Origin: a virus
Direction: 5' to 3' (one strand)
Length of the DNA stretch: 36,939 bases
UHGV virus genome: UHGV-0114473
Part shown: piece after piece, positions 1 through 36,939 of the stretch
How positions within the stretch are numbered: the stretch's first letter is position 1
Layout of the letters: each line of letters begins with the position of its first letter
Translations under genes and position numbers: made by a program
The notes under the pieces: generated by a model
Databases searched by the model: none
Seen by the model: only the letters and a program-made list of their open reading frames with translations
Told to the model about the DNA's origin: nothing

Positions 1-49
1 AGCCCCCTCTCCTTAAGCTTTCGTATACGTATGCGGACGAATCTAAACG

Positions 50-2320
50 TTAATCTTCAGTCACATTATCCATAACTTTGAGGCACGCAACTAGACGATT
101 ATTGTTTCGTCTTTGCAATGCAGCCTCAAGGACTAAAGCCTCTTCATAACGGATACCATAACGTGAGCCTGCAGGAGTGACCAGAATATCTTCATATTCT
201 GGATCTGCCTCTTCTTCATACTCTTCTTCGACTTCTTGAAACTCTGTCTCGATGTACTCCTCTTCTACATCTTCAACTACAGGGACGCTCACGAATGGAT
301 TTTGCGCAAAAGGTGAACCATCTTCATTAAGAACAGGTATCATTTCCATTTTTGGAGTCTGATACTCTTCATTCACTACTCGTTTAATCCGTGTTCCGTC
401 TTCCAGTACCTCATCCTTTAATACCTGACGACTCTCAGTAACCATCACTGGTTTGCTTACAATTCGAGTTTTAGTAACCTGCACTGGAACTGTTGTTATG
501 CGAGTTTTAGTAACCATTACACCTTCGTTTGTCTGAACCTTAGTATATTGATCATCCCACTCGTCAAAGCAAAAGAATCCAAATCGGTGCACATCAAGCC
601 CATGACGTTCAAACGCCTCCTTTGCACGTTGAGCTATTACGCCAAAATGCCAACGAGCTCCGTCTTCTCCTTTTTCTTCTGTTCTGTCAAGATACTGAAA
701 TTGAACGAAGTCAACCTCTGACCATGCGTCAAGTATTGTGTCAGTGATTTCAAGAGGTGCAGTTTTAGCTCGCTCATCTGAAGTAACGGTAAAGGCTGTT
801 TGAGTGAATCCACCAGACCACACACGACCAGCAGTTCCGACCGTGCTATTACTGTTCTGTGAGTATGGTGTAATAGATGAGTCTACTCTCACAACCCCAT
901 CCCCCTTTGGAGATAGCCTCAAATCAATATCTGTGTCGCTTCCAGCAACGCCAACAGCAGGAGCATTAGATGCTGTCTGTGAGCGCATGGCTAGATAATT
1001 GGCAGGAACTGTAGGCCCAGACTCTATGGAAAATATAGGTAACCCAGACGATAATCGTGTAAATACTACGCCATTATCACTAAATAACATTCTGGTTGAT
1101 CTGGTTGCATCCTCCAAAACAGAGAGTATTTCAGAAGTTTTCTGATTTGAATTATTGTACCAAGTCATTGAGTGTCTATTACCAAAAGCAATTGCCACAC
1201 CTTGACCTGTTGATTCTCCGTCGGTTCCTTTAAGGCTATTGCTGCCAAATACGATGCCCTTCAGAAAGCGTGCTGTTTTCCCAGCAGTTTTGTCGTTAGC
1301 TATTATTCCAATTGCTGCCGATGCAGCATTCAACACTTCTCCAGCTTGGGTTAATTCACCACCTGAGCCTAACCATAATGCGTCAGTCTGACCGTTGGGG
1401 AACATTGAATTAGGATACAGTTCACGCTCATTCCCCCTGTTTGCTATATCAAGTTCAAGACCGTGACTTGCTCCGATTGTTCCTGCATTTCTTACAGTTG
1501 AACCATAAAGTGCCCATGCGCTAGACCTAACACCTGATGAATCATCGTTGTAAGCCATCCCGGCTACGGCAAGAGCAGCATTACCCGGTTCACCATCTCC
1601 AGTATGAGCAGATCCAAAAATTCCTATCCCATCTGGTGGGGCAATCCCAACATTTCTACAGTGTCGCTCTAAATAGAAATAAATATTTCCCCCTAGCCCT
1701 GCCATCCATGGCACTTGCCTTAACCAATACCCACCAATGAATGTAACATCCATTTCCATTTCCCACGATGTAAGTGGGTCTGAAACAATATCCTGACTTA
1801 ACAAATAAGTGCCAGCAGGAATATAAATTTTGCGCCTTGTCGCATTAGCCGCAAGAAAAGCTTCAGTAGAATCAACAACTCCTGTCGGGTCAGCACCTCC
1901 TGCAAAACCACTCCAAGTAACAGGCTTTGCTAATCCTCCGACAAATCCAGCTCCACCAGGACCCTCCAGTTCAGATCGCAGTTGATCAGGGTCATACTTC
2001 AGCACATTAGGAAAATAGAACTGCTGCGCACCATATGCATCATAAACAGCCATAGAATGACCTTGCACGGTAACGAATTTGGCAATCTGTCCGTTATATA
2101 CCGGATAACCAGCAGCGTTAATGATGATTGGTTGAGAAACAGGAACGTGAGAACCGTCTTCGTTCTCTACATAAACCTGAATCCGGTTTTCAGGATTTAC
2201 CGGGTCAGTGTCAATTTTACCGATATAAATTTTGCCATTGGCTACGGCTTTAAAAGAACGAGCCATAGTGAATAGTTGCGAAGGCATACTCACTACAACA
2301 TTAGCTGTAATGTCTGTCAT
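50..2320 (-). CDS. Tailspike/tail fibre: P22 gp9-like N-terminal head-binding domain, divergent receptor-binding domain, C-terminal intramolecular-chaperone-like region
   Basis: N-terminus [59 protein letters not shown] matches the P22 tailspike head-binding domain from memory. C-terminal region (…[27 protein letters not shown]…) resembles self-cleaving fibre chaperone domains, followed by TKTRIxxxPVxV repeats and an acidic tail. Confidence 0.85.
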
Positions 2321-2378
2321 TTAATTTGCTCCAGATACAAGGAATCGCCGCAGCATGGCTACGGTGAATTTTGGGCAT

Positions 2379-2401
2379 AAAAAAACCCAGCCGAAGCTGG
2401 G
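2379..2401 (-). terminator. Rho-independent terminator downstream of ant
   Basis: On the minus strand: CCCAGC-TTCG-GCTGGG stem-loop followed by TTTTTTT, 20 nt after the ant stop. Confidence 0.6.
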
Positions 2402-2420
2402 TTGTCGCGTTGGTTATCTG

Positions 2421-3323
2421 TCAGTAGTTATGTACTGAAGGAGGTAATTCTTTATTCTTAAGTCTCATCCATGCGGAAAGATTCGTTGGTCCGTCTGGCT
2501 CATTAATATCAACATCTCTTGTGTGATTGATTAAAACGTCTCTCGCCATTCCGATAACATACGAGAATTCATGACCGTAGTCGTAGCATCTGCCGGAATA
2601 GTTCGATTGAATTTGTTTTAATGCCGGATACAGTTCACGGAATAATGCCTGTGAGCGGTTGGCATAATCCCATAACCATACAAGGCTGTTTGCTTCTTTC
2701 GCAGAAAGCTCGTTGGTTTTCTTCTCTTGTTTGCCAATGAACTCACCTTCAAGCACTACCCTGTGGATGTACTCTACGGCTTGCGGTATCTGAGATGCAT
2801 CAAGCTCTTCAATACTGTCCACATTGAAACGCTGATGAATCATTGCATAAGCTTCTGGGTACATTAGATGCTTTTTGCTGACTAGCATATTTACAGCATC
2901 ACGAAGCGGAGTCCTGTCATCAACAGATGTTTTCTTACGTGCATTTTCTTCCTTTCCCTTTGTCCAGTAGTCATGCAGCACAGTAAAGCATTCTTCCTGG
3001 TACTGAATAAGTTTATCGCGGATGTCAGCACGAACTTTCTCAGGGTTGATGCTGAACAGCCACCCATTTAACTTCTTCAAAGGAAGGCAGAGTAACTTAC
3101 GAAGCTTCCCATCAGCGGCAACCATGTTCATATGAACACAGTTGAATTTGCTAATCTGCTTCATGAGTTTTGTTTGCTGCGTTGACCAGCTCATTCCAAG
3201 GTTTTCAACGATTGGCTTCATCGCAACATATGCAACTCCGACAGCCATGGCGGTGATAATTTGCTGACCGTTGAATGGTACGTAAGAGGTGTTCACTGCT
3301 TCTAAAATTGCTATACTATTCAT
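2421..3323 (-). CDS. ant: Antirepressor Ant (P22 immI type)
   Basis: Translation from [21 protein letters not shown]… gives 300 aa, the size of P22 Ant. GGAG Shine-Dalgarno 11 nt upstream; synteny arc-ant-tailspike. The ORF track starts 22 codons earlier at 3389. Confidence 0.8.
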
Positions 3324-3385
3324 GTTGGTTTTTCTCCACGGATTTACTGACAACCGAAGCCCTGACTGTTCCCGCAGTTGGGGCT

Positions 3386-3607
3386 TCACTGTTTTTGTAA
3401 GTCACTGTAGCTATAAAGCCACTGACCACTCATTTTTGATTTGATTGACTCTACTGAATCACGGCAAGGAATGATTCCACCTGACATCATTCTGATCTCC
3501 GTAAATTCACCACTCCTTATCGACTCAATGCCATTAACGTTAACTAAAGATTTACCTCTACCAAGTGCATTCTCATAGCCAATCTCATCAACCTCGATAA
3601 ACTTCAT
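3386..3607 (-). CDS. Hypothetical 73-aa protein between arc and ant
   Basis: ORF whose ATG overlaps the arc stop (ATGA), suggesting translational coupling. No recognisable motif; P22 has no gene at this spot. Confidence 0.4.
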
Positions 3608-3756
3608 ACCGTTATCCCCTCTCTCTTCAGGCTGTCCAGCAATCGCTTAATCACTTCCGAGTTAAACGACCGGCATTCTTCTTTGGCCTTTCCTGTAATC
3701 GCATCTTTTAGCGACTGAGGCATTCTCACCAAAATTCTGCTAACTTCTTTTTCCAT
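3604..3756 (-). CDS. arc: Arc-like ribbon-helix-helix repressor
   Basis: [50 protein letters not shown], 50 aa. RHH pattern (…R.P…NGRS.NSE… equivalent) like P22 Arc. The second in-frame ATG is chosen because the predicted -10 overlaps the first. Confidence 0.75.
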   Translation of the reverse strand: MEKEVSRILVRMPQSLKDAITGKAKEECRSFNSEVIKRLLDSLKREGITV

Positions 3757-3865
3757 ATCGCCACCACGTGAGTTATTGTGAATCACAAACATATCACCGT
3801 GACTATATCAAGTCAAAATTTTTTTGAATACACTGTGATATCAATGTGATTATCACGGTGTAAGT
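3757..3865. promoter_or_regulatory. Divergent Pant/Pmnt control region with operator palindromes
   Basis: TTGACT -35 for the arc/ant promoter (rc of 3811..3816). Inverted repeats CACCGTGA (3795..3802) / TCACGGTG (3853..3860), GTGATA…TATCAC (3835..3856) and the palindrome TGATATCA. Confidence 0.5.
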
Positions 3866-4120
3866 ATGACGAAGGTTAGAGACATAGCCCCATATAGCGT
3901 AAGAATGCCAGATAGCCTCAAGCGCGACCTGACCATAAGAGCATCGAAAAACGGACGCTCATTAAATTCAGAAATAGTTATGATCTTGCAAGCTGCTATT
4001 GATGAAGAAAAATCACCAAGATCAATAGAAGGTTTTGCTCAACAAGAATCTGAAAAATTTAGGGAGGCTCTTCTTAAGACTCTCAGCAGCATGTACGGAG
4101 AAGATAAAAAACCCACCTGA
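3866..4120 (+). CDS. mnt: Mnt-like ribbon-helix-helix repressor
   Basis: MTKVRDIAPYSVRMPDSLKRDLTIRASKNGRSLNSEIVMILQAAIDEE…; RHH N-terminal motif and size (84 aa) match P22 Mnt (82 aa). Divergent from arc/ant. Confidence 0.8.
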   Translation: MTKVRDIAPYSVRMPDSLKRDLTIRASKNGRSLNSEIVMILQAAIDEEKSPRSIEGFAQQESEKFREALLKTLSSMYGEDKKPT

Positions 4121-4134
4121 CGGTGGGTTTTATT
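4106..4134. terminator. Bidirectional rho-independent terminator between mnt and the accessory cassette
   Basis: AAAAAA-CCCACC-TGAC-GGTGGG-TTTTATT: a GC stem flanked by an A-run and a T-run, so it can terminate both convergent transcripts. Confidence 0.6.
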
Positions 4135-4552
4135 AGTGCTTGTATAGGTTGAACTCTCTATCAAGCCATATAACAAAAAATGTCGATCCAAGACGATAAC
4201 CAACCATGGCTTTCAAATCATCAAATCTAAAAGCCAAGAAATGATCTACGTCTTCCGTTATATGACTGGGGATACCTGCTTTAATTGCACCCCTTGCAAT
4301 CTTCTCAAATCCAAGCTTATGCCTACCTTGCTGCTTAATATCTGCCCATGTTAGTTGACTTAATCTGTATAATTTATCAGCTAAGCCAGCTTTCTCATCT
4401 TTTTGGCATTTCGTTATGCAGTGAGAGCTTTGGATGTAACAGAATGAAAATTTCGGTTTCTTTTGATCTGAATTCCCCCCTGACTGCGGCCCTAACTTTA
4501 ACTTACCTGTAGATTCAGCAGGGGGGATAATCCTTTTAGATTTTCTTGCCAT
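4133..4552 (-). CDS. Hypothetical 139-aa protein, partner of the Panacea-domain gene (candidate toxin/effector)
   Basis: Start MARKSKRIIPPAESTG… lies 4 nt after the upstream gene's stop. Basic, low-complexity N-terminus; C-terminus …DHFLAFRFDDLKAMVGYRLGSTFFVIWLDREFNLYKH. No family recognised. Confidence 0.5.
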   Translation of the reverse strand: MARKSKRIIPPAESTGKLKLGPQSGGNSDQKKPKFSFCYIQSSHCITKCQKDEKAGLADKLYRLSQLTWADIKQQGRHKLGFEKIARGAIKAGIPSHITEDVDHFLAFRFDDLKAMVGYRLGSTFFVIWLDREFNLYKH

Positions 4553-4556
4553 CTCG

Positions 4557-5006
4557 TTAGTTAATCCGAGTTGCAAAGTACTCTGCCATCTCCTTAGAAC
4601 TAATTTCAGAACCACCAACACCCTCAATATAGTTTGATCTCCATGGTGACTCTTCGTGTGTCATGTTCCTCAGTTTCCAGGCAGAAAATTGCCCAAAAAC
4701 ATCCCAGACTTCTTCTAATAGCTCTAACTGTTCTTCGCTGAATTTTTCAGCATCAAAAGACTCTGGAGAAGGGATAGCACCATTACCATATTGTTTATAA
4801 CGGTGATAAAGCTCAGGGACAACAGGGCCATGCATCCAAGCTTCCATCTTATTCTGAAAAAGAGGCTCGCCAAGCAACGCCAATGAAAAACCCTGAGCAT
4901 AGTAAACAAGCTTTTGTAATTTTAAATTAGAGATTGCGTCACCGCTATCCTCGTCACACCGCGACAGGAAGTAGTCGGCGACATCAAAACAAGTAAGCAT
5001 GAACAC
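4557..5006 (-). CDS. Panacea/DUF4065 (SocA/GepA-like) domain protein, putative antitoxin
   Basis: Motifs LKLQKLVYYAQGFSLALLGEPLF…EAWMHGPVVPELYHRY…THEESPW typical of PF13274 (recalled, not searched). GGAGG Shine-Dalgarno 8 nt upstream of the ATG. Confidence 0.7.
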   Translation of the reverse strand: MFMLTCFDVADYFLSRCDEDSGDAISNLKLQKLVYYAQGFSLALLGEPLFQNKMEAWMHGPVVPELYHRYKQYGNGAIPSPESFDAEKFSEEQLELLEEVWDVFGQFSAWKLRNMTHEESPWRSNYIEGVGGSEISSKEMAEYFATRIN

Positions 5007-5374
5007 ACCTCCATCTTGATAGCCACAGCTAAGTATCCAACTATGTCAAATGTCATTTAATACTATAACAAAGCTATCAGCAATCCTTCGGAGGCTAACT
5101 TACAACCACTTTAGCGACATGTTTAAACCATTACGTTTCACATTTACTGCATTTTCGCCGAAGTTACCTATAAGGTAATGTCACATTTCCTGCAAGTTTC
5201 ATGCAATGTTGAAAAGTGAGCTATTCACTTTTCTATGACACCAAACACCAAAAATAGCACTTTTTGCTAAATCATTCGTCCAAGTTGTGGATGGTTTGTC
5301 GTTGACACGTTTTCACACACCACTCCACCAATAAAGTATCATCTGGTATCCTGAGCAAAACTAAGGAGGTTGGT

Positions 5375-5563
5375 GTGAAGAAAAAATTTGTAAACGTTGC
5401 AAAGTGCGCAATTTTTATATTTTTTATGACCTTTTACGGATTTAGTGCCGGAGAAGGTTTCGATCGTGATGCCAATGCATTCAGTTTCTTTTGTCTGTCT
5501 ATAGTGGTCATAATTGTATGGGTGGAATTAAAGCAAACATTGTTTCATGTGCTAGGGAAATAA
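5375..5563 (+). CDS. Small hydrophobic (2-TM-like) 62-aa protein
   Basis: GTG start preceded by a strong AAGGAGG Shine-Dalgarno at 5-nt spacing. Two hydrophobic segments (AIFIFFMTFYGF, FFCLSIVVIIVWV). Convergent with the ejection-protein gene. Confidence 0.4.
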   Translation: MKKKFVNVAKCAIFIFFMTFYGFSAGEGFDRDANAFSFFCLSIVVIIVWVELKQTLFHVLGK

Positions 5564-5580
5564 CCATCCATGGCATTTAG

Positions 5581-7446
5581 TCACTGCTGTGTTGCCTCAG
5601 TGGCAAGCAGCGGTCTGATGGCATTTGCAGCGTTACTTAATGCTCTTTCATAGGCTGGCGTTCCTGCTTTGGTGTTTGCCAGACGTAAGAGCGCATTCCT
5701 GGCCATAGGGCTTTCATAAACCCTCGACATAAGGCCAATCCCTGTTTCCCCAGCCAATAGCGCGCCTCCGGTTTTTAGGTTACCAATAACCCTTACCAAA
5801 GGCGAGAGTGTCATGCCAGTCTTCGTCACAACATTAGCCTCAGATGCTCTTTTGGTAGCATCGAGAATAGATAACATCCCCTCTATCTCTTTTCCGTTCT
5901 TCCCACCAAATACAGTTTTAAACACCTGACCATTTGCTTGTTTTTGCAGCTTGCCAAGCTCGGTCATCATTTTCTGAGGGCTGTCACCTACCTTGTCAGC
6001 TATTTTGCTGATATATGCCGCCCTTAGCATGTCTTTACCTTTTTGATCGAGTTTCCCGTACAATCGAGCTATATCTGACCCATATTGTCCATACACAATG
6101 GTATTTACAGCCTCGGGAGTTAAATCTCCTTTGTTTAGAACGTTTTTAAGGCGCGTTTGAGTTGCATGTGTTGCCATTTTTGCATAATCAGCTTTTCCCG
6201 CTCTCCATGCTGAAGCATCTTTTGGGCTAAGTCCTTTCGCTATAGATTTACTAAGGCTATTGGTTAGCGAGTTATAGACCCTGTCGACCATTGTTTGCGA
6301 CATTGATGGCAGAACTGTACGATCGCCTTTTACGTCAATGCGGAACTGAGTTCTCAGCTTATCAAGTAACTCAAAGGCATCATCTCCATTTGTTATCTCC
6401 TGAATGGCATTCTTATAATCATTAAGCGCAGAAATGGTCTGGGTGTCAGAAACACCTTTAAGTTTCCCAAGTTCGTTTACTGCTCCGTCGATAGCTCTTA
6501 TGGCGCCACTTGTATCAACTGGCTTTCCAACCATTCTTCCTGACAGGCTGTTTAGTTTTGACTTGGCTAACGATTTTTCCCTTGCAACGCCTGACTTTAG
6601 ACTATCAACGACTACAGATGGATCGTAGTCGCCGTATTTTTCGGTGAAGCGATTAACAAGCTTGGTTCTGGCATCCTGCTGTGCGGCTCTCATTGGTCCA
6701 GTACCAGCTATGACTCCTTCTGAGTAACCCTGCAGTTGATTGCCAAGTTTTGTTTTTGGAGGAACTACATCCGATGTCATAACTGGTACATCTGCCGCAG
6801 CGGCACGCTTGAGCAATTGCTGATCTGCTGGTGATATTTCGCCACGAACAGCAGTAATTCCACGCCCTATTCCCTTTGCTGCTGCGGAAAGAACCCCCTG
6901 AGCGGCAAGGTTAACTCCGGCATTTTTAGCTGCATTTTGTGCGAAATCGCCTTTCTGATTTGCGGCCTCTGCCAGTGATCCAATAGCCATGCTTCCTGCC
7001 GTTCCAACTCCTGGAACTAAATACCCGCCAATTGTTTCTCCAGCTTGCGCATAAGGGTCTGTTGGTCGATCTACTGGACGATAGACATCGTCCAAAACCT
7101 TGGGGCCACCAAGCCCCTGGCTGATTGCATTAATCAGACTTGCGCCACCCTGCAATACGTCAAATGGTATGTTTACCAGACCGCGACCAGCCTGCTCTGC
7201 AATTTGCCCTGCACTTTGACCACCAGTGAGCCAATCGCCAGCTTGTTGCATCAATGATGGTTCTTCTTTCTGCTGCTGAGGCGGAGGGTATGCTGCATAA
7301 AACTGATCTCTTGCTTCAGCCCATTTGTCACCAGCCTTAGGGGCAACAACCTCATCAAAATATTGCGCTTGAGCCTGTGCTTTCTGTTCTTCAGTTAACG
7401 CCTGATACTGTGGAGAGGCGATAACATCTTTCCATGCTTTAGCCAT
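5581..7446 (-). CDS. Ejection (DNA-transfer) protein, P22 gp16-like
   Basis: 621 aa at the gp16 position, last of the gp7/gp20/gp16 trio. Ala/Gly-rich with coiled-coil-like composition. Confidence 0.75.
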   Translation of the reverse strand: MAKAWKDVIASPQYQALTEEQKAQAQAQYFDEVVAPKAGDKWAEARDQFYAAYPPPQQQKEEPSLMQQAGDWLTGGQSAGQIAEQAGRGLVNIPFDVLQGGASLINAISQGLGGPKVLDDVYRPVDRPTDPYAQAGETIGGYLVPGVGTAGSMAIGSLAEAANQKGDFAQNAAKNAGVNLAAQGVLSAAAKGIGRGITAVRGEISPADQQLLKRAAAADVPVMTSDVVPPKTKLGNQLQGYSEGVIAGTGPMRAAQQDARTKLVNRFTEKYGDYDPSVVVDSLKSGVAREKSLAKSKLNSLSGRMVGKPVDTSGAIRAIDGAVNELGKLKGVSDTQTISALNDYKNAIQEITNGDDAFELLDKLRTQFRIDVKGDRTVLPSMSQTMVDRVYNSLTNSLSKSIAKGLSPKDASAWRAGKADYAKMATHATQTRLKNVLNKGDLTPEAVNTIVYGQYGSDIARLYGKLDQKGKDMLRAAYISKIADKVGDSPQKMMTELGKLQKQANGQVFKTVFGGKNGKEIEGMLSILDATKRASEANVVTKTGMTLSPLVRVIGNLKTGGALLAGETGIGLMSRVYESPMARNALLRLANTKAGTPAYERALSNAANAIRPLLATEATQQ

Positions 7447-8810
7447 TAATCACCCCATAGTGAAGAAAAGTTACTGCTGGCTGCTGGCTGTGATACCTGT
7501 GTAGGTTGAGATTGCTGCCGCTGAGATTTACCAACATTAACGTTATATTGTTGGTTGTAATTGTCGGTATATTGCTGAATGTCGCGCATTGATTGTTGCA
7601 GTGCTTCAGGGCTTGAGAAATCAACCTGTGGCATACCTTGAAAATACATCTTTGCTTCTGCAACGGTGTTGATACCGGATGCCCCCATGTCTCTGGCTGC
7701 TGCAATGCCCTGATTCTGCATCTTTCCTTGGATTCGCTGTGCAGCGTTGTATAGTTTCCTCTGATCACCACCAGATGCACGGCTACGAATATCTGCACCA
7801 AGAGCAGGAGAACCTGAAGAGCCTGTAATGCCAGTCATGAAGCCAAGATCGTCAATTGATGCACCAGAAATTGCATCAAGATCTTTCTTCATTGCGTAAT
7901 TCTGCGCGCTTGCTGCCGATGTAGCCGGAGCAGCAATAGAGCCAGCAGGAACGCGAACCATGTTCCCCTCATTGTCTATTCCTTCGTAGAACGCGTTAGC
8001 ACCTGCACCATGAAGCTTCCCGCCTACGGTTACAGTTCTTCCGTCTGCTAGTTGAACTGTGCGCTCATTATTACCAACGGCCCCTTTCATTGATGCTCTC
8101 TGCATCGCTAAATCCTGACCTCTCCGTGCAGTAGCAGCAGATAAATCCTGACCGCGCATCGTGATATCCTGACCACGAGCAGTTAACTGATTTCTTTCTC
8201 CTTCAAGTCGACGCCCCTCCATTCGATCTTTGATATCGAAGTACTTCTCATGACCGAGAGAAAATAGTGCCAGATTACCTGCAAAGTGCTGGAAGCCCTG
8301 CGGGTCATTAACCTGCATTTCAGCAATAGTTTCTGGAGGGATACCTAAACGACGCATCTCCTTTTCGTTATCCATCATGAACCTGCCAAATGCACCCGAG
8401 CCAAGCGACGAAGCTACCTGAGCCTTGAGCGCCAGATTGCCAAAATCATCCCGCTGGGCGTCATCGACATAGCCCATTCCTTTACGGACTTCCTCAAACT
8501 CTTCAGGGAATGCTGTAATAAGATTACGCATCTGCTCCCTGTCGCCGGACGCATAAGCATCTGCATAACCTTTCTGGAATGCAGCTTTACGCTCCTGCTG
8601 TTGCTGCTGCTTATAAATATCAGCAACTCCAGCCAGACCACGTAACGCGGTCAGACCAACGTTATTTGCACCTGATCGAGCCAGTTCATTGTTTTCGCGG
8701 ATCAGACCAAGCGTTGCGTTAATGTCGCTTGCCTTTGGCGCATTCTCATTTTGCGCACCGATGCCAGCAAGAAACCCACCAGAATTAATACCCTGTTGCC
8801 ACGTAGCCAT
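7446..8810 (-). CDS. Ejection protein, P22 gp20-like
   Basis: 454 aa by synteny and size (P22 gp20 about 470 aa). Overlapping start/stop with neighbours. Confidence 0.75.
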
Positions 8811-8820
8811 TGATTACCCC

Positions 8821-9513
8821 TTAAAACAACGAGCCAAGCAGACCAAGACCAGCACCGATACCAGCACCCCACGGAGTTGATAGCTCGAGAGCACTGGCTA
8901 TGCCACCACCCAAAAGCGCACCGGATGCAGCACCACTAACCCCCTGCTGCAATGCTGACGGTCGGTTGGCATTTGCCGCTGCAAGAGCCGCACTTTGCTG
9001 CGAAATCTGACTCATGTTGTTGGCATATGTCTGCCCTGCGTTTGCCTGACCTTGCAGTGCGCCAAGACCAATATTTGCCAGATTCTGGTAGTTGTTCATC
9101 TGACCAGACAGCCACTGCTGACCAAGCGTTGGTGCGATTGTTGCTAACTGATTACCGGTTGCAGTGGAACCCAATCCACCTGTTGCTTCCGCTGCAGCCA
9201 GACTCTGATAGCGAGCCTGACCAGCAAGATCTTTGTACTGCTGAGAGTTGTAATACTGGTTAAGTGCCTGGCCTTGCCCCTCCAGAGACGATAAGTTCTC
9301 GAGGCTGCCGACATACTTCTCAGCCAGAGGAGTAAACGGCTTCAGGTTATTCATGATGGTGTTGAACTGCTGATTTTGCAGGTCTGCGGCATACTTCTGA
9401 GCTTCTGCTGCATACTTTGCGCTTTTATCAGAACTGCCACCTTTCCCACCCTTTTCAGGGCAATAAGGTTCCTCGCCGCGCAGTTTTCTGCCCAGCTTAA
9501 ATGCATATAACAT
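8821..9513 (-). CDS. Ejection protein, P22 gp7-like
   Basis: 230 aa (P22 gp7 about 229 aa). Gln/Ala-rich with a Gly-rich hydrophobic C-terminus. Confidence 0.7.
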   Translation of the reverse strand: MLYAFKLGRKLRGEEPYCPEKGGKGGSSDKSAKYAAEAQKYAADLQNQQFNTIMNNLKPFTPLAEKYVGSLENLSSLEGQGQALNQYYNSQQYKDLAGQARYQSLAAAEATGGLGSTATGNQLATIAPTLGQQWLSGQMNNYQNLANIGLGALQGQANAGQTYANNMSQISQQSAALAAANANRPSALQQGVSGAASGALLGGGIASALELSTPWGAGIGAGLGLLGSLF

Positions 9514-9515
9514 GG

Positions 9516-9971
9516 CTATCTCCCGTGATTCAGGAAGTCGATTAGTTCTTCGCGTGTGGCGCTATAAAACGTCACGTCATCCACGCCTTTGAAGTATTTC
9601 TTGATGGTTCCTACACGCTTAAGGCCAATCATTGCGCAGTACATCTGCCCGTGGCGGAATTTGCGCGCAGCGAACGATGTGACACACTGAACAGTGGTGT
9701 TAGTCAGAATGTATCGCCAGAACTCCAGTCCGATTTCCTTGCTGAATCCACGAACCTCTGGCAGGTACATGGCGTGGCAATCGAATGTAAGCGGCTGAAT
9801 CTCCTGATAGTAAACAATGCCGCCGAACTGCCCGTGCACGTTCACCTCAAAGTAACGGCATTCAGGTTTGTAGTCGTATCCATCACCGTTGTTGCTCCCG
9901 GCAATAATGTCAGGGTGATTTCCTACTGCTTCTATCAGGTCGATGTTTCGCGTTGGTTTGAATGTAATCAT
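9516..9971 (-). CDS. gp14-like virion/head-assembly protein (call by position)
   Basis: 151-aa ORF between the tail-needle and gp7-like genes, where P22 gene 14 sits. Confidence 0.5.
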   Translation of the reverse strand: MITFKPTRNIDLIEAVGNHPDIIAGSNNGDGYDYKPECRYFEVNVHGQFGGIVYYQEIQPLTFDCHAMYLPEVRGFSKEIGLEFWRYILTNTTVQCVTSFAARKFRHGQMYCAMIGLKRVGTIKKYFKGVDDVTFYSATREELIDFLNHGR

Positions 9972-10672
9972 CAGTCAATCAGCCCATGTAATCTAAGTGC
10001 TGTTTCAAGCGCCAGAATACGCTGCCGCGCCTGCTGCAAACCTGTAGCGAGAGCCGCGACTTCGGATTGTGTGTACGTAGTGCCGACCGTGTATGACTGG
10101 TTAGCGTTGAATGAGCCAAGAAGAGGTGTACCTGTGGCTGCAGTCCATCCGGTATTTCTTGCTCCAACGACCTGAATTCCATCAACTGAATATGATGTTT
10201 TTACATCCAGCGGTGACGCAAGAGACTGCGATTCTGTTACGGTTTTCGATACGTAATCACTCTTAATGTCAGATACATCGCTTTCTACGCCATCCAGTCT
10301 TTGGTCAACAGTGACCAGATGCGCCTGAATATCGATAACCTCATCCAGCAAGTAATCAACATCGCTACGCAGTACGACTATCTTCCCTTCGGCAGTTGTT
10401 AACCTGACCTCAAGGAGATTTATCGCTTTTGTGTTTGCGGTGATTCTTGAATTGTGATCTGCCAGTTCGACGTCCTGTTCATCGTTTTTCACCTGAGCAT
10501 CGTAAGCGCCCTGACCAGCCTGATTTGCCTTCCCGGCAATTGCTCCGACATCAGCCCCCTGATTAATGACATACAGCAGGTAAGACTGGCTGAATATATT
10601 GCGTGGCAAAATTGAAGCATCAAGGCGCGTAGCCTGAACCGCGACAGGATTATTCAGTGATGAATCCGCCAT
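9971..10672 (-). CDS. Tail needle protein, P22 gp26-like
   Basis: 233 aa. N-terminus [73 protein letters not shown]… and C-terminus …[23 protein letters not shown]… closely match recalled P22 gp26. Confidence 0.85.
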
Positions 10673-12090
10673 TACTCAATCCTTATCTGGCAGCCAGACA
10701 GAGTGACAGGTGACTTCGTGATAACGCGCAATTTGAAGCCAACATTTTTCCTGATGCGCCCGACTCGCTTCCACAAAACGCGTTTGTCGTAAACGAACGG
10801 TTCATTCTGCTCAATCATCTGCTCACGTCCGTAATTGATGCCGTCAGTTGTTGCAGAGAGAAAAAGGCGGTCGGCGTACTGCGCAACGCCAGTTGAAGAT
10901 TCAACTTCAAGGTCGAAAACTCTGGCGTTATCTGCTTTGAACAGTGGAGTAAACAGCAGGTGTTCCTGTTGCTTGTCGTACTGGCTGCTGATATCGAATT
11001 GCAATTTCCCGGTCACTGACTCCAGCTTATCGCCGCACGTTATCTGATTGCCTTCGTAAATGAAGTCGATAGCGCGGTACACATCGTCATACAGGCCTGT
11101 TTTCAGCACACACCATTGCGGACCATTGGCGCTTGAAGATGCGTCGTACACGAGAACATGGCGCGGAAGGTGGATAATCAGCAACTCATGAGCATCAAAT
11201 CGCAGCGATTCCATCACACCATCAGCCAGTTCATCAGCAGTGTAGGAGCGTAGTATTTTCTCAATGCTCGCGCTGGCGATTGGTGATACCTGACCGGAGC
11301 CGATGATATATACAGACGGCGCACCTGTTGCCGGATTGCTGATAAACGCATACGAATCAGCGAATGGCGTTTTGCAGTAAGTTCCGGCAATGCCTTTCTG
11401 CACCATCAGCGATGGTTGTGCAACATACAAAGCGGCACCAACGGTTGTTGCACCTGTCAGGGAAAAATATTCAATCGTCGATGAACCAAAGCAGACAATG
11501 AAGTCTCGCCATGTTCCGATTCCGATGATTCCGTCCGGCTGCGATTCTGCCCGATATTGTGCGCTGTAGCGGTCAGGATGCGATTCGTCTTCAAGGTCAG
11601 TGATAAACCATGAATCAGTTCCGTCTTTTGACCACGCATAACGCCCACGTAAGCGCGTAATGTCGCGAACCGAACCTAACTCATACTGCGTGAATCCGCT
11701 GTCTGTAGGCCAGTTTGAGACGGTTTTAACCGTGCCATCATAGCGATACTCGACCAGTTGACCATTAACGCCTACTGCCTGTGATGTCCTACCGTGCGCC
11801 ATTGATACGCGGCCACTTCCGGCGACGTCACCGACTTCACTTTCGCCTTTGTAGAGCTTTCCACCACACACACGATAAACAGCATTCTGCGCCATGTTGT
11901 ACTCGACGCCGCGCGATATACCGTTCACATCAGAACGTTTGGCAATGCCCGGGAATGAGCGAAGATATCCGCTGCTGTTCAGGATTTCTTTGGGTGTAGC
12001 CAGCATATTCACTGGCAGATAGTCGATATAGTCGGCGTTTCTAAAGTCTTTGCCGACACCTTTCATAAGCGGAAGTTGCTGAATCGGCAT
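10672..12090 (-). CDS. Tail accessory factor, P22 gp10-like
   Basis: 472 aa, the same length as P22 gp10, in the gp4-gp10-gp26 order. Confidence 0.8.
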
Positions 12091-12099
12091 TTATTCACC

Positions 12100-12561
12100 T
12101 CACGTACTCGGATCATCTTTCTCGATGTAAAACCGATTCCACGTAAACGCGCTTTTGTTACCACTACCGCGAGGCATGTCATTTCGCCGCTCAAGTGGTG
12201 GTATTTTGGTTAAAGCGATACAGATTGTCTGGTATGCGCTGTCAGCAGCGGTAAGGAGAGCATCTGACGGCTGAATGACGTTATCCATGCACACTTGCAC
12301 AGCGAGTTTCAAAGCGACGCCATCATTTGCCCATGCAGGGATACCTGAATCATCGTCAGGTAACGGCATGATGCCGTTTTCTGTATCCGCAAACTGATAT
12401 CCAAGCTCGATACCTTTCGCCTGCCATGCTGCCATCATGTCTTCGAGGTCATTAATGGCATCTTCAATTGCCTGAGGGTCGGCATCTGTCAACGTGGCAT
12501 TGGAATACAGCCCGGCTTTTCGTAAAGCCTTAAGAACGAGATCACCCTTCGTTTTCGCCAT
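12100..12561 (-). CDS. Head-to-tail adaptor/tail accessory factor, P22 gp4-like
   Basis: 153 aa at the gp4 position between coat and gp10. Confidence 0.7.
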   Translation of the reverse strand: MAKTKGDLVLKALRKAGLYSNATLTDADPQAIEDAINDLEDMMAAWQAKGIELGYQFADTENGIMPLPDDDSGIPAWANDGVALKLAVQVCMDNVIQPSDALLTAADSAYQTICIALTKIPPLERRNDMPRGSGNKSAFTWNRFYIEKDDPST

Positions 12562-12730
12562 CTTCTTCCGCCTTAGCCACTTTTTGCTTCTTTGCGGTTT
12601 CTTCAGGAGTTTTCACCCAACCTTTTTTCAGGTGAGATTTAACTTCTTCGTCATCAACAATGATGTAATCGACAGCAAACTGACCACAGGTGATCATGTT
12701 GCCAGGCTTATAGAGCATTGTTCGTGCCAT
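12542..12730 (-). CDS. Small hypothetical protein (62 aa) between coat and gp4
   Basis: ATG with a GGGAGA Shine-Dalgarno immediately after the coat terminator; MARTMLYKPGNMITCGQFAVDYIIVDDEEV…. Confidence 0.35.
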   Translation of the reverse strand: MARTMLYKPGNMITCGQFAVDYIIVDDEEVKSHLKKGWVKTPEETAKKQKVAKAEEDGENEG

Positions 12731-12741
12731 TGTCTTCTCCC

Positions 12742-12764
12742 AATAAAAATGGGGCCGAAGCCCC
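12742..12764 (-). terminator. Rho-independent terminator just downstream of the coat gene
   Basis: Minus strand: GGGGC-TTCG-GCCCC followed by ATTTTTATT, within 10 nt of the coat stop codon. Confidence 0.6.
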
Positions 12765-12771
12765 TCCAAAA

Positions 12772-14025
12772 TTACTGCCCGGCAATAACGATGCCCGTAT
12801 ATTCAGGAACAAGTACAGAGCAACCGTACAGAGTGGTGAAACGAGCAGTGGTTACGCCTTTGATGTGGTCGAAGGCGTAAGACATGATCAGCGTAGCGCC
12901 CTGCTCGGTGGTTGCTGTCATTACCTGTGGACCCTGACCAGTCGGGAACGCCAGTTTGCCGTACATCAGCTCAACAGAACCATCAGCCCAGAACAGGTTA
13001 GCAGGTGCTGCGTTCTTGTTGAGAATGGTGATTGCTGCTGATGCTGCCGGTTTGGCATCGACGTTTGCATATGGACGACTCGCAACATCGGCATTTTCAA
13101 CAGGGAGAATCTTTGGAGAGATTGTTACGGTAGTTCCGCTAACAGCCAGAACACGGAATACCTGCGGTTGCCCGGTGGTATCTTTTGTGATCTGGTGTAC
13201 GGAATTCACACCGGCAATGGTGAACGCATCACCAACCTGCAAGCCAGATGCAGATACCGTAATAGTCCCCTGTCGGTTATCAACTGGCATACCATTTGAA
13301 TCTTTCGCTTCAACCTTGTGTTCAGGTTGGCCTGATACTGTCAAGGATTCAGCGCTTCCTTTCGGTAATCGACCAGAAATATCGGTCTTGTAGCTATCAA
13401 AGGAAGCAACCGGAGGGATCTGCGCTTTTTCGTATGCTGTCAGGGTTGCGCCCTGAGCATAGGCACGGTGACCAAGCTCGCCAGCAAGATCTTTGTAGTT
13501 GAAGGGGTTCCAGAAAGAGCGACGGTTGATACCCTGAGGTACACCAATCGCCGTCATGGTGGCATCAATGCCTGCCGCACAGTTCCACAAATCACGGCCC
13601 TGTGTACCTGTGGTTGAGTCAGCCATCGTGATCACGTTAGTAGCACGCTGCGTGACCATGGAAATCAGGTCAGAGTCAATCTGTGCAGCAAGGCGCATAC
13701 CTGCGGCGCGACCAGCTTCAGTTTTATGTTCCGGGTCACGCATTTCACGCGCATCCAGAGTGTACAGAATGTTTTTCGGCTCCTTGAACACAGAAGGAAC
13801 AAGGCGCTGAACCAGTGCTGTTGGCGTTTTGCCGCTGAGATCGAGTCCTTCCTCAATGTTCATGTGGTAATGCTGCGGACGATACAGAACATCACCTGCT
13901 CGCTGCATTGCTGTATCACCGGGACGGAATTTTTTAGCGTTACGGGAAACTACGCAGGCGGCCTCAAAGCCTTCAACGTAGTTTTCGAACATGATTTCAA
14001 GGTCTTTTGCTAATTGGTTAGCCAT
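12772..14025 (-). CDS. Major capsid (coat) protein, P22/Sf6 type
   Basis: 417 aa (P22 coat 430 aa, Sf6 about 423 aa). Sits between scaffold and gp4. Confidence 0.85.
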   Translation of the reverse strand: MANQLAKDLEIMFENYVEGFEAACVVSRNAKKFRPGDTAMQRAGDVLYRPQHYHMNIEEGLDLSGKTPTALVQRLVPSVFKEPKNILYTLDAREMRDPEHKTEAGRAAGMRLAAQIDSDLISMVTQRATNVITMADSTTGTQGRDLWNCAAGIDATMTAIGVPQGINRRSFWNPFNYKDLAGELGHRAYAQGATLTAYEKAQIPPVASFDSYKTDISGRLPKGSAESLTVSGQPEHKVEAKDSNGMPVDNRQGTITVSASGLQVGDAFTIAGVNSVHQITKDTTGQPQVFRVLAVSGTTVTISPKILPVENADVASRPYANVDAKPAASAAITILNKNAAPANLFWADGSVELMYGKLAFPTGQGPQVMTATTEQGATLIMSYAFDHIKGVTTARFTTLYGCSVLVPEYTGIVIAGQ

Positions 14026-14043
14026 GCTTAATGCTCCGATAGG

Positions 14044-14937
14044 TTATTTTTTTGCCTTTTTAGCGGCGAAATACGGCGTCCAGTCACCAGTTTCCAGCGC
14101 CTTGGATTTCAATTTGTCGAGGTTGTTGATTACTGCGCCGTTGCTCCCCTTAACTGTCGGGGTTGTGGCTGCCGTGGTTTTTGCTTTTGGCATGATTCTG
14201 GCCTTAGATTCGATACGTTCCAGCAGACGACCAATTGCTACGGGGTTGGTAGCTTCTGCCAGTTGCTTGCGCAGTTCAGCGTTGCGACCAAGCGCCAGAA
14301 CAACGATTTCCGGCTTCTCTGACTCAAGAAGGATCATGTCCTGAATGTGAACAGGAACATCTTCGCGTACAGCCTGCTCTGCATCCTGGTAACCAGCCAC
14401 TTTCAGTGCTTTTACTCTATGCATGTAATTGGCTGCTTTCTGCTGAAGCGTTGCGGTACGCGCCTCTTCCTCTCGTTTCCGCTCTCGTACTTGCTCCTGG
14501 TACTTGCCGTTATCCTCTGCCCACTTAGCCATGCGTTGCTGGTAGATTTCTTCATCGAAACCGATGTCCTCATCGTCCAGTTTTGGCATTCGCGGTGGTT
14601 GAGTTATTACCGGCTGCTGCTCGACGGGTTTCTGAGACTGACGCATCAGCTCTTTCAGCTCGCGGTCTTTCTCTTTAATCGTCTTGCGCAGGTGTTTTAC
14701 CAGTCCATGCTCTGCGCCATCTTCGCTGGTTGGCGAATCCAGCTTTTCGTCACCAAAGTAGAATTCCTGTTCTGATTCGTCGTCATCAGTTTCAGTAGCT
14801 TCCTCTGCATCATTGCCGGAGGACTCACTGCCATCTTCTGTTTCGACTTCTTCAGCCAGTTCGACATCATCAGGAATCTGCTCTGACGCGTCGGTTTCGA
14901 TTTCAACTTCTGGTGTGTTTTCTGCCATCTGGTCCAT
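14044..14937 (-). CDS. Scaffolding protein
   Basis: 297 aa, highly acidic N-terminus, charged coiled-coil-like body, basic C-terminal helix (…DWTPYFAAKKAKK). Between portal and coat. Confidence 0.75.
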   Translation of the reverse strand: MDQMAENTPEVEIETDASEQIPDDVELAEEVETEDGSESSGNDAEEATETDDDESEQEFYFGDEKLDSPTSEDGAEHGLVKHLRKTIKEKDRELKELMRQSQKPVEQQPVITQPPRMPKLDDEDIGFDEEIYQQRMAKWAEDNGKYQEQVRERKREEEARTATLQQKAANYMHRVKALKVAGYQDAEQAVREDVPVHIQDMILLESEKPEIVVLALGRNAELRKQLAEATNPVAIGRLLERIESKARIMPKAKTTAATTPTVKGSNGAVINNLDKLKSKALETGDWTPYFAAKKAKK

Positions 14938-15027
14938 TTGTTACCCCTGTTTACTCGATGTTCAGCCCATCGGAAGGCAATAGGGTGCCAGGCCTCATAA
15001 AGACAGCCATTGCACGTTATGGGTTAA

Positions 15028-17226
15028 TTACTGCTGTGGTTGTTGCTGAGTTGATTTTTGCAGGATGCTGCTGATGTCCATGCGCTGCGCATGGCCCTGT
15101 GCCTGACTTTTCAGGACAAGCTCTGCATCAGCACGGGCATTGTCTCCTTGCTGTTGCTGGAACTGTCCGAGCAGTTTCAGAGCCTCACGGATATCAGATT
15201 TTTGCTGGCTATCGGCAGATGCGAGGATTTTCACAACATTTGCCGCAGCAACCTGAGCATCCGTCTGTGCCTGGAATGCTTTAACCTGAATGGCTGCCTG
15301 CTCGTTCTGCGCTTTCTGCAATTCAGCCTGACCAGCAAGAAGCTGACCTTGCGCAGCAACCATAGCCGGATCTGGCTGACTGGCCTGTTGTTGTTTCGCC
15401 TGCTCAACCATCTGCTGTTCTTCTGGCGTTCTCGGCTTGATAACTCCAGACAGAAGCAACTGATTGCGGTTGTATTCTTTAAGGTCGTCCATCCCTTCGC
15501 CGTCCATATTGTCGAGGATCATCGACGATACAAGGTCGTGTTTCGGCGTTCCGGGCGGGATAAGTGCCAGCATGGAAAGTAACGACTTAACCGTTGCATC
15601 ACGGCGAGTAGCGAACGACTGACCAACATCGACAGTCACTTCATAGTTACCCTGCGAAAGGTCGTTAAGCGCGATAACCTGCCCTGTCTGACGGTCAACC
15701 ACTTCACCAGTCATCAGCGCCACGTCATCGCTGCCGTCCTCATTAACGATACGCATCGGCGTATCACTGCCATAGACCTCACGCGCCATAGAAAGCCACA
15801 CAACGCCAGCGCGACGCATGGATTTAGCCATGTTGTCCATGTAGATATAGGACTGCGTATCCATCCGGTTAAAGATGCTATCAACGGTATCGGTGGCGAC
15901 GTTGCTCGGCATGTTCTCAAGCTGCGAAGCCCCGGTAATTTGCTGAATAGCCGTTCCGGTGTACTGCAATAGCCCGGCAAGAGCAGGAGGCATTTGTGTC
16001 GGAGGCGTATAACTGCTGACCTGAGCCTGCGCAGTAATATCGCCGTTTTTGTTTTTCAAACTGACCATCGGCAGGAACGCCGGGCGCTTTTTGTTGCGCT
16101 CCGCCCAATGAGTGGCTAGAGGACCAGGAATCATGTCAACATCAACTACAGGAATGCCATCACCGCCAGCCTGAGTGGCGTTATCTGCAATCATGGAAAC
16201 CATCAGGTTCTCAAGACGCTGTGCATCCATCGCTTTTGCAGCGTGGCCTTCGATTCGCTCCTGATTATCAACAAATGAGCGACGCCCATATACCGGGATG
16301 AGAGGAATATGTTCGCCAGGAATACGCTTCGGTTCTTCCAGCCATTCAGCGCCAGAAAGAAGACCGCAATAAACTCGGCGTTTCTTCACTGTCCGCTCGC
16401 CAATCAGTTCGAATGCGCCATCGGTTAGCTCGTCGACAATATCTTTGATTTGCTCTTCATCATAGATTGCCGTTTCTCCGCTAACAGGGTTGCGCCACGC
16501 CGTGAGCTTCACCTTCTCTATGCGAACTTCGTAGTAGCGTCCAACATAGATGGCATCGGGCGTTGACCAGTCATATTGAGTGCCAGTGTCATCACGAGAA
16601 AGGCTTGCCGCGGTGGAATCAGGGTATTCAGCCTCGAACGCTTTGGGCGTCATGGAGAACATTTCCATAGCCCACATAGCATCAGAGCGGTCATATTGCT
16701 TGCTGTCCTGATCGAAGAAGACGCATGTCGCCGGGTCGTAAACAGGAAGAAGGCTGATGCGTCGCTGCTCGTTACTTGGGTCCATTTCATCTTCGTAATC
16801 GGCACACATGCGGAAACAACCGAATCCGCCTGTTACAGCATCATCAAATGCGTTATCACACGCTTCGCCACCGGATGTTTCCTGATAGTCAGCGCGGAAT
16901 TTGCCGTTCATCTTTTCGGCTAACGCTTCCGATGCCTTATCGTCCTTCGGCCTGAATTTAACGCTGATGCGATTCTGTCGATACTCGCCAATGATGCGAT
17001 CACATTCACGGGAAATCTTATTCAGTTCAAAGCGCGGGTAATGCTCAAACCTGCCTTCATCAAATGAGTAACCAGCGTTTGTGCTGCCTTCCCACTGTGC
17101 GCCGGACACCCGGACGAAACGTTGAGCCTCAATAATCTGCTCACGCATATCCTGCGTTGCTGACCAGGCATTATCAAAGTTGCACAGCACCTTGCGATGC
17201 CAGTCAGTCATCTTTTTTTCTGCCAT
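15028..17226 (-). CDS. Portal protein
   Basis: 732 aa (P22 gp1 725 aa), immediately downstream of terminase large subunit, with a Gln-rich C-terminal barrel-like tail. Confidence 0.85.
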   Translation of the reverse strand: MAEKKMTDWHRKVLCNFDNAWSATQDMREQIIEAQRFVRVSGAQWEGSTNAGYSFDEGRFEHYPRFELNKISRECDRIIGEYRQNRISVKFRPKDDKASEALAEKMNGKFRADYQETSGGEACDNAFDDAVTGGFGCFRMCADYEDEMDPSNEQRRISLLPVYDPATCVFFDQDSKQYDRSDAMWAMEMFSMTPKAFEAEYPDSTAASLSRDDTGTQYDWSTPDAIYVGRYYEVRIEKVKLTAWRNPVSGETAIYDEEQIKDIVDELTDGAFELIGERTVKKRRVYCGLLSGAEWLEEPKRIPGEHIPLIPVYGRRSFVDNQERIEGHAAKAMDAQRLENLMVSMIADNATQAGGDGIPVVDVDMIPGPLATHWAERNKKRPAFLPMVSLKNKNGDITAQAQVSSYTPPTQMPPALAGLLQYTGTAIQQITGASQLENMPSNVATDTVDSIFNRMDTQSYIYMDNMAKSMRRAGVVWLSMAREVYGSDTPMRIVNEDGSDDVALMTGEVVDRQTGQVIALNDLSQGNYEVTVDVGQSFATRRDATVKSLLSMLALIPPGTPKHDLVSSMILDNMDGEGMDDLKEYNRNQLLLSGVIKPRTPEEQQMVEQAKQQQASQPDPAMVAAQGQLLAGQAELQKAQNEQAAIQVKAFQAQTDAQVAAANVVKILASADSQQKSDIREALKLLGQFQQQQGDNARADAELVLKSQAQGHAQRMDISSILQKSTQQQPQQ

Positions 17227-17227
17227 A

Positions 17228-18643
17228 TCAACCTACACCACAAGGAATTGAGTAACTGGAATAGTCGGGTTGCGCAGCCGACTCCGGGCAATGCATACAC
17301 ATCATCAACGCATCAGCCAGGTTAGGAGATGGAATACCGAGCTTCTGCTTCATTTCGACCTTAGTCATAAGCTCCAGCTTCCCGTTATTATTGAATTTGC
17401 GCTGAATCTGCGTCAGTTCTGCAAACAGCTTCTCCAGCATCTTCTCGCCTATTGCTTCTTTGTCGAAACTCAGCATGTCGTCGGGGTCTGCATACTCACC
17501 GTGGACAACCGCCCGATATGTCAGATACAGCCTGTCAGCCAGCGCGTAATAGAATTGCGCTCGCTTATTGCGGAATACATCGCCAATAGTACGAACGTTG
17601 TCACCCTGTACGACTTCATCAGCCCATGCTCCGGCCTGATACGGTGCATCTTCATCAAATGGCGATTCGCTTCCCTTGAACATCGTGGCGGTGATTTTCT
17701 TGCCGGAGAACGCTTCCGTTGTCTGTCTGCGTAGCCCAGCACCAACACCATCACCATCCCACAGGTAGTGGTCAGCGCCGTCTTCAATCGCCAGCGAAGT
17801 TGCCCAGTCAGCACCCTCGTTGATATCCATCAGCAGACCTTCGGCAATGCGCTTAACTACCGAACCGTGACGCGATGCATAACCTTTAGCATCTGGCCCT
17901 GTATCTGATGGATCATGTGCAGAAACAACAGCGCCTTTCGCTTTCCATCCTAGTTTCTTGTGCGCATCGGTTGCAGCTTCAAGCCATTCACGTTTGATGA
18001 TTGCCATATCACTTGCGCTTACCGGCTCACCAAGCCAGATGTGACGATACAGTGTCGGATTTCTGCGTTTGCACTCTTCCATCTCCAGACGGAGAACTTC
18101 AGGAAAATGCGGGTTGTCGGTGTAGTTCACCGTCAGCAGACAAATATCATCGGGAGGATTTACAACGAATCGCTGATAGGTATCGTCGAGGATGTTCTTA
18201 GGGTTGAAGCTCACCCATATTTCGGAAAACGGCTTGCGGATGGTTGGTATCAGGATATCCCACGATTCCTTTGTTACCGCTTCCGCTTCTTCCACCCAGC
18301 AGATATCAATGCCTTCGAGCGATTTAATCTTAGTCGGGTTGTTTTTTATGCCGTAGAACATGAATTCAGCATTCGTTCCGAGATGACGAATCATTGAACG
18401 CTGAATTTCAAACTCGGCCGAATACCCTTCACGCTCGATGGTATCTTCAAGCAACCGGATTACCGAATCACTGATACTGTTTTGCAGTTCACGAGCGCAG
18501 AGAATACGCACAGGCTGCCGACGCGACGCTTCAACAAGCAGTCTCGCGATTGCCCATGACTTACCGCTACCTCGACCGCCTTTGGCGACTTTGTAGCGAT
18601 GCGCCTCAATGAACGGTTCAAAGATAGGATTAATCGAGGTCAT
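17228..18643 (-). CDS. Terminase large subunit
   Basis: Walker A KGGRGSGKS near the N-terminus; 471 aa; overlaps the TerS stop (ATGA). Confidence 0.9.
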   Translation of the reverse strand: MTSINPIFEPFIEAHRYKVAKGGRGSGKSWAIARLLVEASRRQPVRILCARELQNSISDSVIRLLEDTIEREGYSAEFEIQRSMIRHLGTNAEFMFYGIKNNPTKIKSLEGIDICWVEEAEAVTKESWDILIPTIRKPFSEIWVSFNPKNILDDTYQRFVVNPPDDICLLTVNYTDNPHFPEVLRLEMEECKRRNPTLYRHIWLGEPVSASDMAIIKREWLEAATDAHKKLGWKAKGAVVSAHDPSDTGPDAKGYASRHGSVVKRIAEGLLMDINEGADWATSLAIEDGADHYLWDGDGVGAGLRRQTTEAFSGKKITATMFKGSESPFDEDAPYQAGAWADEVVQGDNVRTIGDVFRNKRAQFYYALADRLYLTYRAVVHGEYADPDDMLSFDKEAIGEKMLEKLFAELTQIQRKFNNNGKLELMTKVEMKQKLGIPSPNLADALMMCMHCPESAAQPDYSSYSIPCGVG

Positions 18644-19068
18644 TTTCCGAACAGAGTGCTCATCGGTGATGTTTCAATCTGGATTGCGCCGCCGTCTTTG
18701 CCGACAAGCTCGTTAGTTACCTTGTCGCCATACTTACGGGGATTCATTCGGGCCAGCGCCCATTTGCGGGTATCAACGCGAAGTCTTGCCTTTGCCACCT
18801 CAGCAGCATCTGGAATCGCATTGTCAGCAATTTCGAATATCTCTTCGAAAATAGAATCAGCTCGTGCCTCAGTTGCCTTCGCGTACTTGTCGCGAAAATC
18901 CTCATGCTTTGCCAACCAGCGGAAAACAGTGGACTTATCCGGCATACCAGGACGCTTACATACTTTCAGCAAACTTTCGCCAGAAGAAAGCAACGAGCAG
19001 ATATCGTCAGCCACCTCCGGCATATAATCAGAGGGGCGACCAGCTTTTGATTCAGTCGCCATATTCAT
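18640..19068 (-). CDS. Terminase small subunit (Sf6 gp1-like)
   Basis: MNMATESKAGRPSDYMPEVADDICSLLSSGESLLKVCKRPGMPDKSTVFRWLAKHEDFRDKYAKATEARADSIFEE… matches recalled Sf6 TerS. True start may be the second Met. Confidence 0.85.
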   Translation of the reverse strand: MNMATESKAGRPSDYMPEVADDICSLLSSGESLLKVCKRPGMPDKSTVFRWLAKHEDFRDKYAKATEARADSIFEEIFEIADNAIPDAAEVAKARLRVDTRKWALARMNPRKYGDKVTNELVGKDGGAIQIETSPMSTLFGK

Positions 19069-19097
19069 CTCACTTAGTTGTCATTTCAGGCTGAGCA

Positions 19098-19340
19098 TCA
19101 TGCTCCGGTGGTGAACAGGTCTAACGCTTCCTTCGATTTACGCACCGCTTCGATAGTGCGGGTCGTGATATCTGAATTAGCGCCACCTGACTGGAAGTGA
19201 ATTTTGAATAGCTCAAGCTTCAGCTCGTCAGTGCCAATGAATTGAAATGCTTCTTCTGCGGCTGCGTTCTGGTTCATGACCAGTTTGTAAATCTCTAACT
19301 GGAATTTCTGTTCTTCAGTCATGGGAATAATCTCTGCCAT
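19098..19340 (-). CDS. Conserved small phage protein upstream of terminase (80 aa)
   Basis: Clean ORF in the late operon directly upstream of TerS. Confidence 0.5.
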   Translation of the reverse strand: MAEIIPMTEEQKFQLEIYKLVMNQNAAAEEAFQFIGTDELKLELFKIHFQSGGANSDITTRTIEAVRKSKEALDLFTTGA

Positions 19341-19443
19341 TGTTGGCTCCGTTTATCCGTTAAAAGGGATATCAGTTAAGTTATCCCGTGTAGGGTATAA
19401 GCCATTATCAAAGCCACTCTGTAGGGAATGGCTTTTGTAATAA

Positions 19444-19824
19444 CTACTGTTCGCTTAGCTTCTGCTTCAGCAAGTAACCTTCGAGCATCCAGATTTTGTT
19501 TACAGCATTTTGCCGGGCAATCTTCCGACCAATTTCTGCATCAAAGTTTTCCGGGCTTGCACAGGCACTCTCTCCGGTGACGGTGAAGCCATTCTTCAGC
19601 ACCAGTACGCAGAAAGTGAGCAACTTCAATGGTGATAAATCACGATCGCCTTCTTCTGGTTTTTCCCTGCCACAATATTCGTTGCTGGAAATGGCACCAT
19701 TTCGTCCATCATAAGCAGTAAAGTAATGCTCGCTTTTAATCACGTCTTCGATGTGCTGCGGGGTAACTCGCGGAGCGGTTTTGCCTTTCTCAACGATTTC
19801 TTTTTCGATTTGCTGGTCGTTCAT
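19444..19824 (-). CDS. N4 gp49 / Sf6 gp66 family protein
   Basis: 126 aa; motifs …HYFTAYDG…LTFCVLVLKNGFTVTGESACASPENFDAEIGRKIARQNAVNKIW… recalled as the Phage_gp49_66 family. Confidence 0.55.
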   Translation of the reverse strand: MNDQQIEKEIVEKGKTAPRVTPQHIEDVIKSEHYFTAYDGRNGAISSNEYCGREKPEEGDRDLSPLKLLTFCVLVLKNGFTVTGESACASPENFDAEIGRKIARQNAVNKIWMLEGYLLKQKLSEQ

Positions 19825-20002
19825 AATTATGACCCTGTGGAGTGGTTGCTTGATTAGGATGTCTTTCCATCAGTCCGCCACCACAAAGAATCTTTTTTGC
19901 CATAAGGCAGGAGGTTCATCTTTCAGTGGCTGCCAGTGTTATTTCCCCACTTACTGGCTTGGGTTGTTTCGTGGTACTGCCGTTAATTGATGAGTCCGGG
20001 GA

Positions 20003-20488
20003 TTATTTCAGTTCGTTACCAGGCATTTCTTTTAGCTCTTTCAAATGACAACGATTGAGACTAAACCACTCCCCGTGCGACCTATAGTTGTAATATTTTT
20101 GGTGCAATTTGGTTTCAAGCTCTCTATCGGCCGGAATCTTTGCAATTAGATTTAGCTTCCCACCACTCATGCGAGATATCTCTGAAATTCGTTTATTAAC
20201 CCTGCGACTAAACCCTATTTTTGTTAGCCCACTATCTTCAGCATGCAGAACGTACACATATGATTTTTGCGAAGCACTGGGTGCGACTTTGTTGTAATTA
20301 ATCATGTCAAACATGAAGCCTTGCTTTAGCAAAGTTTCAAAAAAGATAGAATTAACACACCCATTCCTTCTCAGCTCTGCACTTAGCTTGTCAATTTCCT
20401 CTATGATGTCGCCAGACCCCTTTCCACTTATAAGAAAATCTTGGTACATGCGACCAATTCTTGAGGTAATTTCAACAAAGTTATTCAT
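20003..20488 (-). CDS. T5orf172 (GIY-YIG-like) domain protein with unknown N-terminal domain
   Basis: C-terminal half YVYVLHAEDSGLTKIGFSRRVNKRISEISRMSGGKLNLIAKIPADRELETKLHQKYYNYRSHGEWFSL fits the T5orf172/MUG113 pattern (YVY…KIG…R…GEWF). The gene is visibly AT-rich. Confidence 0.6.
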   Translation of the reverse strand: MNNFVEITSRIGRMYQDFLISGKGSGDIIEEIDKLSAELRRNGCVNSIFFETLLKQGFMFDMINYNKVAPSASQKSYVYVLHAEDSGLTKIGFSRRVNKRISEISRMSGGKLNLIAKIPADRELETKLHQKYYNYRSHGEWFSLNRCHLKELKEMPGNELK

Positions 20489-20632
20489 AGCGTTTACCTT
20501 TTAGAAAGATGAGCCTGTTCGCACAGAAAAGCCGCCCCGAGATGGTCGCCACCATATACGGCAGTTCTCAGGCTCAGCTTTCTGAAAGACTCGGGATTGT
20601 TACGCGCTGCGATGCGCGGTTTACTGCAGATG

Positions 20633-20657
20633 TAAAAAAGCCCCGCAAATGCGAGGC
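20633..20657 (-). terminator. Rho-independent terminator in the Rz-T5orf172 spacer
   Basis: Minus strand: CCTCGC-ATTT-GCGGGG (one G·U pair) followed by CTTTTTTACA. Confidence 0.5.
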
Positions 20658-20831
20658 TAAATCCTGGTGTTTGTTATGACTGGCTCTTATCTCAACGCAG
20701 CCCCTTACCGCGCGCCAGATGCTCAATATCAAGCATCAGCAATGAGATGTTTAATCTGGATTCACTCCAGAAGTGATCACCACCCTGTCTACAGAGCCAG
20801 ATGTGAAGGATGATGAGTAAAATTATCGCTA

Positions 20832-21299
20832 TCATCGAAGGCATTGCGTCCTGATGTACTCCTGAAGCGTTCTCAGTGCTGTTTGGTCGCGGATAATTCC
20901 GTCCCGGACACCGAGAACGTTTCGTCCAGCAACTGGAGAGAGTTCGACGGTGGCATCATTGCCCATGCCGGAGGCGCTGGAGGTTTCGGCTGAGGATGGC
21001 ACAGGGCATTTTCCTTTGACGAGCACCCTGCCACCATTATCAAGCTTGCGCCGAAGAGCATCATTTTCAGCTTTCGCATCAGCTAACTCCTTCGTGTATT
21101 TAGCATCGAGTGCATCAGCAGTACGCTGGCGCTGCTGCATGTCAGTAATGGTGGCAGTCGCCTGCTTCAGCTCACTGACTTTTTTATCGCGCTGCTCTTT
21201 GTAGGCGATGGCGTTATCACGGTAGTGATTAACAGCCCATGACAGGCAAACGATGATGCAGATAACCAGAGCGGAGATAATCGCGGTTACTCTGCTCAT
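20832..21299 (-). CDS. Rz: Rz i-spanin
   Basis: N-terminus [31 protein letters not shown] matches lambda Rz (signal-anchor TM), then coiled-coil; follows the endolysin gene. Confidence 0.85.
20873..21079 (-). CDS. Rz1: Rz1 o-spanin lipoprotein (embedded in Rz, +1 frame)
   Basis: [21 protein letters not shown]… with lipobox LIMVAG|C and a Pro-rich segment [11 protein letters not shown], like lambda Rz1. Confidence 0.8.
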
Positions 21300-21772
21300 A
21301 CCTCAATCTCTCTGACCGTTCCGCCAGCTTCTTTGAATTTTGCAATCAGACTGTCAGCCTTATGCTCGAACTGACCATAACCAGCGCCCGGCAGTGAAGC
21401 CCAGATATTGCTGCAACGGTCGATTGCCTGACGGATATCGCCACGGTCAATCATCGGTAAAGCGCCACGCTCTTTAATCTGCTGCAGTGCCACAGCGTCC
21501 TGGCTTTTGGGAGAGAAGTCTTTCAGGCCAAGCTGCTTGCGGTAGGCATCCCACCAACGGGAAAGAAGCTGGTAGCGTCCGGCGGCTGTTGATTTGAGTT
21601 TGGGGTTTAGCGTGACAAGTTTACGAGGGTGATCGGAGTAATCAGTGAATAGCTCTCCTCCTACAATGACGTCATAACCATGATTTCTGGTTTTCTGCCG
21701 TCCGTTATCAGTTCCCTCTGACCATGCCAGCATATCGAGGAACGCCTTACGTTGATTATTGATTTCCACCAT
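21296..21772 (-). CDS. R: Endolysin (lytic transglycosylase), lambda R
   Basis: 158 aa; [51 protein letters not shown]… is essentially lambda R as recalled. Confidence 0.95.
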
Positions 21773-22079
21773 CTTCTACTCCGGCTTTTTTAGCAGCGAA
21801 GCGTTTGATAAGCGAACCAATCGAGTCAGTACCGATGTAGCCGATGAACACGCTCGTTATATAAGCGAGATTGCTACTTAGTCCGGCGAGGTCGAGAAGA
21901 TCACGAATGAACCAGGCGATAATGGCGCACATCGTTGCGTCGATTACTGTTTTTGTAAACGCACCACCATTATATCTGCCGCGAAGGTACGCCATTGCAA
22001 ACGCAAGGATTGCCCCGATGCCTTGTTCCTTTGCCGCGAGAATGGCGGCTAACAGGTCATGTTTTTCTGGCATCTTCAT
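21756..22079 (-). CDS. S: Holin, lambda S (class I, dual start)
   Basis: 107 aa; [63 protein letters not shown]…, near-identical to recalled lambda S107/S105. Confidence 0.95.
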
Positions 22080-22321
22080 GTCTTACCCCCAATAAGGGGA
22101 TTTGCTCTATTTAATTAGGAATAAGGTCGATTACTGATAGAACAAATCCAGGCTACTGTGTTTAGTAATCAGATTTGTTCGTGACCGATATGCACGGGCA
22201 AAACGGCAGGAGGTTGTTAGCGCGACCTCCTTCCACCCGCTTTCACGAAGATCATGTGTAGAAGGCCGCAGCATAACTATCACTGATGAATTCAGGATAG
22301 CCATTGGCTACGGCTCAGTTA

Positions 22322-22397
22322 TGGTGCTGGTTAACGGACTTGAACCGCTACCCATTCGCTTACAAGGCGACTGCTCTACCATTGGAGCTAAACCAGC
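22322..22397 (-). tRNA. tRNA-Thr (anticodon UGU)
   Basis: Hand-folded cloverleaf of the minus strand: GCTGGTT acceptor, GCTC/GAGC D-stem, anticodon loop CTTGTAA, T-arm AGCGG-TTCAAGT-CCGTT, 3' AACCAGC-A-CCA. One A·G at 27-43. Confidence 0.7.
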
Positions 22398-22402
22398 ATG
22401 TT

Positions 22403-22477
22403 TGGCGGGACAGCGTGGACTCGAACCACGATAAGAAGGTTAACAGCCTTCCGTAATGACCTTTATACGACTGACCC
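22403..22477 (-). tRNA. tRNA-Asn (anticodon GUU)
   Basis: Hand-folded: GAAGG-CTGTTAA-CCTTC anticodon arm, CGTGG-TTCGAGT-CCACG T-arm (same as the E. coli tRNA-Asn loop), discriminator G + CCA. One U·U mismatch in the acceptor stem and one in the D stem; 4-nt variable loop. Confidence 0.6.
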
Positions 22478-22481
22478 AAAG

Positions 22482-22539
22482 AAAAAATCCCGAAACAGTT
22501 CGCAGGTAATAGTTAGAGCCTGCACAACGGTTTCGGGAT
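22482..22539 (-). terminator. tR'-like terminator of the late leader (6S) transcript
   Basis: Minus strand: AATCCCGAAAC…GTTTCGGGATT long hairpin followed by TTTTTT. Matches the recalled lambda tR' region almost base for base. Confidence 0.75.
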
Positions 22540-22674
22540 TGCATTTTGCAGACCTCTCAGCCTGCGATGGTTGGAGTTCCAGACGATACGTCGAAGTGAC
22601 CAACTAGGCGGAATCGGTAGTAAGCGCCGCCTCTTTTCATCTCACTACCACAACGAGCGAATTAACCCATCGTT
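22482..22674 (-). ncRNA. Lambda-type 6S late leader RNA with qut region (PR' to tR')
   Basis: About 193 nt between the predicted PR' start and the tR' T-run, as in lambda (194 nt). Sequence resembles lambda …GGGTTAATTCGCTCGTTGTGGTAGTGAGATGAAAAGAGGCGGCGC…. Confidence 0.55.
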
Positions 22675-22680
22675 GAGTCA

Positions 22681-22709
22681 AATTTACCCAACTTTATTCA
22701 ATAAGTCAA
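22681..22709 (-). promoter_or_regulatory. Late promoter PR' (Q-dependent antitermination site downstream)
   Basis: Minus strand TTGACT (rc of 22704..22709), 17 bp, TAAATT (rc of 22681..22686), immediately downstream of Q. Confidence 0.7.
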
Positions 22710-22751
22710 TATCATGCCGTTAATATGTTGCCATCCGTGGCAATCATGCTG

Positions 22752-23375
22752 CTAACGTGTGACCGCATTCAAAATGTTGTCTGCGATTGACTCTTCCTTG
22801 TGGCATTGCACCACCAGAGCGTCATACAGCGGCTTAACAGTGCGTGACCAGGTTGGTTGGGTAAGGTTGGGTATTAGCATCGTCACAGCGCGATATGCTG
22901 CGCTTGCTGGCATCCTTGAATAGCCGACGCCTTTGCATCTTCCGCACTCTTTCTCGACAACTCTCCCCCACAGCTCTGTTTTGGCAATATCAACCGCACG
23001 GCCTGTACCATGGCAATCTCTGCATCTTGCCCCCGGCGTCGCGGCACTACGGCAATAATCCGCATAAGCGAATGTTGCGAGCACTTGCAGTACCTTTGCC
23101 TTAGTATTTCCTTCAAGCTTTGCCACACCACGGTATTTCCCCGATACCTTGTGTGCAAATTGCATCAGATAGTTGATAGCCTTTTGTTTGTCGTTCTGGC
23201 TGAGTTCGTGCTTACCACAGAATGCAGCCATTCCGAATCCGGCTTGTGATTGCGCCATCCCCATAGCAGCCATCACATCAGTACCGGAAAGAGAGTCAGA
23301 AGCCGTAGCCCGTGGTGAGTCGCTCATCATCGGGCTTTTTGGCGAATGAAATTTAGCTACGCTTTCGAGTCTCAT
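22752..23375 (-). CDS. Q: Late-gene antiterminator Q (lambda type)
   Basis: 207 aa; MRLESVAKFHSPKSPMMSDSPRATASDSLSGTDVMAAMGMAQSQAGFG… with the CRDCHGTG…CGRCKG zinc-binding motifs; matches recalled lambda Q. Confidence 0.95.
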   Translation of the reverse strand: MRLESVAKFHSPKSPMMSDSPRATASDSLSGTDVMAAMGMAQSQAGFGMAAFCGKHELSQNDKQKAINYLMQFAHKVSGKYRGVAKLEGNTKAKVLQVLATFAYADYCRSAATPGARCRDCHGTGRAVDIAKTELWGRVVEKECGRCKGVGYSRMPASAAYRAVTMLIPNLTQPTWSRTVKPLYDALVVQCHKEESIADNILNAVTR

Positions 23376-23560
23376 CGTCTTCCCCTCTTGCCCTGTTTGA
23401 CCATCAGGACGCCGTTAACTATTACATGACGCTCACCTTTGCTGTCTCTGTTGTACTTGAGCACTGTTCCTCTTGCACAGGAAAGCCTCCTCGCCACTTC
23501 GGTCTGATTGCCTCGTGTCTGGATAAGAAGTTCTGGTATCGTTTGAATTGTGGCGTTCAT
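23372..23560 (-). CDS. ninH: NinH-like protein
   Basis: 62 aa; …IPELLIQTRGNQTEVARRLSCARGTVLKY… resembles lambda NinH; position upstream of Q. Confidence 0.75.
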   Translation of the reverse strand: MNATIQTIPELLIQTRGNQTEVARRLSCARGTVLKYNRDSKGERHVIVNGVLMVKQGKRGRR

Positions 23561-23919
23561 ACGTTCTCCAGTTCGGTGATTTTTATTCCAAGCCTTCCGC
23601 CTGGTACTTTCACACCACGAATTACGCGAATGTCATCGAATTGCTCGTCGTCTTCCGCAAATCCGGCGTGGATAAGGGAGTCGAGTAAACCTTTCAGGAT
23701 GTTGTCGAGGTCGCGGCGGCGGGAGTCTGGAACGTCTGCGATGACTTTGATACGGAGTCGTGATTTGGTGAAAATGTCTAACTTGAGTTGGCGAATGATT
23801 TGCTGAACGTCTTTTCGGTATTTCTGGCCTTTATCGCTGATGTAGTATTGGCTTCCCCGTCTTCGCCAGTAGGTATTCACCGACGGCGGGTAAGGAAGCA
23901 CAAACTGATATTCGTTCAT
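23557..23919 (-). CDS. rusA: Holliday-junction resolvase RusA
   Basis: 120 aa; …LPYPPSVNTYWRRRG…IADVPDSRRRDLDNILKGLLDSL…GGRLGIKITE matches the RusA pattern. Confidence 0.85.
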   Translation of the reverse strand: MNEYQFVLPYPPSVNTYWRRRGSQYYISDKGQKYRKDVQQIIRQLKLDIFTKSRLRIKVIADVPDSRRRDLDNILKGLLDSLIHAGFAEDDEQFDDIRVIRGVKVPGGRLGIKITELENV

Positions 23920-24206
23920 GGCTTAATCTTCCCCTCCTTCAGCAGTATCGCCTGCGTCCTGATCACGCCTTCGAGGTGGTAAAGTCTGGCGTCTTTGTTG
24001 TCGAGGTTATGGGTGCGTCGGTCGATTTCATCGTGACACGCGCTACAAGCCCATGCGCCGATCAGGTCGTCAGGCTTCATTCCCGTTCCGCAAATTCCAG
24101 CCATCCGGTAATGTGCCAGAACTGTAGTTTCAGGATTGCCATTGCATACGCCGTAAATACGTACCTGGCATTCTCTGCCGCGTGCTTCTTTGCGTAGATT
24201 AGCCAT
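23916..24206 (-). CDS. ybcO: YbcO-like DUF1364 putative nuclease
   Basis: 96 aa; RGRECQVRIYGVCNGNPETTVLAHYRMAGICGTGMKPDDLIGAWACSACHDEIDRR resembles DLP12 YbcO; precedes rusA as in DLP12. Confidence 0.65.
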   Translation of the reverse strand: MANLRKEARGRECQVRIYGVCNGNPETTVLAHYRMAGICGTGMKPDDLIGAWACSACHDEIDRRTHNLDNKDARLYHLEGVIRTQAILLKEGKIKP

Positions 24207-24928
24207 TAAGCAGCCTCCCCGGTTACTTTCAGCATTCCGTTATCGAGCAGCTTTCTGGTCAGCCACTGTTGACCACGCCCGGTGATTTTTGTGGTGAACG
24301 ATATCTGTATTCCGTGATTTGTGTTGACCGCTGTTTCTTTCACTGTGAAATAGCCGCGATCCATATATTCCTGCATTGGCACATTGCGCCGGGAACCTGA
24401 AGCAATAAGGATTTTGTGATCGCGCATCCACGCAAACAGTTTGTTTGGACCAATTCCAACAACCTTTGCAAAGTTTCCAATCAAAATTCCGCTGGCCTCG
24501 CCAACGCGATCGGCAAACTCAACTTTAGGTGCGGCAATTGCGAGCTGGTTTTCCAGTTGCATTTTCTGCTCAGCAAGATCAGCAGCAAGGCGCAACGCTT
24601 CTGGTAGCGTTTTGGGGATATTAACCGCAGCTTCTTCAAGCTCTCGCCAACGGTCAACAAGACGAGCGGTGAATTCCGGCGACAACTGAGCGACGACAAT
24701 AATGCTGTCTCGCTTACCTTGTTCGCCCTCAAAAACGTAAGCCTCTACGCCACGAAGTAATCCTAAGTTATTGATTTTTTCGAAAACCACCATTGGGGGA
24801 TTTCGGATCACACCTCGAGCCGCCAGTCGTTCAATAGATTGTTTCACCTTGTCATGACGACTTCCCACCAACTCAGCGATTTCAATGCTTGTCATTTTGA
24901 TGGCATTGCCATTTATTAACTCATTCAT
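24206..24928 (-). CDS. Rha-family regulator / antirepressor with C-terminal KilAC-like domain
   Basis: 240 aa; N-terminus [35 protein letters not shown] (Rha-like HTH), C-terminal half typical of phage antirepressors. Confidence 0.65.
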   Translation of the reverse strand: MNELINGNAIKMTSIEIAELVGSRHDKVKQSIERLAARGVIRNPPMVVFEKINNLGLLRGVEAYVFEGEQGKRDSIIVVAQLSPEFTARLVDRWRELEEAAVNIPKTLPEALRLAADLAEQKMQLENQLAIAAPKVEFADRVGEASGILIGNFAKVVGIGPNKLFAWMRDHKILIASGSRRNVPMQEYMDRGYFTVKETAVNTNHGIQISFTTKITGRGQQWLTRKLLDNGMLKVTGEAA

Positions 24929-25091
24929 CGTCTTCTTCCTCGTACATTGAGCTATTCGGATCGCTCATCAGTTCTGCGCAGCAATCGGAGCACACGTGAA
25001 CTTCCAGTACATGCAGCTTCTGACCGCAGTTAGCGCACGTTAAAGCCCGCTCGACGCTTTCTTGTTCGTAACTTCGATTTGGGTCAATCAC
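24921..25091 (-). CDS. ninF: NinF-like small zinc-ribbon protein
   Basis: Below ORF-track threshold: GTG-initiated 56 aa …[46 protein letters not shown]; stop overlaps the Rha ATG. Confidence 0.6.
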
Positions 25092-25270
25092 CTTGTTTTC
25101 CTCGCACGTTCTCTAAGCCACCGGATATCCCACAGGTGAGCCGTGTAGTTGAAGGTTTTTACGTCAGATTCTTTTGGGATTGGCTTGCGTTTATTTCTGG
25201 AGCGCTTCGTTGGAAGGTATTTGCAGTTTTCGCAGATTATGTCGGTGATACTTCGTCGCTGTCTCGCCAT
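25088..25270 (-). CDS. ninE: NinE
   Basis: 60 aa; [60 protein letters not shown] matches recalled lambda NinE. Confidence 0.85.
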
Positions 25271-25410
25271 ACGTCCTCCTTTTCCTGCGGTAGTGGTAAA
25301 ACTCCTGTTGGTGTTCTTTCACACCGGAGACACCATCGATTCCAGTAAGGTTGATTTGGTCTGAAGCGGTTATCTTCTTTGCATTCACCGCACCGATCAC
25401 ATCGCATCAT
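25237..25410 (-). CDS. ninD: NinD-like zinc-ribbon protein
   Basis: Start chosen at [34 protein letters not shown]… (57 aa); its ATG overlaps the ninB stop (ATGA). Confidence 0.6.
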
Positions 25411-25847
25411 GCTGCCCGGTCTCCCCATCGCGCTTTCCATTCCAGAGCCAGTCGCGCTTCGTCTGACCACTTAACGCCACGCTCTGTACCGAATGCCTGT
25501 ATAAGCTCTAATAGCTCCGCAAATTCGCTTACACGCATCCTGCTGGTTGACTGGCCTATTACCACAAAGCCATTCCCGGCAAGGTTAGGAACAACATCCT
25601 GCTGCTTTAATGCTGCGGTAAACACACACTTCCAGCTTTCTGCATCCAGCCAGCGACCATGCCATTCAACCTGACGAGAGACGTCACCAAGGCAAGCCCA
25701 AAGCTTTCGATTCTGGTCTAAGCTGCGGTTGCGTTCCTGAATGGTTACTACGATTGGTTTGGTTGGGTCTGGAAGAATTTGCTGTACCGCGTGAATAGCG
25801 TTTTGCTGATGTGCTGGAGATCGAATTTCAAAGGTTAGTTTTTTCAT
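25407..25847 (-). CDS. ninB: NinB (Orf family recombination mediator)
   Basis: [73 protein letters not shown]… matches recalled lambda NinB; GGAGAGGGA Shine-Dalgarno. Confidence 0.9.
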
Positions 25848-25920
25848 GACTTCCCTCTCCCCCAAATAAAAAGGCCTGCGATTACCAGCAGGCCTGTTAC
25901 AAGCTCAGTGATGTAGATGG

Positions 25921-28314
25921 TCATACGTCAGCCCCTTGTGCATATCGTCTGCCACGTGCAGCAGGTGCATTTGATGTTGTGCAAATCTGTCTGGCTTCAT
26001 CCTGGTCACATGCAACAAAGTGTCCGTTGCAGAACCGCTGGTAAACCGTACCAAGCGAGCCAAAACGGTTTTTTGTCACAATGATTTCAGCAAATGGCGC
26101 GGCGCTACTGTTCTCGTCATATACCGCTTCCCGATAGAGCATGATGATTGAGTCTGCGTCCTGTTCAATGCTTCCTGAATCACGCAAATCTGCGTTTGTC
26201 GGGCGTTTGTTTGGTCGCTTCTCAACATCGCGCGAAAGCTGACTCAGGGAGATAACAGGCGTTTTCAGGTCTTTCGCCATCGCCTTCAGGCTTCCGGAGA
26301 TGTGAGCAATTGCGAGATCGTTGCGATCTGCTTTAGGCTTCTCAATCAGGCCAAGATAATCCACCATGATGAGTGACAGGTTTGGATTTTCCTGTTTATG
26401 CCGTTCTGCGATTGAGCGTATTTCTTCGACCGATAACCGAGAGGCATCGACTACCCATACATCCAAATCTGCAAGCTGACTCATGCCGTTAGCAACACGC
26501 GCCCAGCCTTCGTCATCCATCGATGCAGGATTTCGCAGTACGCTAACCGACATCCTCCCGGCGTTGGCAATGCTTCGCTCTGCAATCTGCAATGCGCTCA
26601 TTTCCATTGAGAAAATCAATACCCCGCGCCGGACGTCAGAACCAGGAATAACGCGGCTTGCCACGCCTTCGGCAATCTTCAGCGCCAGTTCCGTATTGTG
26701 CGTAACGATGTAATCCGTTGTCACATAGAGATGACTAGGATGGCTTACCATGATGCAGAGACACTCTTCTGGCTCAACAACTTCAACCGATTTGATACCC
26801 ACACCAAGGTTACCAAGCCTGTTAATCCCGAGATTTTTACGTAAACGTGGTGAGTGAATTTGCTCTATCAAAGATGATGGCAACTTCATGCTGACCATGT
26901 GTGCGTCAAGTCCGGCATGCTTCTCTCCTTTGTACGTGTAAACTATTCCCGTCCTGCTGGATTCTTTGGCGGTTCCACCTAAAGATCTAACAAGCCTTAC
27001 TAATCCTTTAGCTAATTTCTGACTTGATGAACTAAAGCGGATGCATCCGGACTTCTCAACCCAGCCATCTGTCTCGAGCAGGCCAGTTAAAACACCGGTA
27101 CGTATTTCTTTGCTAGCACTAAAAATTTCTTCTGGGATTTCCTTCTCGGACGCACCTTTCCCGATCACCCCAATGCCACGTAGTTTGTCCAATAGTGGGT
27201 TCTTCTGGCCTTTTTGGTTACTTATCAAATAATCATTCTCTCCTACCTTAACCAGTCGCAGTGGTGCAATTGCATCACTCATGCGGCTCAGGACATATTC
27301 TTCCGAGTTGGTGAATTTGATGCCTTTTATCAACGAACCGTCACCAAGTAGAGCCCCAATAACCCAACCATCAAGGGGAATATTTTTACCAAAGTCTCCG
27401 GTCAAGGATGGCACTCTTATTCTTCCCTGATAACGTGTTTTTTGTAGCATCCCAGCCAGCGCATCAGTATCAACAACGCGTTTACCAGTAAATCTTGATG
27501 ATGAAATTTCCCATAAGTGGTTGTCGGCACATTTCACGCTACGTCCGTCTTCAAAGGTGACTAAATATGTGAATTTCTTCCCTTGCGGGAAGACGCCAAT
27601 TACCTCCGAAGGAAGCCCGTCTATTGACGCGATGCGATCGCCAATTTTGACTTCTCCGTGAGTAGTCCAGGTGCCATCTGCAAGTAAAATCCCTTCGCTT
27701 AGCGCCATTGCTTTCCCCATACCAGGACGAGCAGCGATTATCACAAGGTCTTCTGCGTTCATCCCTCCGGTGATGGCATCAAGTTCTTCGATTCCGGTCT
27801 TCAGGGTATCTGACTCTTCTCCGTTCCTCAGACGCCTGTCAAGCGTGTCAGTGTAGTCAGTGATGATTTCCCCTAACCGCACCGGTTTAACCTCGTCACG
27901 GGGCTTTCTGATGGCTGAGAGACGCTTTACAAGCTCATCCATCGCCTGACTCGATGCGTCGATGGTTCCGCTCCGAATTGGTTCACGCATTTCATCCATG
28001 ATTTCCAGCACCAGACGGCGGTGATAGTTATCCGCGACCATTCCGGCATATCCCTTCAGGTTTGCGGCACTCGGGCAGTTTTTGCTGGTCATCAGGATTG
28101 ACGTGAAATGCTCCTCTCCGCACTCCTCGGCAACCAGCAGCGCGTCGATTAGGTTTCTGTTTCTCGCCTGCTTGCGGATAACCTCGAAGGCTTTTCTGTA
28201 GAGCGGAATTGAAAACGCTTCCGGCTCAAGCGTTGCCAGAACGTCACTGGCGGTTGGAGTTAATCCACCAATCAGCAAGCCACCGATAACGCTCGCTTCG
28301 ATATCCTGTCTCAT
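25921..28314 (-). CDS. DnaB-like replicative helicase (P22 gene 12 type) interrupted by an intein
   Basis: Exteins total 458 aa (201 + 257), the size of P22 gp12. The Walker A is split as …ARPGMGK[339-aa insert][10 protein letters not shown]…; C-terminal DnaB motifs ([31 protein letters not shown]) are intact. Confidence 0.85.
26695..27711 (-). mobile_element. Intein with LAGLIDADG homing-endonuclease domain inside the helicase P-loop
   Basis: In-frame 339-aa insert between GMGK and T. It ends …YIVTHN before Thr+1 and carries two LAGLIDADG-type motifs ([15 protein letters not shown] and [11 protein letters not shown]). The first residue appears to be Ala. Confidence 0.75.
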
Positions 28315-29132
28315 GCAATCCCCCTGTCTGCAAACTTCCCTTCCCGAACTCCCGTTAACGAATCTTCTCTCAGCAAGTAATCAAAATCAGCCGTCCAGCC
28401 CGTGTCGTTGTCTCCGAAGTAAAACGGCTTGGCCTGATGTACAAACGCCCTGACATACGCTCTGAAACCGTCCACGTTTGGCGTTTTCAGTTGTGGGATG
28501 ATTTTCTTCAGGCGGCGTTTGCGTTTCTCGTTGACCGCAACAGCGTGTGGAAGTCTGTCACCGACTTCGGTGTTGTAGGCGTTCAGGAAGGATTCGTAGT
28601 CGATTCGTTCTGCCTTGCGACGTTCAGGTTTAACCTGCCCATCGCCGCCCCCGTTAGGGGGTAAGGGGGTATTTGTATTTATTGTCTTTTGTATATTGTC
28701 TTTTGTGTTTAGCTGACTTGGCTTATACCCATTAGCCGACTTGGCTAATGTTTTATTAGCTGTTTTAGCTAATGTTAAGCTGTCCTGGCTAATCCACTGC
28801 GAAACCACCTTGTTCACTCCGATTTTCACGCCATCAGCAATGAGGAATTTACGCTCAATAAGCTGGCGCTTGGCAGCGCAAACATGAGTGTGATGAATAC
28901 CTGTCATGGCTGCTATCTGCGTGTTTGTGAGTCGATCCATCGGCTTATTGAATCCGTATGTCTTGCGCATGATAGCGAGCATCACCTTCAACTGCCGGAC
29001 GGTTAAATCAGCCATCAGCAGACTGTCGGTAATCTCGTTAGCAACGCGCATGAAACCATCTTCGGTATCTGCCACGCGATGCTCCACGACCTCCAGTTGA
29101 GGCCTGTAATCAGCTAACTTAACGACGCCCAT
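28311..29132 (-). CDS. O: Replication initiator (lambda O / P22 gp18-like)
   Basis: 273 aa; N-terminal DNA-binding region, low-complexity linker that encodes the iterons, C-terminal domain; directly upstream of the helicase with ATGA overlap. Confidence 0.7.
28644..28800. repeat. Origin of replication: four ~17-bp iterons plus AT-rich region, inside the O gene
   Basis: Direct repeats AGCTGACTTGGCTTATA, AGCCGACTTGGCTAATG, AGCTGTTTTAGCTAATG, AGCTGTCCTGGCTAATC at 20-24 bp spacing (28711..28794), next to the AT-rich run 28671..28710 and the palindrome CCCCCGTTAGGGGG. Confidence 0.6.
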
Positions 29133-29280
29133 GTTTCACTCCTGCTTTGGCTAGTCTGTAAACACCAACAAGGCGCTCTGCGAACGCCCTGTTATTTGCT
29201 GCGGCTACCACTAATCCCTCAGGTGAATCAGGGTGTCGAATCTCTTCTTTTTCCTGGTATTTCTTACGACGTTTTGTCAT
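29119..29280 (-). CDS. Small basic hypothetical protein (53 aa) between cII and O
   Basis: ATG with a GGAG Shine-Dalgarno 6 nt upstream; [53 protein letters not shown]; 3' end overlaps the O start. Confidence 0.4.
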   Translation of the reverse strand: MTKRRKKYQEKEEIRHPDSPEGLVVAAANNRAFAERLVGVYRLAKAGVKHGRR

Positions 29281-29312
29281 AATTACTCCTGTGGATTGAT
29301 CCAGTAATTCCC

Positions 29313-29609
29313 TCAGAATTGCATATCAATTTGCTTAAAATCCTCGGTGGCAGCCGGGGATTTTTTCTTTGTGATTTCATCAAGCGCATACTTAAAAGCC
29401 CTGCTAATCGGACTGATGTCTGATGCCATTCCGAAAGCACACAAGACCGAAGCAATAAACCGCCAGTCCGTTCTGCTTATCTTCGATTCATGACAGCCAA
29501 TCATCTTTGCCAGACCGCGCTGTGTAAGCGTTGACAGGTTGATGAGTAAATCTGTTTCTGCGCGATCAACGTCGCGCTGTGATAGTTTGCTGTAACTTGT
29601 TCGTTCCAT
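29313..29609 (-). CDS. cII: CII-like transcriptional activator
   Basis: 98 aa; C-terminus …KKKSPAATEDFKQIDMQF parallels lambda CII …KKRPAATERSEQIQMEF, with an HTH in the middle; position cro-cII-O. Confidence 0.8.
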   Translation of the reverse strand: MERTSYSKLSQRDVDRAETDLLINLSTLTQRGLAKMIGCHESKISRTDWRFIASVLCAFGMASDISPISRAFKYALDEITKKKSPAATEDFKQIDMQF

Positions 29610-29694
29610 TTCTTAAGATTTCCAATAGTGAATAGTTAGTTGAAAGGTATGCGTGGAAACGCATATGGCCTTAGTTGGTCAGATATCTTGGGAC

Positions 29695-29740
29695 TCGCTT
29701 TTCAGCGACGTAGGACGAATGTCCGTTATTACAAAGAGCG
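29695..29740 (-). promoter_or_regulatory. nutR-like site (boxA + boxB)
   Basis: Minus strand CGCTCTTTGTAA (boxA-like, rc of 29729..29740) followed by TCGCT-GAAAA-AGCGA hairpin (rc of 29695..29708), just downstream of cro. Confidence 0.55.
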
Positions 29741-29750
29741 GCTCCGCTTA

Positions 29751-29966
29751 TTAAGCGGCTTTGTGCTCCGGCGGGAACACGTCATCAAGACTTACTTTTG
29801 CGCCTAACTTGTTTAGACACGCAACAAGAGCACGGCATGTTTTAAGGTCTGGGAAGCGACGACCAGATTCCCAATGTCCGATAGCTCCCTGTGTGCATCC
29901 AACTGCCTTAGCAAGTGTTGTTTGAGAGATATTCAGTGACTCTCGATATTTTCGTAGGTTGCTCAT
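29751..29966 (-). CDS. cro: Cro-like HTH repressor
   Basis: 71 aa; SQTTLAKAVGCTQGAIGHWESGRRFP HTH; divergent from cI across the operator region. Confidence 0.75.
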   Translation of the reverse strand: MSNLRKYRESLNISQTTLAKAVGCTQGAIGHWESGRRFPDLKTCRALVACLNKLGAKVSLDDVFPPEHKAA

Positions 29967-29990
29967 ATGCCCTCCATAGTAACCACGAAT

Positions 29991-30076
29991 AAAAAATACA
30001 ATATGTACTTCTCAAATACAAGTAAAAATACACATTGTGCATGGATGGTTCCAGTACAGAGCGTAATAATAAGGAC
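29991..30076. promoter_or_regulatory. OR operator/promoter region (PR/PRM)
   Basis: TACAA/TTGTA-containing palindromes (ATACAATATGTACT; TACAAGTAAAAATACACATTGTG) between divergent cro and cI. The AGTACATAT(T/C)GTA motif recurs at OL. Confidence 0.5.
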
Positions 30077-30082
30077 ATGAAA

Positions 30083-30736
30083 ATGAAATGGTATGAACTG
30101 GCTAGATCCAGAATGAAAGAGCTCGGCATAACTCAAGAGAAGTTAGCCGAAGAGCTAGGTATGACGCAGGGTGGAATTGGACACTGGTTGCGCGGATCTC
30201 GTCATCCATCTCTTAGTGATATTGGTGTGGTGTTTAAATACCTTGGTATTGATAACATATCATTCAACCACGACGGGACATTTTCACCTGTTGGCGAATA
30301 CTCATCGGCCCCAGTTAAAAAACAATATGAGTACCCTGTTTTTTCTCATGTTCAGGCTGGGATGTTCTCTCCAGAACTCAGAACCTTTACCAAAGGTGAT
30401 GCGGAGAGATTGGTAAGCACAACCAAAAAAGCCAGTGACTCTGCATTCTGGCTTGAGGTTGAAGGTAACTCAATGACCGCACCAACAGGTTCCAAACCTA
30501 GTTTTCCTGACGGGATGTTAATTCTGGTTGACCCTGAGCAAGCTGTTGAGCCCGGCGATTTCTGCATAGCCAGACTTGGTGGTGATGAATTTACCTTCAA
30601 GAAACTGATCAGGGATAGCGGTCAGGTGTTTCTACAACCACTAAACCCGCAATATCCAATGATCCCATGCAATGAGAGTTGTTCCGTTGTGGGGAAAGTT
30701 ATCGCCAGCCAATGGCCTGAAGAGACGTTTGGGTAA
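30083..30736 (+). CDS. cI: CI-type prophage repressor (HTH plus S24 LexA-like peptidase domain), P22 C2-like
   Basis: [23 protein letters not shown]; C-terminal …[32 protein letters not shown]…[25 protein letters not shown] matches the P22 C2 autocleavage domain. Start chosen at the ATG with AAGGA spacing; ORF track begins at 30035. Confidence 0.8.
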
Positions 30737-30745
30737 AGAGGATAG

Positions 30746-30999
30746 ATGGAGTTTAATGGCCATGAGTATCAAGCGGTCAAAAAGAAGTTCATCTATTCAT
30801 TGAAAGCATAAGGCCATCTGAGTATATCCGTAATGATCTGGATATTGTCTATAACATCAATGACCGGACGATAGATATCGGTGAGCAGCGTCCTGTATGG
30901 CAGGGTGAGGCAGGTGAAAAAACGTCCTGCCATCAACAAGAATCAAGTGCATCCGCTCTCTGGACAGATGGAAAATTTATTGGATGCAAAAAGATATGA
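30746..30999 (+). pseudogene. Possible frameshifted remnant ORF immediately downstream of cI
   Basis: 21-aa ORF with Shine-Dalgarno (MEFNGHEYQAVKKKFIYSLKA*) followed in a different frame by a 61-codon open stretch with no start (PSEYIRNDLDIVYNINDRTIDIGEQRPVWQGEAGEKT…). Confidence 0.3.
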
Positions 31000-31100
31000 A
31001 ATAACACCTGTATAGCACGGAGCTTTCTCTGACCGATGCACTTGAAGTTGTTAGGGCTGACCCAGCCTGCTGTTTCTTTAGGTAAGAGAAAAGAGATTTA

Positions 31101-31127
31101 GGAGATGAAAGGTCGCAGAGGTGCGGC
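31101..31127 (+). terminator. Rho-independent terminator ending the cI transcript
   Basis: GGTCGCA-GAGG-TGCGGCC (one G·U pair) followed by TTTTTTATT. Confidence 0.5.
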
Positions 31128-31163
31128 CTTTTTTATTGAGAGTGGATCTTGAACGGAAATTCT

Positions 31164-31205
31164 CAAGACTTGAGTCTTGCATGCAAATCAATTCCTGGAT
31201 AAACT
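31164..31205 (+). promoter_or_regulatory. Candidate sigma70 promoter with overlapping palindromic operators for the rex-position gene
   Basis: TTGCAT (31177..31182), 17 bp, TAAACT (31200..31205). Perfect inverted repeat CAAGACT-TG-AGTCTTG (31164..31179) and palindrome TTGCATGCAA (31177..31186) overlap the -35. Confidence 0.45.
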
Positions 31206-31237
31206 CGATCTGAGTCAATAACTTAGAGAGAGAGCAA

Positions 31238-31759
31238 ATGGCAAAGTCAAACGTTAGCGTGCAGGCATTCAAGGACTTCCTTGAAGAGCTTATGTCGCTG
31301 AACATAATGAAGGAGGCCACCGCTCGAAATTTAAAAAACTCATCCGCTCGCCTCTTAACGGTAGTCCAAGAAGAGGAAATGGGTGATGTTACTCAGCTTG
31401 ATGTGAATGAGCTTGCCGAGCGATACATCAACGCAACTGAGCCGAAGCCTAGCGACAGCAGCATTACTGCATATAAAAGCCGCATGGAAAGTGCAATCAA
31501 AAAGTTTGTAGCTTTCCAGTCTGGTGAAGAAATCCCATACACTCCGATTGACAAAGAATCCAGTGAGGAAAAAGATTTGACTGGCGAACCAACAAAAGTC
31601 GAAGGCAAGGCTAATGCACTTCATACCTATGATCTTCCAGTAGTTCTTCGACCTGAATCAGGGGTTACAGTAACGATTAAAGGCATTCCTAACGATATCA
31701 CAAACGAAGAAGCCGAACGCATCTCTTCAATTCTGAAGGTTTACGTTCGGCCTCAATAA
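31238..31759 (+). CDS. Hypothetical 173-aa hydrophilic protein in the rexAB-equivalent slot
   Basis: Clean ORF between the cI terminator and OL/PL, same orientation as cI; acidic, Ser/Glu-rich middle, no TM segment. No family recognised. Confidence 0.55.
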   Translation: MAKSNVSVQAFKDFLEELMSLNIMKEATARNLKNSSARLLTVVQEEEMGDVTQLDVNELAERYINATEPKPSDSSITAYKSRMESAIKKFVAFQSGEEIPYTPIDKESSEEKDLTGEPTKVEGKANALHTYDLPVVLRPESGVTVTIKGIPNDITNEEAERISSILKVYVRPQ

Positions 31760-32226
31760 TGCAAAAGCATTCAGCACAATGTCCAACTCCCCAGTCCGAC
31801 ATTGATGCTGTTTAACCAGAGCCTCCAAAAGGAGCCCTTGTTAAGGTACACAATATTTGCGATGTAACCTTAGCGCGTCTGGTACATTTTTTCAAGCGGT
31901 TGTAGGGCTGCCGCCAATATGAGAAAACACAGATGTCTACATACAATTTGAATGACCAATTCGATCGAGAAGTTCATGTGAATGCCTATGAACGGATAAG
32001 GCATGGAAATCTTGAACATGTGTGTGAGCATTATCGCTCAAGGCCACACCGCTAATCATCAACCCGGCCTCCATGCCGGGTTTTCTTTTCCTCTCGCCCC
32101 AAAAAAACACATAACCAATTGTATTTATTGGAAAATAAATAGATACAACTCACTAAACAACGCAATTCTGATCTCTCCTTACATCGCCGAGGCAATACAC
32201 CCACGCTAAAAAACAATACTATTAAA

Positions 32227-32299
32227 TACAAAGCGTTGTAAAAAACCGCCCCGTTTTAGAACAAATTGTATTGACCAAGTGGAGTACATATCGTACTAT
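32227..32299 (+). promoter_or_regulatory. OL/PL: leftward early promoter with operator palindromes
   Basis: TTGACC (32271..32276), 17 bp, TACTAT (32294..32299). Palindromes TACAAAGCGTTGTA, ACAAATTGT and AGTACATATCGTACT share half-sites with OR. Confidence 0.55.
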
Positions 32300-32345
32300 T
32301 TAACCATCAGCAGGACGCTGGAAGCCAAATGGAACAGACTGGCAG

Positions 32346-32390
32346 GCTCTTTAAACAACGTCGACTCTCGACTACGTGGCTGAAAAGCCA
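32346..32390 (+). promoter_or_regulatory. nutL (boxA GCTCTTTAA + boxB hairpin)
   Basis: boxA-like GCTCTTTAAACAA (32346..) and boxB TGGCT-GAAAA-AGCCA (32377..32390) between PL and N; lambda-type GAAAA loop. Confidence 0.6.
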
Positions 32391-32488
32391 GATCACCCAA
32401 CCACATAAGCTGTGGGATGCAATGCCGAAGCAACCGTCTCAGGAGGAGCTTCGAGATTGCATCGCCAAAGTTTATTCGGGAGGAATCT

Positions 32489-32761
32489 ATGTCCAGAAAA
32501 ACAGAATTTAAAGGCACCGCAGCTTCTCGCCGTAGAGCTCGTCGCGCAAACCTGCAAAGTCAGGAGGCGATTAGCTCCGACAAACTACACAGGCCAACCC
32601 CATCACGAGTGGTCTTACAATGCAAACGCAAACCAGCAATGAGAGCAGAAGTAATAACACTGACAACGTTGACCAGAAAATATGAAGGCTCAACTTGTCT
32701 TCCAAATGTAGCTCTTTACGCGGCAGGCTACCGTAAATCCAAACAACTGACAGCAAGATGA
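32489..32761 (+). CDS. N: N-type antiterminator (P22 gene 24-like)
   Basis: Arg-rich motif MSRKTEFKGTAASRRRARRANLQ at the N-terminus; C-terminus …LPNVALYAAGYRKSKQLTAR resembles P22 gp24. GGGAGGA Shine-Dalgarno; first gene after nutL. Confidence 0.75.
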   Translation: MSRKTEFKGTAASRRRARRANLQSQEAISSDKLHRPTPSRVVLQCKRKPAMRAEVITLTTLTRKYEGSTCLPNVALYAAGYRKSKQLTAR

Positions 32762-32889
32762 CTTGTGTTGGTCGCCAGAAAATGAAATTAGGCAGCAAAC
32801 CACTTATTTGAGGTGATATATGGAAGAAGAATTTGAAGAGTTCGAAGAGCATCCTCAGGATGTGATGGAACAATACCAGGACTACCCTT

Positions 32890-33090
32890 ATGACTACGAC
32901 TATTGATAAGAATCAATGGTGTGGACAATTCAAGCGATGCAATGGATGCAAGCTGCAATCGGAATGCATGGTTAAGCCTGAAGAAATGTTTCCTGTAATG
33001 GAAGATGGGAAATATGTCGATAAATGGGCAATACGAACGACGGCAATGATTGCCAGAGAACTTGGTAAACAGAACAACAAGGCTGCCTGA
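32890..33090 (+). CDS. ral: Ral-like small protein (putative restriction alleviation)
   Basis: 66 aa, the same size and position (just after N) as lambda Ral; Cys cluster CGQFKRCNGCKLQSEC. Identity is from memory and unverified. Confidence 0.5.
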   Translation: MTTTIDKNQWCGQFKRCNGCKLQSECMVKPEEMFPVMEDGKYVDKWAIRTTAMIARELGKQNNKAA

Positions 33091-33117
33091 TGGTGGCCTT
33101 TATTTTTAAGGAGCTAT

Positions 33118-33360
33118 ATGAAAATTAAAACTATGGCAGCAAGCCCATTAAGCGGTCGTATTTTTCAAGGAACATTAAACACTGAAAAAGGAATGTGGGT
33201 AGGAAAGAAAGAAGATGTCACCGAACAAGCGATTAAGGCAGTAACTGAACACCTGATGATAAAAGACCGGAAATATGCATACGAAACGAATGATGGCAAA
33301 TGGGTGATAATAATGCATCAACTGGTTGATGAATTACCAGAAGAGTTTATTGCTGATTAA
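33118..33360 (+). CDS. Hypothetical early protein (80 aa)
   Basis: ORF in the PL operon between the Ral-like gene and cIII; no recognised motif. Confidence 0.45.
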   Translation: MKIKTMAASPLSGRIFQGTLNTEKGMWVGKKEDVTEQAIKAVTEHLMIKDRKYAYETNDGKWVIIMHQLVDELPEEFIAD

Positions 33361-33578
33361 AATTATTTTGGCATAAACAACAGAATAAACACTGCACTGT
33401 GTATTCATTCCAACGAGTGAATACACGGAGCAATGTCGCTCGTAACTAAACAGGAGCCGACTTGTTCTGATTATTGGAAATCTTCTTTGCCCTCCAGTGT
33501 GAGGGCCTTTTTATATGCATACCAATAACGCTTCACTTGAGGCGTTTTCGTTATGCAATCAAACAGAAGGAGCATCCT

Positions 33579-33749
33579 ATGCAACAGTTCGCTATTGCAG
33601 GGGCGGCATCGGTTCGCCCTTTCAACCCGATTTTATCGGTACAGCATTCACGAAAAAATATTTTAACCGGAGCAGACTTTAAACAACCAAGAATGAAAAG
33701 TTTGCTCGAAAAGCTTTGGGATATTTTGAAACAACAAGGCCGTCCATGA
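33579..33749 (+). CDS. cIII: CIII-like protease (FtsH) inhibitor
   Basis: MQQFAIAGAASVRPF…SLLEKLWDILKQQGRP parallels lambda CIII MQYAIAGWPVAG…LRDGWKRLIDILNQPGVP. AAGGAG Shine-Dalgarno at 6 nt; ORF track starts upstream at 33474. Confidence 0.7.
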   Translation: MQQFAIAGAASVRPFNPILSVQHSRKNILTGADFKQPRMKSLLEKLWDILKQQGRP

Positions 33750-33830
33750 GTTTTACAGATAACTGGTCAGACGAAGAATTCATTCGTCAGATGAACAAAA
33801 TGCTCAATCAGCACAAAGAACAGGAGAAAG

Positions 33831-34142
33831 ATGATGATTCTGACTCTGAATGATAAGCGTGAAATATCGCAAATAATCGCAAGTTTTACTGATGAAGATT
33901 ACGAACGAATCAACAGTGAAGTTGATCGCCTCTGCAAACGTTGCGACCCAATAAGCGAAATGCTTCGCTCATATAAACCAGATGAACACACTAAGGACGC
34001 TGTCGACTGGCTGGAAGATGATGACTGTAACTATCAGGAAAAAGCCGCTGAATGGTTCTGGGATGCAATAACCGAAAGAGTTAAGGCTGAATATGCCTTC
34101 GCAATATTCAAACGCAGACATATTTATGGAGAAGCAGCATGA
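33831..34142 (+). CDS. Hypothetical early protein (103 aa), coupled to recT
   Basis: Stop overlaps the recT ATG (ATGA); acidic, Cys-containing (CKRCD…DDDC). Confidence 0.45.
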   Translation: MMILTLNDKREISQIIASFTDEDYERINSEVDRLCKRCDPISEMLRSYKPDEHTKDAVDWLEDDDCNYQEKAAEWFWDAITERVKAEYAFAIFKRRHIYGEAA

Positions 34143-35050
34143 GCAATATCGTTGAATTCGTTAAACAGCAGGAGCAGTTATTCTGCGGAGCATTGACTGA
34201 ACAGACGGTGACATGGGCTAAGGAAAGCCAGTTTGCAATTCAGTATTTCCAGAAAAATGATTACCTGGCTAAAACGGCACTGGCAAATCCAACCAGCGCA
34301 CAGAACGCCATCATCAATGTTGCGGCGATCGGCATCACCTTAAACCCGGCCAGCAAACTTGCTTATCTGGTTCCGCGCGACGGCATGGTTTGCCTTGATA
34401 TCAGCTATATGGGATTGCTCCATATTGCAATGGAGTCTGGTGTTATCTCATGGGGTCAGGCAAAACTTGTTCATGCTAACGATACCTATGAGTCAAACGG
34501 GCTTGATAAAGCACCAACCCATAAATACAACGCCTTCGGTGATCGTGGTGATATCGTTGGCGTTTACTGCACAGTTAAGACGCCAGCAGGTGATTATCTA
34601 ACGGAAGAGATGAGTCTGGCTGAAATTGATGCTGTAAGGAAAACAAGCAAGGCAGCATTCAGCGATAAAGGACCATGGGTAAATCACTGGAATGAGATGG
34701 CGCGAAAGACGGTCGTAAAGCGTGCAAGCAAGTATTGGCCTAAGGCATCACGTCTTGATAGTGCTATTCACGTACTAAACGAAGAAGAAGGTGTGTGGAC
34801 TGAACCAGTTATGCCGCACAAATCAGAGGAAGATATCCGCGAAGATGAACGGAAACGCCAGCAGGAAATAATGGATAAAGTACAACTTCTTTGCGATGAA
34901 ATGGCTCAGGCAGAAAACATGGATGATTTGAAGCGATATTTTGCAGAAGCATATCGCCTAACATCTGGAATGAAATTACAGCAGAACGTACAAGCCATTT
35001 ACATAGAATGCAAAGCGAAACTGGAGGTTGCCAGTGAGCAAACTATATGA
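34139..35050 (+). CDS. recT: RecT-family single-strand annealing recombinase
   Basis: 303 aa with RecT/Redβ-like core (…NAIINVAAIGITLNPASKLAYLVPRDG…GVYCTVKTPAGDY…) in the recombination-module position. Confidence 0.8.
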   Translation: MSNIVEFVKQQEQLFCGALTEQTVTWAKESQFAIQYFQKNDYLAKTALANPTSAQNAIINVAAIGITLNPASKLAYLVPRDGMVCLDISYMGLLHIAMESGVISWGQAKLVHANDTYESNGLDKAPTHKYNAFGDRGDIVGVYCTVKTPAGDYLTEEMSLAEIDAVRKTSKAAFSDKGPWVNHWNEMARKTVVKRASKYWPKASRLDSAIHVLNEEEGVWTEPVMPHKSEEDIREDERKRQQEIMDKVQLLCDEMAQAENMDDLKRYFAEAYRLTSGMKLQQNVQAIYIECKAKLEVASEQTI

Positions 35051-35516
35051 AATAGCCAATGAATACGCAAAATTGATGGATTCAGATTTAGAACCAGAGA
35101 TGATTGCTGACACAATAGAAGGCATGGAAGGAGAATTTACCGATAAAATAGAGCAACTTCTCGCCATTATTAAAAATGAATCTGGTTATGCTGAACGCCT
35201 CAAGGACGAGGCAAAGTCACTGAATGAACGAGCAGCAGTAATTCAAAATAAGATTGATAGCATTATGGCATATATAGCCTCATCGCTTGAAATGGTTGGC
35301 AAGAAAAAGATTAGAGCAGGTATTCACCAGGTAACAATCCGCAAACCGTCAGAAACTGTAGAAATCATCGACTCAAGCGCCCTTCCTCCTGAATACGTTG
35401 AGTTTGAAACGACAATTAAAGCCGACAAGTTGGCAATCAAGCACCAACTAAAAGCAGGATTAAATATCCCCGGTGCTCAACTCAAAGTTGGGAAACCTTC
35501 ACTTCTTATCAAATAA
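35034..35516 (+). CDS. Gp157-like coiled-coil protein (RecT-associated)
   Basis: About 160 aa predicted helical protein directly downstream of recT; GTG start with GGAGG at 5 nt preferred over the TTG at 35028. Family assignment is from memory. Confidence 0.45.
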   Translation: MSKLYEIANEYAKLMDSDLEPEMIADTIEGMEGEFTDKIEQLLAIIKNESGYAERLKDEAKSLNERAAVIQNKIDSIMAYIASSLEMVGKKKIRAGIHQVTIRKPSETVEIIDSSALPPEYVEFETTIKADKLAIKHQLKAGLNIPGAQLKVGKPSLLIK

Positions 35517-35527
35517 CGGTATCGCCT

Positions 35528-35842
35528 ATGAAAAAGACTCCATGGGAGAAATGGGAAGTCGATTTCTTGCGCGAGGTAGCGGCGACAATGCCAGTTGAAG
35601 TTATCGCAGAAAAACTGGAAAGGACTGAAAAAGCAGTAATGGCGAAAGCAACAAGGATTGGCGCTGACATTGTTAGCCGACTTCGTGGAAGACGCTGGAC
35701 AAGAGCCGAAGTATCAATTTTCGGTAAGTTCTCTGCAGAAGAAATAGCAATTGCAACCTGCCGCTCAATTTATTCAGTAAGAGCTATGCGATACAAGCTA
35801 AAAAAACTCGATGAAGAAAGAGCAGGCATACAAATAAATTAA
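35528..35842 (+). CDS. Hypothetical early protein (104 aa)
   Basis: Clean ORF in the leftward operon; basic C-terminus. Confidence 0.45.
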   Translation: MKKTPWEKWEVDFLREVAATMPVEVIAEKLERTEKAVMAKATRIGADIVSRLRGRRWTRAEVSIFGKFSAEEIAIATCRSIYSVRAMRYKLKKLDEERAGIQIN

Positions 35843-35858
35843 CATGGAGTAATTAACA

Positions 35859-36140
35859 ATGAAGCTAAACATCGACCTAGGAAAATACGTTATTACCGGA
35901 ACCAAACACGATCTGATTCTTAGCGAAAGAGGAATTATCAAAGAAGGCGAGAATGCAGGGAAAGAAACACTAAGTCGTATCGGTTATTACAGCAAGTTTG
36001 AGCATCTGGTTAAAGAGTTATGCAACCGTGAAATCCTGTTATCTCAGGCGCAGACGCTACAGGATATTCAGCAGCATATCGAGACTTTAGGTATGTCACT
36101 TAGCATGGCTATTGACCAGTTCGTGGAGAGTAAATCATGA
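35859..36140 (+). CDS. Hypothetical early protein (93 aa)
   Basis: Clean ORF in the leftward operon. Confidence 0.45.
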
Positions 36141-36304
36141 GAGGACTTACATACAATCCCGGCATTCTTCCGGCAGAAATGATTATTCGTCAACGCGTAA
36201 AGCCAATGCCATCGAGAGAGGAATTGCTTAAGCGAAATTCTTTTCTGTCAGTGAATCAAAACAAATATCTGAATGCGATGTGGCGCAAAGGAGGCAACCA
36301 GTGA
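36137..36304 (+). CDS. Small hypothetical protein (55 aa)
   Basis: ATG overlaps the upstream stop (ATGA): [55 protein letters not shown]. Confidence 0.35.
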
Positions 36305-36906
36305 GCAAGATTAACTATCAAGCACTGCGTGAAAAGGCAGAGAAAGCAACATGTGGCGAGTGGTCGCTCGAATATGGAGAGGGCCGATTTGATGGTGATG
36401 ATGCACTAATTCATCGCGAGGCTGATGGATATATTCCCATTTGCAGAATTGAAGGAGCGCATCCTGAAAGCGGTTTCGATGAAGATTTCCAAATGGAACA
36501 GCAGGCAAATGCTGAATTCATCGCCGCAGCCAATCCGGCTACCGTGCTGACACTGCTGGACGAGCTGGAAACAGCAAAAAAGCGCATAGCAGAACTGGAA
36601 GCCGAACCCGTAAGCCAAACTTACAAGTTGAACGAGCTATCGGGCAACTCTCCGGTAACTCCGGATGGTTGGATAAGATGTAGTGAGCGAATGCCAGAAA
36701 TGGGAGAGCGACAATGCTATGTGTTAGCAGCTGACTTTAAAAACAACTACCCGCCAAACATCCCCAACACTCAGGTCGGTGTATATGGCGACTGGTTTAA
36801 TGATGGCAATCCCACTTGGGATGACGGTGATGGCGAAGACCTGTATCTCAAAGAGGTAACCCACTGGATGTCGCTACCAGAACAGCCTCGATTAAAGGAG
36901 CTATAA
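36301..36906 (+). CDS. Ead/Ea22-like protein with C-terminal DUF551-like domain
   Basis: C-terminus …[34 protein letters not shown] typical of DUF551. GTG start with AAGGAGG at 6 nt preferred over the ORF-track ATG at 36280. Confidence 0.55.
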
Positions 36907-36939
36907 TAGTGAACTATTATATCTATTTGTATTAAAAGA

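Follow-up and report, generated by a model that had tools for sequence, protein, structure and literature searches.

The 36,939-nucleotide stretch of virus genome UHGV-0114473 analyzed here (hereafter the window) comes from a P22-like (Lederbergvirus) prophage and includes its ant moron, the name given by Villafane et al. to the segment between genes 16 and 9, which they described as rapidly changing (PMC2629481). In the window, the gene order is gene 20, gene 16, a slot of variable content, a Panacea pair, mnt, arc, and ant. The gene 20 homologue (7446-8810, minus strand) has the PF16928 domain of the P22 gp20 family, and the gene 16 homologue (5581-7446, minus strand) encodes a 621 amino acid ejection protein with 53% identity to P22 gp16 in a tblastn comparison; near-identical public records annotate this latter interval as gp16 or DNA transfer protein. 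On the other side of the slot lies the Panacea gene (PanA; 4557-5006, minus strand; PF13274, E = 8e-25), followed on the same strand by its partner. This partner was listed as a 164 amino acid ORF; its start codon is most likely the ATG at 4552, since the PHROG alignment begins there and RefSeq contains a 139 amino acid protein, which gives a product of 139 amino acids that begins 4 nt after the PanA stop codon. The remaining features are mnt (3866-4120, plus strand), arc (3604-3792, minus strand), a 73 amino acid ORF listed between arc and ant, and ant itself (2421-3389, minus strand).

The slot is occupied by an ORF of 62 codons (ORF62; 5375-5563, plus strand), with a GTG start codon at 5375-5377 and a TAA stop codon at 5561-5563, as proposed in the earlier note. 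The late genes of P22-like phage are on the minus strand; ORF62 is on the opposite strand, in the same direction as mnt and sieA. Its 62 amino acid product (MKKKFVNVAKCAIFIFFMTFYGFSAGEGFDRDANAFSFFCLSIVVIIVWVELKQTLFHVLGK) belongs to the phrog_21338 family and is predicted to be a two-helix membrane protein. The Shine-Dalgarno sequence AAGGAGG (5363-5369, plus strand) is located 5 nt before the GTG, in agreement with the well-spaced, near-consensus signal that had been described, and only three sites in the whole window have AGGAGG 4-9 nt ahead of the start codon of an ORF of at least 60 amino acids. The AT-rich island reported for this region was likewise recovered, with a GC content of 0.349 in ORF62 and 0.395 over positions 4133-5563 versus 0.471 in the window. 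ORF62 is convergent with gene 16, with a stop-to-stop spacing of 17 nt, and its start codon is 368 nt from the start of the Panacea gene (5006). The earlier note was right in placing ORF62 on the opposite strand and about 370 bp from the Panacea gene, but these two genes are divergent, the term "convergent" being appropriate only with respect to gene 16.

Kyte-Doolittle analysis of the product located the two hydrophobic segments that had been claimed for it, at residues ~11-26 (mean value = 1.7) and residues 36-50 (mean value = 2.8). The N-terminus includes four lysines (charge +4), the loop is short and acidic (EGFDRDANA, net charge -2), and the C-terminal tail is basic. This distribution of hydropathy and charge fits a predicted two-helix hairpin, and an AlphaFold2 model based on a seven-sequence alignment also has two helices (residues 2-24 and 29-61; pLDDT 71). 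Comparison of this model with viral structures using Foldseek returned generic helical hairpins only (best E = 0.61), including one "holin" (E = 5.2). We considered a class II (two-helix) holin and rejected it, given that ORF62 is located in the ant moron opposite the late operon and outside the lysis cassette, and that these fold matches are non-significant.

Our analysis indicates that ORF62 is almost certainly a genuine protein-coding gene. In a search of PHROGs v4, the product matched phrog_21338, a family of unknown function, over its entire length (E = 4.3e-45; all 62 residues against all 62 profile positions), and no other PHROG family was found at E ≤ 0.1; two homologues (P0007 and P0008) also match this family. 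A word-indexed search of 5.8 billion proteins identified 62 amino acid homologues with 79-82% identity in Salmonella enterica and Serratia fonticola, annotated as "hypothetical protein." When 1.84 billion cluster representatives were searched exhaustively with a profile, only 12 matches were obtained, among them 61-66 amino acid proteins with 32-53% identity. Conservation in relatives, which speaks for the gene proposed in the earlier note, thus extends to homologues of 32% identity, and was found in Salmonella, E. coli, Serratia, and metagenomic contigs. A degenerate-pattern scan of GTDB genomes retrieved one locus, from Serratia fonticola; the pattern was narrow, so the taxonomic breadth of ORF62 rests on the other searches. 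ORF62 is carried by 4 of 50,697 phage records and has been missed by annotation even though it is present in 89 of 5,426 complete E. coli genomes; it is unannotated in the GenBank entries of phiv205-1, UPF_BP1, and JEP4, and in the RefSeq entry of APEC IMT5155. Pfam, NCBIfam, PADLOC, and PDB sequence searches with ORF62 and a 12-member family alignment gave nothing meaningful, and none of the 12 family members matched a PADLOC-DB 2.0 defence profile at E ≤ 1. Literature searches retrieved the framework papers on the ant moron, SieA, and PanAT, and none on the ORF62 protein.

The pattern of variation within the family is that of a coding sequence. Indels are in frame and limited to the loop and the ends of the protein. 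Residues K10, F14, M18, G22, and W49 are invariant, and S37, F38, I43, I46, I47, E51, and K53 are nearly so; in helix 1, the i, i+4, i+8, i+12 spacing puts the invariant residues on one face. Pairwise dN/dS values among the closer copies are 0.16-0.41, with a synonymous excess (binomial p = 0.002-0.035). The +1 frame alone is stop-free in 10/10 divergent copies, and an SD-like stretch of purines is retained in all 10, located 5-8 nt ahead of a start codon that is either GTG or ATG. A chance open frame of 62 codons at the GC content of ORF62 is expected at ~0.01 per frame, as computed from base composition; the conservation of frame, length, Shine-Dalgarno sequence, and start codon down to 32% identity places ORF62 beyond chance. 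At the RNA level, an Rfam search with a permissive threshold gave no match at ORF62, and folding of both strands gave nothing significant (z = +0.70 for the minus strand and -1.54 for the plus strand).

The sequence that precedes ORF62 is the conserved leader of the sieA slot. This left linker (5344-5377, plus strand) includes TGGTATCCT at 5344-5352 and the invariant 21-mer AAAACTAAGGAGGTTGGTGTG at 5357-5377, which carries both the Shine-Dalgarno sequence and the GTG start codon. The 34 nt at 5344-5377 show a 94% match to the start regions of P22 sieA, HK620 hkcB, and epsilon34 gene 14, while the 21-mer at 5357-5377 matches the start region of P22 sieA exactly and is invariant across eight aligned phages, with unrelated coding sequences straight after the GTG. 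Since the 21-mer is invariant and divergence begins right after this codon, the start codon of ORF62 and that of sieA are positional homologues. The genes that follow the shared 21-mer encode SieA (164 amino acids), HkcB (109 amino acids), Emek orf129 (Sf6 gp38-like), a YobH-family protein, and ORF62; epsilon34 gp14 and a 75 amino acid two-helix protein also have the same left linker as ORF62.

A second linker, CCATCCATGGC (5564-5574, plus strand), is located directly 3' of the ORF62 stop codon. This right linker (CCATCCNTGGC) closes many slot cassettes. As CCATCC[A/T/G]TGGC, it follows the stop codon of ORF62 homologues down to 44% identity; it is also found after the P22 sieA stop codon (as CCGTCCTTGGC), after the YobH-like cargo, and inside the 3' end of hkcB. 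Among the 12 cargo families listed, seven have it no more than 6 nt after the stop codon, and HkcB-like cargoes have it either there or inside their 3' end. Comparison of the window with 45 other loci revealed mosaic blocks of high identity that start at 5316-5376 (mostly 5337-5365) and end at 5574, at 5585-5589, at 5682-5703, or further into the late genes. According to these boundaries, the smallest mobile unit comprises the Shine-Dalgarno sequence, ORF62, and the 11 nt after it.

With regard to transcription signals, a generic promoter scan limited to spacers of 16-18 nt found no plus-strand promoter upstream of ORF62, and a separate scan allowing a 19-nt spacer identified the candidate TTCACA-N19-TATCAT at 5312-5342 on the plus strand (TTCACA at 5312-5317 and TATCAT at 5337-5342). 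This geometry is the same as that of the putative PsieA in the P22-pbi record (TTGGTA-N19-TTTCAT, at L005 2471-2501), and the distance between the candidate and the start codon of ORF62 is equivalent to that of PsieA in P22. By analogy, we infer a PsieA-like promoter for ORF62. As for terminators, the same promoter/terminator scan found only a weak terminator-like hairpin at 5276-5294. A hairpin at ~5583-5613, inside the 3' end of gene 16, was rejected as a terminator because it is not followed by a U-run.

SieA is an inner-membrane superinfection-exclusion protein of P22-like prophages, with types A, B, and C, and its gene is present in only 22 of 66 P22-like phages (Leavitt et al. 2024; PMC10883804). 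Lysogens express the protein at little or no cost to growth in rich medium, and phages that escape it have mutations in the C-terminal regions of gp16 and gp20; the gene for a type-B SieA (24% identical) from prophage HS1 of E. coli HS, cloned along with the 106 bp upstream of it, confers the same exclusion of P22-like phages (PMC10883804). In HS1, gene 16 is followed by a convergent type-B sieA gene (212 amino acids, with FNRYPGEARKFNK) and by a C2-like repressor gene. We found that the IMG/VR locus L035 is 98.6% identical to HS1 over 1,089 bp upstream, up to AAAACTAAGGAG, and that the repressor proteins of both are 100% identical; the 106 bp cloned with HS1 sieA belong to this upstream DNA. 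Past AAAACTAAGGAG, HS1 has the type-B sieA and L035 has ORF62, and similarity resumes in the 3' end of gene 16 (87.6%). The arrangement of L035 is also found in JEP4 and several other loci. Given these shared flanks, ORF62 and a validated sieA are alternative occupants of one site.

The resemblance between ORF62 and SieA is one of location. Both are found in the same slot, on the mnt-side strand and running towards gene 16, and ORF62 has the location by which SieA is recognized, namely the stretch of a P22-like prophage that separates genes 16 and 9, right beside gene 16. Both are inner-membrane proteins, by prediction or by demonstration, encoded in a prophage-expressed orientation; with type A, ORF62 also shares the 21-nt region containing the Shine-Dalgarno sequence and the GTG, as well as a similar stop-to-stop spacing. 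The proteins themselves are different, as SieA has 164-212 amino acids and at least four predicted helices, whereas ORF62 has 62 amino acids and two helices; the method that gives ORF62 two hydrophobic segments gives P22 SieA four. A blastp comparison between ORF62 and P22 SieA showed no similarity (best E = 0.32 over 26 residues), and profile searches with ORF62 returned the 61-66 amino acid family only and no SieA. The conserved C-terminal, cytoplasmic motif FxRYPxEAxxFNK was found in P22 SieA and HS1 SieA and was absent, with up to three mismatches allowed, from ORF62 and from the first 50 ORF62-bearing loci scanned (L001-L057). A truncated remnant of sieA, or of a 161 amino acid lipoprotein gene, was also considered for ORF62 and rejected, as blastp found no similarity. 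Judged by its position and sequence, ORF62 is the positional equivalent of SieA and not its homologue.

ORF62 is also closely tied to gene 16. Every family member with a readable context adjoins the 3' end of gene 16, including 7/7 remote representatives, and this is the case in Salmonella, E. coli, Serratia, and metagenomic contigs. Unlike the other slot cargoes examined, ORF62 stays beside gene 16 down to 32% identity, and it is also found behind other leaders with its own Shine-Dalgarno sequence. The spacing between both stop codons is usually 17-18 nt, with one case of a 4-nt overlap and another in which a 95 amino acid gene lies between. In L021-L024 and L057, no gene other than ORF62 separates gene 16 from the tailspike gene. 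The gp16 proteins encoded next to ORF62 have 602-786 amino acids, and copies of ORF62 with 97-98% identity adjoin gp16 proteins that are 54-61% identical to that of the window. Since near-identical copies of ORF62 are found beside divergent gp16 proteins, the linkage is positional, with breakpoints inside gene 16. The last ~40 codons of gene 16 often move with ORF62 (right-hand breakpoints at 5703).

To describe the content of the slot in other phages, we scanned IMG/VR for exact copies of the 21-mer, which gave at least 121 instances on more than 120 contigs, with at least 12 unrelated cargo families. The most frequent were HkcB-like (at least 35 instances) and orf129-like (at least 17) cargoes, followed by ORF62 (at least 12), SieA type A (at least 11), the 75 amino acid two-helix protein and a 103-106 amino acid protein (at least 9 each), a 140 amino acid protein (at least 8), a 116 amino acid multi-helix protein (at least 6), a 99 amino acid protein with a signal peptide (at least 5), a 149 amino acid protein (at least 4), YobH-like proteins (at least 2), and a 42 amino acid peptide (at least 1). 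According to hydrophobic-segment calculation and sequence inspection, 11 of the 12 families listed, including SieA type A, have an N-terminal hydrophobic or signal segment, which identifies the site as a cassette slot for small envelope proteins. The other cargoes often share the right linker with ORF62, and almost all are small envelope proteins, but their sequences are unrelated to that of ORF62. The 21-nt left linker is thus a ready probe for small envelope proteins in the sieA position, most of which are unstudied.

It should be noted that part of this was already known. The ORF62 family exists as a PHROG and as "hypothetical protein" entries, and both the region and the morons found there have been published. 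What is new is the recognition of the ORF62 family as a fixed neighbour of gene 16 and an allelic alternative to sieA, and of the slot as a site that is bounded by two conserved linkers and holds a series of envelope cargoes.

Taken by analogy with SieA, these results lead us to propose, tentatively and as the most likely of the readings considered, although short of probable, that ORF62 encodes a prophage-expressed inner-membrane exclusion factor that would block gp16/gp20 delivery, SieA-like in position and non-homologous to it. An independent exclusion gene was one of the two roles suggested in the earlier note. Its independence stands; for exclusion itself the case is circumstantial, and consists of the location of ORF62 in the sieA slot, its use of the ribosome-binding site and GTG of sieA, and its replacement of a validated sieA. 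In the lysogen, ORF62 would be transcribed from the PsieA-like promoter or, in other contexts, probably by read-through from upstream plus-strand genes, and would be translated from the ribosome-binding site and GTG of sieA. The predicted hairpin would then insert in the inner membrane of the lysogen. Both ends would probably be cytoplasmic, according to the positive-inside rule (N-terminus +4, loop net -2), with the short acidic loop in the periplasm. There, ORF62 may interfere with the gp16/gp20 conduit of incoming P22-like phages, as SieA does. Points against this proposal are the dissimilarity of ORF62 and SieA in sequence and motif, the late transcript, which must run antisense through ORF62, and the periplasmic loop of only ~10 residues, with which any contact with the conduit would need to occur within the membrane.

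T4 Imm and HK97 gp15 are small inner-membrane proteins of a resident phage or prophage that block the entry of superinfecting DNA, and T4 Imm, with ~83 amino acids, has two predicted membrane segments. These proteins, of which HK97 gp15 is cited in PMC10883804, have no sequence relationship to ORF62 and come from phages of different types, but they illustrate a possible mode of action, in which a small membrane protein of the resident phage would act at the step of DNA entry. The way in which SieA stops P22-type delivery at the inner membrane, and acts in spite of great divergence among gp16 and gp20 proteins, is an open question (PMC10883804). If ORF62 also excludes phages, a hairpin of 62 residues would be a far simpler handle on the step at which SieA acts.

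A broader reading joins the protein and its site. In this reading, ORF62 would be a minimal injection blocker of 62 residues, interchangeable with the 164-212 amino acid SieA and acting within the membrane on gp16/gp20, and the slot would be a dedicated cassette-exchange site with two linkers that swaps at least 12 unrelated envelope defences. We consider this joint reading possible but doubtful. With regard to exclusion by ORF62 in either reading, a position in the slot does not equal a function, as the slot also holds HkcB, YobH-like proteins, and lipoproteins, and the function of its cargoes is probably varied. Furthermore, in Salmonella loci L016-L019, ORF62 is downstream of a lipoprotein gene that takes the sieA leader, and in Serratia it is downstream of a gene encoding a Rap1a-family protein, contexts which suggest that ORF62 may cooperate with other envelope proteins or have a role subordinate to theirs.

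This diversity of cargoes also favors the main rival to exclusion by ORF62, which is that ORF62 is a lysogenic-conversion membrane protein with some target other than P22-type DNA delivery, such as a host transporter, a sensor kinase, or a secretion component that the hairpin would bind and modulate, or that it acts against another phage class or contact-dependent attack. The at least 12 unrelated envelope cargoes of the slot probably do not all have the same role, and ORF62 follows a gene for a type VI immunity-like protein (the Rap1a-family protein) in Serratia and one for a Fic protein in L020. In addition, the K10-F14-M18-G22 stripe on one face of helix 1 suggests an intramembrane helix-helix partner, and small hairpin or single-pass regulators of membrane proteins, such as MgrB, AcrZ, and SafA, are well known in enterobacteria. 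Against such a target, ORF62 is an exact allelic substitute for a validated sieA and is always found beside gene 16, both of which point to the biology of phage entry, and none of the data indicate a host partner. We regard this other role as a credible alternative, although an unlikely one.

The same adjacency to gene 16 could mean that ORF62 serves the cycle of the resident phage itself rather than defending the lysogen, for instance through an effect on gp16 handling at the membrane in lytic growth or after induction. This role is consistent with the location beside the 3' end of gene 16 even in homologues of 32% identity, with the phages in which ORF62 is the sole gene before the tailspike gene, and with the gene 16 codons that often travel with it up to position 5703, and P22 sieA has been reported to be upregulated on induction (PMC10883804). 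However, ORF62 is transcribed against the late operon, and most sequenced P22-like phages lack it, as seen in its presence in so few phage records. The near-identical ORF62 copies beside gp16 proteins of 54-61% identity, and the mosaic blocks that end at 5574-5589, short of gene 16, also speak against a dedicated partnership with gp16, and we consider a role in the resident phage's own cycle improbable.

An action on the membrane of the host cell is, in our view, slightly less probable still. ORF62 would here be a small membrane-damaging toxin of the type I-like or abortive infection kind, silenced by antisense transcription or by an antitoxin, with PanA as a possible candidate. In favor of this are the small size and hydrophobicity of the protein, the membrane-depolarising action of some validated PanT toxins (PMC8832971), and the convergent late transcript, which would be antisense to ORF62. 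Nevertheless, PanA already has a cognate partner 4 nt downstream, and ORF62 is usually found without any Panacea gene or without any neighbouring gene at all. No Rfam match or significant RNA structure was found on the opposite strand. Classical type I toxins have one helix and 20-50 amino acids, as opposed to the two helices and 62 amino acids of ORF62. Finally, ORF62 has a near-consensus Shine-Dalgarno sequence, and lysogens express the validated occupant of its slot at little or no cost to growth in rich medium (PMC10883804).

That ORF62 is untranslated, being a chance ORF or a nucleic-acid element such as a 3' element of the late operon, would agree with its absence from the annotation of one RefSeq and three GenBank records, but is very improbable in view of purifying selection, a length kept to 32% identity, in-frame indels, a single open frame, a Shine-Dalgarno sequence kept while the start codon switches between GTG and ATG, and the lack of a significant RNA fold or Rfam match.

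The other role suggested in the earlier note, in which ORF62 would belong to the Panacea toxin-antitoxin cassette as its toxin or as a third component, found no support and is the least probable of all. PanAT loci are defined by a distance of no more than 100 nt between both genes and by a conserved architecture (Kurata et al. 2022; PMC8832971). ORF62 resembles the PanT membrane toxins in being small, hydrophobic, and near a Panacea-domain gene, but it is outside the PanA operon, 368 nt away, divergent, on the opposite strand, and in a neighbourhood that is not conserved, while PanA has its own adjacent partner. Proximity in the window and the shared AT-rich island are all that link them. The Panacea cassette adjoins ORF62 contiguously in 6 of the 89 ORF62-bearing E. 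coli genomes, and ~42 complete E. coli genomes have this same cassette and the leader without ORF62. In IMG/VR, a Panacea gene was found within 4 kb of ORF62 in 3/32 loci. Of the slots listed in the census, 17/121 have a Panacea gene within 1.5 kb, paired with eight different cargo lengths, and this background is not exceeded by any of the figures for ORF62, including that for the listed slots that contain it (1/12).

Thus, the linkage between ORF62 and the Panacea genes is incidental, which is also a new result, and both assort independently. The segment 5010-5383, comprising the Panacea side and the leader, is present in Emek, EC.P3, and E212 without ORF62, and the segment that contains ORF62 (5337/5357-5600) is present in JEP4 and UPF_BP1 without Panacea. 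The same Panacea cassette and leader are associated with other cargoes in Emek and E. coli UID2309220007. This removes a false lead, the Panacea pair of the window being an ordinary, self-contained two-gene module on the strand opposite to ORF62. Upstream of ORF62, we found at least 10 different neighbours or none, including genes for hkcC-like, P63C, PIN, Rap1a-family, and Fic proteins, lipoproteins, and C2-like repressors, as well as the tailspike gene.

The sieA position, the site beside the 3′ end of gene 16 (5581-7446, minus strand) where P22 carries its superinfection-exclusion gene, is a cassette slot between two short conserved linkers. The left linker, AAAACTAAGGAGGTTGGTGTG (5357-5377), contains the Shine-Dalgarno sequence and GTG start codon of ORF62, the gene for the 62-amino-acid two-helix membrane protein (5375-5563, plus strand; phrog_21338), and the right linker, CCATCCNTGGC (5564-5574), directly follows its stop codon. 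At least 121 instances of the left linker were found in IMG/VR (loci L061-L180), and behind it lie at least 12 unrelated cargo families; among the IMG/VR left-linker matches listed, an N-terminal hydrophobic or signal segment is present in 11 of the 12. Comparison of E. coli HS prophage HS1 (L060, 23702-26807) with an ORF62-carrying IMG/VR locus (L035) showed that type-B sieA and ORF62 swap between matching flanks, with an upstream identity of 98.6% and, within these common flanks, a C2-like repressor that is 100% identical. The type-B sieA of HS1 has been validated by experiment (PMC10883804).

The leader preceding the slot gene (5344-5377) includes a further conserved element, GGTATCCTG (5344-5352), whose counterpart in L006 lies at 2499-2509. 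In HK620-type loci, this element, read on its opposite strand, supplies the ribosome-binding site (AGGA) and the region around the ATG for hkcC, a gene divergent from the slot gene, and 30 nt separate the start codons of the two genes; the leader may thus serve as a compact start region for translation in both directions.

ORF62 homologues were also identified behind other genes. In the Salmonella prophages L016-L019 (4483-5189), the sieA-type leader precedes a gene for a 161 amino acid lipoprotein (phrog_6067) with the lipobox LAGC, the signal peptide of which has a weak match to the Cor exclusion family. The ORF62 homologue comes 32 nt after this lipoprotein gene and has its own GGAGG and GTG; this arrangement suggests a two-gene envelope operon. 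In Serratia fonticola (L012-L015 and L025), the homologue starts with ATG and follows, at a gap of at most 9 nt, a Rap1a-family gene (PF18602, type VI immunity-like), and in the metagenomic contig L020 it follows a gene encoding a Fic-domain protein. None of the GenBank entries for the phages phiv205-1, UPF_BP1, and JEP4 annotates ORF62, nor does the RefSeq (PGAP) record of E. coli APEC IMT5155 (L058, 3369-3948); some Salmonella and Serratia assemblies do annotate it.

The Panacea-domain gene (PanA; 4557-5006, minus strand) and its 139 amino acid partner (phrog_8366), which has no match in Pfam and whose ATG lies at 4552, 4 nt past the PanA stop codon, form a compact two-gene module on the minus strand (4133-5006). 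Among the IMG/VR left-linker matches listed, this module adjoins at least eight different slot cargoes.

Just downstream of the ORF62 stop codon, the last codons of gene 16 contain a hairpin with an imperfect stem of about 13 bp (5583-5613). No U-run follows it and its fold is not significant against shuffled sequences (z = -1.54); it might stabilize the ORF62 transcript at its 3′ end. A second, G+C-rich hairpin of 10 bp (4108-4131), flanked by T-runs on both strands, sits where mnt (plus strand) and the Panacea partner gene (minus strand) converge and resembles a bidirectional terminator. Between arc and ant, a 73 amino acid ORF (3386-3607, minus strand; phrog_11805), named orf73 in phage Emek, shares a 4-nt overlap with the arc stop codon.

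Follow-up and report, generated by a model that had tools for sequence, protein, structure and literature searches.

The gene at positions 20003-20488 of the window (the whole 36,939-nucleotide stretch of virus genome UHGV-0114473 analysed here) is an allele among the interchangeable cargo genes of the classical rha locus in lambdoid phages, since phages with Rha or KilA-N genes in its place have the same leader, at up to 99.4% identity. It encodes a protein of 161 aa that, judged from its sequence, is likely an intact two-domain T5orf172 (GIY-YIG-superfamily) endonuclease. Both the gene and its family assignment are already present in public databases, where it is an ordinary member of a known family, and the gene alone adds little. 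Of greater interest is a by-product, the shared leader platform, behind which T5orf172 and HNH_3 nucleases stand as alleles in place of the enigmatic Rha and KilA-N proteins.

Boundaries and context of the slot

Overall, the window represents an E. coli prophage of P22-like type that most closely resembles phiv205-1 and CUS-3. Upstream of the gene are Q, holin, endolysin and Rz (PF03245), and downstream are gp49/66 (PF13876), DUF2560, an Sf6-type TerS and TerL. A preliminary description of this DNA had placed the gene between Rz and the gp66-like/TerS genes; these neighbours are correct, but a 50-aa ORF, a terminator and a leader of ~150 nt also precede the gene. The features of the locus are:

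19444..19824 (-): gene of the gp49/66 family (PF13876)
19858..19992 (no strand assigned): conserved flank on the 3' side of the slot, with 97% identity in HK620 and HK106 irrespective of cargo
19984..20669 (no strand assigned): whole cassette of terminator, leader and ORF, as compared with the empty Sf6 site
20003..20488 (-): cargo ORF for the 161-aa two-domain HkbL-like + T5orf172 protein (from ORF, Pfam, PHROG and tblastn analysis)
20483..20594 (-): structured leader, a long hairpin followed by the Shine-Dalgarno (SD) sequence and start codon (covariance model R1, 109 bits)
20497..20500 (-): SD sequence AAGG, 8 nt before the ATG (from sequence and fold)
20639..20658 (-): intrinsic terminator, the hairpin AGCCTCGCATTTGCGGGGCT followed by a T run, forming the upstream edge of the cassette
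20692..20844 (-): 50-aa ORF between Rz and the terminator, a homologue of Sf6 gene 65 and epsilon34 gp67

Slot boundaries were set by pairwise blastn. Sf6 lacks the gene and has 114 unrelated bp in place of window positions 19984-20669 (686 bp), in agreement with the variable insertion point that had been proposed. HK620, SPN3UB and Salmonella phage 29485 carry KilA-N genes at the same slot. Homology to these three phages stops at 20484, five bases inside the ORF, and picks up again at 19993, ten bases after the stop codon; thus, it is exactly the ORF that has been swapped, from ATGAA to 10 nt past the stop. In HK106, an HK97-like siphovirus, both flanks show 84-97% DNA identity to the window, whereas the T5orf172 protein between them is just 31% identical. 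According to alignments A5 and A6, the gene follows the lysis genes, terminator and leader and starts at the conserved ATG, the position that defines cargo of the rha locus; the rha gene of phi80 starts at the same conserved ATG.

The identical protein is found in two E. coli strains with different packaging genes beside it, Sf6-type in one and P22-type in the other. A block of ~1 kb is 98-100% identical between epsilon34 and E. coli prophages, whereas identity in the adjacent Rz region drops to 47-73%. Homologues at ~60% and ~30% identity occupy the same post-lysis position despite different holin, Q and terminase families. The gp49/66 gene is part of a separate indel of 413 bp (19445-19857); epsilon34, E. 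coli W, HK620 and HK106 all lack it, with an identical junction. As is characteristic of homing-endonuclease genes, the locus displays a presence/absence polymorphism at a fixed site with exact boundaries, adjoining terS/terL. One divergent homologue is exceptional in being located among tail genes.

The ORF has a GC content of 38.9%, which is lower than in the window (47.1%), Rz (52.8%), the gp49/66 gene (46.7%) and its own leader (51.1%). An AT-rich accessory gene had been described here, and the difference from the neighbours (47-53% GC) bears this out. In terms of extra DNA (686 bp versus 114 bp in Sf6) and deviant GC content (38.9% versus 47-53%) the gene has the properties of a moron, as it had been called. 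That term fits the AT-rich extra DNA and the variable site, but not the regulatory layout, in which a consensus scan shows no promoter, the terminator lies upstream, and ORFs are exchanged behind a shared leader.

Terminator and structured leader

The terminator at the edge of the cassette is kept, with compensatory changes, in every occupied slot that was examined, whereas the empty Sf6 site has no such terminator. Together with the following ~150 nt, down to ACGCTATGAA, it is conserved ahead of T5orf172, KilA-N and Rha genes alike. It is the sole good terminator and lies upstream of the gene, not downstream, a layout that is shared by the homologues. A consensus scan of the coding strand between terminator and ATG detected no sigma-70-like promoter. 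The gene is not an autonomous promoter-gene-terminator moron, given that no promoter was found, that the terminator is upstream and that the start codon lies behind a shared leader.

The SD sequence is located directly 3' of the leader hairpin, and is partly within the hairpin in the minimum-energy fold of the window sequence. Rfam yielded no match to the leader at E<=1 (positions 19800-20900), nor at gathering score in the whole window. The rha gene of phi80, the classical one, is annotated with “DNA synthesis inhibition in IHF- hosts” (PMC4936722). No site matching the IHF consensus is present in 20486-20662, and counts across the window are at chance level.

The leader is present in 165 phage records, in 925 of 5426 complete E. 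coli genomes (roughly one in six), and in many species of Enterobacterales. Its fold is strongly supported by covariation. Amongst 13 hand-picked leaders, 84.6% of cells are paired (at most 53% with slid partners) and 20 cells show double-sided changes (at most 9 when slid). A larger set of 69 copies (63 distinct) was drawn from genomes representing species throughout Enterobacterales and was aligned by means of a covariance model. Here, 93% of cells are paired, versus at most 50% with slid partners, and double-sided changes are found in 23 of 27 pairs (315 cells, versus at most 35 cells when slid); the fitting of this alignment to the covariance model somewhat inflates the pairing figures. 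The covariation score is 0.50; with the partners slid it is 0.11 or less, and values as high as those observed did not arise in any of 500 shuffles. The covariance model failed to confirm two of the 63 pattern matches in species genomes (L023 and L039), which are taken to be due to chance. The leader is put forward as a candidate new RNA family.

Cargo behind the leader

Of the 925 E. coli leader records, 60 evenly spaced ones were surveyed for cargo. Rha is by far the most frequent (44 records, ~73%), followed by GIY-YIG (8) and KilA-N (5), while 3 have none. Behind 62 leaders, the conserved ATG opens ORFs that are in most cases 160-180 aa long; their Pfam assignments are:

Phage_pRha: 31 ORFs
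KilA-N: 15 ORFs (10 with ORF11CD3)
HNH_3: 7 ORFs (2 with AP2)
T5orf172/MUG113: 4 ORFs
P63C: 3 ORFs
Bro-N: 2 ORFs (1 with ANT)

Cargo families of this kind were reportedly described by Iyer and colleagues in 2002 as a set of shuffled DNA-binding domains of large DNA viruses and phages. The HNH_3 proteins, with AP2 or HTH, constitute a second, unrelated family of homing-type nucleases at the same cargo position; HNH_3-AP2 is a recognised homing-endonuclease architecture (PMC10448857).

Occurrence of the 161-aa protein

The ORF listing of the window gives an ATG-to-stop ORF of 161 aa at 20003-20488 on the minus strand. All of the sequence motifs that had been quoted for it are present: YVYVLH at aa 77-82, KIGFSRRVNKRISEISR at aa 90-106, and YRSHGEWFSL at aa 135-144. 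Proteins with 100% identity were identified by tblastn in the Salmonella phages epsilon34 (gp68), g341c (gp64) and NM-3. In RefSeq these proteins, of which that of epsilon34 is YP_002533529, are named “GIY-YIG nuclease family protein”; the epsilon34 genome paper is silent on the gp68 gene (PMC2629481). The E. coli copy is WP_001058931.1, and copies in this species are ~99% identical to the window protein. Between epsilon34 gp68, g341c gp64, WP_001058931.1 and the window gene there is no substantive difference: this is the same gene, in the same place after Rz and the terminator. The region of ~1 kb is found in 49 of 5426 complete E. coli genomes (~1%), among them that of strain W and some assemblies of DH5alpha. 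Its protein product falls into a cluster of 249 members and into PHROG 4284, for which no function is given. The occurrence of the same protein in epsilon34, g341c, NM-3, this cluster and E. coli genomes shows that the reading frame is not a chance ORF. One supposed distant homologue, P0014, was rejected and excluded because it is chimeric, with one DUF1364-like segment, one segment from Rz and the C-terminus of the gene.

The C-terminal domain and its putative active site

The protein consists of two domains joined by a short linker:

20285..20488 (-): N-terminal domain, aa 1-68, a predicted three-helix bundle with helices at 3-21, 25-41 and 47-68 (AlphaFold2 model and profiles)
20006..20260 (-): C-terminal T5orf172/MUG113 domain, aa 77-161, predicted beta-beta-alpha-beta-alpha-beta-alpha (Pfam and AlphaFold2 model)
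20102..20254 (-): putative catalytic codon span (from alignment with Odn)
20252-20254 (-): codon of Y79, aligning with Odn Y127
20219-20221 (-): codon of K90, aligning with Odn K138
20189-20191 (-): codon of R100, aligning with Odn R148
20114-20116 (-): codon of E125, aligning with Odn E180
20102-20104 (-): codon of H129, aligning with Odn H184

T5orf172 had been recognised in the C-terminal half from the sequence alone, and profile searches agree. MUG113 (PF13455) matches with E=4.2e-13 and 50.1 bits (cut-off 22.3), and T5orf172 (PF10544) with E=1.1e-9 and 39.2 bits (cut-off 20). Both matches exceed the curated gathering scores and cover aa 77-154. The canonical GIY-YIG model PF01541 gave no match at E<=1, and no NCBIfam model matched the protein. 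An AlphaFold2 model built from seven family members (pLDDT 86.7) has a beta-beta-alpha-beta-alpha core, and its top viral structural matches are all T5orf172, MUG113, GIY-YIG or Bro C-terminal domains. A Foldseek search against PDB gave a best E of 0.46 with no solved GIY-YIG enzyme among the matches, and the PDB sequence profile search returned 0 matches.

A guide to the active site is the nuclease Odn (Gp88) of Vibrio phage ICP1, which likewise combines an N-terminal specificity domain with a C-terminal T5orf172 domain, and with which the Tyr, Lys, Arg, Glu and His residues listed above align (correspondence from MAFFT and hhalign). Odn cleaves DNA in vitro, the E180A substitution abolishes cleavage, and the enzyme serves in conflict between mobile elements (PMC8263062). 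Overall similarity between the two proteins is weak (hhalign probability 22%). Furthermore, the N-terminal domain of Odn is an origin-binding RepA_N domain rather than an HkbL-like helical bundle, and its gene resides in a lytic myovirus, at a CRISPR-Cas locus, with its own promoter.

Y79, K90, R100, E125 and H129 are invariant among homologues of 59-97% identity (alignment A2), and the same positions are kept in HK106 gp64 and two further proteins (P0020 and P0021) of ~30% identity. This conservation of putative catalytic residues down to ~30% identity argues for a working active site, and is in line with the nuclease-like character that had been attributed to the domain. Three hallmark residues of the GIY-YIG superfamily are conserved, namely the tyrosine of the first motif (Y79), the putative catalytic arginine of helix 1 (R100) and the putative metal-binding glutamate (E125). 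The “YIG” tyrosine of the second motif is absent; the protein has K90-I-G, as Odn has K138-V-G, which is typical of T5orf172. The active enzyme Hpy188I also has a lysine at the position of this tyrosine.

The N-terminal domain

The non-T5orf172 part of the protein comprises ~68-76 aa, not the ~85 aa previously assigned to it as unrecognised, and it does have recognisable relatives. Its profile similarities indicate that it is homologous to HK620 HkbL and PHROG 875. It matches phrog_875 with E=1.4e-6, a profile of the domain detects HkbL-like proteins with E=4e-11, and hhalign aligns it to HkbL over 65 columns (probability 98.5%, E=3e-15). A Pfam search with the domain alone at E<=10 returned nothing. 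When searched against 1.84 billion representative proteins, the profile found just 12 relatives: a few fusions to T5orf172, and free-standing proteins (PHROG 875) that are ~87 aa long and end in a basic tail, HkbL of HK620 being this free-standing form. Structure prediction, which had been recommended for this region, gave a confident three-helix bundle. The domain is acidic (pI 5.2), whereas the C-terminal domain is basic (pI 9.6). Neither a Zn-finger nor a recognisable sequence-specific DNA-binding module was found in Pfam, the model or the profile relatives.

A gene of HkbL type follows a 165-aa KilA-N gene, with a 4-bp overlap and in the same genomic slot, in 57 phage records. In HK620 the HkbL module is a separate polypeptide that is translationally coupled to KilA-N, while in the window protein it is fused to T5orf172. 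The slot, terminator, leader and start codon are common to the window gene, phi80/P22 rha and HK620 hkbK-hkbL. Rha (Phage_pRha) and HkbK (KilA-N) have unrelated DNA-binding folds without nuclease motifs, unlike the window protein. The HkbL-like module was looked for in Rha and in longer KilA-N proteins and is absent from both; it therefore does not unify all cargo types.

Possible function of the gene

The gene may encode a late-expressed nuclease for phage-phage conflict, possibly one that spreads in a homing-like manner through its conserved flanks. This reading, in which our confidence falls slightly short of even, is favoured for three reasons: the putative catalytic residues are intact, the domain layout resembles that of Odn, and nucleases of a second family occur at the same position. 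The gene would be silent in the lysogen, as it is preceded by a terminator and no promoter for it was found. Given the upstream terminator and the lack of a detectable promoter, the simplest expectation is that it would be transcribed within the late operon, solely by Q-modified, terminator-resistant RNA polymerase. The leader hairpin beside the SD sequence might further limit or time translation; alternatively, it might be a processing site, or part of an attenuator. The protein would cut DNA using Y79 as general base, R100 and K90 to contact phosphate, and E125 to bind metal. The HkbL-like domain might serve in partner or target recognition or in oligomerisation, rather than in classical DNA binding. 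The protein would take part in the competition of co-resident lambdoid phages with each other and with other mobile elements, its targets being genomes that have rival cargo alleles or lack the gene. Recombinational repair would then copy the gene in through the conserved flanks (intron-less homing), or the rival might merely be damaged.

Two comparisons are relevant to this proposal. Phage T5orf172 genes have been treated as homing endonucleases; they lie near terminase in 35% of neighbourhoods and at boundaries of genetic exchange, and 87% of these endonucleases carry Zn-finger DNA-binding modules (CapR/DUF723/DUF4397 repeats) (PMC10448857). The members of ICP1, T5-like and other phages (Barth et al. 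2023, PMC10448857) resemble the window gene in domain, variable presence, proximity to terminase genes, and location at the boundaries of exchanged modules. However, the window protein is much smaller and lacks Zn-finger repeats, and its gene uses a shared leader and start codon, whereas the others are free-standing insertions. SNIPE also has a C-terminal GIY-YIG-type nuclease, whose catalytic Glu is essential. It is membrane-anchored, contains DUF4041, is host-encoded, and acts on DNA during injection, none of which applies to the window protein. The SNIPE nuclease needs restraint against damage to self DNA, and its untethered GIY-YIG domain is toxic (bioRxiv 10.1101/2025.11.03.685801), so that tight insulation of the gene would be sensible.

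Several observations point away from a homing nuclease. The commonest other cargo, Rha and KilA-N, are DNA-binding regulators and not nucleases. The N-terminal domain is acidic and has none of the Zn-finger modules by which a target might be recognised, and the searches of solved structures and with the canonical GIY-YIG model gave no match to a GIY-YIG enzyme. The HK106 locus, with conserved flanks around an ancient allele of 31% identity, looks like long-term allelic diversity rather than recent homing. The main rival explanation, which we regard as unlikely, is that of a sequence-specific DNA-binding regulator that does not cut and uses T5orf172 for binding alone, as does the satellite protein CapR. 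Its task would be that of the Rha or KilA-N/HkbL proteins it replaces, such as the modulation of replication or late expression. Leader, start codon and slot also serve KilA-N and, at ~73% of the sampled E. coli loci, Rha; the HkbL module is shared with the KilA-N cargo; and Rha of phi80 is annotated as an inhibitor of DNA synthesis in IHF-deficient hosts (PMC4936722). CapR itself is a domesticated T5orf172 protein acting as a repressor (PMC10448857), and many database names label T5orf172 a “DNA-binding domain”. On the other hand, invariance of the Odn-aligned catalytic residues down to ~30% identity is unexpected under selection for binding alone, and HNH_3 nucleases also serve as cargo.

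Another reading is that of a true moron, a prophage-expressed nuclease for defence or superinfection exclusion that would degrade incoming phage DNA on behalf of the lysogen. An AT-rich accessory gene in a variable prophage slot is compatible with such a role, GIY-YIG nucleases such as SNIPE defend elsewhere, and another phage has annotated anti-CRISPR genes in the same region. Yet the consensus scan found no promoter-like site on the coding strand between terminator and ATG, a strong terminator and structured leader stand ahead of the gene, and the protein has no transmembrane or sensor domain. PADLOC gave a weak match to the candidate system PDC-S57 (E=4e-4), but this amounts to just 18 bits over the generic domain; NCBIfam gave nothing, and the neighbours are lysis and packaging genes. 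Defence is thus disfavoured by the regulatory layout and the lack of a match to a defence model, and we consider it distinctly improbable; the defence context suggested earlier found no support. Even less credit can be given to an accessory nuclease of DNA packaging, like the terminase-assisting HNH proteins of HK97-like phages, which is a very remote prospect. Several lineages keep the gene directly upstream of the packaging genes, and co-expression with terminase late in infection is to be expected from the layout. This is outweighed by the rarity and exchangeability of the gene: it is dispensable, occurs in only 49 of 5426 E. coli genomes, is absent from Sf6, HK620 and most relatives, and can be swapped for Rha or KilA-N. 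In addition, the identical protein accompanies two terminase types, and HK106 has both the T5orf172 gene and the HNH packaging protein.

A possible gated slot for late accessory genes

As far as the searchable literature could be surveyed, three elements of this locus appear not to have been described: the HkbL-like + T5orf172 architecture, the allelism of the gene with rha and kilA-hkbL, and the conserved structured leader, which is also absent from Rfam. A more general proposal, which we offer as speculative and rather doubtful, is that terminator and leader form an undescribed cis-regulatory RNA that gates a hot-swappable late slot across Enterobacterales prophages, by way of translation, processing or attenuation. 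The cargo (Rha, KilA-N/HkbL, Bro-N, P63C, HNH_3 and HkbL-T5orf172) would be potentially harmful DNA-targeting conflict proteins, of which T5orf172 and HNH_3 would be homing-type nucleases that displace rival cargo via the flanks. If true, a failure of this gate could account for the Rha phenotype, which has long been puzzling. The locus also provides a framework for three questions: the control of late accessory genes that may be toxic, the reason for a mosaic boundary at the lysis/packaging junction of lambdoid prophages, and the possibility that small nucleases are what drives the exchange of modules in temperate enterobacterial phages, as others have suggested for lytic vibriophages.

In some genomes, leader and cargo occur as tandem units, for example a KilA-N unit followed by one with HNH_3 and HTH.

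A conserved leader and its exchangeable cargo

The exchangeable gene (the cargo) is preceded by a conserved intrinsic terminator and structured leader, the leader itself spanning about 110-150 nt. Its 3' end supplies the Shine-Dalgarno sequence and ATG of the first gene past the lysis cassette. Covariation was found at 23 of its 27 base pairs, and Rfam holds no family for it. The element occurs in 165 phage records and in about 60 species of Enterobacterales, and among 5426 complete E. coli genomes 925 contain it. As candidate roles, the leader could gate translation, act as an attenuator or offer a site to RNase III.

Terminator and leader copies (L-numbers denote loci outside the window)
Window 20483-20660, minus strand: intrinsic terminator and structured leader
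L002, L006, L007, L009, L010, L013, L015-L022 and L024-L085: further copies

The position of the T5orf172 gene is also held by HNH_3 endonucleases, which begin at the identical conserved ATG. Some of these proteins carry an AP2 or HTH DNA-binding domain in addition, i.e. a homing-endonuclease architecture.

HNH_3 cargo genes
L084 5049-5555
L080 435-920
L068 1771-2256
L059 4941-5540

In some genomes two leader-cargo units occur in tandem, spaced 1-2 kb apart, and the module is therefore stackable. In one example KilA-N/ORF11CD3 comes first and KilA-N/P63C second; in others HNH_3+HTH lies behind KilA-N, or an unassigned 143-aa ORF behind HNH_3+AP2.

Tandem leader-cargo units
L026 3542-5700
L059 3529-5540
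L084 4944-7385
Also in L065, L066 and L068

Beside the slot there is an independent 413-bp indel, corresponding to a gp49/66-family gene (window 19445-19857). This gene is missing from epsilon34, E. coli W, HK620 and HK106, all of which share an identical junction (19444|19858).

Decayed, chimeric and probably misplaced copies

Three database relatives of the T5orf172 protein represent decayed or rearranged alleles. In P0005 a deletion has joined amino acids 1-107 to DUF2560, with loss of the putative catalytic residue E125, and in P0004 and P0007 the tail beyond amino acid 145 is replaced by unrelated sequence. Two further database proteins are chimeras and likely to be artefacts of assembly or rearrangement: P0014 combines a DUF1364-like piece, the N-terminus of Rz and the C-terminus of the T5orf172 protein, and P0016 an HkbL-like N-terminus with a terminase gene translated from the reverse strand.

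The enterobacterial phage leader also turned up, with high scores, in metagenome-assembled genomes that bear the names Cellvibrionaceae, Nanosynbacter, Bacillota and Collinsella (L038, L041, L063 and L067). In L038 the T5orf172 gene is present as well, in identical form. Contamination of the bins probably accounts for these finds.

Other features of the prophage

Features in the window
50-2320, minus strand: tailspike
2421-3389, minus strand: P22-type antirepressor gene (P22_AR_N/C)
3324-3390, plus strand: sar antisense RNA (Rfam RF00262, 87.7 bits)
22322-22477, minus strand: tRNA-Thr (tgt) and tRNA-Asn (gtt)
24206-24928, minus strand: protein whose N-terminal domain is Rha-like and whose C-terminal domain is ANT/KilAC
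25921-28314, minus strand: DnaB-like replicative helicase, 797 aa

Since the tailspike joins a P22-type head-binding domain to a Peptidase_S74 (endosialidase chaperone) domain, a capsule-specific, CUS-3-like tailspike is suggested. Adjoining its gene is an immI region, in which sar overlaps the start of the antirepressor gene. The two tRNA genes lie between the Q and holin genes, the same placement as in Sf6. The Rha-like protein, encoded in the nin region, is a second member of the cargo's domain network within one prophage. About 340 aa separate the N- and C-terminal DnaB domains of the helicase and contain a LAGLIDADG_3 match (E=8e-6, above the cut-off); this insert probably represents an intein that harbours a homing endonuclease.

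Follow-up and report, generated by a model that had tools for sequence, protein, structure and literature searches.

The stretch of DNA analysed here (the window, 36,939 nt of virus genome UHGV-0114473) has a late control region that resembles that of phage lambda, and in its leader, just ahead of the holin gene, an initial annotation made from the sequence had placed two tRNA genes. This locus raises the question of whether these are working tRNAs and, if so, when they would be made and what they would be for. We consider it very probable that they are two genuine, functional phage tRNA genes, carried as a mobile late-operon cassette, transcribed by Q-dependent read-through and serving as a late decoding supplement, chiefly for ACA codons. 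The occurrence of a tRNA-Asn/tRNA-Thr pair at this late-leader position is already known and is a documented, fairly common lambdoid feature.

ARAGORN identified exactly two tRNAs within the window, Thr(tgt) and Asn(gtt), both on the minus strand (Table 1). The Rfam tRNA model (RF00005) concurs, with E-values of 4e-11 for tRNA-Thr and 1.9e-09 for tRNA-Asn and with both scores about twice the gathering score of 29. These calls match the coordinates, anticodons and spacing of the initial annotation exactly and supply the strand, which it did not give. Along the minus strand, tRNA-Asn comes first, followed by the 5-nt spacer and tRNA-Thr. The annotated placement right after the T-run of the terminator tR' is likewise borne out: the first base of tRNA-Asn (22477) lies immediately 3' of the T-run, with 0 bases between the two.

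Table 1. Features of the late control and lysis region, with positions in the window.
Feature	Position	Strand	Basis and details
Q, late antiterminator, lambda type, 207 aa	22752..23375	-	ORF; Pfam Antiterm PF03589, E 6e-58; 207/207 identical to lambda Q
PR' promoter: -35 TTGACT, 17-nt spacer with Q-binding element, -10 TAAATT	22681..22709	-	Promoter scan
6S-like leader, ends in tR' T-run	22478..22674	-	Lambda alignment; start ~22674 inferred by homology
tR' intrinsic terminator: hairpin 22540-22486 and T-run 22487-22478	22478..22540	-	Fold
tRNA-Asn, anticodon GUU	22403..22477	-	ARAGORN; Rfam 55.3 bits; discriminator G73, encoded CCA, 4-nt variable loop
Inter-tRNA spacer AACAT, 5 nt	22398..22402	-	Sequence
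tRNA-Thr, anticodon UGU	22322..22397	-	ARAGORN; Rfam 61.5 bits; G1-C72, C2-G71, A73, encoded CCA
Conserved 50-nt hairpin directly 3' of tRNA-Thr	22265..22314	-	Fold, dG -28.5 kcal/mol, z -5.2
Holin S, lambda family, first protein-coding late gene	21756..22079	-	Pfam Phage_holin_3_1, E 7e-30; ORF
Endolysin R	21296..21772	-	ORF; Kapi1 homologue annotated endolysin; no Pfam match
Rz spanin	20832..21299	-	Pfam Phage_lysis PF03245, E 6e-29

Both genes contain the elements expected of a working tRNA. The core of tRNA-Asn is complete (U8, A14, G18G19, U33, T-loop UUCRA and a 7-nt anticodon loop), and that of tRNA-Thr departs from it at position 14 alone, where it has C in place of A. U33, A37, a TUC T-loop and an encoded CCA are common to the two. 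By the identity rules of the E. coli synthetases, the elements read from the sequence are those for AsnRS in the first tRNA (GUU anticodon and G73) and those for ThrRS in the second (G1-C72, C2-G71, G35 and U36). The C14 of tRNA-Thr lies at position 22384 of the window (minus strand), where A14, the partner of U8, is nearly universal. It is shared by the Thr homologues of Klebsiella phages and of the metagenomic phage Tbat2_3 and is absent from phage CMS-2020a and from E. coli thrU.

The region upstream of the tRNAs follows the PR'/qut/6S/tR' architecture of lambda that the initial annotation had described. In addition to the identity of Q at 207 of 207 residues, PR' has the lambda hexamers and is near-identical to its lambda counterpart, from which a single A-to-G change, within the spacer, sets it apart. 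The leader, at about 97% identity to that of lambda, conserves the pause-inducing AACGAT and ends in a terminator hairpin and T-run. Its +1 position and length of 194 nt are those that we take lambda 6S RNA to have. The tR' hairpin has a predicted dG of -26.7 kcal/mol (z -7.2; 0 of 200 shuffles as good), its T-run reads TTTTTTCTTT (22487-22478), and its position about 190 nt downstream of the start fits a lambda-type module.

The sole mildly unusual detail of this copy is a flip within the tR' hairpin. Its inner 39 nt (22495-22533, minus strand) are the reverse complement of the lambda and Kapi1 version (AACCGTTGTGCAGGCTCTAACTATTACCTGCGAACTGTT versus AACAGTTCGCAGGTAATAGTTAGAGCCTGCATAACGGTT), so that the segment between the hairpin arms is inverted, with the stem preserved and the loop complemented. 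The flip is rare: at least 120 IMG/VR contigs have the lambda orientation and just 2 the reverse one, both of them together with the tRNAs and the TTTTTTCTTT tail. To judge only by its 98.9% identity over the whole query, E. coli ETEC1730 is probably a further carrier.

The identity of this module to that of lambda points to Q-dependent read-through at tR'. As in lambda, PR' would fire constitutively and most transcripts would end at tR'. RNA polymerase modified by Q would pass tR' and run straight into tRNA-Asn and tRNA-Thr, then into S and the late genes. The tRNAs would presumably be cut from this polycistronic late RNA by RNase P at their 5' ends and by endo- and exonucleases at their 3' ends; no CCA addition would be needed, since CCA is encoded. 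A crude consensus scan of the late strand for sigma-70-like sites (21900-23400) found PR' and no separate promoter for the tRNAs. An independent tRNA promoter thus has no support from consensus sites, as PR' was the only site found and tRNA-Asn touches the T-run. Since PR' and the tRNAs are separated by no promoter-like site, and the T-run and tRNA-Asn by no base at all, the initial annotation's claim that the tRNAs are made only on Q-antiterminated transcripts is plausible.

Alignment to lambda defines the slot that the tRNAs occupy. Homology ends after the T-run and restarts just past the CCA of tRNA-Thr, and in lambda the same slot is filled by about 160 nt that are unrelated and take in the end of orf-64. 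The tRNAs therefore do stand in place of part of the lambda spacer, as annotated. Describing them as inserted presumes a direction of change. We rejected the idea that the lambda segment is a decayed tRNA pair: ARAGORN found no tRNA in it, a permissive Rfam search (E up to 1) gave none, and its identity to the pair is at chance level. Past tRNA-Thr, about 240 nt of lambda-like leader run from 22321 to the holin gene S.

This downstream leader begins with a conserved 50-nt hairpin (Table 1) that is common to lambda, phage 21, BTP1, SfI and Kapi1. In phage 21 and SfI it is followed by a run of 5-7 T, which gives it the look of a second terminator there. The corresponding tail in the window reads CCUUCUAC, and the T-run is degraded in both the window and lambda. 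We presume that this hairpin may match a lambda late-leader processing site or a tandem terminator.

These flanking elements bear on an alternative in which the tRNAs are expressed in lysogens too. Constitutive PR' activity with slight read-through of tR' would then yield tRNAs without Q, for lysogenic conversion or for pre-loading the cell before induction. Because tRNA-Asn abuts the T-run, every read-through transcript would contain it, and the strong hairpin after tRNA-Thr, with its T-run in phage 21 and SfI, could halt such transcripts before the lysis genes. Against this, the second hairpin of the window lacks a good T-run, and tR' is predicted to be very strong. The transcriptome of BTP1, which carries identical tRNAs, is suggestive: 'the two tRNA genes' were excluded when five lysogen genes above 100 TPM were listed (PMC7067206). 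This wording seems to imply that the tRNAs, too, passed 100 TPM in lysogen cultures, which would weigh against strict Q dependence. Spontaneous induction of BTP1 is very high, however, and could explain the signal (PMC7067206). The Owen 2017 paper on BTP1 nowhere mentions a tRNA. We regard expression in lysogens as possible but doubtful.

RNA-seq of the near-identical Kapi1 prophage shows a clear antisense signal over the tRNAs (PMC12922286). A consensus scan of 21900-23400 found no plus-strand promoter antisense to the tRNAs, and the Kapi1 signal could be a library artefact or come from an unrecognised promoter.

A related proposal treats the pair as a self-contained unit between two hairpins, tR' and the 50-nt hairpin, in which leakage from PR' supplies lysogens with tRNAs and RNase P cleavage at the Asn junction frees a 6S-like RNA. 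If true, this arrangement could alter host decoding or buffer it against tRNA-targeting toxins in uninduced lysogens, and the locus would serve in regulation or lysogenic conversion in addition to supplementing late-gene codons. We think such a unit unlikely.

Codon use bears on our preferred reading, in which Q-dependent tRNAs supplement late decoding. ACA occurs at 15.0 per 1000 codons in the late genes, 16.5 overall and 29 in the tailspike gene, and it accounts for 9 of the 37 Thr codons of the coat gene. The E. coli values, taken from a single 50-kb K-12 segment and thus only a sample of the host, are 2.9 per 1000 in ribosomal protein and elongation factor genes and 11.5 in other genes. 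The genome-wide host codon values that entered one phage comparison are values we take as given. Asn codons show no phage-specific bias, and the SfI study noted the same (PMC3636060). The comparison of late-gene and host codon usage that the initial annotation had proposed came out positive for Thr, with ACA enriched, and negative for Asn. These data fit a decoding role for tRNA-Thr. The most likely benefit would be extra decoding during the burst of late virion-protein synthesis, chiefly of ACA, which is far commoner here than in highly expressed host genes; the contribution of tRNA-Asn would be less clear than that of tRNA-Thr. The authors of the SfI study likewise reported ACA enrichment and had no explanation for tRNA-Asn (PMC3636060).

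The lack of an Asn codon bias that would explain tRNA-Asn is one of several observations consistent with a role in counter-defence instead of codon supplementation. Here, the phage tRNAs would replace host tRNA-Asn and tRNA-Thr lost to toxins, colicins or abortive-infection nucleases. GUN-anticodon tRNAs, including tRNA-Asn, are known nuclease targets, for example of colicin E5. Moreover, outside the anticodon loops both phage tRNAs have strongly diverged from their host counterparts asnT and thrU, and the acceptor, D and T stems of tRNA-Asn all differ from those of asnT. The anticodon loops themselves, however, CUGUUAA in tRNA-Asn and CUUGUAA in tRNA-Thr, are the same as those of asnT and thrU, so that a loop-recognising nuclease would cut phage and host tRNAs alike. 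The same identity led us to reject nuclease escape through altered anticodon loops. Counter-defence as the main function is, in our view, improbable.

The junction between terminator and tRNA-Asn invites another reading, in which the tRNA acts as RNA-processing punctuation. An RNase P cut at tRNA-Asn would free the 6S-like leader and create a new 5' end for the late mRNA, and decoding would be secondary. This reading would account for the absence of any base between terminator and tRNA and for the recurrence of the junction TTTTTT(A/C)TTT/GGGTCAG behind two different terminators. The E. coli gene order thrU-tyrU-glyT-thrT-tufB, whose products are co-transcribed and processed, offers a precedent for tRNAs joined to an mRNA. 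Short PR' RNAs can also be regulatory, as in the case of StxS (PMC7547250). Nevertheless, lambda, HK620 and IME10 function without tRNAs at this place, and the conservation of anticodons, identity elements and CCA points to decoding. We therefore hold punctuation as the primary role to be very unlikely.

Comparative evidence also favours functional tRNAs. Our covariation alignment comprised homologues from the Klebsiella phages Mulock and ST16-OXA48phi5.2, the metagenomic phage Tbat2_3 and phage CMS-2020a, together with E. coli host genes. In this small sample (6 sequences), the tRNA-Thr cloverleaf shows changes on both sides at 7 of its 21 pairs while 94.4% of cells remain paired; slid partners give 18-48% paired, and 0 of 500 shuffles reach the observed level. 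In tRNA-Asn, pairs 6-67, 7-66 and 28-42 are compensated relative to the Klebsiella phage homologues (again a small sample). Such compensatory changes, as seen in the aligned sequences, support functional cloverleaves. The imperfect stems noted in the initial annotation are real (U4.U69 and U13.U22 in tRNA-Asn, G27.A43 in tRNA-Thr). These mismatches are kept across phages of E. coli, Salmonella and Klebsiella, and their conservation through the phage lineage suggests that they are features rather than signs of decay. That the pair consists of decaying, functionless pseudo-tRNAs carried along by recombination is scarcely credible: the non-canonical pairs, the C14 of tRNA-Thr, the modest MFE z-scores of the tRNAs alone (-1.7) and the many relatives without tRNAs would fit such decay, but they are set against the Rfam scores, the compensatory substitutions and conserved mismatches, the intact CCA and identity elements, and the complete identity of the pair across phages with otherwise mosaic genomes.

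Several observations indicate what type of phage carries this locus. The whole length of sar RNA, an antisense transcript from the P22 immI region, is matched at 3324-3390 on the plus strand (Rfam RF00262, 87.7 bits), which shows the phage to be P22-like and to have an immI module. The best whole-region matches of the window are phiv205-1, CUS-3, Kapi1 and HK620. Together, these results assign the window to a P22-like (Lederbergvirus) phage or prophage with lambda-type late control and a lambda-type lysis module. Between Rz and the DNA-packaging genes, close downstream of Rz and in a moron-like position, a 161-aa ORF (20003-20488, minus strand) encodes a T5orf172/MUG113 (GIY-YIG-like) domain (Pfam E = 4e-13). 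Over the first 70 aa compared, it is unrelated to Kapi1_043, which fills the equivalent place in Kapi1 and shows high expression in lysogens.

The tRNA pair is optional among related phages. HK620 has no tRNAs, despite virion genes that are about 95% identical and a lambda-type Q and S; we therefore rejected the idea that tRNA presence tracks the virion module. IME10 has a longer variant of the same slot that holds only other filler sequence and no tRNAs. P22 also lacks them (PMC8022706). Their absence from HK620 and P22 marks the tRNAs as dispensable accessories. Among 122 listed IMG/VR contigs with a lambda-type tR', a number that is itself a lower bound, 29 have tRNA-Asn and tRNA-Thr after the T-run (about 25% with the pair), 2 have tRNA-Asn only and 91 have neither. 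In complete E. coli genomes, about 311 records contain the pair with at least 95% identity, and in most of them the Q ahead of it is of the 21 type.

The left junction of the cassette is found behind both the lambda-type tR' and the unrelated short 21-type terminator. The window and Kapi1 have the cassette behind the former, and elsewhere it lies behind the latter. Given its association with at least two unrelated Q/terminator modules and its absence from close relatives, the best explanation of these sequence comparisons is that the pair is a small mobile, optional accessory cassette that is shuffled by recombination. Recombination within the shared flanks, namely the terminator T-run and the downstream 50-nt hairpin, would move the pair between Q modules.

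Comparison with known systems places the window within this wider distribution. In the window, as in other phages with this cassette, the pair shares the orientation of the late operon and lies downstream of Q, with the late terminator on one side and the holin gene on the other. Over its 156 nt it matches the pair of phage 21, Sf6 and BTP1 at 100% identity, and it is 98-99% identical in Kapi1, HK446, mEp506, SPN9CC, SfI and others (99.4% in Kapi1 and HK446, 98.7% in SfI). Lambda matches the window in Q (100%), in the promoter, leader and terminator arms, and in the leader from 22321 down to S. It differs in having no tRNAs or tRNA relic (by ARAGORN and permissive Rfam) and about 160 nt of unrelated filler instead.

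Kapi1 (MT813197), HK446, mEp506 and phiv205-1 share the exact combination, with a lambda-type Q, tRNA-Asn, tRNA-Thr and a lambda S in the same order. The 1.4-kb segment from Q to S is 96.6-97.1% identical to these four phages. The tRNAs are annotated in Kapi1 and mEp506, and the Kapi1 paper mentions them (PMC8787464). Relative to the Kapi1 group, the window has the inverted tR' inner hairpin and the T-run TTTTTTCTTT in place of TTTTTTATTT; otherwise, the loci are allelic variants.

Phage 21 shares the tRNA pair (100%), the abutment of tRNA-Asn on the T-run, the junction (TTTTTTATTT followed by GGGTCAG, bar one base) and the same hairpin past tRNA-Thr. It differs in its own Q protein and QBE, a short terminated leader (~48 nt), the S21 pinholin and a full T-run at the downstream hairpin. 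Guo, Kainz and Roberts reportedly gave the first description of the phage 21 late leader, in 1991. The phage 21 record OL657228 is annotated in the order pR', QBE, TSS, terminator, tRNA-Asn, tRNA-Thr and S21, with the terminator extending up to one base before tRNA-Asn, which it thus abuts; the terminator entry cites PMID 1704887.

Other P22-like and lambdoid phages (Sf6, SfI, BTP1, ST64T and L) also have tRNAs downstream of Q at the same position, in their case with 21-type Q modules and various holins. The SfI paper describes tandem tRNA-Asn(GUU) and tRNA-Thr(UGU) downstream of Q and reports one or both likewise in Sf6, ST64T, PS3 and phage 21 (PMC3636060). tRNAs at this position have also been described for phage L (PMC8022706). 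In ST64T and L, the second tRNA is instead a variant with a UAA anticodon. At this locus (1294-1362 in ST64T, the same in phage L), the acceptor and T arms of tRNA-Thr are kept and the D/anticodon region is different. The variant scores 42 bits with Rfam and receives no ARAGORN call; it is annotated as tRNA-Leu in phage L, yet lacks a long variable arm.

Stx-converting phages carry a different set of tRNAs, ileZ-argN-argO. As in the window, their place is in the Q-controlled late leader, after a short RNA that is made constitutively and terminated (PMC7547250). In contrast to the window, which has no room for one, a separate transcription start has been mapped there between tR' and the tRNAs (PMC7547250).

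Homologous Asn and Thr tRNAs are also found between the antiterminator or terminator and the holin gene in the Klebsiella phages Mulock and ST16-OXA48phi5.2 and in Tbat2_3, at 85-92% identity and with compensatory stem changes. These phages differ from the window in having extra tRNA-Phe and tRNA-Arg(UCU) genes, and their slot holds Asn-Phe-Thr-Arg(UCU) or Asn-Phe-Thr arrays. The presence of extra tRNAs between the homologues of the two tRNAs of the window suggests that the cassette grows by internal insertion.

As a discovery, the locus is thus of small significance, since studies of the late region of phage 21 already brought the identical pair at this position into the literature, and several public genomes have it annotated. 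What may be useful is the evidence that the cassette is transferred whole between modules of the lambda and 21 types, with its junctions at the T-run and at the conserved downstream hairpin.

Follow-up and report, generated by a model that had tools for sequence, protein, structure and literature searches.

The replicative helicase gene of a P22-like E. coli prophage (UHGV virus genome UHGV-0114473) is interrupted within its Walker A motif by what is very probably a class 3 intein that contains a LAGLIDADG homing endonuclease domain, occupying the DnaB-b site of a gp12-type helicase. The stretch of DNA analysed, referred to here as the window, is 36,939 nucleotides long, and all of the features described below lie on its minus strand. 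The precursor gene (25921–28314) encodes a 797 amino acid protein of the P22 gp12-type DnaB family, identified from its open reading frame and from Pfam matches to DnaB N, a split DnaB_C and LAGLIDADG_3. Its start overlaps the stop of an upstream replication-initiator gene (28311–29132; Phage_rep_O domain, P22 gp18-like) in the sequence ATGA, and the two genes are translationally coupled. The N-extein comprises helicase residues 1–201 (27712–28314) and ends in ARPGMGK, the first part of Walker A; the 339-residue intein, Ala1 to Asn339, corresponds to helicase residues 202–540 (26695–27711); and the C-extein, from Thr+1 onward, carries the remainder of DnaB_C (25921–26694). Thr+1 itself (codon ACG, 26692–26694) is both the Walker A threonine and the predicted second splicing nucleophile. 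The coordinates of all of these sub-features were confirmed by re-translation.

A preliminary description of this DNA had proposed a 339-residue in-frame insert at 26695–27711 within the P-loop, and comparison with empty alleles shows this to be exact. The insert is 339 codons (1017 bp) in length and splits Walker A between lysine and threonine (GMGK/T, where the slash marks the junction). The uninterrupted alleles that define it are 96–98% identical to the host gene, and one of these, the 458 amino acid protein of E. coli L65 annotated as 'replicative DNA helicase', aligns gap-free across the junction. At the DNA level the occupied site reads GGGAAA/GCAATG...CACAAT/ACGGAA versus GGGAAA/ACCGAA at the empty site; these junctions are unambiguous, sharing no bases that would allow the boundaries to slide. 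The empty insertion site reads CCTGGTATGGGGAAA followed directly by ACCGAACTGGCG, and the predicted junction peptide of the spliced helicase is ARPGMGKTELALK. Excising 339 residues from the 797-residue translation leaves 458, the length of the uninterrupted alleles and that expected earlier for a spliced product. The boundary match is far beyond chance. The GC content of the intein is 45.5% and that of the exteins 51–53%. An intein start at Ser5 of AMALSEG, which would supply a class 1 nucleophile, was considered and excluded, as the empty allele sets the junction at GK/T. Open reading frames of 61–76 amino acids on the opposite strand within the intein were without support.

The identification of the insert as an intein is borne out by blocks A, B, F and G, all of which can be aligned with solved inteins and with 85 database homologs (the denominators given below vary by position), as well as by a predicted HINT fold. 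The N-lobe of this fold, intein residues 1–105 (27397–27711), contains block A (AMALSEG...) and block B, with the codons for His65-Leu-Trp67 at 27511–27519; the C-lobe, residues 301–339 (26695–26811), contains block F (26722–26769) and block G, YIVTHN (26695–26712). In searches of the PDB with phmmer, matches were exclusively to inteins, with E-values down to 1e-9 to 1e-11. The Pfam intein and HINT models, including Intein_splicing, gave no significant match, with Hom_end and Hom_end_hint below threshold (17 bits for Hom_end_hint against a cutoff of 32), and the intein call therefore rests on the PDB phmmer matches, the homolog alignment and the fold.

Within these blocks, the residues that characterise class 3 inteins are all present: Ala1, His65 and Trp67 in block B, Cys319 at position F:4 (26755–26757), Thr337-His338-Asn339 and Thr+1. 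Ala1, which is set by the empty-site comparison and leaves A:1 with no Ser, Thr or Cys nucleophile, the terminal His-Asn and the Thr+1 that follows are as originally read. So too is the Trp-Cys-Thr (WCT) triad that had suggested class 3: Trp67, Cys319 and Thr337, together with His65, His338 and Asn339, align column-for-column with His65/Trp67, Cys118 and Thr137-His138-Asn139 of the class 3 intein Msm DnaBi1 (Mycobacterium smegmatis), whose roles are established (PMC5222942, PMC6195587). Cys319 also aligns with the block F cysteine of MchDnaB1 (6rix), Cys124 (PMC7664689), and Trp67 with MchDnaB1 Trp67. The cysteine earlier located in EECLCIM is thus in place, with the refinement that it is the second of the two, Cys319, that occupies F:4. 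Across the homologs, Ala is found at A:1 in 41/45, Trp at B:12 in 64/64, Cys at F:4 in 65/68, Thr at G:5 in 66/66 and Asn at G:7 in 64/64, while the +1 residue is Thr in 62 of 64 and Ser in the other two; Cys at F:2 occurs in just 27/67. Block B has Ala at B:7 (ADNH) in place of the Asp of the DxxH found in Msm DnaBi1. The residues of the class 3 signature have been defined and proved by mutation (PMC3196547, PMC5222942, PMC6195587). Biochemically, the class is recognised by a branched thioester at block F and by the loss of splicing and N-cleavage when Cys F:4 is changed to Ala; its +1 residue is Ser or Thr and only rarely Cys (PMC5222942). The mechanism suggested in the preliminary description was called non-canonical, which holds in the sense that it is not class 1, but the class is well characterised with solved structures and is less unusual than that wording implied. 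The WCT signature is not in itself sufficient for splicing: grafted onto gp41-1, it gave mostly cleavage (PMC7664689).

Between the two lobes lies the LAGLIDADG homing endonuclease domain, intein residues 106–300 (26812–27396). Both of the LAGLIDADG motifs previously noted are there, the first (27331–27366) including LLGDG with Asp124 and the second (27058–27090) including LLETDG with Asp215, and the acidic residues are retained in each. The Pfam LAGLIDADG_3 match reaches 26.5 bits, the cutoff being 22.5. Also retained is the invariant Lys190 (27142–27144), which aligns with the lysine of PI-SceI ...VKNIP.... An AF2 model of the intein (pLDDT 92.7, pTM 0.91) confidently predicts a HINT domain combined with a LAGLIDADG endonuclease. 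With this model, the top Foldseek matches were all inteins, PI-SceI being the best over the whole model (E=1e-18, TM 0.69); the HINT lobes matched the class 3 inteins MchDnaB1 and Msm DnaBi1 with target TM-scores of 0.76–0.86, and the endonuclease fold resembles those of PI-SceI and I-DmoI.

By homology to Msm DnaBi1, Mle DnaB and Mch DnaB1, we infer the following course of events. The 797-residue precursor would be made with a split P-loop and hence be ATPase-dead. Cys319, positioned by His65, Trp67 and Thr337, would attack the Lys201-Ala1 peptide bond and take the N-extein as a thioester, forming the block F branched intermediate; the N-extein would then be handed to the side chain of Thr+1, giving the block G branched intermediate. 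Cyclisation of Asn339, aided by His338, would release an intein of roughly 37 kDa, and an O-to-N acyl shift would re-form GMGKT in the 458-residue helicase, whose activity would depend on splicing. Once freed, the intein would be expected to use its endonuclease to cleave empty helicase alleles of phages or prophages resident in the same cell, with repair of the cut allele copying the intein in (homing).

Known inteins resemble this one in different respects. The class 3 DnaB-b inteins of Msm (DnaBi1) and of M. leprae and M. chimaera (DnaB1; 6bs8, 6rix) reside in the same host family, the DnaB helicases, and at the same insertion point (FGVGK/.../STLGL in Msm DnaB with its native flanks, GMGK/.../TELAL here). 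They share Ala1, His65, Trp67, the block F cysteine, Thr-His-Asn and a hydroxyl residue at +1 (PMC6195587, PMC5222942), and are the best matches to the HINT domain in both structure and sequence, at about 11–28% identity over the Foldseek alignments. They are, however, mini-inteins without an endonuclease, they have Ser rather than Thr at +1, they lack the additional Cys at F:2 and their host is the cellular DnaB, whereas our intein resides in a gp12-type helicase of a phage of Enterobacteriaceae. The endonuclease-bearing inteins of the PI-SceI group (PI-SceI from yeast VMA1, PI-PfuI and Tli/Pho VMA) have the HINT plus LAGLIDADG architecture in common with ours and are its best structural matches over the whole model. 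PI-SceI can be aligned by sequence in the second LAGLIDADG motif and the active-site lysine region, but identity is only about 15%, and this intein of a V-ATPase belongs to class 1, having Cys1 and Cys+1. The best PDB sequence match to the N-lobe is the gp41-1 split intein of a cyanophage-like DnaB/gp41 helicase, which shares the THN C-terminus but is in nature a split mini-intein of class 1; class 3 is imitated only by an engineered WCT variant of it (6riz), with no productive splicing. We also searched for the founding class 3 intein, MP-Be DnaB: tblastn of our intein against AY500153 (Bethlehem), 30–52 kb, gave no match, and that region contains a 273-residue DnaB-like gene without an insert.

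The closest described relative interrupts the P protein, a primase-helicase, of Stx phages 24B and Min27 and of a Shigella flexneri prophage (PMC3430580). It is 50% identical to ours over all 339 residues and has the same architecture, with A1, HLW, ECLCIM and GK/A...THN/T junctions, and it too sits in a P-loop. Both reside in replication genes of lambdoid enterobacterial phages, but the hosts are non-orthologous, the P protein being a T7 gp4-like Toprim primase-helicase (GVNGHGK/.../TEVVGH). Smith et al. (2012) describe the P protein as having 'an intein with a HintN domain' and assign no class, nucleophile or P-loop position (PMC3430580).

Among complete E. coli genomes with this helicase, 669 have the uninterrupted 458-residue form and 24 have the insert. 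In eight occupied alleles, changes within the intein are 18 synonymous to 6 non-synonymous, where 23% synonymous would be expected (p=1e-7), and none falls within a splicing block or LAGLIDADG motif; the intein is under strong purifying selection. The reading frame is intact in seven of the eight, the eighth being broken solely by an IS66 element in the C-extein. The 90%-identity cluster with the three looked-up alleles holds 1046 member sequences, and two exact looked-up alleles were found on 770 and 408 contigs. Divergence between alleles is 0.1–1.6% in the intein and 1.3–3.5% in the exteins, that is, 2–20 times lower in the intein; between YP3 and ET734 there are 20 differences in 603 extein positions versus 1 in 1017 intein positions (p=3e-8). 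At least two extein haplotypes carry this same intein, two of them being known in the empty state as well, and the Thr+1 codon, a marker at +3, reads ACG in all 8 occupied alleles and ACC in all 6 empty ones. These patterns suggest mobility among lambdoid replication modules, now or recently, though the low intein divergence could reflect recombination in the flanks after one insertion instead of repeated homing. Remnants of the intein are also present in decayed prophages.

Intein-bearing Stx2a phages occur in several lineages, including O121:H19 and O157:H7. A Stx2a prophage with the intein is found at wrbA in a strain that bears the name WG5::TT12A, and the O157:H7 strain TT12A has this allele too. 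From the strain name and the wrbA prophage, WG5::TT12A appears to be a lysogen of the laboratory strain WG5 made with the TT12A phage, in which case the phage is transmissible; a literature search on TT12A and WG5 found no paper. Together with the purifying selection, such transmissibility would speak indirectly for splicing.

Could the intein instead be dead or decaying, leaving the helicase non-functional and the prophage replication-defective or reliant on another helicase? The occupied allele is rare, the remnants noted above show that decay occurs, inactive class 3 intein pseudogenes are known in prophage remnants (for example Arsp-FB24 Arth_1007; PMC3196547), and in all the occupied genomes examined RefSeq/PGAP breaks this gene up into two or three pseudogene fragments. 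We nevertheless regard this as quite unlikely. Since the translation runs through without a break, the RefSeq labels are an artefact of how the in-frame insert was annotated. Arth_1007 lacks Cys F:4 and His B:10, whereas the catalytic residues are all intact here, and the open frames, the purifying selection and the presence of the allele in WG5::TT12A and in Stx2a phages from several lineages also argue against decay. That the 339 residues are never spliced out, forming a permanent accessory nuclease domain or arising from a gene-fusion or assembly artefact, is already effectively refuted and hardly credible: public records do name the 797-residue protein simply 'DNA helicase', but a Walker A lysine and threonine 339 residues apart cannot bind nucleotide, the insert has a HINT fold and terminal His-Asn, and independent complete genomes show the same boundaries, with the exact protein on hundreds of contigs.

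An active intein might also splice by another route, with Thr+1 attacking the N-junction in a class 2-like manner or with Cys317 as the nucleophile. Tori and Perler point out that, so long as Cys F:4 has not been mutated, inteins with the class 3 signature might in principle follow either pathway, and ECLCIM contains two near-adjacent cysteines. Set against this are the full WCT triad, aligned to proven class 3 enzymes, the preference of the homologs for Cys at F:4 over F:2 and the identity of the +1 residue, Thr being typical of class 3 whereas Cys+1 dominates the other classes at this position (PMC5222942). Such a route is accordingly very unlikely, and class 3 splicing through Cys319 is much to be preferred.

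The element is of a textbook kind and leaves general knowledge of inteins unchanged, but it is undescribed in this helicase gene. It has been stated that E. coli and Salmonella seem to lack inteins (PMC5050341), and in the literature on inteins in Stx and lambdoid phages and prophages we found only the mention of the 24B/Min27 P protein. The present element is a naturally occurring class 3 intein, complete with endonuclease, that is native to E. coli and Salmonella prophages, including the Stx2a phages of the O121:H19 and O157:H7 outbreak lineages, and with the native host and phage, class 3 splicing and homing could be studied in the best genetic system. The RefSeq labels would cause such prophages to be wrongly scored as replication-defective, and the annotation should therefore be corrected.

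A more speculative proposal, which we consider improbable, is that the intein acts as a conditional switch, oxidative stress keeping the helicase as an inactive precursor and reducing conditions releasing it. If so, the switch would act at the protein level to gate the replication of the O121:H19 and O157:H7 Stx2a phages, and with it their Stx2a gene dosage. Stx prophages are induced by oxidative stress too. In mycobacterial class 3 DnaB inteins the block F cysteine mediates reversible block by H2O2 and zinc; the redox-switch partner in Msm, Cys48, has no obvious equivalent here. Cys319 does have a neighbour in block F, Cys317 (26761–26763), and the resulting Cys317-x-Cys319 (CxC) arrangement is found in 27 of 67 homologs and is shared by every close enterobacterial relative.

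The helicase gene of the window (25921..28314, minus strand), whose start and the stop codon of the initiator gene upstream overlap (ATGA), encodes a 797 amino acid DnaB-type precursor. Pfam identifies a DnaB N-terminal domain at residues 3-95 and two separate stretches of DnaB_C, the best of which resumes at residue 540, with a LAGLIDADG_3 match between them. The insert occupies 26695..27711 (minus strand; residues 202-540), exactly where the preliminary description had placed it: ORF translation and junctions agree, and the coordinates of all sub-features were confirmed by re-translation. It begins AMALSEG, ends YIVTHN immediately before TELALK, and has a GC content of 45.5% versus 51-53% in the flanking exteins. 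Without it the precursor is 458 amino acids long, the length previously given for the spliced product, and the 458 amino acid helicase of strain L65 aligns without gaps through the insertion junction. At the DNA level, occupied alleles read GGGAAA/GCAATG...CACAAT/ACGGAA and empty alleles GGGAAA/ACCGAA. Because this boundary cannot slide, the first residue of the intein must be Ala and +1 must be Thr, so that comparison with the empty allele bears out the earlier assignment of both residues. An intein start at a downstream Ser is ruled out by the empty-allele alignment and the non-sliding boundary.

The element is a class 3 intein with a LAGLIDADG endonuclease, inserted at the classic DnaB P-loop site, for which splicing, nucleophile and endonuclease activity are predicted. 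When the insert was compared with all PDB sequences (phmmer), the matches were almost exclusively inteins, among them gp41-1, PI-SceI, PI-PkoII and the class 3 inteins MchDnaB1 (6rix/6riy) and Msm DnaBi1 (6bs8). With its endonuclease domain excised, the intein aligns with 6bs8 and 6rix over the full length, pairing His65/Trp67 with Msm DnaBi1 His65/Trp67, Cys319 (the second Cys of ECLCIM) with Cys118, and Thr337-His338-Asn339 with Thr137-His138-Asn139. The insertion site is also common to Msm DnaB-1, which is flanked by FGVGK and STLGL and lies at P-loop 'site b' (PMC6195587). Class 3 inteins are defined by a non-nucleophilic A:1, Trp at B:12, Cys at F:4 and Thr at G:5, with +1 usually Ser or Thr. 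A search of 5.8 billion proteins retrieved 85 homologs, the named host proteins being mostly DnaB-type helicases and PhoH-like ATPases. Among these, A:1 is Ala in 41/45 (preceded by Lys or Arg where the N-extein is visible), B:10 His in 62/64, B:12 Trp in 64/64, F:4 Cys in 65/68, G:5 Thr in 66/66, G:7 Asn in 64/64 and +1 Thr or Ser in 64/64. The WCT triad and class 3 reading first proposed are thus upheld column by column, at the same P-loop site and across homologs. In P0020, P0031 and P0082, the three homologs without the Cys of block F, the terminal Asn is missing too. They probably derive from inteins that have decayed or been domesticated; one, from Paraburkholderia, is free-standing and bears the annotation 'LAGLIDADG family homing endonuclease'.

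From an alignment of 42 sequences, AlphaFold2 gave a confident model (pLDDT 92.7, pTM 0.91) of the intein plus 10-residue flanks. In Foldseek the model falls among endonuclease-bearing inteins such as PI-SceI (E=1e-18, TM 0.69); its HINT lobes superpose on MchDnaB1 and Msm DnaBi1 (target TM-score 0.76-0.86) and its middle domain resembles I-DmoI-type LAGLIDADG enzymes. The acidic residue is retained in both LAGLIDADG motifs (Asp124 and Asp215), and the VKNIP segment of PI-SceI is matched in the alignment by a Lys190-x-x-Pro that is invariant. The PDB matches, the HINT/LAGLIDADG fold and the two acidic motifs support the original identification of an intein with homing endonuclease, and overall that description was right in observation and interpretation alike, from exact coordinates to class 3 signature and fold.

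In the precursor, Lys201 and Thr of GMGKT have 339 residues between them, and ATP binding is not expected of the protein; in RadA, ATPase activity is lost when an intein occupies the P-loop, according to work cited in PMC6195587. By analogy with characterised class 3 enzymes, Cys319 would attack the Lys201-Ala1 bond, the N-extein would be transferred to Thr+1, Asn339 would cyclise and an acyl shift would restore the Walker A motif. P22 DNA replication requires the gene 12 helicase, and hence the phage would depend on splicing, unless host DnaB substitutes. Two residues upstream of Cys319 is a further cysteine, Cys317, forming a CxC (26755..26763, minus strand). Cys is found at F:2 in 27/67 homologs and every close enterobacterial relative; in the mycobacterial inteins proven to be class 3, the F:2 residue is Val. 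At block B position 6 (Cys61), 38/64 have Cys. A redox or metal role for the CxC is possible, and it is a matter for speculation whether the motif places the replication of Stx phages under redox or zinc control.

The intein is of a standard, well-understood kind, with neither mechanism nor variant new; the novelty lies in a previously undescribed, mis-annotated intein in E. coli and Salmonella prophages. A review-type introduction states that inteins are apparently absent from E. coli and Salmonella (PMC5050341), and the intein of this helicase is undescribed in the papers of the literature searched. The closest described relative, with 50% identity, comes from Stx phage Min27. This intein interrupts the 'P' primase-helicase at that protein's own P-loop (GVNGHGK/ACPL...ATHN/TEVV) and shares the HLW, ECLCIM and THN motifs. 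In the orthologous phage 24B protein an intein was noted but left unclassified (Smith et al. 2012, PMC3430580). Variants with 65-73% identity occur in other lambdoid helicases in sequencing-run assemblies.

Using a 600-nt artificial 'spliced' junction as query against 5426 complete E. coli genomes, we found uninterrupted alleles (95-98% identity) in 669, all annotated 'replicative DNA helicase'. The full-length insert is present in only 24 complete E. coli genomes, and in 51 phage records, for the most part Stx2a phages. The exact 797 amino acid protein is found in public assemblies. It belongs to a 90% cluster of 1046 members, among them Salmonella Schwarzengrund, Salmonella Kentucky and phage TL-2011a; where a member has a name, this is 'DNA helicase', 'replication protein' or 'hypothetical protein', and none is named as an intein. 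RefSeq/PGAP splits the uninterrupted 797-codon gene into two or three pieces (L001 2398-4791; L005 19398-21791; L006-L010 898-3291), namely a 'DnaB-like helicase N-terminal domain-containing protein, incomplete' and one or two C-terminal pieces, some beginning within the intein. Such fragmentation is an artefact of the annotation, through which intact prophages appear to be defective.

The comparison of occupied alleles covered eight (the window, O121 RM8352, WG5::TT12A, YP3, ET734, E189, SCU-308 and MS20659). The 797-codon frame is open in seven, the sole break in ET734 being an IS66-family element in the C-extein (L007 about 3030-4017). Intein polymorphisms comprise 18 synonymous and 6 non-synonymous changes, random mutation predicting 23% synonymous (p=1e-7); the endonuclease domain alone has 11 and 4, and blocks A, B, F and G and the LAGLIDADG motifs are free of polymorphism. 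Divergence is consistently lower in the intein (0.1-1.6%) than in the exteins (1.3-3.5%), as between YP3 and ET734 (1/1017 versus 20/603 differences, p=3e-8). Junction-proximal extein haplotypes (GATTATCGCC or GATAATCGCT at -28/-22) are common to occupied and empty alleles, and the two sets show a single fixed difference: Thr+1 is encoded by ACG in 8/8 occupied and by ACC in the 6/6 empty alleles sampled. Homing with short co-conversion tracts would give this pattern of shared flanks and fixed codon; a single insertion followed by flank recombination is an alternative explanation for it.

Strain WG5::TT12A carries a Stx2a prophage at wrbA with the intein-bearing helicase intact, an allele identical to that of O157:H7 strain TT12A. 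If the name denotes a WG5 lysogen of a TT12A phage, such a phage can be induced, packaged and established; a literature search on this lysogen found no paper.

The window is a P22-like prophage, encoding a head-binding tailspike, P22 antirepressor, sar RNA, CI-type S24 repressor, Phage_rep_O, NinB, antiterminator Q and RecT. The sar RNA (3324..3390, plus strand; Rfam, 87.7 bits), which in P22 acts as an antisense regulator on the antirepressor gene, overlaps the P22_AR antirepressor ORF (2421..3389, minus strand) at its start. Phage-borne tRNA-Thr(TGT) and tRNA-Asn(GTT) genes (22322..22477, minus strand) lie just downstream of antiterminator Q (22752..23375, minus strand). The 756 amino acid tailspike (50..2320, minus strand) joins a P22 head-binding domain (residues 1-113) to a Peptidase_S74 intramolecular-chaperone domain (residues 514-575), and is thus a second self-processing protein module of the prophage.

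Intein-bearing Stx2a prophages also carry, downstream of the helicase by a few genes, free-standing homing-endonuclease-like genes for a NUMOD4-domain protein and an HNH endonuclease (L001 6279-6881; L005 22136-22747). In six pig E. coli 'Res13' genomes, only 58 bp of the helicase gene is left (L002 3001-3058, equivalent to window 26746..26689), comprising the final 52 nt of the intein and 6 nt of C-extein. Of the two deletions that flank this piece, one joins it to the immunity region at about window 29556 and the other to a DNA-transfer-protein gene at about window 7658. The site of intein insertion is 6 nt away from one of the breakpoints, which may be coincidence or may be linked to endonuclease cutting. 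A further remnant with a deletion endpoint within the intein is seen in a decayed prophage (L017 4001-4855), where a 284 amino acid ORF (P0005) directly adjoining an N-peptide gene starts within a 70%-identical intein and runs on into DnaB_C.

Follow-up and report, generated by a model that had tools for sequence, protein, structure and literature searches.

An autonomous gene between cI and OL of Shiga-toxin-converting phages belongs to a large family with a predicted recombinase core-binding domain

Introduction

In phage lambda the slot between cI and the OL/PL control region carries rexAB. Which gene fills this slot in Shiga-toxin-converting (Stx) phages of E. coli O157:H7, how is it expressed, and what could its product do for the prophage? 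We analyzed these questions on one strand of a viral genome of 36,939 nucleotides (UHGV-0114473), the whole of which is referred to as the window. Positions 30000–32400 share 99.9% identity with the immunity region in several O157:H7 Stx phages. The near-identical phages are the Stx1 converting phage (AP005153), Stx2 II, phage 1717, phage 2851 and the PA series.

The slot holds a gene for a protein of 173 residues, which is ECs1184 or ORF23 of the Stx2 phage Sp5. An earlier note, made from the DNA letters, had described an autonomous gene for a protein that lacks homology and had proposed a lysogen-expressed defence or exclusion factor. The gene and its resistance to deletion are already on record, and the logic of slot and cassette is classical. 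New are the predicted fold (a stand-alone core-binding domain combined with a novel ββα domain), the finding that the family is large and uniformly built, the distinction between a portable terminator and the cassette, and the GATC-rich promoters.

Results and Discussion

Layout of the region

The ECs1184 gene is located downstream of cI and upstream of OL/PL and N, with all of these on the same strand, and occupies the slot where lambda carries rexAB. The earlier note had placed it there correctly. The OL operators (approximately 32223–32297) were taken from the AP005153 annotation, and PL (TTGACC-17-TACTAT, 32271–32299) from a promoter scanner. For the coordinates of all features see Table 1.

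Table 1. Features of the immunity region in the window.
Feature	Position	Strand	Basis or remark
cro	29751–29966	−	
cI	30083–30736	+	HTH and Peptidase_S24 domains
DUF3024 pseudogene	30747–31086	+	tblastn; decayed second gene of the cI operon
Intrinsic terminator hairpin	31107–31134	+	ΔG −16 kcal/mol, z −4.5, T-run
GATC (Dam site), second in zone	31145–31148		sequence; 30 nt upstream of −35
Inverted repeat CAAGACT-TG-AGTCTTG, candidate operator	31164–31179		abuts and overlaps −35
−35 hexamer TTGCAT	31177–31182	+	sequence and equivalents in relatives
−10 hexamer TAAACT	31200–31205	+	17 nt past −35; equivalents in relatives
GATC (Dam site)	31207–31210		between −10 and predicted transcription start; TAAACT-C-GATC
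Shine-Dalgarno-like purine-rich tract AGAGAGAGAG	31225–31234	+	sequence
CDS ECs1184 / Sp5 ORF23 / VT2-Sap23 / ORF b63, 173 aa	31238–31759	+	
Small ORF, 40 aa, phrog_21154 (E 5e-8)	31933–32055	+	probably co-transcribed with ECs1184
Intrinsic terminator before OL	32061–32092	+	8 pairs, 6 of them G-C, T-run; ΔG −14.3 kcal/mol, z −3.8
OL operators and PL	32223–32299	+	AP005153 annotation mapped onto the window; scanner for PL
N	32417–32761	+	

The cassette has its own candidate promoter and its own terminator (32061–32092), and it is variably present between the same flanks. The GC content is 0.43–0.445 across cassette and flanks, so that composition does not mark the cassette as foreign. An Rfam scan of positions 29000–33500 with E-values up to 1 gave no relevant match and hence no known sRNA in the gap between cI and the gene.

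The upstream unit and its terminator

The 500 nt between cI and the ECs1184 gene are filled by a DUF3024 pseudogene, which is interrupted by two frameshifts and one stop codon. Compared by tblastn with the intact DUF3024 of phage SH2026Stx1, the remnant has 81–85% identity over three frames (E = 6e-44). Intact DUF3024 genes occur in E. coli 95NR1, phage SH2026Stx1 and Morganellaceae prophages. Because the pseudogene fills this spacer, the hairpin that follows it ends a cI-DUF3024 unit. The terminator that the earlier note had assigned to the cI transcript is thus a real hairpin, but the unit that it closes is longer than supposed and the spacer is a decayed gene.

The hairpin consists of a stem GGTCGCA/TGCGGCC with a conserved U·G pair, a loop GAGG and six T. 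A comparable stability was reached in none of 200 shuffled sequences, and the hairpin is kept nearly base for base in E. coli, Salmonella, Proteus, Serratia and Cronobacter. We found its sequence, AGGTCGCAGARRTGCGGCCTT, in 115 viral contigs with 66 different downstream contexts. The ECs1184 gene follows in only 28 of these contigs; operators or other cargo are located downstream in the remaining 87, namely OL-like operators directly or genes for ParA-like, Bro-N-like, DUF4065-like or HTH plus M78 peptidase proteins. In about half of the contigs the hairpin is preceded by a cI gene, a DUF3024 gene or both. Since most of the 115 contigs have other content behind it, the hairpin is a portable terminator of the upstream unit, and its interpretation as part of the ECs1184 cassette or as an sRNA was rejected for the same reason. 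Judged from these contigs, the site behind the hairpin is a cargo hotspot. At one locus (L047) the same slot after the same hairpin holds a member of the ECs1184 family with only about 30% identity.

Family and predicted fold of ECs1184

ECs1184 is acidic and hydrophilic (pI 4.85, GRAVY −0.48), as the earlier note had stated. The supposed lack of homology did not hold. The protein matches phrog_2602, a family of unassigned function, over its full length (residues 1–173 of 173, E = 3.5e-102). Of 5,426 complete E. coli genomes, 235 contain the gene. A profile search of 1.84 billion cluster representatives returned at least 656 representatives with E-values up to 1e-3. Among the 150 matches listed, the members comprise approximately 110–240 residues and nearly all are aligned over almost the whole profile. 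A contig scan of genomes for the family resulted in one locus only.

The conserved N-terminal domain of the members comprises about 100 residues and contains the motifs TARNLKNS and YKSR. It is followed by a variable linker and, at the C-terminus, by a second conserved stretch (consensus PIPLR..V.I..LP.DLT..EAERI). For ECs1184 itself, residues 1–100 are predicted to form a recombinase core-binding (SAM-like) domain, residues 101–128 an acidic, disordered linker and residues 129–173 a ββα domain. The AF2 model of the N-terminal domain contains four helices (pLDDT ~90). The C-terminal domain, modeled alone with AlphaFold, is built up from a β-hairpin and a helix (pLDDT 93). Sequence profiles point in the same direction for the N-terminal part: searches with 43 diverse members gave 13 weak matches to Phage_int_SAM families, the best with an E-value of 3.6e-4. 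We assign the N-terminal domain, on the basis of models and profiles, to the core-binding fold of tyrosine recombinases.

The catalytic domain of these enzymes (R-K-H-R-H/W-Y, PF00589) gave no match, and the polypeptide past the linker comprises only the 45-residue ββα domain. ECs1184 is therefore not a recombinase. Searches of Pfam, NCBIfam and PADLOC (PADLOC-DB 2.0, which covers RexAB; E-values up to 1) yielded no significant family for ECs1184, and no enzymatic, membrane or sensor domain was found in it. PDB sequence profiles, employed for the whole protein and for the C-terminal domain, gave nothing significant; the same holds for a Foldseek search against viral structures. The C-terminal domain had no recognizable relative in the searches run. 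It also occurs as a stand-alone protein of 44–70 residues in phage early operons, and no other fusion partners were found. The domain that could be recognized in the protein is a recombinase DNA-binding module, and no defence family was matched. A role as decoy copy of the phage's own integrase received no support: hhalign probabilities against Sp5 Int and the YP3 integrase were 2–3%.

Two properties of the N-terminal domain bear on its possible function. It is acidic in the clade of ECs1184 (pI 4.85, net charge −4.5), and distant members have a pI of 9–10. Its TARNLKNS motif is the most conserved one of the family and is the same in clades with differing promoter palindromes.

Promoter, inverted repeat and GATC sites

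The promoter that had been proposed for the gene, TTGCAT-17-TAAACT, is present, but it matches only 7 of 12 consensus positions and is absent from the list of the promoter scanner. We compared it with homologous loci from Salmonella phage Oslo, Proteus/Providencia/Morganella, Cronobacter, Yersinia, Serratia, metagenomes and IMG/VR. At the same place these relatives have a −35 hexamer TTGCAA, TTGCGC, TTGCTT, TTGACT or TTGATC and a −10 hexamer TAGAAT, TAAACT or TAGACT, separated by a spacer of 17–18 nt and located 25–32 nt before the ATG. Position and spacing are kept across clades with 35–100% protein identity, including loci beside unrelated cI genes, and in several relatives the −10 hexamer is nearer to the consensus than in the window. 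Supported by this comparison with other genomes, TTGCAT-17-TAAACT is a credible promoter. A block ACTTAGAGAGA at the Shine-Dalgarno region is also kept in the close clade. An IS1203 element at 31110–31113 in O157 strain 9234, inserted between pseudogene and hairpin, parts the ECs1184 gene from cI and leaves hairpin, promoter and gene intact.

The sequence at the −35 hexamer, CAAGACTTGAGTCTTG, had been described as a perfect palindrome of 16 bp. It is in fact an inverted repeat with two arms of 7 nt around a non-complementary TG. Repeats of this quality (7+2+7) occur 22 times in the window compared to about 11 expected, which by itself is at chance level. A repeat of the form AAGACT-N(1,2,4)-AGTCTT, however, adjoins the −35 hexamer in the close clade, and because it is kept there the candidate operator gains support. 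A metagenomic relative (L017) has the repeat as a perfect 16-mer and carries it once more across the −10 hexamer. Taken over the whole family, the promoters showed no statistical enrichment of inverted repeats, and the changes in the repeat between relatives are one-sided rather than compensatory. The AAGACT/AGTCTT repeat is unique within the 36.9-kb window; since a second copy is absent, no regulatory target besides the gene itself is visible. Taken as a sequence element, the inverted repeat at −35 fits an operator.

Several other candidates in this region were rejected. An RNA hairpin formed by the inverted repeat is ruled out by a z-score of −0.19. The second palindrome of the earlier note, TTGCATGCAA, is indeed a perfect 10-mer; such 10-mers number 20 in the window with about 36 expected, however, and it is kept in no relative, which speaks against a regulatory element. 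A hairpin in the 5'-UTR receives no support from the relatives. Binding of CI at the ECs1184 promoter is unlikely, as the repeat does not resemble the annotated operators and the cassette occurs with unrelated cI genes.

The promoters of the family are rich in GATC. In 31 promoter zones of 90 nt we counted 49 sites, compared to 8.3 expected from the locus-wide density and 20 from dinucleotide shuffles; this enrichment of about six-fold over the locus density overstates independence, because the loci are phylogenetically related. The pattern recurs in most of the groups into which the gammaproteobacterial loci were sorted by eye according to sequence identity. Sites are positioned within the −35 hexamer (TTGATC), just before the −10 hexamer or just after it. 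The promoter of the window contains only two GATC sites, neither of them inside a hexamer. The concentration of GATC points to control through Dam methylation or SeqA or, alternatively, to a protein-binding site that contains this sequence.

Mobility and genomic contexts

A gene 100% identical to that of ECs1184 is located beside a cI of only 19% identity in E. coli 95NR1, and a Yersinia homologue with 73% identity is likewise found beside an unrelated cI. Because it is paired with unrelated cI genes, the ECs1184 gene moves independently of the repressor. Together with the conserved promoter geometry and the IS1203 insertion, this supports the autonomy that the earlier note had claimed for the gene.

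No conserved partner gene of the family was found in the contexts examined, in each of which the family is solitary, and the small ORFs downstream are mutually unrelated across loci. The 40-residue ORF behind ECs1184 encodes a hydrophilic protein that, besides the window, is present only in phages Oslo and SH2026Stx1. With only three lineages carrying it, this ORF was rejected as a conserved partner or toxin. Distant homologues have as neighbours MazEF, IS elements or a type I R-M system accompanied by an HTH plus M78 peptidase pair, and the family is also found in a rac-like prophage. In Yersinia phage YP3, xis and the gene for a protein of 430 residues, probably an integrase, come immediately before the homologue. 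Most homologues are not beside integrases.

Published evidence and natural variation

Using sacB allelic exchange in MG1655(Sp5), Mondal et al. (PMC5155283) removed in frame almost every Sp5 gene to which no function had been assigned. Deletion failed only for ORF21 (ECs1180) and ORF23 (ECs1184). The authors concluded that both are probably needed for stable lysogeny and noted no conserved domain in either (PMC5155283). The two undeletable genes flank PL-N. The failure may, in our reading, be technical, as PL and/or N would have been present on the constructs used for deletion.

In an RNA-interactome study, native ECs1184 was quantified by mass spectrometry in uninduced cultures of strain Sakai; TRAPP enrichment had an FDR of 0.065, and the PNK labelling assay gave no strong RNA binding (PMC7618764). 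Because the protein was detected in uninduced cells, ECs1184 is made in lysogens. A natural loss is seen in strain NE92, in which an IS-mediated deletion removes the gene together with OL/PL, N, ORF21, cIII, kil and part of gam. Since OL/PL, N and kil are also missing, the viability of NE92 fits a requirement for ECs1184 that acts through the PL operon. The searchable literature contains no report of a phage-resistance phenotype for ECs1184, and literature on neighbouring locus tags and on stand-alone SAM-like proteins offered nothing specific to the gene.

Proposed function and alternatives

Based on layout, predicted fold and published evidence we propose, tentatively and at somewhat short of an even chance, that the cassette is cargo whose product is a non-catalytic, nucleic-acid-binding regulator. 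This regulator would be made in the lysogen, would probably repress its own gene, would possibly be gated by methylation and would aid prophage stability. The cassette would be a self-contained 'moron' of a lambdoid phage, placed behind the terminator of the cI(-DUF3024) operon and ahead of OL/PL. A weak σ70 promoter of its own would transcribe ECs1184 and probably the 40-residue ORF, and transcription would stop at the terminator before OL. ECs1184 would be a soluble protein of two domains, with a core-binding domain that lost, or never had, its catalytic domain. It probably represses its own promoter via the AAGACT/AGTCTT repeat at −35, and the GATC sites may couple its expression to the Dam methylation state. 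Its effect would be to keep the prophage quiet or stable rather than to kill infected cells. In one version of this mechanism, loss of self-repression would lead to transcription through the cassette terminator into N-kil. This version would account for the failed deletion and also for the survival of NE92 with its co-deletion.

Some observations count against the regulator. An acidic N-terminal domain is unusual for a DNA-binding protein, and the isolated core-binding domain of lambda Int binds DNA weakly. The constancy of TARNLKNS across differing palindromes argues against a reading in which this putative helix recognizes a clade-specific operator. Self-repression is only inferred, because inverted repeats are not enriched across the family, the changes between relatives are one-sided and the motif is constant although the palindromes differ. 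A bolder form of the proposal, which we regard as quite improbable, makes ECs1184 the founding member of a large family of core-binding proteins without catalytic domain, which would serve mobile elements as a second, CI-independent safeguard of lysogeny. Its self-repressing promoter would be gated by Dam and would hold the DNA-binding protein at a fixed level, and removal of the protein would unleash the PL operon or excision and thereby kill or induce the Stx lysogen.

The defence or superinfection-exclusion factor of the earlier note would be a small protein, expressed in the lysogen, that interferes with incoming phage DNA or a phage protein. Its location in the rexAB-equivalent slot, a cargo hotspot, agrees with this role, as do transcription independent of cI, movement of the cassette among phages of different immunity types and the solitary distant homologues in mobile or defence-island-like settings. 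Expression in uninduced cells, which that note had predicted, is borne out by the protein detected in Sakai (PMC7618764). The defence part fared less well: ECs1184 matches no PADLOC model and lacks domains typical of enzymes, membrane proteins or sensors, a partner gene is not conserved beside it, and a phage-resistance phenotype does not appear in the searchable literature. The only published phenotype, the failure to delete the gene from an Sp5 lysogen (PMC5155283), would be unexpected for an exclusion gene, which should be as dispensable as rexAB. We therefore consider defence rather doubtful. If ECs1184 were instead an antitoxin-like or addiction component that neutralizes a toxic phage product (the 40-residue ORF or Kil), its loss would kill the lysogen, and the resistance to deletion would follow directly. 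The only natural loss seen also removes the PL-kil region, and the layout resembles that of type II antitoxins: the N-terminal domain would bind DNA, the C-terminal one is small, and a palindrome is located at the promoter of the gene. The family, however, is solitary in every context examined and has no conserved adjacent toxin gene, the 40-residue ORF is hydrophilic and confined to three lineages, and neither PADLOC nor the toxin-antitoxin families of Pfam gave a match. This makes the antitoxin the least probable of the readings considered here.

The GATC sites lead to a further alternative, a factor of the establishment phase or one coupled to replication. Its promoter would fire on unmethylated or hemimethylated DNA, a state expected shortly after entry or behind a replication fork, and the product would transiently help or restrain integration or excision through its recombinase-like domain. 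GATC in the −35 hexamer or just before or after the −10 hexamer in nearly all gammaproteobacterial clades is in line with such a factor, and so are the predicted fold of an integrase core-binding domain and the location of the YP3 homologue behind xis and the likely integrase. A prophage integrase promoter under Dam-dependent control is also on record (PMC12455584). On the other hand, the promoter of the window contains only its two GATC sites and none in a hexamer, no specific similarity to Sp5 Int or the YP3 integrase was seen (hhalign 2–3%), most homologues are not beside integrases, and GATC could simply belong to a protein-binding site. We consider this factor unlikely, and the self-repressing regulator of prophage stability is the reading that we prefer.

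Relation to known systems

Tyrosine recombinases such as lambda Int, XerD and IntI (Phage_int_SAM_1/3/4/5/6) share the predicted core-binding (SAM-like) domain with ECs1184. In contrast to these enzymes, ECs1184 has neither a catalytic nor an arm-binding domain; it ends at residue 173 with a different, ββα-type C-terminal domain. Its gene is not located at a prophage end, and the domain is acidic in the ECs1184 clade. The recombinase-derived regulators of lysogeny in SPbeta-like Bacillus phages (MrpR/YopR, PDB-entry 8a0a; phi3T SroF, PDB-entry 9rd5) provide a functional analogy only. MrpR, YopR and SroF retain both domains of the recombinase fold and act as master repressors in their phages. 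ECs1184 would retain only the core-binding domain, has no detectable sequence relationship to them and belongs to a phage with a classical CI.

The cassette occupies the same place on the map as lambda rexA-rexB, including its internal rexB promoter, and other cargo between cI and PL, and it is oriented in the same way with respect to cI. Further common traits are expression in the lysogen, transcription that is partly independent of PRM and termination ahead of OL. ECs1184 itself is unrelated to RexA-RexB: it is a single soluble protein instead of a sensor plus a membrane channel, and it is reported to be undeletable. Dam-controlled promoters, namely IS10 transposase pIN, P22 gtr and Salmonella intA, resemble those of the ECs1184 family by GATC in or next to the core hexamers. 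The promoter of the window differs in that GATC is found only between −10 and the start and 30 nt upstream of −35; dependence on methylation is putative.

Significance

The cassette belongs to the region that controls the major Stx2a phage type in O157:H7 (Sp5 and relatives), and prophage stability sets the toxin output in these strains. A deletion-resistant gene that previously had no domain assignment is now placed in a very large, unstudied family with the predicted DNA-binding module of integrases. If ECs1184 were a defence gene instead, it would represent a new single-gene system with an unusual architecture. As a regulator it would add a new case in which parts of a recombinase have been reused for regulation. 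If it indeed stabilizes lysogeny or gates the PL operon, it would offer a new lever on the induction of Stx phages.

Boundaries of the cassette

The ECs1184 gene has a putative promoter of its own and is preceded by a terminator hairpin, AGGTCGCAGARRTGCGGCCTT, which is almost invariant across 115 viral contigs (loci L029–L143). In these contigs it is followed by 66 distinct downstream contexts, structural-gene regions among them. Its behaviour is that of a portable terminator or of a border between modules. For coordinates of this and the other features see the table.

Features in and around the ECs1184 cassette and elsewhere in the window
Feature	Position	Remark
DnaB-type replicative helicase	25921–28314 (-)	797 aa
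DUF3024 pseudogene	30747–31086	immediately 3' of cI; two frameshifts and one stop
Terminator hairpin	31107–31134	conserved U.G pair
IS1203 position in some O157 strains	31110–31113	foot of the hairpin
GATC sites near the ECs1184 promoter	31145–31148; 31207–31210
Stable RNA fold	31760–31860	directly past the ECs1184 stop codon
Small ORF, phrog_21154	31933–32055	40 aa; between the ECs1184 gene and the cassette terminator
Ral gene (antirestriction)	32890–33090	3' of N; Pfam E-value 1.6e-48
DUF7446 gene	33118–33360	3' of N

E. coli 95NR1, phage SH2026Stx1 and Morganellaceae prophages have an undamaged DUF3024 gene, placed second in the cI operon.

In some O157 strains, such as 9234 (L026) and NE92 (L028), IS1203 is found at the hairpin. 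Recombination of two IS copies in NE92 has removed the cassette together with OL/PL, N, ORF21, cIII, kil and part of gam; cI and cro were kept despite this deletion.

Downstream of the gene, the RNA folds with unusual stability (ΔG of -28.2 kcal/mol, z = -4.0) into two predicted hairpins lacking a T-run. Its role may be to stabilise the 3' end of the transcript, or to terminate transcription weakly. The small ORF that follows carries the motif V.V..Y.RIR.G.LEHV..H.RS.P and is kept in phages Oslo and SH2026Stx1.

Other genes of the window

The P-loop of the DnaB-type helicase is split by an intein (GMGK | A...HN | T), which bears a LAGLIDADG homing endonuclease. The second ORF reported as undeletable in the Stx2 phage Sp5, ORF21 (ECs1180), lies in the N-proximal region of that phage, comparable to the Ral/DUF7446 segment.

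Putative control elements upstream of the gene

Five relatives (L003, L007, L013, L015 and L164) contain 65–80 nt between hairpin and promoter that are absent from the window. A LexA-box-like motif, CTG-N10-CAG, lies in this extra segment; L013, L015 and L164 also have a second terminator hairpin there (AACCCTC-NNNN-GAGGGTT, then seven T). The segment gives a hint that in those phages the ECs1184 homologue is preceded by an element under SOS control.

GATC (Dam) sites are enriched about six-fold in the core promoters of the ECs1184 family (loci L177–L204 and others, and the window). In 31 promoter zones of 90 nt, from phylogenetically related loci whose independence is thereby overstated, we counted 49 sites vs an expectation of 8.3 at locus-wide density and of 20 in dinucleotide shuffles. 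They frequently lie within the -35 element (TTGATC) or beside the -10 element. This enrichment suggests that promoters of the family are controlled by methylation/SeqA, or that they have a binding site containing GATC.
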